64,000 nt of DNA, taken from NCBI GenBank assembly GCA_031260055.1, contig JAIRKQ010000025.1, positions 2,302-66,301 of the forward strand. The letters run 5' to 3'. Below are positions 1 to 64,000 of the stretch, piece by piece. Origin of the DNA: Puniceicoccales bacterium (lineage in GTDB: Bacteria > Verrucomicrobiota > Verrucomicrobiia > Opitutales > JAIRKQ01). The position numbers and the translations under genes were made by a program. The notes under the pieces were generated by a model. The model was not told the origin of the DNA, searched no databases, and worked only from the letters and a program-made list of their open reading frames with translations. Each line of letters begins with the position of its first letter. The first letter of the stretch is position 1.

Positions 1-10702: not shown

Positions 10703-11329
10703 ATGAATAATTTCGCCCTCGATATTAATATTAGTGAATTAAGTAAAGCAAGTAGCGCCGAGAGGTCTACGAGGCCTGAGGTAGCCCCAATAGGCCTATC
10801 CTTCAGTACAGTGGCTAGTCTTTTTGCGGACAGTAAGGCGCCGCCATCTCCCATGGAATCTGGTAATTTTGTTGATGCGAACGTGGCAGTAACCCAAGCC
10901 CGGACCAACGATTTACCCGACATGGTAAGAGATGTGCAAGAAAGACTGGATCAATTGAGGCAAACTCCGGATGATGAATGGGCAAGGATAAAGGAAGAAC
11001 TTCGAGCTGTTTTTGTCATGCTCAATGATCTCGATGGGGATGGTATTCCGGACGACTATGACAAACATCCAGGAGAAACCGTTGCGAATGTTGCTGCTAG
11101 GATAAACAAAATCGGGAAATATACCGTTACCGATGACAATAAGATGAAAATATTTTCAACGCTCAAAACTATGGTACAATCCTTAGACAGCCTATTAAAT
11201 AAAATTTCAGCCATGGCGGCGGCGGCTTCATCATCTTTCAAACCAATGAACGATACATCGGCATCGGATAGGTCGGATGGGGAAGAAAGTCTTTTTTCAT
11301 TAAAAAAAGTAGACAAAGAGCATAAATAG
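10703..11329 (+). CDS. hypothetical protein, candidate chaperone cargo, with one thrombospondin type-3-like Ca-binding motif
   Basis: Starts 2 nt after the stop of the chaperone-like gene. The N-terminus is Ser/Ala/Pro-rich with no signal peptide. DLDGDGIPDDYDKHP (nt 11027-11071) fits DxDxDGxxDxxDxxP. The C-terminus is Ser/Ala-rich and acidic. Confidence 0.5.
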   Translation: MNNFALDINISELSKASSAERSTRPEVAPIGLSFSTVASLFADSKAPPSPMESGNFVDANVAVTQARTNDLPDMVRDVQERLDQLRQTPDDEWARIKEELRAVFVMLNDLDGDGIPDDYDKHPGETVANVAARINKIGKYTVTDDNKMKIFSTLKTMVQSLDSLLNKISAMAAAASSSFKPMNDTSASDRSDGEESLFSLKKVDKEHK

Positions 11330-11346
11330 GAGTAAGCTCGTAGAAC

Positions 11347-11889
11347 ATGAGTAAAAGGCTTTGTTGTCTCTTTGGAAATGGCGTAGAAGAAATTGAACTG
11401 ATAATACCCGTTGACATTTTATTGAGATGTGGGATTGATGTTTCACTTATTTCTGCCCATGGTGATGTTGGAGTAAGTGGTGCGCATAATATTAAATTAG
11501 TTGCTGATACAACCATTGACAAAGTAGCGGTGTCCAATTTTGACGGTCTAATTTTACCTGGCGGCCCTGGTTCTTTTTCGCTGAAAGATGACGGAGCAGT
11601 TCTCAATTTAGTGCGTTCTTTTCATGAAGCGGACAAATTGATGTGTGCAATATGCGCAGCCCCACTAATTTTACAAAATGCAGGAGTTTTAGAAAATGTA
11701 AACTATTGCGCCCATCCGTGCACACATGATATCCTGACAAATGTTGATAAAAATGAACGCGTTGTCGTTGATCATCATTTTATAACAGCCAAGGGACCCG
11801 GTGCAGCAGCAGAATTTGCGTTTGCCATCATTGGGTATTTACATGGAGAATCGATGGCATCGAAAATAAAAAAAGATCTGTTTTTTTAA
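11347..11889 (+). CDS. DJ-1/PfpI family protein
   Basis: 180 aa. LILPGGPG and the nucleophile-elbow CAICAAP are typical of DJ-1/YajL/ThiJ. Confidence 0.85.
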   Translation: MSKRLCCLFGNGVEEIELIIPVDILLRCGIDVSLISAHGDVGVSGAHNIKLVADTTIDKVAVSNFDGLILPGGPGSFSLKDDGAVLNLVRSFHEADKLMCAICAAPLILQNAGVLENVNYCAHPCTHDILTNVDKNERVVVDHHFITAKGPGAAAEFAFAIIGYLHGESMASKIKKDLFF

Positions 11890-11988
11890 AAAATACCGCA
11901 GGGGTAACGGTATTAGGAAAAGCTTCGGACATTTGGTTTTTTTATTTGCCATCTCCCAACTTTGTACAGTATATAGCATCTACTGCTT

Positions 11989-13107
11989 ATGTTAAAAAAT
12001 GACGAAAGATATGAAAAATTAGCTAGAACGCTGGTTGAATTTTCAATAAATTTACAAAAAGGTGAGCGGGTCTTGGTAAATAATATCGACATCCCCGACG
12101 ACATGACGATTGCCCTAATTCAGGCTATTCACACTAGGGGTGGGGTTCCATTTCTGCGATTACAATCCAACAAAGTCGCCCGTGCCCAGAACAAGATTCT
12201 TTCCGAAGAAGCTTTTACAAGCATCGGTGAAGTATTTCTGGATGAGATGAAAAAGATGCAAGCATTCATCGCACTTCGCGGCGGGAATAATGCATTTTAC
12301 CAATCGGATGTTGCCCAGGAACAACGTATGATGATAGACAGAATCATGCGTCCGGTTCAAGATTGGCGCGTTCAAAAAACAAAATGGGTAATTCTCCGTT
12401 GGCCCAGCGATGGTTTTGCCCAGCAGGCTAAGATGAGCACCGATGAATTTGAAGAATTTTTCTTCCGAGTCTGTACGATGGACTATTCCAAAATGGAAGC
12501 AAATATGGAAGCTCTAAAGAAACGGATGGAAGCTGCGGATAAGGTTAGAATTGTTGGGAACGGTACCGATTTATCATTTTCCATAAAGGGCATTCCCGCG
12601 ATTCCCTGTGGAGGACGCCACAATATTCCGGATGGCGAGGTATATACGGCTCCCGTCAAAAATTCGGTCAATGGAATAATTCAGTACAATACCCCAACGG
12701 TCTACCAAGGAATTCCCTTCGAAAATATTCGCCTAGAATTTAAGGATGGCAAAATCATCGCAGGGGACGCTGGAAATAAAACGAATGCTCTGAACAAAAT
12801 TTTAGACGCCGATGAAGGCAGCCGCTATGTTGGCGAGTTTGCATTTGGGCTCAACCCGCATATTTTAGACCCTGTATGTGATATTTTATTCGACGAAAAA
12901 ATTGCAGGATCCTTCCATTTTACCCCTGGCCAAGCCTATGAGGAAGCCGATAATGGCAATCGTTCGCAAATACACTGGGATTTGGTTTGCATCCAACGCA
13001 AGGAATATGGTGGCGGTGAGATATACTTCGACGGAAAACTAATCCGGCAGAATGGGCTATTCATTCCGGCTGACTTGCAAAAATTAAACCCTGAAAATTT
13101 GACCTAA
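11989..13107 (+). CDS. M29 family aminopeptidase (AmpS/PepS-like)
   Basis: 372 aa. The N-terminal YEKLARTLVEFSINLQKGERVLV and the overall pattern are typical of thermophilic-metalloprotease M29 aminopeptidases. Confidence 0.8.
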   Translation: MLKNDERYEKLARTLVEFSINLQKGERVLVNNIDIPDDMTIALIQAIHTRGGVPFLRLQSNKVARAQNKILSEEAFTSIGEVFLDEMKKMQAFIALRGGNNAFYQSDVAQEQRMMIDRIMRPVQDWRVQKTKWVILRWPSDGFAQQAKMSTDEFEEFFFRVCTMDYSKMEANMEALKKRMEAADKVRIVGNGTDLSFSIKGIPAIPCGGRHNIPDGEVYTAPVKNSVNGIIQYNTPTVYQGIPFENIRLEFKDGKIIAGDAGNKTNALNKILDADEGSRYVGEFAFGLNPHILDPVCDILFDEKIAGSFHFTPGQAYEEADNGNRSQIHWDLVCIQRKEYGGGEIYFDGKLIRQNGLFIPADLQKLNPENLT

Positions 13108-13354
13108 AAAGCATTTGGGGCGTATAAAATACATGAGGCAAGAAAAAAAACGACAGTTTTTAAAAATATCTTGTGGGAAAAGAGCACCGATTCTTTACTT
13201 TGAGGAAAGTAAATAGTATCATGCACCGGTTTTGTTAATTTGGAAAATTATCAAACGGTAAAAATAAATATTGACGTTTTCCTGTGACCTTGCAAATTGC
13301 AGACAATCGGTCTTAGGTAACGTACACGCCGTCGTGGCGTTGTCAATGGCGGGC

Positions 13355-13430
<76 letters not shown>

Positions 13431-13475
13431 GAGTTTAAAATTTAAATTTTATATAAAAATAAAAAAGGAAACAAA

Positions 13476-14666
13476 ATGGCAAAAGAAACCTTCGAACGGA
13501 ATAAGCCACACGTAAATGTTGGAACTATAGGGCACGTTGACCATGGAAAGTCAACATTAACAACGGCTATATTAAAAGTACAGTCGGACAAGAAGTTGGC
13601 CGAATTCAAGTCTTACGCTGATGTTACCAAAGGTGGAACGGTCCGTGATTCTACCAAAACTGTCACAATCGCCGTATCCCACGTCGAATATCAGACGGAA
13701 CTTCGCCACTATGCCCACGTCGACTGCCCAGGCCATGCCGATTTTGTTAAAAATATGATTACCGGAGCTGCCCAAATGGATGGAGCGATTTTGGTCGTTA
13801 GCGCCTATGATGGCCCCATGCCTCAAACCCGTGAACACATATTGCTTGCTCGCCAAGTAGGAGTTCCGAACCTGGTTGTGTTTTTAAATAAGGTTGACCT
13901 TTTGGATGATCCGGAATTGCTTGATCTGGTCGAGATGGAAGTTCGTGAACTTTTGAACAAATATGAATATCCTGGCGATAAGGTCACCATCATTCGCGGA
14001 TCTGCTTTGGCAGCGCTGGAAGGTAAACCGGAAGGAGTTAAGGCCATCGGCGAGCTACTGAATGCAATCGACAATGACATTCCAGAACCTGTTAGAAACA
14101 TAGATATGCCATTTTTAATGGCCATCGAAGATGTTTTCTCGATTACGGGAAGGGGGACTGTCGCAACGGGTCGTATTGAACGTGGAGCTATCAGGGTCGG
14201 AGAAGAAATCGAAATTGTTGGGTTGCGCAATACGGTAAAAACCACATGCACAGGAATTGAAATGTTTCGCAAACTGTTAGATAGAGGGCAAGCCGGTGAC
14301 AATGTTGGAATACTTCTGCGCGGCATTGACAAAGATGGCGTTGAACGGGGGCAGGTATTGGCCAAGATCGGGTCAATTCATCCGCATACAAAGGCAAAGG
14401 CTGAAATATATGTTCTAACCAAAGACGAAGGGGGTCGCCATACTTCATTTTTCAATGGATATCGTCCTCAGTTCTACTTTGGAACAGCTGATGTTACGGG
14501 TATTATTAATTTGCCGGAAGGTAGGGAGATGGTAATGCCAGGGGATAATTTAAGCATAGAATTGCTTCTGCAGAAACAGATAGCCATGGAAAAAGGACAA
14601 CGTTTTGCTATCCGTGAAGGGGGTCGTACCATAGGGGCAGGACGTATCACAGAAGTAATAGCCTGA
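13476..14666 (+). CDS. tuf: elongation factor Tu
   Basis: [17 protein letters not shown] and NKVD GTPase motifs over 396 aa. AAGGA Shine-Dalgarno upstream. Confidence 0.98.
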
Positions 14667-14738
14667 GACAGTATTCGAGGGAAGCCCGTACGCTACCTGT
14701 CGTCGAAAAAAGAAATATGAGTTAATGTTTGAAATCAA

Positions 14739-14814
<76 letters not shown>

Positions 14815-14838
14815 TGGTTTCTACGAAAAGAGTGATGT

Positions 14839-15036
14839 ATGCTAGGAAAGACGAAACGTTTTTTTGTTGAAACATTGGACGAGCTCAAAAAAGTAGCTTG
14901 GCCTGTGAAAAAGGAATTGGGAAAATCTACCATCGTTGTCATAATTGGTATGCTTTTGATCAGCTTTTATGTAAGCGTAGTAGATTTTTCACTATTCAAT
15001 GTCGTAGATTTTATGATCAAGTGCGTTAGAGGTTAG
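14839..15036 (+). CDS. secE: preprotein translocase subunit SecE
   Basis: 65 aa. ELKKVAWPVKKEL followed by a single TM helix. It holds the canonical position between tRNA-Trp and nusG. Confidence 0.8.
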   Translation: MLGKTKRFFVETLDELKKVAWPVKKELGKSTIVVIIGMLLISFYVSVVDFSLFNVVDFMIKCVRG

Positions 15037-15042
15037 AATAGA

Positions 15043-15657
15043 ATGGATGACGAGACACTAGAAGAACTTGAGACCGTGTTCGACGAAAAAATGTTGCTGC
15101 CAAAATGGTTCGTTTTGCAGACCTTGTCAAATCAGGAAAGTAAAGTCAAGGACGCCATTCATATTCTCGAAAAGGAGCATAACTTTGAAGATATTATCCA
15201 GGAAGTACTAGTTCCGGCTGAGAAAGTTACGGAGATAAAAAATGGTAAGAAATATTCCCGCGTGAGAAAATTTTACCCAGGCTATGTTTTTATTAAGATG
15301 AAAATGTATGGCGCCAACGGCAAGTTTCTCGAAGAACCATTTTCTCTTGTAAAAAATGTTCCAGGGGTTGTTAGATTTGTAGGGGACCGAAATCCCGTTG
15401 CATTGAAACAGGATGAAATTGACAACATTTTGGCAAAGGTTGAAGCTGTTAGTGGACAAAGCATTCCGAAGGTTACCTATGACCTGGGCGAAATTGTAAA
15501 AATTAATGATGGTCCATTTTTAAACTTGACAGGAACAATAGAAGGTATTGATACGGAAGAAGGTCGGCTACGTGTAAATGTTTCGATGTTTGGTCGTTCG
15601 ACTCCGGTCGATTTAGAATTTTGGCAAGTTAGACGATGTGCTGACGGAGAAAATTAG
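15043..15657 (+). CDS. nusG: transcription termination/antitermination factor NusG
   Basis: KWFVLQT NGN start and a KOW region GEIVKINDGPFLNLTGTIEGID, with matching synteny. Confidence 0.93.
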   Translation: MDDETLEELETVFDEKMLLPKWFVLQTLSNQESKVKDAIHILEKEHNFEDIIQEVLVPAEKVTEIKNGKKYSRVRKFYPGYVFIKMKMYGANGKFLEEPFSLVKNVPGVVRFVGDRNPVALKQDEIDNILAKVEAVSGQSIPKVTYDLGEIVKINDGPFLNLTGTIEGIDTEEGRLRVNVSMFGRSTPVDLEFWQVRRCADGEN

Positions 15658-15675
15658 AGTTTTTAGGAGTAAAAA

Positions 15676-16101
15676 ATGGCAAAAAAGGTTATCAAAGAGA
15701 TAAAGTTACAGTTGCCAGCCGGTGCTGCAAATCCTGCGCCTCCGGTCGGCCCAGCACTGGGAGCAGCCGGCATAAACATTATGGGTTTTTGCAAAGAATT
15801 CAATGCCAAGACAAAGGACCAAAATGGAATGATTTTACCGACAGTCATATCCGTCTATGCGGATAAAACATTTAGTTTTATTCTTAAATCTCCCCCCGCT
15901 GCAGTCTTGCTCAAAAAAGCCGCTGGCATAGAAAAGGCATCGGGTGTTCCAAACCGTGACAAAGTCGGGAAAGTCACAATGGCCCAGGTTATGGAAATCG
16001 CCAATATTAAGAAGGAAGATTTGAACGCTAATTCGATTGAGCAGGCGGCTAAAATAATTGAAGGAACAGCAAGAAGCATGGGAATTGAGGTCGTTAAATA
16101 A
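15676..16101 (+). CDS. rplK: 50S ribosomal protein L11
   Basis: [19 protein letters not shown] signature. 141 aa. AGGAG Shine-Dalgarno upstream. Confidence 0.97.
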
Positions 16102-16108
16102 TAAGTTT

Positions 16109-16801
16109 ATGAAAAAATCAAGCAAACGATATACTAAAGCGCTGGAGGTTTCCGACTTGGGGAGTGGATATTCCGTATCGGAAGCCATTGAACTGCTGGA
16201 GAAAATGCCAAAAACAAAGTTTGATGAAACCGTCGTGTTATCTGTCCACCTGGGGGTAGACCCAAAACAAAGTGATCAAATGGTTCGCGGGACTGTGTCA
16301 TTGCCACATGGTAGTGGCCGAAGGGTAAAAGTATTAGCGTTCACCGATGACCCGGCGGGTGCACTGGCTGCAGGAGCTGATGAGGCAGGCTTGCATGATA
16401 TTTTACAAAAAATCAACGACGGTTGGTTGGATTTCGATGTGGCCGTTGCAACAACATCAGCCATGAAAGAGGTTCGCTCGGCTGCTAGGATTTTGGGGCC
16501 ACGGGGTTTAATGCCAAATCCTAAAACCGGTACCGTTTCGGACGATTTGCCTTCTGCAATTCAAGCGGTAAAGGCTGGTCGGATAGAATTTAAGATGGAT
16601 AAAACCGCTAATTTGGCAATTGTGATAGGCAAACGATCATTTGGTGGGCCAAAATTGGTGGAAAATTGCGATGTGGCCATAGATGTTCTATCGAAGATGC
16701 GTCCAGCAGAATTTCGCGGTAAATTTGTAGAATCGATGACCATAGCAGGAACCATGACACCGGGCATTCGGTTGTCACAGAAGATATTTGGAAAGTTTTA
16801 A
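16109..16801 (+). CDS. rplA: 50S ribosomal protein L1
   Basis: MKKSSKRYTKALE start at 16109. The track ORF from 16058 overlaps the rplK end. Pattern and synteny are typical of L1. Confidence 0.94.
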   Translation: MKKSSKRYTKALEVSDLGSGYSVSEAIELLEKMPKTKFDETVVLSVHLGVDPKQSDQMVRGTVSLPHGSGRRVKVLAFTDDPAGALAAGADEAGLHDILQKINDGWLDFDVAVATTSAMKEVRSAARILGPRGLMPNPKTGTVSDDLPSAIQAVKAGRIEFKMDKTANLAIVIGKRSFGGPKLVENCDVAIDVLSKMRPAEFRGKFVESMTIAGTMTPGIRLSQKIFGKF

Positions 16802-16809
16802 GGGAAAAA

Positions 16810-17322
16810 ATGAGAAACGAAAAGAAACTTTTGGTTGGAGAGATAGGTAAACACCTTGATAAGTCAAACTATGTATTTTTTACGGATTTCCGTGGCGTAA
16901 CGGTCTCCGACGTTTCCAATTTGCGTCAAAAATTACGTTCGGAGCAGGGTGAATTTCACGTTGTAAAAAAGTCCCTGCTGCAAAAAGCAACCGAAGAGAG
17001 GTCTTTGCCGATGCCAGCGGGTGGTTTCGAAGGGCAAATAGCTCTCGTTGTTGGCGGGAAAAATCCTGCTGGAATAGCGAAATTATTGAAGGAGTTTCAC
17101 AAAAATAGTAAGGAGGAAAAATTGGCAATGCGGGGTGGTTTGCTTGGCGGCAAGCTGCTTAGTTTACAGGATATAAGCACATTGGCGGAACTTCCCGGAA
17201 TGGATGTTTTGCGTGCAAAATTTTTGGCCTTGTTAGGTACTCCAGCAACAAAGTTGGTGCGAACGATGAATGCCGTTCCGCAGGGAATATTGAATGTGTT
17301 GCAGGCCAAGGCAAGATTATAG
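16810..17322 (+). CDS. rplJ: 50S ribosomal protein L10
   Basis: 170 aa, between rplA and rplL, with a typical L10 N-terminal pattern. Confidence 0.92.
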   Translation: MRNEKKLLVGEIGKHLDKSNYVFFTDFRGVTVSDVSNLRQKLRSEQGEFHVVKKSLLQKATEERSLPMPAGGFEGQIALVVGGKNPAGIAKLLKEFHKNSKEEKLAMRGGLLGGKLLSLQDISTLAELPGMDVLRAKFLALLGTPATKLVRTMNAVPQGILNVLQAKARL

Positions 17323-17416
17323 AATTTTTCAAAAAAATGAAACTTTGCTAGGAAAAGTGTTTCTTAATTAAATGGCGTTTGGTAATGCCGCTAGCGAAAT
17401 TTCGAAAGGAAAGAAA

Positions 17417-17806
17417 ATGGCAAGTATAACGAAAGAACAGGTAATAGATTGGTTAAGTGAACAGTCGGTATTGGAGATCTCTTCCTTGGTTAAGGACTTG
17501 GAGACTAAGTGGGGTGTCAGTGCAGCAGCACCGGTAGCAGCGGTAGCAACCGTTGCGGCCACAGCTGCAGCAGATTCACCTGCCACAGAAGAGAAAACTG
17601 AGTTCGAGGTCGTGCTAAAAGCAACGGGCGATAAAAAGATTGAAGTCATCAAAGCCGTCCGCGAAGTCGCAGGACTTGGGCTAAAGGAGGCTAAAGATCT
17701 TGTCGAAGGGGCTCCAAAGACCGTAAAAGAGGCGGTTTCAAAGGCCGATGCAGAGGAAATAAAGAAAAAATTAGAAGCTGCCGGAGCAACCGTTGAGCTG
17801 AAGTAG
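17417..17806 (+). CDS. rplL: 50S ribosomal protein L7/L12
   Basis: [13 protein letters not shown] start at 17417, an Ala-rich hinge, and the C-terminal [15 protein letters not shown]...[14 protein letters not shown]. Confidence 0.95.
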
Positions 17807-17950
17807 CTTTCTCCATGTGATTATTTTTAATCATATGATCTTTTTTGGGGAAAAAGCTGTGGTCTTTTTTATTGTATTTGGTATAAGTACGGTAAAGGGG
17901 ACTATGGTTGAATAGTTTGTATAAAAATTTTAAGAAAATCATCGCATCCT

Positions 17951-20900
17951 ATGATGGACAAAAATCACGTTAGTTTCGGAAGTTTAAAGGAAGTAATAAC
18001 TCCGCCTTATCTCATTGAAGCACAGATAAATTCATTTAAAGAATTTTTACAGGCTGATGTGGAAGCGAAGGATCGGCAAGATGTTGGACTAGAAGCGGTT
18101 TTTAGGCGAACGTTTCCCATCGAAAGCTATGATGGGACAGCCTCGTTGAATTATGTGTCCTATAGGGTTGCTCCAGCCAAATACTCGGAGGATTTCTGCA
18201 TCAAGGAAAGTCGAACCTATGCTGCTCCATTGTTTTTACGCCTAAAGCTTTCCAGTGGTGAAGATCCGAGGGAGGAAGAGATTTACATAGGGGAAATTCC
18301 GATCATGAGCGAGCGTGGTTCGTTTGTGATTAGTGGGACAGAACGTGTTGTTGTCAGTCAGTTGCACCGGTCTCCGGGCATTTGCTTCGAAGTTGCCACC
18401 CATGTGACGGGAAAATTATTACATGCATTCCGCATAATGCCTGATCGCGGAACTTGGATAGAGGTACAAAATGATCAGAATGACCTTTTGTATGTTTATT
18501 TGGACAGGCGTCGTAGGCGTCGTCGATTCCTCCTAACGACCCTGCTACGTGCGTTTGGTTATAGTTCGGACCGGGAAATATTGTCGGTTTTTTACAAACT
18601 GCAAGAGGTTAGCGTAGATCGACTAATCAAGAAAGAGTCTCTTGTCGACATCGTTTTAACGGATGATGTGATAGACGTAAAACATGGCATTGTCTTGGCA
18701 CGGGCCTACGAACCCTTAGGCAAAGGCATGTTAAAAAGTTTTATCGAAGCTGGTATTACCACCATCTCGGTTGTAAATGTTTCGGAAGATGGCGGCCTAA
18801 TAATTCGCAGCCTGAAAAAGGATGCGACACGGAACGAGGAAGAGGCACTCTATGAAATTTATAGGCATTTTAGGCCCGGAGAACCTCTGAATTTGCAAAA
18901 TGCACAGTCATTTTTTGTTCGCAGTTTTAAAGATAGTAAACGCTATGACCTCAGTAAGATTGGAAGGTATAAAATCAACAGCAAGCTGGGACTACATAAG
19001 GATTTAAACGATACCCTGGTGGGCGTAGACGACATTGTGGCAGCAACGAAGTATCTGTGTTTACTTCGATCCGGCGAAGGTGGTTCCATCGATGACATTG
19101 ATAGTTTGGGTAGCAGAAGGATTCGGGGAGTCGGTGAACTTTTGATCAACCAATGTCGCATTGGGTTAGCTCGTATGGAAAGGGTAATACGGGAAAAAAT
19201 GTCCCTGCTAAATCAAAGCGTTGACATACTTTCGGCACAAAAATTAATTAATGGGAAAATGCTAATGTCCGTCATTAGGGACTTCTTTGCACGGAGTCAA
19301 TTGTCTCAATTTATGGATCAGATAAATCCACTATCCGAACTCACCCATAAAAGAAGGTTGTCCGCCATTGGTCCGAGTGGTTTGAATCGGGATCGCGCTG
19401 GTATGGAAGTTAGGGATGTACACGCATCACACTATGGCAGAATTTGCCCAATTGAAACACCGGAAGGTCCAAATATTGGGTTGATCAACTCGTTGAGCAC
19501 CTATGCGCGCATAAACGATTTCGGTTTCATTGAAACCCCATACCGTGTGGTAAATAATGGCCGTGTTTCTCCTGACGTTGTCTATCTATCTGCGGATAAG
19601 GAGGAAAACAAATTGATCGCTCAAGCAAATTCTGACATCGACGAAAATGGCAATTTGACCGGGAAAATCACCGTGAGGAAATCAAGCGAGATTCTTGAGG
19701 TTGATCCGAAGGATGTCGATCTAATGGATGTTTCTCCAAAGCAGGTAATTTCCATTGCCGCTGGACTGATTCCATTCCTTGAACATGACGATACCAGTCG
19801 CGCCCTCATGGGGGCTAACATGCAGCGCCAGGGAGTACCATTGTTGATAACGGAAGCACCTCTTGTTGGAACTGGAATTGAGAAAAAACTGGCATGTGAT
19901 TCTGGGCACGTGATTCTAGCAAAATCCGACGGTATTGTTGCTTCCATCGACGGGACAAGAATTATCGTAACCAAAGATGGAAAATTGCCGAATAATTTTA
20001 ATGAATCCGATGGCTCCCATGGAAAAAATATTCAAATTTATCATTTGCGCAAATATTGGAGATCGAACGCATCCACATGTTTTAATCAAAAGCCGGTGGT
20101 AAGTAAAAATCAACAGGTGCAAGCGGGCGATATTTTAGCAGATGGGGCGGCAACCGATAATGGTATTTTGGCTCTGGGCAAGAACGTTCTTGTGGCGTTT
20201 ATGCCGTGGAATGGGTATAATTTTGAAGATGCGGTAATTTTAAACGAACGTATGATTCGGGATGATGTTTTTACATCGATTCATGTAGAAGAGTATGAAG
20301 TATCTGCCCGCGATACGAAGCTCGGCCCTGAAGAAATAACAAGGGATATTCCAAACGTTGGGGATGAAGCATTGAAAAATTTGAGCAGAAATGGCATCAT
20401 TAAGATCGGGGCTGAAGTAAAGCCAGGAGATATTCTGGTTGGGAAAATTACACCAAAAACGGAAACGGATTTGGCACCGGAAGAAAAACTTCTGCGGGCT
20501 ATTTTTGGTGAAAAAGCAGCTGATGTTAAGGATTCGTCACTGTTGGCACCTGCAGGATGCTATGGAACCGTTATGGATGTGAAAATTTCTAGCAGGATAG
20601 ATAATGAACGAGAAGATATTTCCGAAATAGAGTGCAAACGAAGAATTAAAAAGACTAACGAGGAATTTCGTGCCCAAGCGGATATGATCCGGGATGACCT
20701 AACAGAAGCTTTTTCCAGCATTTTATTGGGAGAAAAAATTCCATTGGATATTACGGACAACGAGACTGGAGAAGTGATTTTGCCGGCTAATAGAAAAATC
20801 ACAAAAACATTGTTGCGCAGATTGGCAGCCTGCGGAAGTAATGTTAGGATGGCTGCGTCTCCAGTTAGGACTAAGATCACGGAAATCATCGAAGTATACC

Positions 20901-21735
20901 AGGCAAAATTTGATGATTTGGAGAAGGAAAGATTGCACAAAATTGCGGCCATTGAATCTGGAAACATCGACGACAGTGGTATCATCAAAAATGTTAAGGT
21001 GTTCATTGCAAACAAACGGAAGATACAAGTCGGGGATAAAATGGCTGGCCGTCATGGCAATAAGGGTGTTGTTTCAAAGATTGTCAAATCGGAAGATATG
21101 CCATTTTTGGAAGATGGGACTCCCATCGACATAATACTAATCCTCTCGGCGTCCCAGGCCGTATGAATGTTGGACAGGTTTTGGAAACACATCTGGGCTT
21201 GGTATGCAAAAAACTTGGCATAACGGTTTCAACTCCCGTATTCGATGGGGTTAGAGAGAGTAAAATGCAGGAGTTATATAAGCAAGCAGGTTTACCGGCA
21301 GGCGGAAAGGTCGATTTATTCGACGGTTGTACGGGTAGAAAATTTGATCAGAAAGTGATGATTGGCTACATTTATATGATGAAACTGAACCATCTTGTCG
21401 CCGACAAAGTCCATGCCCGTGCCGTTGGTCCATACAGCCTGATAACGCAACAGCCCCTGGGAGGTCGTGCACAATATGGAGGTCAGCGGTTTGGAGAGAT
21501 GGAAGTTTGGGCACTTGAGGCCTATGGGGCAGCCTATTCGTTACAGGAGTTGTTGACCGTCAAATCCGATGATTTACAGGGAAGGACAAGGATTTACGAA
21601 TCCATAGTAAAAGGGGATACATCTTTGGATGCGGGAGTACCGCAATCGTTTAATGTTCTCGTAAAAGAGATGCAAGGATTATGCCTAGACATCAAATTGG
21701 AAGACGATAGGCTATTGGACATGGAAAATTTTTAA
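17951..21735 (+). CDS. rpoB: RNA polymerase beta subunit, reading frame broken by an apparent 1-nt deletion at 21140/21141
   Basis: The two track ORFs 17951..21166 and 21163..21735 are the N- and C-terminal parts of RpoB ([16 protein letters not shown], then [12 protein letters not shown]). Adding one A in CTAA^TCC restores the universal block [17 protein letters not shown]. Confidence 0.9.
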
Positions 21736-21754
21736 CTAGGGAATTGGTAAGACA

Positions 21755-24700
21755 ATGAGTTTCGCAGAAAAAACTAATTTCAAAGAAGTAAAGTCGATTT
21801 TAGGGTTTGATGATATCAGCAATTATAATCGTGTTGGTATTGCCATCGCTTCTCCTGATACTATTCGCTCGTGGTCAAGCGGTGAAATAAAAAATCCGGA
21901 GACGATAAATTACAGAACTTTTAAGCCCGAACCGGGAGGATTGTTTTGTCAGAAAATTTTTGGTCCAGTTCGCGACTATGAATGTGCCTGTGGCAAATAC
22001 AAACGAATTAAGCACAAAGGAATGGTCTGTGAACGATGTGGTGTCGAAGTCACAGTCTCCCGCGTCCGTCGAGAAAGAATGGGACACATAGAGCTCGCGG
22101 TTCCAATATCACACGTTTGGTTCCTAAAAAGCTTACCAAGTCGAATCGGGTTGATGCTCGATATAACGGCAAAAAATTTGGAAAAGGTCATATACTATGA
22201 GCGCTATATGATCGTTGATCCAGGAGTTACGCCTTTGCAAAAATACCAACTGTTAACGGAAAAGGAGTATTCTCAGTTGCAGGAGGAATATGGCGATGAT
22301 GCCTTTGTAGCAAAAATAGGAGCAGAAGCTGTGCGAGATATTTTGGCCCGAATTGATCTGCAAGACCTTATAACGGAGTTGCAGGAACAGTTGAAAGTTA
22401 CTCACTCAAAGCAGGCAAAAAAGGTTTTGACCAAACGGTTAAAGTTGGTGAATGGATTTGAAACAAGTAATGTTCGGCCGGAATGGATGATACTAGAAGT
22501 TTTGCCGATTATTCCTCCCGATTTGCGTCCTCTGGTCCCCCTAGATGGAGGGCGTTTTGCTACCAGTGACTTAAATGACTTGTATCGCAGGGTTATCAAT
22601 CGAAATAATCGCCTGAAAAGTCTATTGAGCCTAAAAACTCCTGATGTCATAATTCACAATGAAATGCGCATGCTCCAGGAGGCAGTCGATGCATTATTCG
22701 ACAACGACAAGCATGGGAGGAGTGTCATGGGGGCAGGCAATAGGCCTTTGAAATCCCTCAGCGAAATGTTGAAGGGGAAACAGGGACGTTTTAGGCAGAA
22801 TCTATTGGGCAAGCGCGTCGATTATAGTGGACGATCGGTAATCGTCGTGGGCCCAGAATTGAAAATCCACCAGTGCGGATTACCGAAACGTATGGCTTGG
22901 ATACTATTTGAGCCGTTTATCATAAGGCGTTTGAAGGAACTCGGTTTTGTTCATACGGTTCGCAGTGCCCGCAAGATGATAGAAAAGCAGGCCCCAGAAG
23001 TTTGGGACATCCTGGAAGAAGTAACCCGTGAGCATCCAATATTGCTAAATCGTGCACCTACGCTCCATAGATTGTCTATCCAAGCATTTGAACCCCTCTT
23101 GATAGAAGGGGATGCCATACGATTGCATCCATTGGTATGTGCAGCTTTCAATGCTGACTTCGACGGTGACCAAATGGCCGTACACGTGCCACTGTCCTTG
23201 GAAGCTGTAATGGAAGCAAGGATGTTGATGTTAGCTTCGAAGAACATTTTTTCGCCATCGAGTGGAAAACCAGTACTTGTTCCTTCGCAGGACATCGTCC
23301 TAGGTTGCTATTATCTCACGATTGATCCTATGGTAAAGAAAGACCCAAATGCAACTTTACCATTGATATCTAGTGTCGAAGAAGCATTGCGGATAGATGC
23401 GGAAAATATTTTGAGAAAGCACGATAGGGTACGCTATGTGAATCCAGATTATAAGCAGAATACTCGCTATGGCGATCCAAATGCAAAGATCATAGAAACC
23501 ACGCTTGGCCGGATAATTTTTAACAGCATTTTCCCTCAGGCTTTGGGATTTGTAAACTCTCCCGTGGCCAAAGGGAAGCTGGGAGATCTCGTTCTTAATA
23601 CGTATAAGGTAGTCGGCCAAGAACTTGCCGTAAAAGTCTTGGATAAATTAAAAGATCTTGGGTTTAAGGAAGCTACGAAGGCGGGATTATCCATTGGAAT
23701 TAGTGATATGATAATTCCAGACAATAAACAAAATGTCATTTCCGCTGCTAAGAAGAAAATTGCTGACGTGGAAGCACAACATAAAAGAGGTATCATTACT
23801 TCCGGTGAACGTTACAATAAAATAGTTGATATTTGGACTACGGCTACCGATGATATTGCCCAAATGGCATTTGAATCGCTAGCCAAAAATGGTGGGGCAA
23901 GCGATGTAAATTCGATATTTTTGATGATGGATTCCGGCGCCCGTGGCAATCGGCAACAGGTCCGTCAGCTATGCGGTATGCGCGGTCTTATGGCAAAACC
24001 GTCAGGAGAAATTATCGAACAACCAATATTGTCATCATTTCGGGAAGGTTTGTCCGTTCTAGAATATTTTAGTTCTACGCACGGTGCCAGAAAAGGTTTG
24101 GCCGATGCTGCTTTAAAAACGGCAGATGCGGGGTATCTAACACGCAAGTTGTGCGACGTTGCTATGGACTGTGTGATAGAAGATCACGACGATGGAAATA
24201 GAAATGGCGTATGGAAATCGGCAATTTGGGAAGGCGATGACGAAATTGTCAGTCTGGCAGATAGGATTATTGGCCGTTGTACCAGTGAAGATGTAAAAAA
24301 TTTGCTTGATCCGGACGAAATAATAGTCGCGGCTGGTGAGTTAATAACGGCCGACATCGCCAAACGCATAGAAGAATGTGGCGTCGAACGTGTCAAGATT
24401 ATGTCGCCGCTAACACATATGACAAAAAGTACAATTCCAGCAAAGGCATATGGGATTAATCCTGCTACGAATAGCATAGTTGAGCGAGGAACTGCCGTTG
24501 GAGTAATTGCTGCTCAATCCATCGGTGAACCGGGAACACAGTTAACATTAAGGACCTTTCACGTGGGTGGTGTTGCCAGCCAAGTCTTGAAAAGTTCAGA
24601 ATATCGGGCACGACACGCTGGTTTTGTCAAATTTAATGGTTTGAGAATGGTTACAACCCTCGAAAACGCAAATATTGTGTTGAACAAAACAGGATCTATT

Positions 24701-25888
24701 CAAATTGTCGATTCTGAAGGCCATGAGTTGGAGGTTTATTCTATCGTGCCTGGCGCCTTACTCTACGTTTCCGATGGTGCAAAAATTGGAAAGGGCGATT
24801 TGATCGTCATGTGGGATCCACATAATATGCCAATTTTATCGGAAAAACCAGGTGTCATAAACTTCAAGGACATGATCCCCGGCGTAACAATTAAGAGGGA
24901 TGTCGATGTTTCAACGGGGCGCATAACCATCATCATCATCGAACATAAGGATGACCTAAACCCAGTGATTGAAATTTTAGCAGGTATCAATGACCAGGGG
25001 TTGCCCACAGATAAAGTAGTGGCCACATATTCTATCCCGACCGGAGCTCAGGTCATCGTAAATAATAGCAATGAGGTGCAAGCTGGGGCATTGTTGGCAA
25101 AAACTTCCCGTTCGGCCTCCAAAACCCAGGATATTACCGGTGGATTGCCGAGAATTGCAGAATTGTTCGAAGCTAGATGTCCTAAAGATGTCGCAGAAAT
25201 GGCAAAATCGGATGGTATCGTGTCCTTCGGTGGGACTTTGCGCAATAAGCGTCGTATTTTTATCACCGATAGCGAAACGGGTGAAAGGCAGGAACATTTG
25301 ATTGCCCAGGGGAAGCACATCATTGTCCATGAAGGTGATTTCATAAACAAAGGGCAAAGCTTAACCGATGGCTCTCCGGATCCCCATGAAATATTGAGCA
25401 TTTTGGGCCCATCGAGCCTTCAGGAATATTTGGTTTCTGAAATTCAAAAGGTCTACAGGTTGCAGGGTGTTGTCATCAACGACAAACACATAGAAATTAT
25501 TGTCGCATGTATGCTGAAAAAAGTACGGGTACTAGAACCAGGAGATTCTGACTTTTTCTGGGGAGAGCAGGTTAGTCGTGACCTGTTCATGGCCGAAAAT
25601 AAAAAAATCCTAGAAGCGGGAGGAGAGCCTGCTACCAGCGAACCAGTTTTGATGGGCATAACAAAGTCATCCATAGAAACGGATAGTTTTATTGCCGCTG
25701 CATCATTCCAAGAGACCACCAAAGTTTTGACGGAAGCTGCTACGCTTGGGAAATGCGATCCTTTGAAAGGATTTAAGGAAAATGTCATCATGGGACACCT
25801 AATTCCTGCCGGTACCGGATTACCGGAATATCGTTATCTTAAAGTAAAACATTTGGTGCCCCAGGAAGAATTGTTTGAAAAAAGGTGA
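21755..25888 (+). CDS. rpoC: RNA polymerase beta' subunit
   Basis: 1377 aa. Zn-binding CxCGK...CxxCG and the catalytic [12 protein letters not shown] motif. Confidence 0.98.
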
Positions 25889-26063
25889 GAGGCGCAATTT
25901 ACAATAAAACAATCGATGCAAGGTAGGTGGGTAAAATTTTGCGCATCTTTCTATCTTTGCATGGACATATTTCCTTTTTCGATCAATGTATTTTGCAGGT
26001 TAGTTTTTGTTGATTTTGAAAGGATAAATTACGCTATATTACATCCTAGTCCTGTTTGGATAT

Positions 26064-27956
26064 TTGTTGGCGCATACGCCTAAGTGTATCCTTCGATTAT
26101 TGTGCATCGTGTGTGGCAGCATTGTTATGTTTGCAATGCCTTCCCGTAGACGACTTGTGTTGTCGAATTTATATTATGCTTTCCCTAATCGAAGTGCACT
26201 CTGGCGCAGAAAAGTCTGTAGAGAAAACTTTTTCCGCCTCATAGAACTTGGCTTGTTAAGTGTTGCCGGAAACTTTCTTAGTAAAAAAAGAATAAAGACA
26301 GATTTTAAATTAAACGAAGAATATAAAACGGTTATTAGGCAAATTCTAATGGGGAAACAGGGAGCCATTGTTCTGGTTCCTCACTTTACTTTAATGGAGA
26401 GTATGACGCTTTTGCCAAAAATCGTAGATGACGTCGATTGGCCCGAAGTAGGCGTCGTTTACCGACCATTCGATAACCGATTATTGGAAAAGTTTGTAAA
26501 GTATACCCGCGAAGGATGCGGGATGAAATTGGTCTCTCGTAAAAAAGGCATATTCGAAGCGATGCAGATCCTAAAAAATAAAGGGATAATATCGTTACTG
26601 TTCGATCAAAATGCCGGCGATAGCGGCCATCGCATGATATTTTTCAACCGGCTAATTGCGTCGACGGACCTACCAGCTCTGCTATATCAAAAGTTTAAAG
26701 TGCCCGTTTATTTCCTATACCCTAGGAGAGTTGGCTTCTGGGAGGCAAACATTAAGATTAAAAGGCTAAATTTCGATGAAAATGATCCCAAAACAATCCT
26801 GTTTGCTGCCAATAGACACTTGGAAGAAATTTTGAAGATAAATGAAAGCGTCTGTTCCGACTGGCTATGGGCTCATGATAGGTGGAAAGTAGCAGCCTAT
26901 GATATAAAAAATTTGGTGAAACGGAGGTGTGAATGGTTGTCACAGTCTCAAAAGTACCTGAACATCAAGCTCGAAACACAAATAAATCTCCATGTTATGG
27001 TACGCATGCCAAATTGGTTGGGGGATATTATCATGGCAGTAGCTGTGTTACGGACGCTAAAACATTACCGTCCTGATATGGAACTAATCTTGACTTGCCA
27101 AAAACAGTTCGTCGATTTTCTTGCCGCATTGGAAATTGCAGACAAAGTGGTACAATTACCCGAAAAAAATTTTAAATATTTTCTCAATATTCTAAAAATT
27201 AAAGAGGTTTACCCATACCCGGATGTTTATATTTCGCTTGTTAACTCACTGCGCGGTGATATTGAAGCGATTTTGATGGGTGCTCCCAAAAGGATAGGAA
27301 CGGATTCCAAAAATAGATCCTATAGAAAAATTTTTATAAATAACTTGTATGAAAGCGGTGCTGATACTGGATCTTTACATCAAACAAAATTATGGGAAAA
27401 TGCATTGAATGAATTTGGGATTGAGTGCGAAGATAATCTTTCCCCATTCAAATTGTGTACAGATGTGGGAATTACTTCAAAAGCTAAACGTACAATCGGA
27501 ATGGTGTGTGGATCCATCAATACTCCCCGCAAACGCTGGCCTGCGAAATCTTGGAGAATTTTAATCGAAAGAATTCATGGAATATATAAGGACGTGCACA
27601 TGAATCTGTATGGCACGAAGGCAGATGCTATGTTTATCGATGAAATTTCTCTTTTTCTCAATCGGGAAAGGATTTTAAATTTGGCTGGTAAAACGAACAT
27701 ACTCGAATTGGCAAGTTATATGCAAAGGGATGCTCTAGTAATCGCGATTGACACCGGAGGTATGCACTTGGCCAACATGTTCGGCCGTCCATTGATTTGC
27801 ATATATGGTGTTACCAATGCCCTCGTTACCGGGCCAATATTTAATGCTGATAAAATAATCGTCATGCCCGACAGCTGTCCTCAAAGTGGTGGCTTCTTGA
27901 CGGAAGATATCAGCATAGAATCTGTCCTCAAGGCCGTTCAATTGATGCTAAAGTAA
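26064..27956 (+). CDS. fusion protein: LpxL/HtrB-type lipid A late acyltransferase domain plus GT9 (heptosyltransferase-family) glycosyltransferase domain
   Basis: N-terminal half: RRRLVLSNLYYAFP and LVPHFTLMES (HX4E/D acyltransferase motif). C-terminal half from about nt 26960: VRMPNWLGDIIMAVAVLRTLK and AIDTGGMHLANMFGRPLICIYG, typical of GT9. Confidence 0.7.
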   Translation: MLAHTPKCILRLLCIVCGSIVMFAMPSRRRLVLSNLYYAFPNRSALWRRKVCRENFFRLIELGLLSVAGNFLSKKRIKTDFKLNEEYKTVIRQILMGKQGAIVLVPHFTLMESMTLLPKIVDDVDWPEVGVVYRPFDNRLLEKFVKYTREGCGMKLVSRKKGIFEAMQILKNKGIISLLFDQNAGDSGHRMIFFNRLIASTDLPALLYQKFKVPVYFLYPRRVGFWEANIKIKRLNFDENDPKTILFAANRHLEEILKINESVCSDWLWAHDRWKVAAYDIKNLVKRRCEWLSQSQKYLNIKLETQINLHVMVRMPNWLGDIIMAVAVLRTLKHYRPDMELILTCQKQFVDFLAALEIADKVVQLPEKNFKYFLNILKIKEVYPYPDVYISLVNSLRGDIEAILMGAPKRIGTDSKNRSYRKIFINNLYESGADTGSLHQTKLWENALNEFGIECEDNLSPFKLCTDVGITSKAKRTIGMVCGSINTPRKRWPAKSWRILIERIHGIYKDVHMNLYGTKADAMFIDEISLFLNRERILNLAGKTNILELASYMQRDALVIAIDTGGMHLANMFGRPLICIYGVTNALVTGPIFNADKIIVMPDSCPQSGGFLTEDISIESVLKAVQLMLK

Positions 27957-27988
27957 TAAATTTGAATGCCCGAGCCATTGATAATTGA

Positions 27989-29386
27989 TCATCCAATTGC
28001 TTTTTCCGTTTGCATGTCAATCAAGCGTTTCATCTCGATGCTGTATTCCATCGGAAATTCTCGCACCAAATCATTGATGAAACCGTTGACACTTAGACTT
28101 ACGGCTTGGGCTTCAGGGATGCCTCGCTGTTGCATATAGAAAATCTGTTCCTCGCTAATTTTTGACACACTGGCTTCATGTTGGACGATATTTTTATTGC
28201 CGCTAACATTAATTTTAGGGAAAGTTGCAGTTTTACTAGTTGGATTTATCAAAAGTGCATCGCAAACGGTATTATTTTTACAACCTTTTAAATTCTTTGA
28301 AATATTGACAACTCCCCGATAGGATGCCATACCCCCACCGAAGGAAACGGATTTTGATACAATGTTTGAAGAGGTGTTATCGGCGAGGTGTATCATTTTT
28401 GCTCCGGTGTCTTGGATTTGGCCATCGGCAGCGACTGCTATAGATAAGACTTCACCCTTGGCATATTTCCCCGCTAGATAAATCGCCGGGTATTTCATCG
28501 TTAGGCGGGAACCGATATTACAATCAATCCATTTAATTTCTGCGTTTTCATGGGCAACACCACGCTTGGTCACCAGGTTGAAAACATTGTTCGACCAATT
28601 CTGGACGGTAATGTACTGAATTTTTGCATTTTTTAGGGCAATGATTTCCACAACGGCGGAATGTAAAGTGGACGTTTCAAATTTCGGAGCGGTACATCCT
28701 TCCAAGTACGTCACTTCGGCACCTTCATCCACAATAATTAAAGTACGTTCAAATTGTCCAAACCGTTCTGAATTTATGCGAAAATACGCCTGCAGTGGTT
28801 GTTTTACTTGAACATTTTTAGGGACATAGATGAAGCTCCCTCCGCTGAAAACGGCACTGTTCAAAGCACTGAACTTGTTATCCGTAATTGGAACAACCGT
28901 TCCAAAATATTTTCGAAATATTTCTGGAAATTTGTTCAACCCTTCCGTCGAATTGACAAAAATTACACCCTGTTTGCTGAGATCTTCTTTGATGCGAGAA
29001 TATGCCGATTCACTGTCGAATTGAGCCTCGACTCCCGCAAAAAATTTTCTTTCTTTCTCCGGTACCCCAAGCCGTTCAAAAGTTGTCTTCACATCCTGAG
29101 GAACCTTTTCCCAGGACATTTGTGGCAACTGATCATTGGCCAGATAATATCGAATGGCAGAAAAATCTAAATCGCGGACATCGCGATTGGTCACCCACCT
29201 CGGTAAAGATATTTCATGGAACTTTTTTAGTGCGGTCTTTCGAAATTCCCGAATCCAAGGGGCATCGTTTTTGACATCGGAAATATAATCAATTGTCTGT
29301 TCATGTAGACCAACGCCAGCATCATACTTGTAATCAATGTCATAGTGAAAATTTGCAGCGTCAATGGATTGGTGAAGATTGTCCAT
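27989..29386 (-). CDS. sufB: Fe-S cluster assembly protein SufB
   Basis: 465 aa with a full-length SufB-like pattern, immediately downstream of sufC. Confidence 0.92.
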
Positions 29387-29392
29387 GTCGTT

Positions 29393-30160
29393 TTACAATG
29401 TATGTTCATCGTGGATAAATCCATAGCCAAATTTTTCCAACCTATCGATGAGTTCCAAACCTCCACTCATTGCAATTTTCCCATCGGAAATGATATGGAC
29501 AAAATCCGGTCCTATATATTCTAAAAGTTTGTTATGGTGCGTAATAATTATTGCCGCAAAAGTACCATCTCGCATGGCGTTGACAGCATTTGAAACGATT
29601 TTTAATGCATCAATGTCGAGCCCACTATCCATCTCATCGAGGATCGCATATTTTGGCTCGACCATCATCATTTGCAAGACCTCGCAACGTTTCTTCTCTC
29701 CGCCCGAGAAGCCATCATTTAACGACCGCGAAGTGAAAGATTTATCCATTTGCAAAGCCTCCATTTTGGCATACAAATTTTTATAGAAATCTACACCGTT
29801 CAGTGGGGTTCCCTTAGGCAGCCTTGCTTGTACCGCAGCACGAATAAAGTTTGCCAATGAAATTCCTGTAAGTTCCTGTGGAGATTGAAAGGCCAAAAAA
29901 AATCCTTTCCTTGCAATTTCATCGGGGGCCTTCCCCACGATACTTTCCCCATCCAGGACAATATCCCCCCGTTGAATTTTGTATGCCGGATGTCCCGCAA
30001 TGGCCTTAGCCAAAGAACTTTTCCCGATCCCATTTTTCCCAACGAAAGCATGGATTTCTCCCGGAAGAATTTTTAGGGAAAGTCCATCCAATATGACATT
30101 ATCACTTACCGACAATTTCAAATTTTTAATTTCGAAGGCGCACATGGATTCTTTTCCCAA
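29393..30160 (-). CDS. sufC: Fe-S cluster assembly ATPase SufC
   Basis: Walker A GKNGIGKSS, FSGGEKKR signature, ILDEMDSGLD and the typical ITHH motif. Confidence 0.93.
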   Translation of the reverse strand: MGKESMCAFEIKNLKLSVSDNVILDGLSLKILPGEIHAFVGKNGIGKSSLAKAIAGHPAYKIQRGDIVLDGESIVGKAPDEIARKGFFLAFQSPQELTGISLANFIRAAVQARLPKGTPLNGVDFYKNLYAKMEALQMDKSFTSRSLNDGFSGGEKKRCEVLQMMMVEPKYAILDEMDSGLDIDALKIVSNAVNAMRDGTFAAIIITHHNKLLEYIGPDFVHIISDGKIAMSGGLELIDRLEKFGYGFIHDEHTL

Positions 30161-30226
30161 TGGTTAATCATTAAAAATTCAAACACAACCATTTTGACGG
30201 TGCAGCGAAGAAAATAGGATATTTTC

Positions 30227-31219
30227 ATGCTTGAGAATCTGGAAAATTTTATAAATATGGCGACAATGGTGTTATTTCATGTCGTATTTTTTTTGGCTAT
30301 TGGGTTCATATTTCTAACGTACGGAGCAAAATTCTTTTGTGATTCCGCTTTACACATACTGCGTAAGTTCAACATAAATTCAGCCATGGCTGAAATATTT
30401 TTGATTTCAATCGGAACGGCAGCTCCAGACCTCGTGTCGGCCATAACGGCGATCCTAGAAGACCATCCTAACATTGCGATGGGCAATATCGTGGGCAGTA
30501 ATTTTTCGAACTTGGCCCTCGGGTTTGGTATAGCATCCCTTGTTTCTCCGTTCAAGTGCAATAAAAGAGTGGTATGGGTGGAATTTCCTCTGCTGGTTGC
30601 GTTGACAATTTTCTTTACCTTTTGCTGTTTGAGAGGCCAAATAACACGGTGTGCAAGCGCCATCTTTTTGACAACATTTGTGGCCTACCTATTGTTCCCA
30701 TTTTTGAGAAAAAAATTTAAAAATTCATCGGACAAAACCTGCATTGGTGTGGAAAGTCTTAACCCGTGGTCCACCAAGAAAAGCGGTGTCGTTTTCATAT
30801 CTTCCATTGTCTTTCTGACCATTGGAGCTCACTTGGTGGTAACATCCTGCTACCATATTTCGAACTTTTTTAAAATATCGGAAACGTTTATAGGGTTTTC
30901 GTTACTGGCCTTGGGAACAAGCGCTCCTGAGATTTTTGTTGTTACAACAGCGGCTAAACAGCGACATTATACCATTTGTTCCGGAAACATCATTGGATCA
31001 AACCTATTAAACCTGATGCTGATAACCGGACTTTGTACCCTAATACATCCTCTGTACTTTGCGAAAGGATCATTTCTGGTAGAAACCGGTGCTCTTATTT
31101 TTATAACGGTGGCTACCTGGTATATTTTTGCAGTAAAAAATGTATTTTCAAGAAAATATGGCCTAATGTGCTTAGCAACATACTTTCTTGTGGTATTTTT
31201 TCTACACAAGAGTATTTAG
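30227..31219 (+). CDS. Ca2+/cation antiporter (CaCA / YrbG-like)
   Basis: Polytopic membrane protein with two alpha-repeat motifs, GNIVGSNFSNL and GNIIGSNLLNL. Confidence 0.8.
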   Translation: MLENLENFINMATMVLFHVVFFLAIGFIFLTYGAKFFCDSALHILRKFNINSAMAEIFLISIGTAAPDLVSAITAILEDHPNIAMGNIVGSNFSNLALGFGIASLVSPFKCNKRVVWVEFPLLVALTIFFTFCCLRGQITRCASAIFLTTFVAYLLFPFLRKKFKNSSDKTCIGVESLNPWSTKKSGVVFISSIVFLTIGAHLVVTSCYHISNFFKISETFIGFSLLALGTSAPEIFVVTTAAKQRHYTICSGNIIGSNLLNLMLITGLCTLIHPLYFAKGSFLVETGALIFITVATWYIFAVKNVFSRKYGLMCLATYFLVVFFLHKSI

Positions 31220-31255
31220 GTCTGCGAAAAGTTTGCAAAGAACAGGAATATGACC

Positions 31256-32164
31256 CTAAGGGGCGGTTTCATATGAAATTTTTCTATATAGTGCCGCACT
31301 CTTTTTATTATTCTGCACGAGTTGCGAAGGAATGTCCAGAAACTCTATCACCAATGAAAATGTCGATGCAAGACATTCCAATATTTGATTGGAATTATTT
31401 TTTACTAGCTTGAACGTATAATTTGGATGTATCGAAATTTGTCTAAAGATGATGGGGATTTCATTCTCATATAAATTTTTGAGAAAATTTCTGAAAGAAT
31501 CGGTAAACGTTGTAAACTTTATCTTATAAAGGTACGACCTAATACCCCCTACTTGTCTAACATCAGGGAAAAATATATCACCGTTCTCAAAATAGTTGGA
31601 ATGTGGCAGATCACCACGTTCAATGGATAGAATTTTTAGGTAGGAGGTTCGTGTTTCTAGTAAGTAGGAAATGAGTAATCTGAGCTGTTCCTGTTGGCGG
31701 TGAATATCATAAATTTCATTGAGCAAGGGTTGTTCATTTTTTTCGAAAAAGTCCTTAAAACCAAAGGAACAAGTAGGCTCAAACTCTACACCCAGTGCAT
31801 CGCAAGATTCCCGTGCCCATGTTAGGTACTCTGATATTTCAAAAAATACTGCTATGTGGTTGGGGGGTAAACTACGAGCACTACTAGCGTAGGCTAATCT
31901 TGCCATATTTTCCCAGATTTTTGATACAAATTTCCTATACTGAATTATATCTGCTTTGAACTGTCGCTCTTTTTCCAAATGGTCATAGGGTAGCTTCGAC
32001 TGTTTAATGCCGAGGGAGCTTGTTAGGGCTGTAACACTTTCCTTTTGCAAAATTTTATTGCGATAGGCATGGAAGCAGTTTCTTATAATTAAGATCTGAC
32101 ACACCGCCAGTATGGTGACGGTAATGAAAAATAAGCAATGACGTTTAAAGAAAAGTTTTTTCAT
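31256..32164 (-). CDS. membrane-anchored hypothetical protein, possibly Amuc_1100-like / PilO-GspM-position protein
   Basis: One N-terminal TM helix (LFFITVTILAVCQILII). It overlaps the upstream PilM/N-like gene by ATGA. From memory, AYASSARSLPPN...C...SFGFKDF resembles the Akkermansia Amuc_1100 region LASSALVPTTP...C...SWLGFQVY. This is weak. Confidence 0.4.
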   Translation of the reverse strand: MKKLFFKRHCLFFITVTILAVCQILIIRNCFHAYRNKILQKESVTALTSSLGIKQSKLPYDHLEKERQFKADIIQYRKFVSKIWENMARLAYASSARSLPPNHIAVFFEISEYLTWARESCDALGVEFEPTCSFGFKDFFEKNEQPLLNEIYDIHRQQEQLRLLISYLLETRTSYLKILSIERGDLPHSNYFENGDIFFPDVRQVGGIRSYLYKIKFTTFTDSFRNFLKNLYENEIPIIFRQISIHPNYTFKLVKNNSNQILECLASTFSLVIEFLDIPSQLVQNNKKSAALYRKISYETAP

Positions 32165-33762
32165 CTTACAAGAATTTCAGATTGTTGCCCCAGTATTACA
32201 TCAAACGAAAAAGGTAAAATATCACCATTTGCCAGTGACATTTGTATGTTTTCAATGTGATCAATTCCCTTTATTTCACCCAACGACGATATCAACTCTT
32301 CGATGATTTTGTTGATTAGCCTTTTTGTTTCGCCATTATTAATCCATATTTTTGCCGAAACCTTAATCTTGTTATCGCCATTGCCATCCTTCTTGTCTGC
32401 CCACGTAAGCGATTCTATCCAGGCAGTTTTCAAGTGCTCCATTTTACACTGGATTTCGTTGAATAAATCTGCCCAAGCGGCTTGAGAATATAGGGACAAT
32501 TTGGCACCCACTATAAATGAGCGCAAAATTTCATGTTCTGCGTGGGCTTCTTCATACCTGATAATATCCGCGTTAACTTCAAGCAATTTTGCTTCCAGTT
32601 GAGATTTCTTGGTTTCAAGGTTTATCGCGTCTTTTTTTAATATTTTTAATCCCGTTAATAATGCCAGTGTAATGACAATAAAAATAAGTAAATACCCAAA
32701 ATTTTGGCGCTGAAATTCTATTTGAGTTGAAAAGTCTACGGAAAATAACTTCAACGGTTGTACTTGTTTAGAATTCAAACAATACACTGCCCCAATGAAT
32801 ACACCTATGTTGTTTTTTACGAGCACTATCTCTTCTTCGCGTAGGCTACATGTAAATTTATGTTTAAAAGTATCAAACATATTAATAATTACCATATCTT
32901 TTGCGGTATTAAATGCGTCATACAGGTAGCTTTCATTTCCAGTCAGGTACAACTTTTTTATCGGATGCTGCTTCAAGGTTCTACAGTAAAACAGCTCAGA
33001 TTTTTTAATTTCCTGACGCAATTTTTGAGAAAATTGTTTTAGGTAGTAGGTCATGAATGCACGATTTTCATCTTTCTGATTGCTAAAAAATTCCAAAAGC
33101 AAAAGCTTAGCCTTTTCGAAGGATACTTTTTGCGATTCTGTAATCGTTTTAATTAGATGTATTCCCGTAATGGGTATGCTACGAGAGTATTCCGCACCAT
33201 TTCCAATGCACGTTAAATATGATGAATTTTCTCCCATGTATACCAGCATGGAATTCATTGGAGAATCGGCATATTTCTGAATGGCAATAGTATTGAGCAC
33301 TATTTCCGGACAAATATATGAAAAATCTATTTTATTGCGAATTAGGATATCAACCATTTGTTCCGATACTGCCCTCGGAATAGCAATCCCAAGGGCATGA
33401 TTTGTTTGGTCATTGTTCCAATAAATGTCCAAACACCACTCCCTAGTCCCCCCAGGGAAATTATGTTCACACTCAAATTTAAATGCTTCCTGAATACTTT
33501 TTTCCGTTACTTCTGGAATTTGAATATGTTTTATAAAAACTTGATCGTTGGGCGGAACGATTAGCGTTATTCTTTTTTTCGTTGCTTTTGGGATTTGAGA
33601 TACCGCCTTTGCGAAAGCTCGTAACCAACCCATGACATTTTCCTTGAGATCTTCTTTGGACTGGATCGCGTAGGATTCTACTTTGACGAAAATTCCCCGG
33701 CCATCGATTTCCACCAGTGTGATCGATTCCATACCGCAATGCATTATGACATTATTAGCCAT
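32161..33762 (-). CDS. PilM-like actin-fold domain fused to a TM helix and a PilN-like coiled-coil domain (GspL-like architecture)
   Basis: 533 aa. An ~340-aa cytoplasmic domain has a PilM-like layout. It is followed by one TM helix (FGYLLIFIVITLALLTGLKIL), a coiled coil and a C-terminal domain. Confidence 0.5.
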   Translation of the reverse strand: MANNVIMHCGMESITLVEIDGRGIFVKVESYAIQSKEDLKENVMGWLRAFAKAVSQIPKATKKRITLIVPPNDQVFIKHIQIPEVTEKSIQEAFKFECEHNFPGGTREWCLDIYWNNDQTNHALGIAIPRAVSEQMVDILIRNKIDFSYICPEIVLNTIAIQKYADSPMNSMLVYMGENSSYLTCIGNGAEYSRSIPITGIHLIKTITESQKVSFEKAKLLLLEFFSNQKDENRAFMTYYLKQFSQKLRQEIKKSELFYCRTLKQHPIKKLYLTGNESYLYDAFNTAKDMVIINMFDTFKHKFTCSLREEEIVLVKNNIGVFIGAVYCLNSKQVQPLKLFSVDFSTQIEFQRQNFGYLLIFIVITLALLTGLKILKKDAINLETKKSQLEAKLLEVNADIIRYEEAHAEHEILRSFIVGAKLSLYSQAAWADLFNEIQCKMEHLKTAWIESLTWADKKDGNGDNKIKVSAKIWINNGETKRLINKIIEELISSLGEIKGIDHIENIQMSLANGDILPFSFDVILGQQSEILVR

Positions 33763-33831
33763 TTTTTTAGAATTTTACGCGAATTGATAAACTTTTCAAG
33801 CTATCTTGCAATGATTCTTATTTCAATACCT

Positions 33832-34206
33832 TCAAGCATGGGGTGATTTCCTGTCGACGTAATGACTTTTGGCATGTTTTCTGGTTGAAACCAATTGTTC
33901 GACAATGAGTAAAATAATCAAAAATTTTGTCAAATTCCGGCCTGTGCTAATTTTTAACATAAAGTTCCCTATTTTTCTGTCCCCTACCAATAGAAAAGAA
34001 TATACGCATGAAATGACCACGCAAAGCAATATTTTGATTCTGAAATTCACGCCATTGAAGTTCGACAAAATTTTACCATGCATATTTTCATCCGATAAAA
34101 CTTTCAATTTTTTGTTCCTATGAAATAGGCTGTAAGCAAACAACAGGCCAACGCAAAATGGTACCATCACTATGACTAAAAAAACTTTAATACCGGCGAA
34201 AATCAT
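33832..34206 (-). CDS. hypothetical membrane protein (in frame with the upstream ORF, separated from it by TAA-CCT)
   Basis: 124 aa with hydrophobic segments. Its ATG at 34206-34204 is in the same frame as ORF 34210..34548. Confidence 0.35.
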   Translation of the reverse strand: MIFAGIKVFLVIVMVPFCVGLLFAYSLFHRNKKLKVLSDENMHGKILSNFNGVNFRIKILLCVVISCVYSFLLVGDRKIGNFMLKISTGRNLTKFLIILLIVEQLVSTRKHAKSHYVDRKSPHA

Positions 34207-34209
34207 AGG

Positions 34210-34548
34210 TTACGGGATTTTTTGTAGGAAAGTATTTCGTAAAAACATTTCCCAAAGAAAACATACCAGGCTTGCTCCTATTAAATAATGGCTACATCGT
34301 ATTATCAATGTTTCCATAATAACCATTGGTTCCGCATATGCTAATAGTAATAGCAGTACCGCAAGTATCCTGTAGTGAATGAGAGAATTTTCGGAGGGTT
34401 TTAGGTGCCTTCCAATGATTTTTTTCAACAGTGGTCCATTGGGAATTACAATGGACGGCTGACGAACATGTTTGCGATAAATGCCTTTGAAAATCGGCAA
34501 AAACAACAAAAACAATAGGGTATGAGGGTATAAAAAAATTATGTTCAT
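34210..34548 (-). CDS. BatA-type N-terminal double-TM module protein, lacking a vWA domain
   Basis: IFLYPHTLLFLLFLPIFKGIYRK...HYRILAVLLLLLAYAEP matches the aerotolerance BatA N-terminal pattern (F..P..L.LLL.P...R...LR.LA..L...A.A.P). The frame ends after 112 aa. Confidence 0.4.
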   Translation of the reverse strand: MNIIFLYPHTLLFLLFLPIFKGIYRKHVRQPSIVIPNGPLLKKIIGRHLKPSENSLIHYRILAVLLLLLAYAEPMVIMETLIIRCSHYLIGASLVCFLWEMFLRNTFLQKIP

Positions 34549-34668
34549 CTATGGGTATGCGAATTGCAAAGATATATATCTTTTGTTGATTTTTACACCT
34601 TTGCAATAAAATAATCAATGGTAGCAGGGCGTTGACTTTTATTATTTTGCCAAGATGATCAAATATCT

Positions 34669-35526
34669 GTGAAGGTAATCGTAGCAAATGTTTCAGGATT
34701 TTGTGGCGGAGTAAAACGTGTCTTAGGACTGGCCTATGACGCATGTAGGCAATGTACCGGTCGAGTATACGTTGCAGGAGAACTCGTCCACAATAAAGAA
34801 GTCATGGAAAATGTGAAAGTTGCTGGTGTAAAATTGCTCGGGGATTGTGATTTGGAGAAAATTACTCCGCAAGATGTCCTTCTAATTCGTGCCCATGGGT
34901 GTCCCAGAGAGCAATGGGCCAAGTTCCATAAACTTTTTAATACCGTAATTGACGGGACCTGTCCGCACGTTGTTAGGATATCAAAAATGGTAGAATGTGA
35001 ATCAGGAAAAGGGAAAAACATCCTAATCATCGGAAATAAATCTCATCCAGAAGTACAAACATTGGTAAGTTTTGTAAAAGATGGTAATGTATTCATAATA
35101 AATTCCGAGGAAGAATTAGATCATTTGAAGGATAATCTAGGTCAAATATTGGTAATTGCCCAGTCTACCATCGACGAAGATTCTTTTAAAAGTTTTGCCA
35201 GTAAAATCTCTAAAATATATCCCAATGCCGAAATAAAAAATACCATTTGCGGTTCATCGCGTAGACGCCAACAGGCAATCTTAAGTTTCAAAAAGAAAGG
35301 CGTGCAGGCTGTCGTCGTTGCCGGAGGAAGACACTCTAATAACACCCAAACATTGGCACAAATCGCCAAAAAGATTGGTTTGGTGGCATTCCACGTGGAA
35401 ACCGCCTCAAATTTACCAATTCAAAAGCTGAAAACTTTCCAGACCATTGGGGTCATAGGTGGGGCATCAACGGACAAAAAAACAACAAAAGAAATAGTTG
35501 CTAGCCTTCTGGTATTAGAAAATTAA
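34669..35526 (+). CDS. ispH: 4-hydroxy-3-methylbut-2-enyl diphosphate reductase
   Basis: GTG start. GFCGGVKR, IRAHG and GTCPHV cysteine motifs. 285 aa. Confidence 0.93.
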   Translation: MKVIVANVSGFCGGVKRVLGLAYDACRQCTGRVYVAGELVHNKEVMENVKVAGVKLLGDCDLEKITPQDVLLIRAHGCPREQWAKFHKLFNTVIDGTCPHVVRISKMVECESGKGKNILIIGNKSHPEVQTLVSFVKDGNVFIINSEEELDHLKDNLGQILVIAQSTIDEDSFKSFASKISKIYPNAEIKNTICGSSRRRQQAILSFKKKGVQAVVVAGGRHSNNTQTLAQIAKKIGLVAFHVETASNLPIQKLKTFQTIGVIGGASTDKKTTKEIVASLLVLEN

Positions 35527-35640
35527 ATGGCAAACGTTTTAATTCTTGTTTTACAACTTTTCCATCTCTTTACAAATTATAAAATCTTTCATTAAATTTT
35601 CTTGCCTTGGAATGGAAAGTAGACATATTGCTTTCAATAA

Positions 35641-36738
35641 ATGAATAAATTTTTGAAAACAATATGTGCTGTGGCTGCCATAGGAAGTACGGGGTGTCAA
35701 TCTATGGGACCTAAAATTATTGAACACTCCCATCCTCGATACAATAATGCCGTGGTGTCAGTCATAGACAACCAGCTATTGTTAAATATCGTTCGTTTAA
35801 AGTATCGCGAAAATCCTTTTTTCCTAGAGGTCAACGGCATAACGGAATCGCGCAATGCGGGAGCCGATAGCGGTTTGAAATCCATGGAGTGGTTCCCCAA
35901 TGATGTTTCCAGTAAAACAAAGGTTGTCCCAACTTTTTTAATGAAGAATTACCAAATTCCAACAATTTCCTATCGTCCCGTACGGGGGAAAGAATTCATC
36001 AAGTACATGATGACACCAATTCCATTGAATGTAACTCTTGGCATGTCGTCTTCGGGTTGGAAATTACAAAGAGTATTCAACACGTGTGTTGAAAAAATAA
36101 ATGACGTGGAAAACGCACCAAGTGCTTCGGGACCAACTCCACGGCATAAACCAAACTATGAAAAATTCTACGAAATGACGGATTTGTTAAAAAAATTAGA
36201 GGATGCCAATCTTATCGCCATCGGTATCGATCCCAATAATCAACAAGGTTTGATCATGCGCATAAGGCAAAATACCACAAATAATGCAGATGTTATCAAG
36301 TTTAAACAAATTCTCGACCTTGACCAAAACAAAAATGAATTTTTCTTTGAAAGTAACTTTTTGAAAACTGGCAACAATGGTTTGGTAGTTCGCACAAGGT
36401 CATTGATGGGGGTCTTGTTTTACTTGTCCCATGCCGTAGATGTTCCCTTCGAAGATATCGAAAATGGCGTAGTTCAAACGACGGTCGCGGAAGACGGATC
36501 CGTGTTTGATTGGTCACAAAATGCAAGTGGTACACTATTGAAGATACATTGTTCCAAAGAAAGACCACGGGATGCTTTTGTCTCCACACACTATCGTGGT
36601 CATTGGTTCTACATTGCGGACAATGATTTACACTCAAAATCCACATTTATGTTTGTTTCAATGCTGTTTAATCTTCAAGCAGGCGAAGCCTCGTCGGCTG
36701 ACGTTGTTCCGACGCTGACGATTCCAGTAGGGAGGTAA
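35641..36738 (+). CDS. conserved hypothetical lipoprotein
   Basis: Signal peptide with lipobox AAIGSTGC. C-terminal HYRGHWFYIADNDLHSKSTFMFVSMLFNLQ block. No function recognised. Confidence 0.6.
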   Translation: MNKFLKTICAVAAIGSTGCQSMGPKIIEHSHPRYNNAVVSVIDNQLLLNIVRLKYRENPFFLEVNGITESRNAGADSGLKSMEWFPNDVSSKTKVVPTFLMKNYQIPTISYRPVRGKEFIKYMMTPIPLNVTLGMSSSGWKLQRVFNTCVEKINDVENAPSASGPTPRHKPNYEKFYEMTDLLKKLEDANLIAIGIDPNNQQGLIMRIRQNTTNNADVIKFKQILDLDQNKNEFFFESNFLKTGNNGLVVRTRSLMGVLFYLSHAVDVPFEDIENGVVQTTVAEDGSVFDWSQNASGTLLKIHCSKERPRDAFVSTHYRGHWFYIADNDLHSKSTFMFVSMLFNLQAGEASSADVVPTLTIPVGR

Positions 36739-36783
36739 TTTTCGCTGGTAGGCTTGGAAAGCAGGAAATAAACAAAGAATCAA

Positions 36784-36813
36784 CCCTGCTTTCTCAGGCA
36801 GGGAAAGTTTTTT
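36784..36813 (+). terminator. putative rho-independent terminator downstream of the lipoprotein gene
   Basis: CCCTGC (36784-36789), an 8-nt loop, then GCAGGG (36798-36803), followed by AAAG TTTTTT (T-run 36808-36813). Confidence 0.45.
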
Positions 36814-36823
36814 GAGTAGAAAT

Positions 36824-37714
36824 ATGCTAAAGTTTTTTTCGAAGATTTCATCTCAAGAAAGAGCAAATTTAATTGGTGAATTTTTGGACGACCAAGAATT
36901 GGTTTGCTGGAGTATTGAGAAAGATTGTTTGCACGATAAATATTTTTTGTGTGGCTACGTTTCCAATGAGCAGGTTGGTAATGCAGATTTTGCTAAGATA
37001 AAGTCCGTTTTTAGCGACCTAGGAAGCGCCGAAATTTCAATTATAAATCCTTCCGATTGGGAAGAGGTATATAGAAAATCTGCTAAACTATGGAAATGTG
37101 AAGATTTATATTGGGTTCCAACTTTTCTGAAAGGTGAAATTGAAATTCCCGAAGATGGAATAAGGGTATACATAGAGCCCGGCATGGCATTTGGATCTGG
37201 GAGTCATGAAACCTCACGGTTGTGTGCCCGGGCGTTAGTAATGTTCAAAAGCTTATACAAGAAGACCAACGATTTGATGATAAAAAGTTGTATCGACATT
37301 GGCTGTGGTTCTGGCATACTGGGCATTTCGGCTCTGAAATTGGGGTTATCCCATGTCACATTCATCGACATTGACGCGGATGCCATAAGAATTAGCCAGG
37401 AAAATGCATTGGCGAATGGGCTGTTCATAGACCAGATGGATTTCGTTACCGGCGATGTTAGGGTGAGTCTGCTGGGTAGACATGCGGATTTGTTGATGGC
37501 AAATATTTTATCCAACGTTCTCGTTGAGAATGCTGATTTGCTGGTGAATTCTGTAAAACCTGGTGGCCTATTGTGCGTAAGTGGAATTCTGAAAGATGAA
37601 AAATTAGATGTGGCTTCCGAATTTACAAAATTTATTAAAAAAAGATGGGCATCCGTGATAGAAAGCTCCATGGACGATGGAGAATGGTCCCTATTGGCAT
37701 ATTTTCGCGGATAA
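36824..37714 (+). CDS. prmA: ribosomal protein L11 methyltransferase
   Basis: GMAFGSGSHETSRLC and the SAM motif DIGCGSGILG. The track ORF opens at TTG 36812, and the first ATG is at 36824. Confidence 0.87.
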   Translation: MLKFFSKISSQERANLIGEFLDDQELVCWSIEKDCLHDKYFLCGYVSNEQVGNADFAKIKSVFSDLGSAEISIINPSDWEEVYRKSAKLWKCEDLYWVPTFLKGEIEIPEDGIRVYIEPGMAFGSGSHETSRLCARALVMFKSLYKKTNDLMIKSCIDIGCGSGILGISALKLGLSHVTFIDIDADAIRISQENALANGLFIDQMDFVTGDVRVSLLGRHADLLMANILSNVLVENADLLVNSVKPGGLLCVSGILKDEKLDVASEFTKFIKKRWASVIESSMDDGEWSLLAYFRG

Positions 37715-37979
37715 ATTTACTTGCTTTTAGGGGTGAAATAAAACATGTTCACCCCTATGAAAAAGAAAAAACTAATGTCTAGAGATTTATTAGTGTGTTT
37801 AATTTCCTGTTTGTTCCTCATAGCGGTCGCGGGATGTAAATGTTGTCATTGATAAATTTACTTGCTTTTAGGGGTGAAATAAAACATGTTTACTCCCATG
37901 AAAAAGAAAAAACTAACATCTAGAGGTTTATTAGTGTACTTAACTTCCTGTTTGTTTCTCCTAGCGGTCGCGGGATGTA
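37711..37979 (+). repeat. tandem direct duplication (period 141 bp) of the 5' end of the glycine-zipper lipoprotein gene
   Basis: 37711-37838 aligns with 37852-37979 (128 nt, about 11 mismatches by hand). The first 34 nt (ATAAATTTACTTGCTTTTAGGGGTGAAATAAAAC) are identical in both copies. Confidence 0.9.
37745..37852 (+). CDS. 35-aa mini-lipoprotein ORF (duplicated signal peptide and lipobox, predicted mature peptide CKCCH); possibly a gene remnant
   Basis: MFTPMKKKKLMSRDLLVCLISCLFLIAVAG|CKCCH*. It has the same upstream 34 nt (AGGGG 11 nt before ATG) as the full-length copy. It is below the length cutoff of the ORF track. Confidence 0.35.
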   Translation: MFTPMKKKKLMSRDLLVCLISCLFLIAVAGCKCCH

Positions 37980-38308
37980 CCCGCGGAACGCTGGATGGTG
38001 CTGCCATGGGTACCGGTGTAGATGCTGGAGGGAGACATGCAACTGGAAACAAAGGGGGAGTCGTTCTCGGAGATACCATAGGAGGACTAGCTGGTGGGGC
38101 GTTGGGAAGTGAAGCTACGGCACAAAAGGAACAGGCTTCATCTACAAAAATTTCGCAGGGCCCTTTATCCGAAGAGACAGCCGCTCACAATACCTATGAT
38201 AGTGCATTGGAATTTGAAAAACATAAGATTGAAGTGGAACGTCAACGGATTGAGTTAGAGAAGGAAAAACTCGAGCTTGAAAAAGCAAAGCAGGATTTGT
38301 CCCATTAG
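37886..38308 (+). CDS. glycine-zipper (SlyB/Pcp-like) lipoprotein with a C-terminal coiled coil
   Basis: Lipobox LLAVAGC, a glycine zipper GGVVLGDTIGGLAGGALGSEA, and a C-terminal EVERQRIELEKEKLELEKAKQ repeat-like helix. Confidence 0.65.
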   Translation: MFTPMKKKKLTSRGLLVYLTSCLFLLAVAGCTRGTLDGAAMGTGVDAGGRHATGNKGGVVLGDTIGGLAGGALGSEATAQKEQASSTKISQGPLSEETAAHNTYDSALEFEKHKIEVERQRIELEKEKLELEKAKQDLSH

Positions 38309-38327
38309 GCAATTAAATTAGGGCGCC

Positions 38328-39908
38328 ATGTCAGTTGAAGGAGATAATATTGCGGATTTGAGTGAGTTGGAAAATTTTTCATTTCAGCCGAAGTGGGAAA
38401 AACAAAAAGTAGAAGACTTTCCCCATCCGCATGCTAAAAATGACAAAAAAAGTTTTCGCAGGTCAGGGCATGCCTCCAATGGTATGGGCTTTAAAAAAAA
38501 TCCTTGGCAGGACGGAAATGAAAGGAAGAATTCTTCTCAGGACGGTACCCATCCCCAAAGGTTTGGCAGATCAGGCAGGGATAGATACGGTAGGGGATCG
38601 CCAAAAACTCAGAACTTTCATCGACCTTTCGAACCGATAGTTGATGTCGAATTTTATCCCAATGACACAGTTTTTGATGCCATAGTGTCCGCCCTAAGGT
38701 CTACCCATAAGACCTATGAACTATTTTCCGTGGCAAAGCTATTTCTGGAAAAGCCAGAACGATTCGCGATGGTGGTGAAGAAAAAAGACACCCAGGCAGA
38801 TAAATATCTTTATTTGACTACCGACGATAATTTCATTTTCGAAACAGAAAATGCAGCGGTAGACCATGTCTTAGGAAATCACGCAGGGAAGTACTTCGAC
38901 ATCGAAGAACTGGAAGTTCCTCCGCCAGCAGGAAAGTTTATCTGTTTGCATAGGTGCGGCATGACGGGCAAAGTTTTGTGCCCACCAAATTACCATAAAT
39001 ATCAAGAAATTTTGCTAGAGCATCACAGTAGATTTCTGCCGCGTGTTCCATTTGAGAAGTTCAAAGGCAGGATAGAAAAAATTACATCCGAGGAAGAAAT
39101 AGAAAACTGGCGAATCCAGGCTTCCAAGGTGCAAATTTTCAAACCAAAGGGACAAGAAGATTCCGTTGAAAAAATAGAGTTGAAGTCTACCGGTGAGGTA
39201 AAGAAATATTTCATCGAATGCCTCAAGGGTCAAGCCATTACCAGCTATGATTCGGTACGGGTTTCCGGTGAAACATTTGACAGGATGCCGAGGAGTTTAT
39301 TGAGCAAATCAATCTTTGTCCTGATTGGCAGAGAAAAATCTTTTCCACTGAATTTTGCGAATAATTTGCGGGGACGTTTGGGACGTTCCGGCTTCACGAT
39401 TTACAAAATTGGTAGCAAACCAGGTATCAGCTATGTCTCCGGGATTAGGCGTAAATTCAGGCAGCCCGAGGATATTTTCACGGATGATATTCAGAAAATC
39501 ATCGCCATCATAGATGCCAATCCCAAAATTTCCATCACATCCCTATGTCTACAGTACACGCAGGAGCACCTGGGAATTCTTCCCGATGGTTTTGAAAAAG
39601 AGAGCGATCAAGTGCAAGCTCTTGCTTCAACACCCCCAGAACCTTCCAGTGGCATGGAAAACGTAATCGTATCCTCCTTGAACTCTCCCAAAGATTCCGT
39701 AGGTCAGGAATTTTTCAAAAATTTACATTGGTTGATCCGCGAAGGGTATGTCATAGAATTTGAAGATGGCACACTGGTTTCTACCGAAATAATCGCACGG
39801 AAAGAACAACCAAGGATGCAGACGGAAACGGAGTCAAAAGTGGTTGTAGAATCAACAAACGAAGATGTTGGGAACGAAAATATCCCAGAGGCTAACGAAA
39901 AAGCTTAG
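38328..39908 (+). CDS. hypothetical protein with a basic RG-rich N-terminus
   Basis: 526 aa. The first ~100 aa are basic (RFGRSGRDRYGRGSPK). A Cys/His cluster reads FICLHRCGMTGKVLCPPNYH. No family recognised. Confidence 0.55.
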   Translation: MSVEGDNIADLSELENFSFQPKWEKQKVEDFPHPHAKNDKKSFRRSGHASNGMGFKKNPWQDGNERKNSSQDGTHPQRFGRSGRDRYGRGSPKTQNFHRPFEPIVDVEFYPNDTVFDAIVSALRSTHKTYELFSVAKLFLEKPERFAMVVKKKDTQADKYLYLTTDDNFIFETENAAVDHVLGNHAGKYFDIEELEVPPPAGKFICLHRCGMTGKVLCPPNYHKYQEILLEHHSRFLPRVPFEKFKGRIEKITSEEEIENWRIQASKVQIFKPKGQEDSVEKIELKSTGEVKKYFIECLKGQAITSYDSVRVSGETFDRMPRSLLSKSIFVLIGREKSFPLNFANNLRGRLGRSGFTIYKIGSKPGISYVSGIRRKFRQPEDIFTDDIQKIIAIIDANPKISITSLCLQYTQEHLGILPDGFEKESDQVQALASTPPEPSSGMENVIVSSLNSPKDSVGQEFFKNLHWLIREGYVIEFEDGTLVSTEIIARKEQPRMQTETESKVVVESTNEDVGNENIPEANEKA

Positions 39909-40267
39909 GGAACGTATTCATAAAGATATGCTACGATCTTTCGGGAAATACGGGGATATCCTTTTATGGTGAGTGTCCAAAGCTTGAGATTAGACTTTAC
40001 GGTCAGTCTTTCGCATGTTGCTTTAAAATGTTCATTCGGAGCAAACAAACAATGGACTTGCTTTTCACCACTAAACCGCAGATCTTGCCTGTGAGTCATA
40101 CAATTATCTATGTCCGCTATTAGAGCAACAGCCGTTTGATCAACCTTTGGCATAGCTGCATGCTCCATAAAATATTTTATTATGGGCAACATAACAGTCG
40201 TAAAAAGTACGATTGCACAGAGGACTTCAATCAAAGAAAAAGCCTTTCGATCTCCAGCTTTCATCAT
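39905..40267 (-). CDS. prepilin-type N-terminal domain protein (minor pseudopilin-like)
   Basis: KAFSLIEVLCAIVLFTTV N-terminus with Glu at +5. ATGA overlap with the upstream gene. Confidence 0.6.
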   Translation of the reverse strand: MMKAGDRKAFSLIEVLCAIVLFTTVMLPIIKYFMEHAAMPKVDQTAVALIADIDNCMTHRQDLRFSGEKQVHCLFAPNEHFKATCERLTVKSNLKLWTLTIKGYPRISRKIVAYLYEYVP

Positions 40268-40755
40268 TTTAAATATACCTGCGTTTGTGCGTTTATGTCG
40301 ACGCTAATATACCATTCTTTGCCATTAAGTGAAAATTTTAATTGGAAAGGAAGAAAAATTTTTTCTTCGAAAATCACTTTCTCTTGGAGTTTCTGGCCAG
40401 CTTTGAAGGGCGTCTTAGGGTAATCTGAGTCTCCACTCTCAAAAGGAAAATCTACAAAACTACACTTCGAAATTTTCGGATCTAATCTTTTGCTATATTT
40501 TTTATCCCAATAACCCTTTTTAATTTCCAGTTCATTCTCCTTTGTCAAAGAAAGAACAATCGGAGTATCGGAAGCCATAGAACGCAATCTTGCTAGAAAT
40601 ACAGCCTCGGATAGGGCGATTTTTGTCTTATAGACAACATCTTCCTCGAATCTAAATGGCTTAACGGTGAAGCAGGCTGCAAACGCTCCCATTAGCACCA
40701 GGACAAATATTATTTCTAGCAAGGTAAATCCCGGCTGTTGTTTATCTTCCCCCAT
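40264..40755 (-). CDS. prepilin-type N-terminal domain protein (GspH-like pseudopilin)
   Basis: MGEDKQQPGFTLLEIIFVLVLMG. The track ORF extends to 40839, but the Met at 40755 gives a normal short leader. Confidence 0.65.
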   Translation of the reverse strand: MGEDKQQPGFTLLEIIFVLVLMGAFAACFTVKPFRFEEDVVYKTKIALSEAVFLARLRSMASDTPIVLSLTKENELEIKKGYWDKKYSKRLDPKISKCSFVDFPFESGDSDYPKTPFKAGQKLQEKVIFEEKIFLPFQLKFSLNGKEWYISVDINAQTQVYLK

Positions 40756-40817
40756 GGTATTTCTTGATGAATAAAACACCAAGAGCATTTGGTGCCAAAT
40801 AATTTTCGAGGCGATTA

Positions 40818-41204
40818 TCAAGGCAAGAATGGGGTACAATCAACATTAACAGCTGGGGTACCTAGTTTCGTTGCCGTTGTCCCCGCTTCGATAGTAACTG
40901 TATTTCCTTCAATCTTAAAAGTATACGCTTCTTTAAAAGGATCTTTTAACTCATCCTTCTGGAACCCAAGGCCTGCCTCGGTCAAATCTGTTGTTTGAGG
41001 CATTTGCCCAAGCAAAGCAACCTTTGCGATGACGGCTGACTTGACACGCCCTTGCATGTCTATTTTTGTTTGATTGGCCAAAGCTGCTTTACGTCCACTC
41101 ATTGTGCCTTTTGTAAGCATCGTAATTATGCCTGCTAAGATTATGAGAACAATAAGTATTTCTACCAGTGTAAAACCACGATTTCGTTTGTTTAAAATAT
41201 TCAT
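40818..41204 (-). CDS. prepilin-type pilin / GspG-like major pseudopilin
   Basis: MNILNKRNRGFTLVEILIVLIILAGII, a canonical G|FTLVE cleavage/methylation motif. The track ORF extends to 41243. Confidence 0.75.
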   Translation of the reverse strand: MNILNKRNRGFTLVEILIVLIILAGIITMLTKGTMSGRKAALANQTKIDMQGRVKSAVIAKVALLGQMPQTTDLTEAGLGFQKDELKDPFKEAYTFKIEGNTVTIEAGTTATKLGTPAVNVDCTPFLP

Positions 41205-41229
41205 AGTAAGAAGACATTGTATGGGGCAA

Positions 41230-42393
41230 TTACGCCCCGTCAAGTTTTAATTGACAAACTTTCGTCAAAATTTTACAAGTTTCTTCCCACGAAACATTTT
41301 TTACGATACAATTTCTATTTTGATATATGGACAGGGTTCCATTTGGACTGCCAATAATTGCAAAATCGGCGTCTTCCGCTTCCCCCGGTCCGTTTACCAT
41401 ACACCCCATCACGGCGATCTTCAAATTCTTAGCACCCGTTAGCTTTCCCAATTGCATTTTAAGCTCCCCAAGAACAGACTGAATATCGTAGGATGTGCGA
41501 CCACAGGACGGGCATGCGATGAATTCCATGCCATAACGTCTCGCTCCACACCCTTGCAAAATATTCTTTGCGACCTCTATTTCCCTGCCCGGATCTTCTG
41601 TCAGCGAAACACGCAGGGTATCCCCAATGCCATCCACCAGAAGACTCCCTATGCCGATTGCTGATTTTATACGGGCGTAATCCCCACTTCCAGATTCCGT
41701 AACCCCAAGGTGAATGGGGTAATGTTTTCCCATTTCATCAAGCTTGAAACAGGCTAGGCGATTGGCAGCTATCATTTTTTTGGCATCGCTGGCTTTAAAT
41801 GACAGAATGATATTTTCAAATTTAACTTCCCAGGCCATTTCGAGGCATTCCTTGGCACTTTCCCACATGGCAACATCCGTATGCCCAAATTTGTAAACCA
41901 TACGTGGAGCCAGAGACCCATGATTAATTCCGATCCGCACGGACTTTTTTAAATCTTTCGCCCTCCGAAAAAACTTGCCCAAGGATTTTTGTAATTTATT
42001 TTTCCCTACGAGGAACTCATCATCCGAAAACGATTGGGGCCCCATCAGCTTGTCGGAAAAATTTCCCGCATTTATGCGAACCTTATCGGCTACTTCCAGA
42101 CAGTTCAAGGCAATGGCTGGAGAAAAATGCACATCGGCCACCATGGGGATGGGAATATCCTTGGCCCGTAGAATTTTTCTGATTTCAGCGAAAAACTTTA
42201 CACCCTCCAGATCCGTTACCGCCAGCCGAACAATTTCGCATCCACATTCGAACAATTCGCAAATTTGCCGCACATTGCCTTCCACGTTTTTTGTGGGAAT
42301 ATTTGTCATCGATTGGATGCTAATGTCATTGTTTCCCCCAATGGCAACATGGCCAACAACTACCTCATTCGTTTGCCTACGTTTAGCGATCAT
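41230..42393 (-). CDS. ispG: 4-hydroxy-3-methylbut-2-en-1-yl diphosphate synthase
   Basis: VAIGGNNDISIQSMTN, VRINAGNF and ACPSCGRT motifs. Confidence 0.93.
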   Translation of the reverse strand: MIAKRRQTNEVVVGHVAIGGNNDISIQSMTNIPTKNVEGNVRQICELFECGCEIVRLAVTDLEGVKFFAEIRKILRAKDIPIPMVADVHFSPAIALNCLEVADKVRINAGNFSDKLMGPQSFSDDEFLVGKNKLQKSLGKFFRRAKDLKKSVRIGINHGSLAPRMVYKFGHTDVAMWESAKECLEMAWEVKFENIILSFKASDAKKMIAANRLACFKLDEMGKHYPIHLGVTESGSGDYARIKSAIGIGSLLVDGIGDTLRVSLTEDPGREIEVAKNILQGCGARRYGMEFIACPSCGRTSYDIQSVLGELKMQLGKLTGAKNLKIAVMGCMVNGPGEAEDADFAIIGSPNGTLSIYQNRNCIVKNVSWEETCKILTKVCQLKLDGA

Positions 42394-44161
42394 GGTGTAT
42401 GATTAGTCGGGATTCTCTTTGATTTTCGAAAATTGTTTGCTTTTCGGCCCATATACGCCTAAAGTCGAAAAAGGTAACATAGATCAAAAGCATGATCAGC
42501 AGAGCAAAAAACACGGTCTGAACCTTTGCTAAAACTTTATTCAGGGATTTCCACGTTGTAAATCTTTCCAATAGAGCAATGGTAATTATACCGCCATCCA
42601 ACACAGGGAAAGGCAGCAAATTTAAAATCGCCAGATTTACGTTGATCAAAATAACAAAACACAGCAGGGCGAGAAAGCTGTTTTTGGCAAATGTATGTAA
42701 AACTTTTATCAGGCCAGCCGGCCCCATCAAGTGTTTTGCAGAGATGCTAGAGCTTTTACTAAACAAGCTACCAAGTGTTTTGAAGGTAATGTTCATCGAA
42801 TCGACTATTTGCTGGGCTGGTGTCGGCCTATGGATTATCAAGTGGGGCTCAAATATTATGCCACACACATGGTCAAATTTTGTATCAGACAAATGAACGT
42901 CGGCAATTTTTTCTATGGGAAGTTCTTTCTCTCCAGATTTTGTCAAAATTTTTAGTGTCGCTTGGTCATTATTCCTGAGGACGTTGCCAATTTCATCCGG
43001 AGAAAATACCCTGTTTCCCCCCAAAGCAACCAGTTGGTCCCCATTGGAAACACCATTTTTTTCTAAAAACTTTTCGTTGCTGCAAAAAATTTGTATACGG
43101 GGAAAATTTTGCCGTAGACCTTGATTCAACGACCTAATGTCTTCATCCGCTGGGATAAAGTCAAGCTTCCAACGCTTTTTCGAAAAAGTTAATCCGCAAA
43201 AAGGTTTCCTAACGGCTAATTTTACAACTGGAACATTGACGGTCTGAAAATTCCCATCGCGTTCAATCTCCATGGAAATAGTCTTATTCTTTGAAGCCAT
43301 ATCGCGCAATGTCTGCACATGCAGCAGGGGAACACCATTGGCCGATACTAGGCGATCTCCTTTTTTAAGCTCCAGTACTTGTGTTTTATCCAAATGTCGT
43401 AGGTCCCCAACAATCAATGTTTGTTTGGGATGGACTCCAATGACCCTTAATGCGTCATGCTGTTGCTTGGAATAGGAGATGAGCACAGGATTTACTGACA
43501 CTTGTAACCTTACACCATCGCGTTCGAGTTCAAGAGTTGCCAATGGTTCTTTACGGCTGTCTTTTTTATTTCCCAGGGCAATAAGTTGCACGATTTCATT
43601 GAATTTTTTGACCCTGTGTCCGTCTATGGACAAAATTTTATCATTCGGAAGAATTCCAGCCTTGGACGCTGGCGACTGGGTCTGGTTCCCATCAGGCATG
43701 GTTAATGCGGGCGCAACATATCCGACAGTGGTCGTAAGTTCCTCTTCCAAGACTGGAAGCCCGATGAAATAGACAACGATTGCTAGACCAAATGCCAACA
43801 GCATATTGGCTAGCGGCCCTGCGAATGCGACGATAACCTTATCGAAGCAAGTAGCCGGCTTCGCATCATCCGGCAGATCAAAATTTCCTTCGATCTCATG
43901 CAAATCAGCCAGCTGTGGGATCGCCACGTATCCACCCAGAGGTAGCAAGGAAACTACGAATTCCGTCTCCTGAATTCTAAATCCAAATATTTTTGGACCA
44001 AAACCAATGGAAAATTTTGGTACCAGCAGTCCTCTTTTTTTTGCTAGCACATAGTGTCCTATTTCGTGGATTAGAATCGACCCTCCAAAAAATATTATTA
44101 CCAATAAAATTGGTACCAGACGGATTAGGAATGTCTTCATCTTTTTGAAAAGTGTCACCAA
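42383..44161 (-). CDS. rseP: RIP site-2 zinc metalloprotease RseP, long multi-PDZ form
   Basis: HEIGHY and NLLPFPVLDGG motifs. At 592 aa it is longer than the ~450-aa E. coli type. Confidence 0.9.
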   Translation of the reverse strand: MVTLFKKMKTFLIRLVPILLVIIFFGGSILIHEIGHYVLAKKRGLLVPKFSIGFGPKIFGFRIQETEFVVSLLPLGGYVAIPQLADLHEIEGNFDLPDDAKPATCFDKVIVAFAGPLANMLLAFGLAIVVYFIGLPVLEEELTTTVGYVAPALTMPDGNQTQSPASKAGILPNDKILSIDGHRVKKFNEIVQLIALGNKKDSRKEPLATLELERDGVRLQVSVNPVLISYSKQQHDALRVIGVHPKQTLIVGDLRHLDKTQVLELKKGDRLVSANGVPLLHVQTLRDMASKNKTISMEIERDGNFQTVNVPVVKLAVRKPFCGLTFSKKRWKLDFIPADEDIRSLNQGLRQNFPRIQIFCSNEKFLEKNGVSNGDQLVALGGNRVFSPDEIGNVLRNNDQATLKILTKSGEKELPIEKIADVHLSDTKFDHVCGIIFEPHLIIHRPTPAQQIVDSMNITFKTLGSLFSKSSSISAKHLMGPAGLIKVLHTFAKNSFLALLCFVILINVNLAILNLLPFPVLDGGIITIALLERFTTWKSLNKVLAKVQTVFFALLIMLLIYVTFFDFRRIWAEKQTIFENQRESRLIIHHDR

Positions 44162-44650
44162 CTACAGAATAGTCAAGCAAATCAAAATCATGGTAACATT
44201 TGTATAGGCTGCCGCAATGATATCGTCGACGACGATACCTATTCCCCCCGAAAGATTCTGTGATTTTTTTATGCCAAGTGGTTTCAAAATATCAAAAATA
44301 CGAAAAATGACAAAACCAAGCACCCAAACTTTCCACATGGCAACTGTCGCCGGGACGAAATGCCTTATGCCAAGGAAACAAATGGGCATCGCGACGAACT
44401 CATCGAGGATGACACAGCTCGGATCTTTTTCTCCAATCACTTTTTCCGCCATGTCGCAAATGACGATGGCCAGCAAAATAATGGCGATGAGTGTAAAGAT
44501 CATAAGAAAAGCTGACAAATTTTGTATGAGGATAATATGAAACAGTAATCCCATAAACGACCCAAGTGTTCCTGGCATAATCGGGAATTTTCCAAGGCCA
44601 AATAGCGTGGCCATGTTGACAATAAAATTTTCCAAAATCATTGGCAACAA
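44162..44650 (-). CDS. pgpA: phosphatidylglycerophosphatase A
   Basis: GLGKFPIMPGTLGS, LDEFVAMP, FRIFDILKP and VVDDIIAAAY motifs. Confidence 0.82.
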   Translation of the reverse strand: MLPMILENFIVNMATLFGLGKFPIMPGTLGSFMGLLFHIILIQNLSAFLMIFTLIAIILLAIVICDMAEKVIGEKDPSCVILDEFVAMPICFLGIRHFVPATVAMWKVWVLGFVIFRIFDILKPLGIKKSQNLSGGIGIVVDDIIAAAYTNVTMILICLTIL

Positions 44651-44764
44651 AGTGTTCTTTTAACGGAAAATTGAAAGAAGAATATCATAATGCCGGAAAT
44701 ACCATGGAAGAATTTTCCCGCCCATTTCTTTTTGCCATTGATTTTTAAGCATATTCGGTGATGT

Positions 44765-45763
44765 TCATTGCTTAAATTTTGCAGCTGCCCGCAATAGCCT
44801 GTCGTCGATCGCTATCCCAATTCCTGCCCGCGGAGGCCGTTCGCATAAAATGGCATTATAGTGTGCAGAGTCAAGCCGTTGGAGGGTAGAAAACAGGTTC
44901 CTAGCCACCACATTTAAATTGCCATCGTCGCTAAACCAAAAAATAGCTTCGGCTGGGAGTTGTAATTTTTTCGCAATCCCATCGAAATTTTTCGGCCTTT
45001 GCATGAACACAATGGCTGTTTTCCCAGCGAAATACTGCGAAAGTTCCCTGCTTCCATGTTCAAAAAGGACCAAACGGGTATCGGTACAATAGTGCTGTTT
45101 CAATTGGCCAGGAGCACTCGGGTTTTCAGAAACAATCTGAACATCATGGTCGATGATATCTTCTCCCAAAACTTCGGAAATGGCATCGGCGGTTATCGCT
45201 CCCGGCCTCAAAATCCTGGGAACCGGACTGGTTATGTCCAAAATTGTCGATTCCAAACCAATGGCACATTCACCGCCATCGAGCATTATTTTTACCCTAT
45301 CACCAAGGGTTGCTTTTACTTGCCCAATGCAGGTCGGGCTGACGTAGCCAAATGGATTGGCACTTGGAGCGGCCAGAGGCAGGTCGGAAGTCCGCAGAAC
45401 TGCTTGAAAAATCGGATGGTCGGGGCAACGGATTGCAACCCTGCTGGAACCAGAAGTTACGATGTCCGGAATGATTGCCTTTTTGGGGAGGACTACGGTG
45501 ATTGGGCCCGGCCAAAATGCCCCGGTAATTTTTTCAATGCGTATTGAATATTTTTTCACATGACTATACCGTTCCAACCAGGAACTATCCAGTACGTGTA
45601 GAATCAATGGGTTATTTAGCGGACGACCTTTAATGGTAAAGATCTTCCTGACAGCTTCTCCGTCGAGTGCATTGGCTGCAAGGCCATAGACGGTTTCCGT
45701 TGGTAAAACAACCACTCCGCCTCCTTTCAACTCCCGAGATGCAGCGACAATATCGGCATTCAT
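44765..45763 (-). CDS. tsaC: L-threonylcarbamoyladenylate synthase (Sua5-type, with C-terminal domain)
   Basis: VVLPTETVYGLAANA YrdC-domain motif plus a C-terminal Sua5 domain. 332 aa. Confidence 0.9.
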   Translation of the reverse strand: MNADIVAASRELKGGGVVVLPTETVYGLAANALDGEAVRKIFTIKGRPLNNPLILHVLDSSWLERYSHVKKYSIRIEKITGAFWPGPITVVLPKKAIIPDIVTSGSSRVAIRCPDHPIFQAVLRTSDLPLAAPSANPFGYVSPTCIGQVKATLGDRVKIMLDGGECAIGLESTILDITSPVPRILRPGAITADAISEVLGEDIIDHDVQIVSENPSAPGQLKQHYCTDTRLVLFEHGSRELSQYFAGKTAIVFMQRPKNFDGIAKKLQLPAEAIFWFSDDGNLNVVARNLFSTLQRLDSAHYNAILCERPPRAGIGIAIDDRLLRAAAKFKQ

Positions 45764-45772
45764 GGGAACGCT

Positions 45773-46021
45773 CTACTTCATCAAAAGCATATTGCGGGCT
45801 CGTTTGATCATCCGCGTGACATGGCGTTGTTGATGTGCTGTCAATCCGGTATACTTCCGTGCCAAAATTTTCCCCGTTCCTGTGACAACCATGGACAACT
45901 TCTCAACATCCGTATACTTCAGCTCCAATGGAGAAACATTCTTTATCAACTGTGACTCTGTACCGACTTCTTCTTCCATGGCTCGGAAATCAATGGGAAA
46001 ATACGATACATTGCAAGACAA
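45773..46021 (-). CDS. rpsR: 30S ribosomal protein S18
   Basis: LKYTDVEKLSMVVTGTGKILARKYTGLTAHQQRHVTRMIKRARNM fits the S18 core. The exact start is uncertain. Confidence 0.85.
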   Translation of the reverse strand: MSCNVSYFPIDFRAMEEEVGTESQLIKNVSPLELKYTDVEKLSMVVTGTGKILARKYTGLTAHQQRHVTRMIKRARNMLLMK

Positions 46022-46119
46022 AAATTAAAAACGGAAGATAATTAGGCATGAAAATGATTTCAAAATCAAAAATTTCTACTGCACGTAATAGAATAGTGTC
46101 GCCCAAAAGGTACAAAGGC

Positions 46120-46995
46120 TCATTTGCCATAGATAGAAAACAAGGTTTCTGCCATCTTGGAAGGGACTTCTGCGATTGCGACACCGGCATCGCGGAGGGT
46201 AGCCAGCTTGCTTTCGGCACTTCCATATTTGCCGGATACTATTGCCCCCGCATGGCCCATGCGACGGCCTTGGGGCGCACTTATTCCAGCAATAAACGCG
46301 GCGACTGGTTTTTTGACATGCTGCTTTATATAGGCAGCCGCAAGTTCTTCAGAACTTCCTCCGATTTCTCCTATCATCAAAATCGCTTCGGTTTCTGGAT
46401 CAGCATTAAACATTTTTATCACATCCAGATGAGTCGTCCCTATAATTTGGTCACCTCCAATCCCAACGCATGTTGACTGGCCACTGCCCTGTTGGGTCAC
46501 CTGCCAGACGGCCTCGTAGGTAAGTGTCCCCGACCGCGAAACGATTCCAACAGGCCCAGGCCTATGAATATAGGCCGGCATAATTCCAATTTTACACCGC
46601 TGGCCAGGGGAAATTATTCCGGGACAGTTTGGGCCAACAAGGCGGGAATTAGAATGTTCCAACGCCACACTTACCCTAACCATGTCCAATACTGGGATTC
46701 CTTCCGTTATGCAAACTATGAGCTTTAAATTTGCTTCGATGCATTCCATGATCGACGCAGCTGCAAACATGGGAGGTACGAAGATCAAAGCCGTATTGAC
46801 TCCTTCATTGGTTACGCTTTCCCGAACCGAATTAAAGATCGGGATATTGCTCGTCACTTGACCACCTTTCCCCGGGGTAACCCCCGCCACTATTTTGGTC
46901 CCAAATTCTAGACATTGGTTCGAGTGAAATGTGCCAGCCTTTCCGGTAATTCCACAAACAACCACACGCGTTTCTTTGTTGACCAGGATACTCAT
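46120..46995 (-). CDS. sucD: succinyl-CoA ligase alpha subunit
   Basis: [22 protein letters not shown] and the MGHAGAI phosphohistidine loop. Confidence 0.96.
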
Positions 46996-47017
46996 TTGTT
47001 GGGTTCTAGATTAATTA

Positions 47018-48202
47018 TTATTTGCACAGGTTAACGATTCTATTGGCAGCATCATCGAGGTCATTGGCAAAGATGATTCTTAGCCCGCTGCTTTTTAATA
47101 CCTCTTTCCCTTCTCCAACGTTTGTACCTTCAAAACGAACAACCATGGAAATAGATAATAGGGTTGCCCGGGCGGCATTTACAATGCCTTGGGCCACCGC
47201 ATTGCATTTTACGATCCCTCCAAAAATGTTAACAACAATTCCCCTAATATTGGGATTTTTAAGGATTATTTTAACGGCATGGGTAATTTGCTCCTCATTT
47301 GCTCCTCCTCCAATGTCCAAAAAATTTGCAGGTTGTCCCCCATGGTATTGTATTAGATCCATTGTCGCCATGGCAAGTCCAGCTCCATTTACCAAGCATG
47401 CGATATTACCGTCGAGGGCGATATAATTCAAATTATACTGCAACGCTTCCACTTCGTTTGGATTTTCTTCTTCGATGTCACGCAATTTTACAATATCCGG
47501 ATGGCGTGGGAGAGCATTGTCATCGAAATTTATTTTCGAATCAATTGCTAAAAAATGACCACTTTTATCTAGAACAAGCGGGTTAATCTCAATTAGAGAA
47601 CAGTCTTTGGCAATGAACAGTGCATATAGTTGCAATAGCAGGTTAGATAATTCCTGAGTTTGTTCTGTGGTCAATCTTATTTGGCTGGCCAGTTCTTTTA
47701 TTTGACTAACCGTCAGCCCCATGGAGGGCTCGATGATTATTCTGTGTAACTTTTTCGGTGATCTGTCGGCTATCGCTTCTATGTCAACACCTCCTTCTCT
47801 GGAAAGCATTAGCATAGGCCTTCGAAGATTTCTATCGATCAGGATTGCGACGTAGTATTCCTGTGAAAATCTTACCGGCTCTACCAAATACACTTTGCGG
47901 ACAAGTTTACCGCCATTTCCTGTCTGCTTGGTTACCAACGTATTTCCAATCATACTTTCAATAACGTCAAGGGCCTCTTCCTTGGAAGAAGTAATTTTTA
48001 CGCCTCCATAACCAAGATCCTTTTTAAAATGCCCGGCTCCCCTTCCCCCAGCATGGATCTGAGCTTTGACACAGATCTTGTCAAAAAGTAATGTTTCTAG
48101 AGTAGCCTGGTAATCATCCCCCGAGGCTACCAACACTCCAAACGGTACCGGTACGTTGAATTCCTTTAATAAATTTTGTGCTTGATGTTCATGGATATTC
48201 AT
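47018..48202 (-). CDS. sucC: succinyl-CoA ligase beta subunit
   Basis: MNIHEHQAQNLLKEFNVPVP ATP-grasp N-terminus. 394 aa, upstream of sucD. Confidence 0.96.
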   Translation of the reverse strand: MNIHEHQAQNLLKEFNVPVPFGVLVASGDDYQATLETLLFDKICVKAQIHAGGRGAGHFKKDLGYGGVKITSSKEEALDVIESMIGNTLVTKQTGNGGKLVRKVYLVEPVRFSQEYYVAILIDRNLRRPMLMLSREGGVDIEAIADRSPKKLHRIIIEPSMGLTVSQIKELASQIRLTTEQTQELSNLLLQLYALFIAKDCSLIEINPLVLDKSGHFLAIDSKINFDDNALPRHPDIVKLRDIEEENPNEVEALQYNLNYIALDGNIACLVNGAGLAMATMDLIQYHGGQPANFLDIGGGANEEQITHAVKIILKNPNIRGIVVNIFGGIVKCNAVAQGIVNAARATLLSISMVVRFEGTNVGEGKEVLKSSGLRIIFANDLDDAANRIVNLCK

Positions 48203-48418
48203 AAACTACTAGTCAATAATATGATAACAATTCTACACCATACAATATTTTTCCATCATAGAGTGTTTTATGGCACGTGATTGGTTTGCAACATTTGACC
48301 TCTTTGGGGCATATTTACGGAGAATTTTTACAAAAAGCAGTTTTTTTTGGAAAGAAAATGTTTATTTTGTTGACTTTTTAAAATTCCCCCATTAGAGAAT
48401 GACCAATTTTACATTCAA

Positions 48419-49201
48419 ATGAATACAAATACTCCTCTAGTTGTGCTGTCGGAAGATGACGAAAAATTGGCAGAGATCTTGCAAAAGCAAATAGAAATTT
48501 CCGGCATGGATGTCCGAACATTTCATAATGGGTCAGGTACCGTCGAATTTTTGCAAAAGGAAACTGCTAGCATATTACTTCTTGATATTAATTTGCCTGA
48601 CATCGATGGTTTCGATGTTATAAAGAAACTGCAAAATAGCCACCTAGAAATTCCGGTAATTTTCCTGACAGCTTTCTCGGATGAATACTATAAGTTGAAA
48701 GGCTTCGATGCAGGTGCCGAAGATTTCATAACAAAACCGTTTAGCTTTACGGAATTAATCGCGAGAATAAAAGTTGTACTGCGAAGAACATATGGCAGGG
48801 AAAGGGACAACGTTTCCAGCAATGTTACCCTATGCGATGACGATTTTGAATTCTGTGGAGCGATAATAAAACCATCTTTGATGCAAATAATTTTCAAAAA
48901 TGGAAATGCCATTCCCATCAGGCGGAAGGAGTTGGGAATTTTAAAGCATTTTTCTTCCAATGAAAACACTATTCTAAGTAGGCGTAATCTTATCCATAAT
49001 GTTTGGGGCAAGTATGCCAATATTAGAAGCCGGTCATTGGATCAGTATATCGTCAAGATCCGTCAATTGCTCAAAGAAAATGGATCTGGCGCCAACGCTT
49101 TACGTACCCTTCATGGGATAGGGTATATTTACACGACGAAATCCGGTGTTCCCGACATGACTCGGCGGGAGTATGCGGACACTTTCGATGTAATGCTATA
49201 G
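48419..49201 (+). CDS. OmpR/PhoB-family response regulator
   Basis: Receiver domain with EDDE, LLLDINLPDIDG (phospho-Asp), FLTA and KPF. C-terminal winged helix (RTLHGIGYIY). No kinase gene is adjacent. Confidence 0.88.
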   Translation: MNTNTPLVVLSEDDEKLAEILQKQIEISGMDVRTFHNGSGTVEFLQKETASILLLDINLPDIDGFDVIKKLQNSHLEIPVIFLTAFSDEYYKLKGFDAGAEDFITKPFSFTELIARIKVVLRRTYGRERDNVSSNVTLCDDDFEFCGAIIKPSLMQIIFKNGNAIPIRRKELGILKHFSSNENTILSRRNLIHNVWGKYANIRSRSLDQYIVKIRQLLKENGSGANALRTLHGIGYIYTTKSGVPDMTRREYADTFDVML

Positions 49202-49492
49202 GTTTTTTCCTACATAAGATAAAGCTTCGGATAAAAAGAAACTAGTAAAATTTCCCCTATTCCAGGGAAGCTTGTTGATGAGTTTGCCAGCGAAAACGGT
49301 CAAAGTTTAAAAGAATTTTATTATTTGAGGTTTCATTTTCGCCATGGGAGGCCGTTGATGGGCAAACAGGGAAGAAGAGGCATAGAGAAGGACAAGGCTA
49401 TTATGGAGGATGGAGTTGGCACATCGCTTTACGCAGCGTTTTTCCTTGCCAAGTTCTAGCAATGAAATTTCATATTGCCGTTAATTGCAACT

Positions 49493-50251
49493 ATGAAATT
49501 TGACATGCTGGGCAGTGGGAGTACAGGGAATTGTGGTCTCATAAGGACAAAAAATAGCACCGTGTTAGTAGATGTAGGGTTTTCATGTAAACGCATAAAA
49601 GAAATGTTGATTGCCCACGAGGTTTGCCTTGAGCAGGTAAGTGCTGTGTTCATAACCCACGAGCATTTTGACCACATCCAAGGGTTGCGTGGTCTATCGA
49701 AGTTTGAACACATAAGTTTTTTTGCCAACAAAAATACTGCCGATACCATAGAAAACAAATACAAATTTAACATACCCTGGCAGACATTTTCAACCGCTGA
49801 TAGGTTGATATTTAACGACTTGAACATTGTTTCTTTCAGCGTTCCCCATGATGCTGTTGATCCCCTAGGGTATGTTTTTTCCGTGGCAGCTGACGGCAGC
49901 ACTGGAGGAATGCATAGCATAGCATGGATGACGGATTTGGGCTACATTCCACCCCATGTTTTACCCTATGTTTCCAATGTCGACCTGCTCATACTTGAGT
50001 CCAATTATGACAATGACCTATTGACCATGGATACGAAACGTCCATCTTTCATTAAGGCTAGAATTCGCAGTCGATATGGCCATTTGCCCAATGAAATGGC
50101 AATAAATTTTATAAAAAACAACAAATGCAATCAATGGAAAAAGGTTATCCTAGCACATGTCAGCGCAGATTGTAACAACGAACGATCCATACGAAAACTA
50201 TTGGACACCATTGAAGAGCTCAAATTCGAGGTTGATATAGCACACCCCTAG
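49493..50251 (+). CDS. MBL-fold metallo-hydrolase (YycJ/WalJ-like)
   Basis: MKFDMLGSGSTGNC and HEHFDH (HxHxDH). The track ORF opens at TTG 49475. Confidence 0.8.
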   Translation: MKFDMLGSGSTGNCGLIRTKNSTVLVDVGFSCKRIKEMLIAHEVCLEQVSAVFITHEHFDHIQGLRGLSKFEHISFFANKNTADTIENKYKFNIPWQTFSTADRLIFNDLNIVSFSVPHDAVDPLGYVFSVAADGSTGGMHSIAWMTDLGYIPPHVLPYVSNVDLLILESNYDNDLLTMDTKRPSFIKARIRSRYGHLPNEMAINFIKNNKCNQWKKVILAHVSADCNNERSIRKLLDTIEELKFEVDIAHP

Positions 50252-51129
50252 AAATTCCTCCCAAAATATCGGTAATTTAGCATGTCACACCACAGGCGAT
50301 ATCGCCCCATGGATGTTAGCGTTATGTTGTCATTTTCTTCCAATTTTTCACATAGTCCAGCGTCACAATTTTCTAGTTCGATTTGGTGTTGTTCGCCATT
50401 GATTGTTTCCCAGCTATTTTCATCGTCAATTGCTATGGTTTTCTTTTTCGCAATGCGAGATGTATGAATTTTCAGCAACTTCTCTAGGGAAGCCATCGGA
50501 TATCGTTTGACATCCCAAGATTGCGGATAAAAACTAGCGAAGACTGTCTGCAAGTTGTTCGTTATAATCGCTTTTCCGTCTTTGGTAAATGAAGTCAGTA
50601 TGCAGTTTAGTATCGGACACCCATTGCGAAGAAAATCGAAGATGATTTGCAGTCGTGAATGTTGATTATCGCCATAAAATATGGGTGAATACATAACGAA
50701 ACAATCGTCGTTTCCTATTTTTAACAAGGTCTTTTCGTTGAATTTATGCGCAAGAATTAACTGCCGAGTTTGGTCGAAAAATTTTCCCATTGGCCAGATA
50801 AAATGTTCCGTACATTGCCTAAATCTTGGAAATACGGGAATATCAATTTTTGCAAAAATGTTTGTTAACTTCCATAATCTCATGGATTCTATCAAAAAGA
50901 TCACCAATAATACCGTTACCATGAGCAGCGGAATTGGTTTGGGTTCTTCGCTACACGCGTTTACCAAAAATGAGAAAAACAATGAACAGAAAATCCTTAC
51001 GGCCCACATGTTAATAAACGCAACTTTTGGACTCCCAATGTACCGTCTAAAATTCAAGAAGATTGCCAGCAAAAAGAACATGGCGGCCCAATCTCCATTT
51101 GTTGATGTTTCAAAAACCTTAGATGTCAT
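50248..51129 (-). CDS. hypothetical membrane protein
   Basis: 293 aa. About three N-terminal hydrophobic helices, then a soluble domain with no recognised motif. It lies 25 nt downstream of the RelE/ParE-like ORF. Confidence 0.5.
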   Translation of the reverse strand: MTSKVFETSTNGDWAAMFFLLAIFLNFRRYIGSPKVAFINMWAVRIFCSLFFSFLVNACSEEPKPIPLLMVTVLLVIFLIESMRLWKLTNIFAKIDIPVFPRFRQCTEHFIWPMGKFFDQTRQLILAHKFNEKTLLKIGNDDCFVMYSPIFYGDNQHSRLQIIFDFLRNGCPILNCILTSFTKDGKAIITNNLQTVFASFYPQSWDVKRYPMASLEKLLKIHTSRIAKKKTIAIDDENSWETINGEQHQIELENCDAGLCEKLEENDNITLTSMGRYRLWCDMLNYRYFGRNF

Positions 51130-51154
51130 ATCTCCCCAATGTTTCCCAATGTTA

Positions 51155-51523
51155 TTAGTGGTTCCCAGTACCGTTTTTCAATGATTCTAAATATTTCCAA
51201 AATGACGAATGCTGCTCAATCATTTGCATTTCACTAACTGGAAATTTTGCCCTGAATAAGAAATCCGTTAGGGTGTGTTGTGGCAGAACATAGTGACAAT
51301 ACAAAGTATCGCTATTAATTTTTTCAACATATACCCTAAGCGTATCCACCTTCAAGCGGTAGTATGTTTTCCCATCGCGGCAGAAGTTAGGAATATTCGA
51401 ATCTTCGTTTTTAAATGCTTTCGCTGAGAGTTCGCTAATGCGACTAACCAGCTGCAATTGATCATCCTTTGCGAACTTATCTAATTCCGAAAGGCTCTGT
51501 TCACTGAAGGTAAGTTGATACAT
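51155..51523 (-). CDS. RelE/ParE-superfamily-like small protein with a C-terminal extension
   Basis: YQLTFSEQSLSELDKF...LVSRISELS...GKTYYRLKVDTLRVYVEKINSDTLYCHYVLPQH follows the Y.l.f...a...L.k......i..L......yyRlrvg.yRviY......l.v..v.H pattern of RelE/ParE toxins. Confidence 0.4.
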   Translation of the reverse strand: MYQLTFSEQSLSELDKFAKDDQLQLVSRISELSAKAFKNEDSNIPNFCRDGKTYYRLKVDTLRVYVEKINSDTLYCHYVLPQHTLTDFLFRAKFPVSEMQMIEQHSSFWKYLESLKNGTGNH

Positions 51524-51699
51524 ATTTTCCCAAAATTAAATTCAGTTTTTTAAAAAAAGCAAATTCTGATTTTATATTAGTTCATACGACTCTACGATTA
51601 AAAATAACCTTGGAGAGAAAAGATTTTTGTGATTCGTGGTCTCGAAAGAAAAATATTCATACTCGACTTTTCTACTAAAAAAACTTTCCTGGTCGCTCC

Positions 51700-54408
51700 A
51701 TGGAAACATTAGATAAGGTTTTTACCCCTGAACAGGTGGAGGGAAAATGGATGTCCAAATGGTTGAACGATTGTTGCTTTGACAAAACAATGGATAATGC
51801 AAAGAAGTCTTTTTGCATTTTGATGCCCCCGCCGAACGTAACAGGCGTATTGCATATGGGACATTTGCTTAATCAAACTCTACAGGATGTATTCGTGCGG
51901 CAAGCTAGACATCGTAACAAATGTGCCACCTGGGTTCCTGGCACGGACCATGCAGGAATTTCCATGCAAATAAAAGTTGAAAAAGAATTGATGGACAATG
52001 CTATCAATCCTAGGGAAATCGGACGTGAAAAGTTTTTAGAGCACGCCAGGGTTTGGCGTGATAAACACGGTGGGGTTATTTTGTCACAACTGAAAAGCTT
52101 TGGAGTTTCCTGTGATTTCAAAAATCAAGTCCATACCCTTGATGAAAGCTACAGCCGAGGAGTATTGGCAGCTTTCGTTGAGCTATACAAACGCGGATAT
52201 ATTTACCGCGGGAAACGAATGGTAAACTGGTGCCCTAAAACACTAACGGCCCTAAGTGATGAGGAAGTCATCATGAAGCCCCAAAAAAGTAAGTTGTATT
52301 ACATTCGCTACGAAGTTGTGGAACGGCCTGGGCAGTTTATTGAAATTTCCACCACACGCCCAGAAACAATTCCGGGAGACGTGGCGGTTGCTGTTAATCC
52401 AGAAGATGAACGCTATAAAAACCTGGTCGGGTTGCATTGCAGGCGTCCATTAAATGAGGCAGAAATTCCCATCATTGCGGATGATGCCGTCGTTCGAGAT
52501 TTTGGGACCGGAGCTTTGAAAATTACACCTGCCCATGATGCCGTCGACCTAGCAGTCGGCCAACGGCACAATTTGCCGATTGTTGATATTTTAAATGCCG
52601 ACGGAACTTTAAATGCTTTAGCCGGTCGTGAATTTGCCGGTTTGGATAGATTTGCTGCCCGGGAAAAAACGGCGGAAAAATTGCAAGCGATTGGAGCGTT
52701 GGTAAGAATAGAGGAACACGAAAACAATATTGGATTTTCCGAACGGGGCGATGTTCCCATTGAACCAAGGCTTTCCGAACAGTGGTTTCTAAAATACCCA
52801 AAGGTTAATGAGGCGAAACGTGCGGTTTCGGAAGGATTTATAAAATTCTATCCGCAACATTGGGAAAAAACCTATTTACACTGGCTGGATAACATTCAAG
52901 ACTGGTGCATTAGTCGCCAGCTGTGGTGGGGCCATCGCATTCCCGTTTGGTACAAAAAGAATTCTGACCGCAACGATAGTAACAATTGGCATGTTTCCGT
53001 TGATGGTCCTTCGGACACTGAAAACTGGGAACAGGACGAAGATGTTTTGGATACCTGGGCATCGTCTTGGATATGGCCATTTGGCGTCTTCGGATGGCCA
53101 GATCAGGAAAAAATGCGCAGAGAATATTTTCAATATTTCTATCCAACCGATGTCCTAGTAACGGGCCCCGATATTATATTTTTTTGGGTTGCCCGCATGA
53201 TCATCGCCAGCCTGGAATTCATGGGACCAAATAAAAAATCTCTAAACAGTGAGGAAATCAAGGCACGCATTCCTTTTAAAAGTGTATATTTTACAGGAAT
53301 TATACGGGACAAAATAGGGCGTAAAATGTCAAAAAGCCTAGGGAATTCACCGGAACCATTGGACCTAATCGCTAAGTATGGTGCCGATGGTTTACGATTT
53401 GGGATTCTGTTAAGTGCTGTCAGTGGCCAGGATTTGATTTTCAACGAGGATAATTTGAAACTGGGAAGAAATTTTTGCAACAAATTATGGAATGCATTTC
53501 GCTTCAGTCGAATAAACCGTGCATATCAACCGTACACTAAAATATCTCTGGCTGACATAGTTGCAAAAATTTCCATTCAAGATCTGGACATAGACGACCA
53601 TGCGATTCTGTTAAATTTGGTAAAATTTTGCAGCACGTTCGAGGAACAGGTGGAACGCTTTGAAGTCAACGCTGCCGTAAATTCCATAAGTTCATTTTTT
53701 TGGAACGAATATTGTAGTTGGTATCTTGAAGCTTCCAAAACTAGATTAAGGGAAGGGAATAAAGCAGTGTCGGCTGTCCATGACATCGTCATGCGGCAGT
53801 TGCTGCTTCTTTTAAATCCATTTATGCCATTCATTACCGATGAATTATGGAACATGGGCGAGCATGACCAACATAGCATGCAAAATATTTACTGCGAAAC
53901 ATCGAAAGATTTACGGTTAGCATTTGGTGTTCTTGGCCTGAACAAAACTTCAACCGACGTGGTTACCCAACTTAAAGAGTTTTTAAATTTATCCCGGCGA
54001 TTAATTTCACAGTCCCAGGAGTTACAAGAGCGCATGTCTCTGTTGATTTGTCCAAAAAACGAAACAGCAAGGGGGGTTTTAGAAGGTTATATCCCTAAAT
54101 TGCAAAAGCTTGTTGGCATAGAAAAAATAGATTTTACCAATGAAATTCTTCAGTTTCCATCCATCCAAACATCTCTAGGGAGAGTTTATCTTCGCGTGGA
54201 AAGGATCAATACCGTTGAAGAAAAAAAGAAACTTTCCTGGGAAATTGAAAAACTTTCCAACCTGATAAGGTTAAACGAGATACAATTAGCAAATAAGGAA
54301 TTTTTCAGCCGTGCTCCTACGCACATTGTTGAAGGCACTAAAAGAATGTTGCGGGAAAATACTCTCAAACGGGAAGAACTGCGTAAAATTTTATCTACAA
54401 TGGAATAG
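51700..54408 (+). CDS. valS: valyl-tRNA synthetase
   Basis: PPPNVTGVLHMGH (HIGH motif), KMSKSLGN and a C-terminal coiled coil. 902 aa. Confidence 0.97.
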   Translation: METLDKVFTPEQVEGKWMSKWLNDCCFDKTMDNAKKSFCILMPPPNVTGVLHMGHLLNQTLQDVFVRQARHRNKCATWVPGTDHAGISMQIKVEKELMDNAINPREIGREKFLEHARVWRDKHGGVILSQLKSFGVSCDFKNQVHTLDESYSRGVLAAFVELYKRGYIYRGKRMVNWCPKTLTALSDEEVIMKPQKSKLYYIRYEVVERPGQFIEISTTRPETIPGDVAVAVNPEDERYKNLVGLHCRRPLNEAEIPIIADDAVVRDFGTGALKITPAHDAVDLAVGQRHNLPIVDILNADGTLNALAGREFAGLDRFAAREKTAEKLQAIGALVRIEEHENNIGFSERGDVPIEPRLSEQWFLKYPKVNEAKRAVSEGFIKFYPQHWEKTYLHWLDNIQDWCISRQLWWGHRIPVWYKKNSDRNDSNNWHVSVDGPSDTENWEQDEDVLDTWASSWIWPFGVFGWPDQEKMRREYFQYFYPTDVLVTGPDIIFFWVARMIIASLEFMGPNKKSLNSEEIKARIPFKSVYFTGIIRDKIGRKMSKSLGNSPEPLDLIAKYGADGLRFGILLSAVSGQDLIFNEDNLKLGRNFCNKLWNAFRFSRINRAYQPYTKISLADIVAKISIQDLDIDDHAILLNLVKFCSTFEEQVERFEVNAAVNSISSFFWNEYCSWYLEASKTRLREGNKAVSAVHDIVMRQLLLLLNPFMPFITDELWNMGEHDQHSMQNIYCETSKDLRLAFGVLGLNKTSTDVVTQLKEFLNLSRRLISQSQELQERMSLLICPKNETARGVLEGYIPKLQKLVGIEKIDFTNEILQFPSIQTSLGRVYLRVERINTVEEKKKLSWEIEKLSNLIRLNEIQLANKEFFSRAPTHIVEGTKRMLRENTLKREELRKILSTME

Positions 54409-54484
54409 CCCCTTGCCAAGACTCACCGTGGAAAATCATGACCCAAATAAAAAATAGTTGGGGGGATTTCCCCTTTCCCCATAT

Positions 54485-55381
54485 CTAACGTTCTACATAG
54501 TGCTCCACAAGCACTTCGTCTATTATTCCCTTGCAATATGATTCCAATGCAGCAATGGAATATCCTTGTTGTCTGATGCAGTCATTTTCATGAAACTCTC
54601 CCCTCATATGTTTACATTTTTTCAAAATGTCTTTATCGGTATTATACAATATTTCATACTCCGACCCTTCGCAGTCGATTTTTAGCAGCTTACAGGATTT
54701 TAAAGCGAACTTTTCAAATATATCTTCCAGCGTTACAGACTGCACATCGCCGCTTTGAAAACCGCCAACCTTTTTCTCCGTACTCAAGCATGACCCTCCT
54801 GAGTTTGTCATATTAATATCCAAATTAACAATTCTTGCATCTTTGGTAACTGCTAAATTTTTTACGGTAATAACCCCATCGGGGATTTTATTTAGTTTAA
54901 TATTTCTTTTAAAGTTTTTAAAATTCTCTTTCACCGGTTCGAAGGCATAAATCTTCAAAAATGGAAACTTTTTAGCTAGGAAAATGGAAATCATTCCAAC
55001 ATTTCCTCCGATGTCTATCACCACATCTCCCTCTTTAAAATCTATGTTGGAAAAATCGTATGAATTATATCCAATTTCGCCAGTGGCCATTTTTACTGTA
55101 TCGGAAGTGACTAAGTCACAGAACATAAAATATTGGCCTTCCAGTAAAACCTTGTGCAAAGAAAATACCCGCGAAAAATCTTTACCCAATATTTCCCTCA
55201 CAAAAGATGCTTCCGTTTCCGACAGCTTATTATAGCATTTGGCCACTTCCAATCTCAAATTTTTTATTTCCTGCTTCGACCTTTTATGGTTGGAATAAAA
55301 AGAAACAGAAACCCCACATATTACCACAAAAAGCAATGCTACCAAAATGTTACATTTTTTCTTCATGCGGTGCTCTTTCAT
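54485..55381 (-). CDS. FkbM-family SAM-dependent methyltransferase with an N-terminal TM anchor
   Basis: VVIDIGGNVGMISIFLAKKFP...IYAFEP is typical of FkbM. An N-terminal hydrophobic helix is present. Confidence 0.72.
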   Translation of the reverse strand: MKEHRMKKKCNILVALLFVVICGVSVSFYSNHKRSKQEIKNLRLEVAKCYNKLSETEASFVREILGKDFSRVFSLHKVLLEGQYFMFCDLVTSDTVKMATGEIGYNSYDFSNIDFKEGDVVIDIGGNVGMISIFLAKKFPFLKIYAFEPVKENFKNFKRNIKLNKIPDGVITVKNLAVTKDARIVNLDINMTNSGGSCLSTEKKVGGFQSGDVQSVTLEDIFEKFALKSCKLLKIDCEGSEYEILYNTDKDILKKCKHMRGEFHENDCIRQQGYSIAALESYCKGIIDEVLVEHYVER

Positions 55382-56633
55382 CAATTCCCCTTTTTATAAA
55401 AAGTGACACTAGTAGGCCAATAAAGGTTAAAATCGGCATGGTTAGAAGGGCATTTCTGAAAGCGATATGGGATACCACTTCCCTATCGCAGGTAGAATTT
55501 CTCTCCATTAGCCAACCAACTATGGGTTGGAATATTCCTCCCACAAACATTATAATCATGTTGACTACAGCAATTGCACTACCCTTTGCACTTGGCAAAT
55601 TAGCCTCCAAACTTGCAACAAAGCAAATCACCTGCGGACTCGAAGAAATGCCGGCTAAAAACAACAACAACCCTATGATAAATGGAGACTGTATGGGACA
55701 TATCAGTATCACTGAGAAAAAAATTGTACTTAGAAAACAGCCGAGTACTAATAGTTTCCTTCTGCACCTTATTAGGTCCGACAATAACCCAACTAGCGGC
55801 CCTCCGATTAGCCACCCTATGTAAAGCATGCTGGCAACCTTAGCAGCCTCCGCTTTGTGTAAACCCAACGCACTTCGTATGTATTGAACCCCCCAAAGAT
55901 CACCAAATACGACAGTTGGCATATACAGGCAGCTGGCTACTACCCCCACTACCCACGTTTGTTTGTTGCGACAAACCGAAACTAATCCAGCAGCCAAATG
56001 CGCCAACGGAGATCGGTCAGATTTTGAAATCTGTTGTTTTTCCTTCTCCCAACGGGGTGTCTGTGGGATAAATAGATATACAATTATGAACGTTATCAAC
56101 CCTATAATTGCCAATAGTACCAACGACATCCTCCACCCGGATTTATCTATCAAAACCGATAGTGGAGCCTGTCCCAAAAGAGCTCCACAGATTCCAAGTG
56201 ATGTGGCTAAGCCCGATAAAAAGGCCAATTTATTTTCATGGAACCACACCGCAGCTAAATACATGACCCCAATGAAAGCACAGCTTGAACCCACTCCCGC
56301 CAAAATCCTTCCCAGGGTTATATAGAGTAGGGAATTGCTTGGAATAATCATGCAAAGACATCCAGTGGATACCAAAACGGAAGCGGGAACAAGTACTTTT
56401 TTACCTCCAAATTTGTCAAATAGTAAGCCGGCAAACAATTGTAGGGGGGAATAGACCAAATAATAGGCTCCTAATACGGCACCCATCGTCGCAGCAGACG
56501 CAGAGAACTCCACAGCCAACTCATGTTCCATTACGCTGGGAGCAATGCGGACTGCGTATTCATATAGGTAGAAAATTGATGCTGCCATCCATGCGAACCA
56601 GGCAACACGACCACTCTTTTTTTCATGCTTCAT
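55350..56633 (-). CDS. MFS transporter
   Basis: 427 aa with about 12 hydrophobic segments and a two-halves organisation. Confidence 0.85.
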   Translation of the reverse strand: MKHEKKSGRVAWFAWMAASIFYLYEYAVRIAPSVMEHELAVEFSASAATMGAVLGAYYLVYSPLQLFAGLLFDKFGGKKVLVPASVLVSTGCLCMIIPSNSLLYITLGRILAGVGSSCAFIGVMYLAAVWFHENKLAFLSGLATSLGICGALLGQAPLSVLIDKSGWRMSLVLLAIIGLITFIIVYLFIPQTPRWEKEKQQISKSDRSPLAHLAAGLVSVCRNKQTWVVGVVASCLYMPTVVFGDLWGVQYIRSALGLHKAEAAKVASMLYIGWLIGGPLVGLLSDLIRCRRKLLVLGCFLSTIFFSVILICPIQSPFIIGLLLFLAGISSSPQVICFVASLEANLPSAKGSAIAVVNMIIMFVGGIFQPIVGWLMERNSTCDREVVSHIAFRNALLTMPILTFIGLLVSLFIKRGIDERAPHEEKM

Positions 56634-56703
56634 TATGTCTCTGCATTAATTTGTACAATTTCTGAACCCAAGACAACAGAAAAAGTTAAAACGGCAACAT
56701 AAT

Positions 56704-57537
56704 TTATTTAAAAAGTTTAAAAAGAAATTCCGTCGCAGAATCTTGGGTGTTGACCAGGGAAATTTTTATCCCAATATTTTCCACATCTTTAAAAATTAAT
56801 TTTTGGTAAGCAGCGTATTGGGTCGCTATCTTAGCCATCATTTCGGTATCACTGGTATCAATTTCGAAAATTTCACCGGTTTCCGAATCTTCGATTGTAA
56901 TTCTACCAAGCTGCGCCACCAACATTTCATTATTATCTACCATAGGAAACATCATTACGTCATGCCTTGACTTTAAAATGTGTAGCTGGGCTAGTATTGC
57001 TTTTCTTCCAACGGTCAAAGCAAACGTATCGCAAATCAAAATGACCCTAGATCTTTTGGTTAATACTTTGTTCAGAAATTTTAAGGCAACCAACAAATCT
57101 GTCCGCAGCTTTTCCGGCGAATGAATTATTTTGTCAATTGCGTATGGGAAACACTGCGTGTGCCGCCGTGGTGGAAAATATTTCTCCACTCTGTTAGAAA
57201 ACATAAGACAACCCATCCTGTCGTTATTTTTTTCTGATAACTGGGATAGGATTTTTAAAACATCTATCGCCAATGAAATCTTAGGCTGTTTTTTAGTTCC
57301 AAACTTTATGGATTCACTAACATCCAATGCAAAAATGATATCATTTCCACTATCGGCACAAATATTGTTTACGGACAAAGCGTTGGTTTTGGCAGTGATG
57401 TTCCAATTTATGAGACGGGTATCATCCCCTGCCACATATTCTCTGGCATCAGCCAGCACGACACCACTTGGATAAAAGAACCTGCGGTATAGTTTTGAAA
57501 GTACACTTTTAGTCCACAAAGCCATATCACTAACCAC
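56704..57537 (-). CDS. DUF58 (MoxR-associated vWA-like) family protein, N-terminally short
   Basis: REYVAGDDTRLINWNITAKT matches the DUF58 R.Y..GD..R.IdW..tA+ motif, followed by the vWA-like FALDVSESI. No MoxR ATPase gene is nearby. Confidence 0.68.
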   Translation of the reverse strand: MVSDMALWTKSVLSKLYRRFFYPSGVVLADAREYVAGDDTRLINWNITAKTNALSVNNICADSGNDIIFALDVSESIKFGTKKQPKISLAIDVLKILSQLSEKNNDRMGCLMFSNRVEKYFPPRRHTQCFPYAIDKIIHSPEKLRTDLLVALKFLNKVLTKRSRVILICDTFALTVGRKAILAQLHILKSRHDVMMFPMVDNNEMLVAQLGRITIEDSETGEIFEIDTSDTEMMAKIATQYAAYQKLIFKDVENIGIKISLVNTQDSATEFLFKLFK

Positions 57538-58746
57538 CTACTCAATCGCCGACAATAACCACTGGGCAACGGACATATCTTTTCCCGCAGACAGTATTTT
57601 TTTCAACTCCTTCGAAACCTTTCGCAATGGACGCTGAAGCTTTTCGTCGTCGATATATGGCAAAATATATTTTGCAACTGATTTTGGTTTCAGTTGGAAT
57701 TGTATAAATTCCCGCCACACGCATCGATTGAGTAAAATATTTGCAATGCCCAAATGTTTTACATTCACCAACATTTTCCCAATGGCATAGGTCAGTGGAT
57801 GCGTTTTATACACAATGGCACCGGGAATACCACTCAAACAGCATTTTAAAGACATGGTGCCTGAACTCATGATGGCTGCACATACCTCAATGCTATTCCC
57901 GTCTGGCACAAATGTTATTTTATCTAACAGTTTTGAAAATTTCCTATTTAAAATTTTTCGCAGGATAGCCAATATCGTTTCATCGGGGTATACCACAATT
58001 GCCGTACATTCGCTCCTGTGTTTCAAAATCTCATTGAAACTGTCCAATAGTAAGGGGAAAATTTTTTTAACGGTGGGACCTCTGCTGCCAGGAAGTAGCA
58101 CAATTGGTCCCCTAGGGTTGTACGTGACATTTAATTTGTAAGAATCCGCCACAAACGGATGTCCCACAAAGCTGACGTCAAGATCGGTTTTCTCAAACCA
58201 GTTCCTTTCAAACGGGAAAATTGTTGCCATTCGATCGACAAATTTTGCCATTTGGAAGCATCGTTTTGGTTTCCATGCCCAAATTTGCGGCGATATGTAG
58301 TAGAGAACTTTTATGTCTCCCCTGGCCTTTTGGGAAAGCTTAGCGTCGAATAGCATTTGAGCCAGCCGAATGTTGAAACCTGGATAATCTATGAGACAAA
58401 TGGCCCGGGGATGATTGTTTTTGATCCACAAAAATACCTGCTTTATCAATTTGGCAAAAAAGAAAATGTTCCGCCAAACTTCGTATAAACCAACCACCGA
58501 AAATTTTGTCATGTCCAAAATTACATCAGCTCCAGCATTTCTGAGTGCACTTCCTCCAAATGCCGCAACATTGATATCGGGACGTATTTTTTTAACTTCA
58601 GCCAGCATTTCTGCTGCATGCTGATCACCCGAGTGTTCTCCTGCTATGATAACTAAATCTATCCGTTGTCCCCGGTGGGACTCTAGGTCAAACTTTAAAT
58701 TCTTCACCTGTGAGGCAGAGTAAAATGAGGCAAATGGTTTTGTCAA
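57538..58746 (-). CDS. lpxB: lipid-A-disaccharide synthase
   Basis: LVIIAGEHSGDQHAAEML N-terminal motif and overall GT19 pattern. The TTG start is uncertain. Confidence 0.9.
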   Translation of the reverse strand: MTKPFASFYSASQVKNLKFDLESHRGQRIDLVIIAGEHSGDQHAAEMLAEVKKIRPDINVAAFGGSALRNAGADVILDMTKFSVVGLYEVWRNIFFFAKLIKQVFLWIKNNHPRAICLIDYPGFNIRLAQMLFDAKLSQKARGDIKVLYYISPQIWAWKPKRCFQMAKFVDRMATIFPFERNWFEKTDLDVSFVGHPFVADSYKLNVTYNPRGPIVLLPGSRGPTVKKIFPLLLDSFNEILKHRSECTAIVVYPDETILAILRKILNRKFSKLLDKITFVPDGNSIEVCAAIMSSGTMSLKCCLSGIPGAIVYKTHPLTYAIGKMLVNVKHLGIANILLNRCVWREFIQFQLKPKSVAKYILPYIDDEKLQRPLRKVSKELKKILSAGKDMSVAQWLLSAIE

Positions 58747-58925
58747 ACCATATGGAGAAATCCACGGTGGAACGCGTATCGATTCCTATATTTAGCACAT
58801 CTCACAATGTTTCCCGGATAAAACTTCAAGAAGCCCACCAAATGACTTGATAAGCTTCCTCCCTTGGAACATGTTGCCCCATTAGATACTTCTGGGCAAC
58901 AAAAACTGTTTTCTAAAATGCACTT

Positions 58926-59802
58926 TTACAGTGCTTCCATAGCAGCCTTCAATGCAGGAAATTTTTCCCTAAGTTCTGTAAGTTTTCTTCTACCACTTCT
59001 TCCGCGCATTTCATACCTTATAGCTTCACATATGGTACGCCAGTATTCTTGATTTGCTGAGTCTGGCGATGAAAGTTTGCTTAAAATTAAATTAGTGAGG
59101 TTTTGTAGTTGATCTCCGAACTTCCTCCGCCGACCTTTATTGGCATAGACATCCACCATCGCCTGGGCTAAAGGAGTTACCCGTCCATCAACTTCTTCAT
59201 TTTGTAAATCTTCCGGCGACAGTTCGCATTCCATTCGGATATACTCTTTTGCCTCTTTTAGAGTAGGACGTTTCTCCATTTTTCTCCATAAAAACTTTTT
59301 TCCAGATAACATATAATACCTAAAATCATCCGCCGCCGCCTGATCTCCCCCGAAAAGCTCTAGCCAGCGATCTTCTGATATGCCTTTGACCAGTTGAATA
59401 GCTATTCGATATCCGTCGGGTAAGAAGAGTACAAGTGCTAATTTGCTCGGGTCAGTTCTGCCTTTGAAACGCAACAATTCAACGATTTCATCCTCCGTCA
59501 AATTTGCAGCCTCTTCTGCTGTAAGATCCAATAAAGATGCCGAATCATCTTGGATTTCGTCGTGCAACAACGCGAGGGGCGGCAATTGCCACCGAACGTG
59601 TTGCCAGAACATCCTCAGGTACTTTTCCTGAAGGGATACTAACTGCTTTATCACATACTACAACGGAATCTCCAACCTTTGCAGCAGTGCTTGCTTTTTC
59701 CAGTGATTTCGTACCTAATTGACCGTAATTGTGGGCAAACGGCGTTTTTTCTACTCTTCTCATAGGAAAGATACCTAGAAACAATTTTCCACGAATTGTC
59801 AA
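58926..59802 (-). pseudogene. paralog 1 of the tandem unknown family, split by a frameshift in the linker
   Basis: The N-terminal fragment ORF 59545..59802 (MTIRGKLFLGIFPMRRVEK...PRVVA) and the C-terminal ORF 58926..59654 (...AANLTEDEIVELLRFKGR...) are in different frames. Together they align to the full length of paralog 2. Confidence 0.6.
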
Positions 59803-59850
59803 TATTTTGAAATATTTTTTTGAATTTATCGATATTTTTACACGGAAACT
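59797..59850 (-). promoter_or_regulatory. conserved 5' cassette of paralog 1 (TTGACA box, TATCGATA palindrome)
   Basis: Nearly identical to 60877..60930 upstream of paralog 2. The minus strand reads ...AAAAATATCGATAAATTCAAAAAAATATTTCAAAATATTGACAAT. Function is inferred from position and conservation only. Confidence 0.35.
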
Positions 59851-59982
59851 TCCTTGCTTTCCTTAAAACTTTCGTTTGCCGAGACCTTCGTTTTTTAGCA
59901 TTACAATGGGAAGAAGAACTTCCCAAAATGAGGGGAAACATTTACCAATGGAGTAGCAAAAACTGTTTTCTAAAATGCACTT

Positions 59983-60882
59983 TTACAATGCTTTCATAGC
60001 AGCCTGTAATGTAGGATATTTTTCCTCAAGTTCTATAAGTCTTGCTTCGCCATCTTCACCACCTTCGCCATCTTCACCAACAGTCTCTTCTATTACGGCT
60101 TCACATATGTTATTCCAGTATACTTGATTTTCTTCGTCGGACGGTGGAAGTTTGCCAAATATGGAATCAACAATTTTTTGTAATCGTCTTTCAAACTCTT
60201 CCCGCCGAGCTTTATGGCCATAAGTATCCACTACCGCCTGTGCTACGATTCCCGATCGCTCTTCAAATCTTTCCTTTGGGAAACCCTGCGGCAGAGGTTC
60301 ACTTTCTACTCGGACAAGCTCTTCTATCTCTTCTACTGTTGGGATCTCAACTATAATTTTATCAAGGTAATCTTCTGGAAATAATATATACTTGAAATGA
60401 TCCGCCGATACGACATCCCCCCCGATGGAACTTAGTAAGAAACCTCCCGACATTCTATTTACCATTTGAGTAACCAAATGTTCCCCGTTTGGTAAAAAAA
60501 GCATAATGGCAAATTTGCTCGCGTCAAACCGGCCTTTAAAGTAAAGTTGTTCGCCAATTTCGTCCTCCGTTAGACTTGCAGTATTTTCCACCGTAAATTC
60601 CAGCCAACATCTTGGAGGAGTACCTGTTGAAGTCTGTGGAACGGCGGCAGGTAGAGCGGTATCAGCCACCGCAAAACGTGCTACTAACCCATCTTCGGAC
60701 ACTTTTCTCGGAGGAATACCAACTTTTTTATCGCCTATTACAACGGGATCTCCAACCTTTACGGCAGCGCTTGCTTTTTCCGGTGATTTCATACCTAATT
60801 GATCATAACCGTGAACAGACTGCGTTCTTTCTACTCTTCTCATAGGAAAGATACCTAGAAACAATTTTTTCCAAATTGTCAA
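59983..60882 (-). CDS. paralog 2 of the tandem unknown family
   Basis: 299 aa and acidic. It shares the blocks VGIPPRKVSED, WLEFTVEN.ASLTEDEI, LFLPNG, RREEFERRLQ, ENQVYW and EKYPTLQAAMKAL with its neighbours. Confidence 0.7.
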   Translation of the reverse strand: MTIWKKLFLGIFPMRRVERTQSVHGYDQLGMKSPEKASAAVKVGDPVVIGDKKVGIPPRKVSEDGLVARFAVADTALPAAVPQTSTGTPPRCWLEFTVENTASLTEDEIGEQLYFKGRFDASKFAIMLFLPNGEHLVTQMVNRMSGGFLLSSIGGDVVSADHFKYILFPEDYLDKIIVEIPTVEEIEELVRVESEPLPQGFPKERFEERSGIVAQAVVDTYGHKARREEFERRLQKIVDSIFGKLPPSDEENQVYWNNICEAVIEETVGEDGEGGEDGEARLIELEEKYPTLQAAMKAL

Positions 60883-60930
60883 TATTTTGAAATATTTTTT
60901 CGAATTTATCGATATTTTTACGCGGAAACT
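60877..60930 (-). promoter_or_regulatory. conserved 5' cassette of paralog 2
   Basis: Same cassette as 59797..59850 (TATCGATA at 60907-60914, TTGACA complement at 60877-60882). Confidence 0.35.
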
Positions 60931-61021
60931 TTCTTAAACTTTCGTTCTCCGAGACCCTAACGGGAATTCACAATCACTTTTCGAAAAACATGCTCCTCTC
61001 TAGAGTCGTGGGAGCGCAAGG

Positions 61022-61906
61022 TTAAAAGTCAAATGTAGGAAATCCTTCCCTAGCTCTTGCACGTTTTTCTTCACCATCTCCATTTGCTCTGTGAGACTCA
61101 TCTATCATAGCTTGAGTAGCTCCACGTATGGTATCCCAACATACTTGATTTTCTGCGTTAGGCGGTGGAAATTTGCCAACGATCAAATCGGCAACATTTC
61201 GTAGTTGCCTTTCAAACTCTTCCCGCCGATCTTTATGGATATAAGTGTCTATTATCGCCTGGCTCACGCCGTCTATTAGTCCATCAAATTTTCCCTTCAG
61301 TGGACCCCGTGGCAAAAATTCACATTCCGCTCGTACATCATTACCTACCATTTCTTTCGTCGGGATTTCATCTATTTTTCCTTCTTTAGCGAAAGACTCT
61401 TCTGGAAAGAATATACACATAAGGTCATCCGCCGACATTGCATTTTCCCCGATGAGTTCCAATAGGCGATTTCCTGATATTCTATTGGCTAGTTGAATAG
61501 CTATTTGATACCCGTCTGGCAAGAAAAGTACAATGCCAAATTTGCCCACATCAAACCTTCCCTGGAAGAACAGTAATCGGATAATTTCGTCCTCTGTCAG
61601 ATTTGCAGCATTCTCCACCGTAAACTCCAGCCAAGACGTCGGAGAGTTAACCGCTGAACTTTGGAGAACAACAACAGGTGGAGCAACAACACGAGGGGCA
61701 GAATCAACTACCACCGAACGTGTCGCCAGCACATCCTCGGACACTTTCCTCGGAGGAATACCAACTATCTTACCGCCTACTACAATGAAATCTTCATCTT
61801 CTGCAGCGTCGTAGTCTTCTCTCACTAGTTTTGCAACTAATTGGTCACGCCTGTGCGTACACTTCATTATTTCTAATCCGTCCATACGGAAAACACCCAG
61901 AAACAA
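61022..61906 (-). CDS. paralog 3 of the tandem unknown family
   Basis: 294 aa, homologous to paralogs 2 and 4. An in-frame TAG sits where the other copies have codon 4, so the real start is probably an internal TTG or ATG. Confidence 0.68.
   Translation of the reverse strand: MFLGVFRMDGLEIMKCTHRRDQLVAKLVREDYDAAEDEDFIVVGGKIVGIPPRKVSEDVLATRSVVVDSAPRVVAPPVVVLQSSAVNSPTSWLEFTVENAANLTEDEIIRLLFFQGRFDVGKFGIVLFLPDGYQIAIQLANRISGNRLLELIGENAMSADDLMCIFFPEESFAKEGKIDEIPTKEMVGNDVRAECEFLPRGPLKGKFDGLIDGVSQAIIDTYIHKDRREEFERQLRNVADLIVGKFPPPNAENQVCWDTIRGATQAMIDESHRANGDGEEKRARAREGFPTFDF
61615..61812 (-). repeat. 198-nt block nearly identical to 62847..63044 (paralog 3 copy)
   Basis: Hand alignment gives about 12 mismatches in 198 nt against paralog 4, while the 3' halves of the two genes are much more diverged. 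Confidence 0.8.
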
Positions 61907-62172
61907 TTTCTTCTAAATTGTCAATGCTTTGACAATAGTCCCTCTTGGTTTGTCAAAATTTTTATACTATGCGGCTCCATTGCTTCCCCGGAAGCTTCAT
62001 TTTCCAACATCTCACGGGAAAAAGAAATGATTCCCTCCCATGAGGTGAAAAGACGGAGGAACCTAAAAAAGTCAGCATTTGATATCAAAAAAATGAAGAC
62101 CATGTGACAGGGCAAGAAAATTGTCCTATGCGACCGTGATTTCACGGCCATTGATTCTTGTCTTTTTGATAT

Positions 62173-63156
62173 TTACTCTTCGAGAAATGCCTCCTCCTCT
62201 AGTCCTAAGAGTCCAAAACTAAATGCAGGATATCTTTCCTTCAGCTTTACAACTTCTTCTTTACTAGCTGCGTCCCGTGCGATTACATGTCCAATAGTTT
62301 TACGCAAGCTATCCCAATATACTTGATTTCCTTCGTTTGGCGGTGGTAATTTGCTTAAAATTAAATCAACGATACTTCGTTGTTCATCTTGCATCTTGTT
62401 CAGCCTATCTTTATTGAGTAAAATGTCTCTCGTTTCCTGGGCCAAAACAGTTACCCATTCATCGACTTTTTCCGGCGGTAAATCTTGTGGGAAAAGTCCG
62501 GGTGCTTCTCGTAGATTTCCCTCTATTTCTTCTACCGTCAACCCTTCGGTTGTATCTTCCGAAAAATCTTCAAATAATATATCCATAAAGTCCTCTATCG
62601 CCGTTAATTCTCTTGTGAGAACCTCTCCAGGTTTGAAAAATTTTATTCTTTCGAAAAATTCCGCAAAAGTGGGAGACTCTCCGATAGACTTTAGCAGGCA
62701 ATCTCCCGATATACCATTGACCAATTGAATAGCTATTTGGTGCCCGTTTGGCAAGAGCAGTATAAACCCAAATTTTCTTGAGTCAAATATACCCGGAAAA
62801 GGCAACCATGCAACAATTTTATCCTCCGGTAGATTTGCAGTATTCGCCACCGTAAACTCCAGCCAAGACGTCGGAGGGTTAACCGCTGAACTTTGGAGAA
62901 CAACAACAGGTGGAGCAACAACGCAAGGGGCAAAATCAACTACCACCGAACGTGCCGCCAGCACATCCTCGGACATTTTCCTCGGAGGAATACCAACTAT
63001 CTTACCGCCTACTATGGCAAAATCTTCATCTTCTGCAGCATCGTTTTGTTCGTCCACTAGCTTCGCACCCAATTGACCATAATCGTGAACAGACAGCACT
63101 TTTTCTATTTTTCTCATAGGGAGGACATTTAGAAAAAACTTTCTCAACTCTGTCAA
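62173..63156 (-). CDS. paralog 4 of the tandem unknown family (longest copy, with an extra acidic insert)
   Basis: 327 aa. It has the same conserved blocks plus an insert, FAEFFERIKFFKPGEVLTRELTAIEDFMDILFEDFSEDTTEGL. Confidence 0.7.
   Translation of the reverse strand: MTELRKFFLNVLPMRKIEKVLSVHDYGQLGAKLVDEQNDAAEDEDFAIVGGKIVGIPPRKMSEDVLAARSVVVDFAPCVVAPPVVVLQSSAVNPPTSWLEFTVANTANLPEDKIVAWLPFPGIFDSRKFGFILLLPNGHQIAIQLVNGISGDCLLKSIGESPTFAEFFERIKFFKPGEVLTRELTAIEDFMDILFEDFSEDTTEGLTVEEIEGNLREAPGLFPQDLPPEKVDEWVTVLAQETRDILLNKDRLNKMQDEQRSIVDLILSKLPPPNEGNQVYWDSLRKTIGHVIARDAASKEEVVKLKERYPAFSFGLLGLEEEAFLEE
62847..63044 (-). repeat. 198-nt block nearly identical to 61615..61812 (paralog 4 copy)
   Basis: See the partner feature. 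It encodes VGGKIVGIPPRK.SEDVLA.RSVVVD.AP.VVAPPVVVLQSSAVN.PTSWLEFTV. Confidence 0.8.
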
Positions 63157-63261
63157 TATTTTGAAATAAATTTTTTAATTTGTTAATTTTTTCACATTTA
63201 AAACCCCCTGCTTCCCCGGAAGCTTCGCTCCTCACGCAATGAACCCATTCCCTGCCAACCC

Positions 63262-64000
63262 CTAGGATTTTAACAATTCCCGCAGGGTTTTATCAACCAT
63301 GGTGGGGTTTGCTTGGCCCCGGGTTTCCTTCATGACAAACCCTTTAATGGCGTTGATTGCGGAATCTTTTCCGCCACGAAATTCTCGGGCTGCTTTTTCA
63401 TTTTTTTCAATGGCAGTTTGGCAAAATGCGAGCAGTTCGTCGTAGTTGGCATTCTGTTTTAATCCCTGTTCCTGTACGATTTCGTTAGCCGATTTCCCCG
63501 TTTGAAACATTTCGATAAAAACGCCCTGGGCAATCTGTTTCGAAATCACACCATCGTCCGTCAATTTTACCAGTTCTGCTAGGGCTTGGGGGGAAATTTT
63601 ACAGCTATTGGTTTCCATAATATCCAACTCTTTGTCGGAACTTTGATCGACATTTGATAATTCACGCAACAGGTCATTGGCGATTATATTAGCAATGGCC
63701 CGCGGATTATTGTGAATTGCTACGGCTGTTTCGAAAAAATCACTCAATGTTTTTTTCGTACAAATTACGGATGTTATGGTATATGGTAGGTCATAGTGAC
63801 TAAAGAAACGTTCCTGTTTCGCGAATGGCAATTCCGGGATCTCAGATGTAATCGTAGCTTTTGTTTCCTGCGATATCCGTATGGGCATCAAATCCGGATC
63901 GGCAAAATACCTATAGTCAAATGCTGTTTCCTTGGTACGCATCACGGTTGTTGCATTGGTATCTGCGTTCCATCGCCGTGTTTCCTGGTAAACCTTTCCG
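63262..64000 (-). CDS. gatB: Asp/Glu-tRNA amidotransferase subunit B (C-terminal part; N-terminus beyond window edge)
   Basis: The frame stays open to base 64000 (GKVYQETRRWNADTNATTVMRTKETAFDYRYFADPDLMP), matching the GatB core. The C-terminus is a YqeY-like tail. The track start at 63945 is internal. Confidence 0.9.
   Translation of the reverse strand, partial: GKVYQETRRWNADTNATTVMRTKETAFDYRYFADPDLMPIRISQETKATITSEIPELPFAKQERFFSHYDLPYTITSVICTKKTLSDFFETAVAIHNNPRAIANIIANDLLRELSNVDQSSDKELDIMETNSCKISPQALAELVKLTDDGVISKQIAQGVFIEMFQTGKSANEIVQEQGLKQNANYDELLAFCQTAIEKNEKAAREFRGGKDSAINAIKGFVMKETRGQANPTMVDKTLRELLKS

Follow-up and report, generated by a model that had tools for sequence, protein, structure and literature searches.

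The window, that is, the whole 64,000-nucleotide stretch of DNA analysed here, belongs to a Puniceicoccales (Verrucomicrobiota) MAG, for which the isolate names tentatively suggest a termite-gut origin, and carries a head-to-tail array of four paralogous genes on the minus strand at 58.9–63.2 kb. The array extends from gatB to lpxB in the order W4-W3-W2-W1, and each gene is preceded by a conserved upstream element. The features of the locus are as follows.

63262–63945, minus strand: gatB (3' part), marking the conserved upstream border of the array
63118–63200, minus strand: upstream element of W4 (TTGACA, GAAA-N-TTTC-like palindrome, and ATG at a fixed distance)
62173–63117, minus strand: paralog W4, 314 aa from ATG
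61886–61968, minus strand: upstream element of W3, conserved
61022–61885, minus strand: paralog W3, 287 aa from ATG
60844–60926, minus strand: upstream element of W2, conserved
59983–60843, minus strand: paralog W2, 286 aa (= P0006)
59764–59846, minus strand: upstream element of W1, conserved
58926–59763, minus strand: paralog W1, frame disrupted relative to its intact ortholog L1
57538–58746, minus strand: lpxB, the conserved downstream boundary of the array

Three of the four copies (W2, W3, and W4) are intact full-length ORFs. W1 carries a 2-bp deletion relative to L1, giving AGA|TGA, with a stop codon, at about 59545–59550, and is likely a pseudogene or an assembly error. The W4 product was 100% identical to NCBI 'hypothetical protein LBE98_03165 [Puniceicoccales bacterium]' (P0001); exact-protein look-ups of W4, W3, and W2 led to no further contigs. 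No additional family copies were detected elsewhere in the window by tblastn. W1 to W4 are old copies, with a dS of about 0.6–1.1 across most of their length. The original prediction had assigned an insert of about 45 aa to W4. The length difference (314 vs 287 aa) instead comprises an insert of about 20 aa, which is also present in the W4 ortholog of the sister MAG (L4), and a 13-aa C-terminal extension.

The upstream element consists, in this order, of TTGACA, a GAAA-N-TTTC-like palindrome (GGAAAATTGTTTC in several copies), and a pyrimidine-rich stretch. The same element was found at a fixed distance to the ATG in all 16 copies of four MAGs. It is non-coding, as some copies contain in-frame stops. 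A scan for the sigma-70 consensus did not flag the element, and TTGACA was not followed by a good −10 at 16–18 nt; a promoter or operator role is therefore proposed only as a putative one. Judging from the sequence, every copy appears to be equipped for expression.

We predicted the structure of W3 using AlphaFold2. Residues 1–77 showed a pLDDT below 50 and are predicted to be disordered, and residues 78–287 form a confident all-helical domain. A domain-only model from 22 homologs reached a pLDDT of 90.3 and a pTM of 0.87. Throughout the family, the N-terminal motif (V/I)xIPxxKVxExxLxxRS is conserved, as is the WLEFTVEN boundary. A simple hydropathy scan revealed neither a signal-peptide-like N-terminus nor a convincing transmembrane segment. 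No credible match to the paralogs was found in Pfam, NCBIfam, PADLOC, or PHROGs. Foldseek searches of the PDB with the full-length and domain-only models returned no match better than E = 0.5, at a TM of about 0.2 (0.24), and when PDB sequences were searched with a profile, the sole match was to a serpin and attributable to chance (E = 0.77).

Among 1.84 billion representative proteins searched exhaustively with an HMM, 38 matched, 29 of them at E ≤ 1e-10. The weakest matches were eukaryotic multi-saposin proteins, aligned to profile positions 147–216 (E = 3e-9 to 8e-4), in which each repeat scored just 5–11 bits. Alignment with a saposin-repeat alignment using hhalign gave a probability of 83% over 55 columns. 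Single paralog sequences did not match the Pfam SapB models, and no saposin was among the top 50 listed Foldseek matches of the domain model. Of the six cysteines that form three disulfides in SAPLIPs, five are absent, and the third position ('ECE' motif) is partly conserved. Given these missing cysteines and the failure of the predicted fold to retrieve saposins, kinship with saposins is only an unconfirmed lead. As judged from these searches, the paralogs belong to a lineage-restricted, previously undescribed protein family with about 30 confident members.

When 5.8 billion protein sequences were searched, relatives turned up in only one other Puniceicoccales MAG. Its contig, L001, is syntenic with the window: L4, truncated where the contig ends, is followed by L3, L2, a gene fragment, L1, lpxB, and a DUF58 gene. 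Scanning metagenome contigs by protein pattern and by an exact 30-mer of the block described below revealed no additional contigs. Each window copy has a one-to-one ortholog in the sister MAG. When compared, as throughout this study, between single consensus MAG assemblies, the orthologs W1-L1, W3-L3, and W4-L4 were 91–96% identical outside the tracts described below, with a dS of 0.10–0.14. The dN/dS ratio between orthologs was 0.5–0.9, and it exceeded 1 for W3-L3 and W4-L4 in the N-terminal block.

This block had been noticed as a near-identical stretch of 198 nt (61615–61812 and 62847–63044) inside otherwise strongly diverged genes. The ungapped alignment of the two stretches contained 12 mismatches (93.9% identity), and in the multiple alignment W3 and W4 were 93–94% identical inside the block vs 57–69% elsewhere; both parts of the observation thus hold. 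The statistically best-supported tract spans 213 nt.

61600–61812, minus strand: W3 side of the putative conversion tract, encoding the disordered N-terminal segment DAAEDEDF...VGIPPRKVSEDVLA.RSVVVD.AP.VVAPPVVVLQSSAVN.PTSWLEFTVEN
62832–63044, minus strand: W4 side of the putative conversion tract, 199/213 identical to the W3 tract

The tract corresponds to about residues 25–95, namely most of the A/P/V-rich disordered region and the first residues of the domain (WLEFTVEN). Its 14 mismatches are scattered, with transitions of all kinds predominating, and the longest word shared exactly by its two sides is 45 nt. Identity between W3 and W4 fell to 59% over 151 nt upstream and 62% over 560 nt downstream. 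As the genes are diverged on both sides of it, the tract is a patch, and its two boundaries exclude a single unequal crossover as its source. A diversity-generating retroelement (DGR) was also considered and rejected: the mismatches are not adenine-specific, and the sister array is flanked by housekeeping genes according to its annotation.

Similarity of this kind could exist without recombination if the block were the most constrained part of the gene, either as a protein motif or as an embedded nucleic-acid element. The family-wide motif and the WLEFTVEN boundary would fit this explanation, as would the 55-aa antisense ORFs that overlap both the W3 and the W4 block. However, the dS between W3 and W4 (Nei-Gojobori) was 0.08 in the block (4 differences at 52.8 synonymous sites), as opposed to 0.84 over the remainder of the gene (62.8 at 124; Fisher p = 1e-8). 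It was 0.50 in the 24 codons upstream of the block, and the dN/dS of the block was about 0.9. Since synonymous sites are homogenised, protein-level selection is not the cause. Selection at the nucleotide level is contradicted by the lower conservation of the block between orthologs (84–87% identity, dN/dS about 1 or more) compared with the rest of the gene (91–96%). Moreover, W1 and W2 were just 63–72% identical to W3 and W4 over the block columns, and an Rfam scan of 58000–64000 detected no relevant RNA family. Constraint in place of recombination is thus highly improbable, and the family-wide motif suggests that some protein-level constraint adds to the similarity of the block.

We compared W3 and W4 with L3 and L4 to examine orthology inside and outside the block. 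Within the block, the identity of W3-W4 (94%) was higher than that of W4-L4 (87%, over the 130 nt comparable in the truncated L4) and W3-L3 (84%). Downstream of the block, informative sites supporting orthology, same-genome grouping, and cross grouping numbered 152, 1, and 1, respectively; among the only five informative sites inside it, they numbered 1, 3, and 1 (Fisher p = 3e-6). The first half of the W3/W4 block is L4-like, and the second half is L3-like, a pattern that points to neither copy as the donor.

The original prediction was also examined with a GENECONV-style in-house test, standing in for GENECONV/RDP-type analysis, in which the maximal-scoring run of concordant polymorphic sites was evaluated by 2000 alignment-column permutations. 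None of the 2000 permutations reached the score of W3-W4 or W1-W2. The p values were ≤ 5e-4 for W3-W4, W1-W2, and the sister pairs L1-L2, L2-L4, and L3-L4, and ≥ 0.02 for the remaining four window pairs. Divergence along the genes is therefore not uniform; the computed profile is uneven far beyond chance.

The common block might also have been created by repeat collapse or mis-threading in a short-read metagenome assembly. The window lies on a MAG contig, and the names of the sister contigs (k119_...) suggest short-read de Bruijn assembly. However, the two blocks differ at 14 scattered positions, and both copies lie in one contig with unique flanks. The longest shared word of 45 nt falls far short of k = 119, the value that the sister contig names suggest, so that the graph would be unambiguous there. 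In addition, an independently assembled MAG from another sample contains the same array with the same loss of orthology in this region. We consider an assembly artefact extremely improbable.

W1 and W2 had been predicted to show a complementary pattern, with near-identical ends and differing interiors, and tracts were recovered at both ends.

59661–59841, minus strand: W1 side of the putative 5' conversion tract, covering the upstream element and the first ~34 codons
60741–60921, minus strand: W2 side of the putative 5' conversion tract, 161/181 identical to W1
58900–58986, minus strand: W1 side of the tract at the 3' end and flank
59957–60043, minus strand: W2 side of the tract at the 3' end and flank, 89% identical to W1 over 87 nt

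The 5' pair first noted, 59740–59850 and 60820–60930, differed at 8 of 111 positions. The similarity of the 3' pair was likewise genuine, but its coordinates had been off by one base, a register in which identity was 36%; re-registered to 58900–58950 and 59957–60007, the pair matched at 47 of 51 positions. At the 3' ends, informative sites numbered 3 for orthology, 6 for same-genome grouping, and 0 for cross grouping, vs 137, 2, and 2 elsewhere (p = 1e-6). The genome-specific C-termini match this signal (...AAMEAL/AAMKAL in the window vs ...ALEIPS/AMKIAS in L001).

The sister contig contains tracts of its own. L1 and L2 were identical at 216 of 224 positions over the upstream element and the 5' coding region, and L3 and L4 at 50 of 52. 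L2 and L4 matched at 68 of 73 positions within the folded domain, where W2 and W4 matched at 52 of 73. A 76-nt insert encoding WQEAMKRNTADLS... occurs in L2 and L3 (92% identity) but in none of the window copies. The gene fragment between L2 and L1 is a chimeric remnant, in which the middle of a type-2 gene is joined to the 3' end of a type-3 gene. The gatB-[array]-lpxB locus also occurs in two further MAGs, one with 4 copies and the other with at least 6; across the four MAGs, the locus contains 4, 4 plus the chimeric fragment, at least 6, and 4 copies. One of these contigs, L003, shows its own 5' mosaic (92.9% identity over 308 nt). These tracts, the chimeric remnant, and the differences in copy number indicate that the array undergoes conversion as well as gain and loss of copies. 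At least some events are younger than the split of the two closest genomes.

Taken together, these sequence comparisons make ectopic gene conversion among the four direct-repeat paralogs of this orphan family very probable. The gene conversion or segmental recombination proposed in the original prediction is well supported by the two-sided tracts, the homogenised synonymous sites, the loss of orthology, the permutation tests, and the independent tracts in the sister genome. Patches of about 50–230 nt would be copied from paralog to paralog by non-reciprocal homologous recombination between direct repeats, presumably of the RecA-dependent type. Conversion of the focal patch would have made W3 and W4 nearly identical over 213 nt. 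In W1 and W2, homogenisation would have affected the upstream element together with the first ~34 codons and, separately, the last codons together with the 3' flank. The conserved upstream element and the N-terminal motif (IPxxKVxExxLxxRS) may keep enough identity to seed pairing, which would explain why the tracts recur at gene ends; the longest words shared exactly between copies measure 45 and 41 nt. The effect would be concerted evolution of a common N-terminal module, with the helical C-terminal domains diverging.

The exchange had also been described as ongoing, which was not borne out for the W3/W4 tract. Its dS of 0.08 is close to that between orthologs (0.10–0.14), suggesting that the tract dates, within loose limits, to around the split of the two MAGs and that exchange took place on an evolutionary time scale.

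Programmed cassette-type variation was considered as another source of the mosaic. Under this explanation, the array would be a reservoir from which segments are often shuffled into an expressed copy, varying a protein exposed to a host or phage. The copies are tandem and show patchy segmental exchange, the frameshifted W1 could serve as a donor only, and fast evolution (ortholog dN/dS of 0.5–0.9, above 1 in the N-terminal block of W3-L3 and W4-L4) and the different copy numbers among related MAGs are in line with it. However, the upstream element precedes the ATG by a fixed distance in each of the 16 copies of the four MAGs, so that there is no single expression site with silent cassettes, and three of the four window copies are full-length ORFs, not members of a promoterless or truncated silent set. 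In the window, the exchanged parts are N-terminal and 3'-terminal, and the C-terminal domains, where divergence is greatest, retain strict one-to-one orthology and are therefore not being shuffled; the one exception to domain orthology is the short L2-L4 tract within the domain in the sister MAG. The W3/W4 tract holds 14 substitutions, and its age is comparable to the MAG split. The hydropathy scan revealed no signal peptide or transmembrane segment, and the genes annotated around the sister locus are of the housekeeping type, with no recombinase or reverse transcriptase among them. Cassette-type variation, to which the original prediction had likened the array, is therefore very unlikely.

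Tandem paralogs are well known to undergo patchy concerted evolution. Ectopic gene conversion in this array would provide a clean, statistically supported case of it in a bacterial gene family, in which two close genomes allow conversion to be told apart from selection. It also has a consequence for annotation and phylogeny, as phylogenies based on the 5' third of these genes will be misleading. The remaining interest lies in the conserved upstream element and in the undescribed, fast-evolving family. The protein family itself is perhaps more interesting than the conversion, as it has no Pfam model and a confident predicted fold without a PDB relative. Variable tandem arrays at a fixed locus and high dN/dS would, by analogy, be typical of interaction or conflict genes. 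A further reading, which we regard as doubtful, is that this is an undescribed, fast-evolving family of a small Puniceicoccales clade that interacts with a host or partner. The disordered N-terminal module (IPxxKVxExxLxxRS) would then be a targeting, secretion, or docking signal kept uniform by recurrent conversion, and the novel helical, possibly distantly saposin-like domain would diversify in each copy. If true, recombination would maintain a 'constant handle, variable head' arrangement.

Several known systems can be compared with the array. RecA-dependent ectopic conversion, as between tufA and tufB in Salmonella, is a non-reciprocal exchange that keeps paralogs alike, synonymous sites included. 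Conversion of the tuf genes homogenises whole genes, which are under strong purifying selection, whereas the window array shows only short patches in fast-evolving genes (dN/dS 0.5–0.9), which are mosaics. In Neisseria pilE/pilS, Borrelia vlsE/vls, and Anaplasma msp2, one promoter-bearing expression site is accompanied by many truncated silent cassettes, and variable segments are exchanged at high frequency. The window array resembles these systems in its clustered related sequences and the patchy, unidirectional transfer of segments, but differs from them in having no lone expression site, silent cassettes, or exchange of variable segments.

The array is also similar to the Helicobacter pylori bab (babA/babB/babC) and sab outer-membrane paralogs, which have homologous ends and a paralog-specific middle. 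The bab genes are dispersed surface-adhesin loci; their conversion is linked to phase-variable CT repeats and has been seen in the course of infection. The window array, in contrast, is tandem and shows no sign of surface localisation or phase-variable repeats, and its exchange is seen on an evolutionary time scale only. In the bab genes, N- and C-terminal homology flanks a paralog-specific middle, and conversion occurs in the first ~60–240 bp and in the 3' region (PMC4552749). The H. pylori bab family is the closest documented analogue of the array.

The four tandem paralogs of the window (W1 to W4) were compared with their orthologs (L1 to L4) in the syntenic sister-MAG contig L001. The pair formed by W2 (window 59983-60843) and L2 (L001 2261-3262) showed a dS of 0.36 and a nucleotide identity of 78-83%, and the three remaining ortholog pairs were far less diverged (dS 0.10-0.14). 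A conversion tract between L2 and L4 (L001 2737-2809) accounts for part of the excess divergence of W2 and L2. Alternatively, the true ortholog of W2 may be the degraded extra copy in L001. A gene remnant was found in the same contig.

L001 3275-3490: chimeric gene remnant between L2 and L1

Its first part, approximately 175 nt, derives from the mid-portion of a type-2 paralog (87% identical to L2 and 84% to W2) and is fused to the final ~36 nt of a type-3 gene. This remnant is evidence for deletion or unequal recombination inside the array.

W1 differed from L1 by a small deletion.

Window 59545-59550, minus strand: 2-bp deletion in W1

Owing to this loss (AGAATTGAT in L1 to AGA--TGAT in W1), an in-frame TGA stop directly follows ...VVARRNPR. 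W1 is a fresh pseudogene, or else the deletion is an assembly error.

Ortholog dN/dS was 0.5-0.9 across the predicted folded C-terminal domain for all W/L pairs, and exceeded 1 in the N-terminal block (the W3/W4 gene conversion tract) for W3-L3 and W4-L4. These values are high by bacterial-gene standards, suggesting that relaxed or diversifying selection acts on the whole family.

Repeats were detected in members of the family.

L003 3625-3935: C-terminal extension of three basic tandem repeats of ~33 aa, in a 388-aa paralog of the related MAG Gsp477_bin153
Window 60045-60079: 18-nt tandem duplication near the C-terminus of W2

The L003 repeats, with the unit RFPVSRPTPKSFGTNRENTR.GK.NKEFKK, are 84% identical at the DNA level, and similar tails are present in P0020 and P0021. 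The W2 duplication, which codes for an acidic GEDGEGGEDGE stretch, is further expanded in L2.

A conserved non-coding element precedes each window copy and every family copy in L001, L003, and L004, at a fixed spacing from the ATG in each copy.

Window 59764-59846, 60844-60926, 61886-61968, and 63118-63200: upstream element

After TTGACA, which lies ~34-39 nt upstream of the ATG, come a GAAA-N-TTTC-like palindrome (GGAAAATTGTTTC) and then a stretch rich in pyrimidines. The element contained no obvious Shine-Dalgarno sequence and was not called as a promoter by the consensus promoter scan. This layout looks like a −35 box with an operator, and mRNA from such a putative promoter would be very short or leaderless.

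Window ~61240-61445: faint saposin-like signature (profile positions 147-216, W3 residues ~147-216)

The saposin resemblance lacked support at the fold level, and five of the six saposin cysteines were absent from the signature. The faint signature, T.EEI...(V/L)R.EC..LP......(F/V)D......Q...D.Y ... IVDLI..KLPPP, is matched by eukaryotic multi-saposin proteins with an hhalign probability of 83%.
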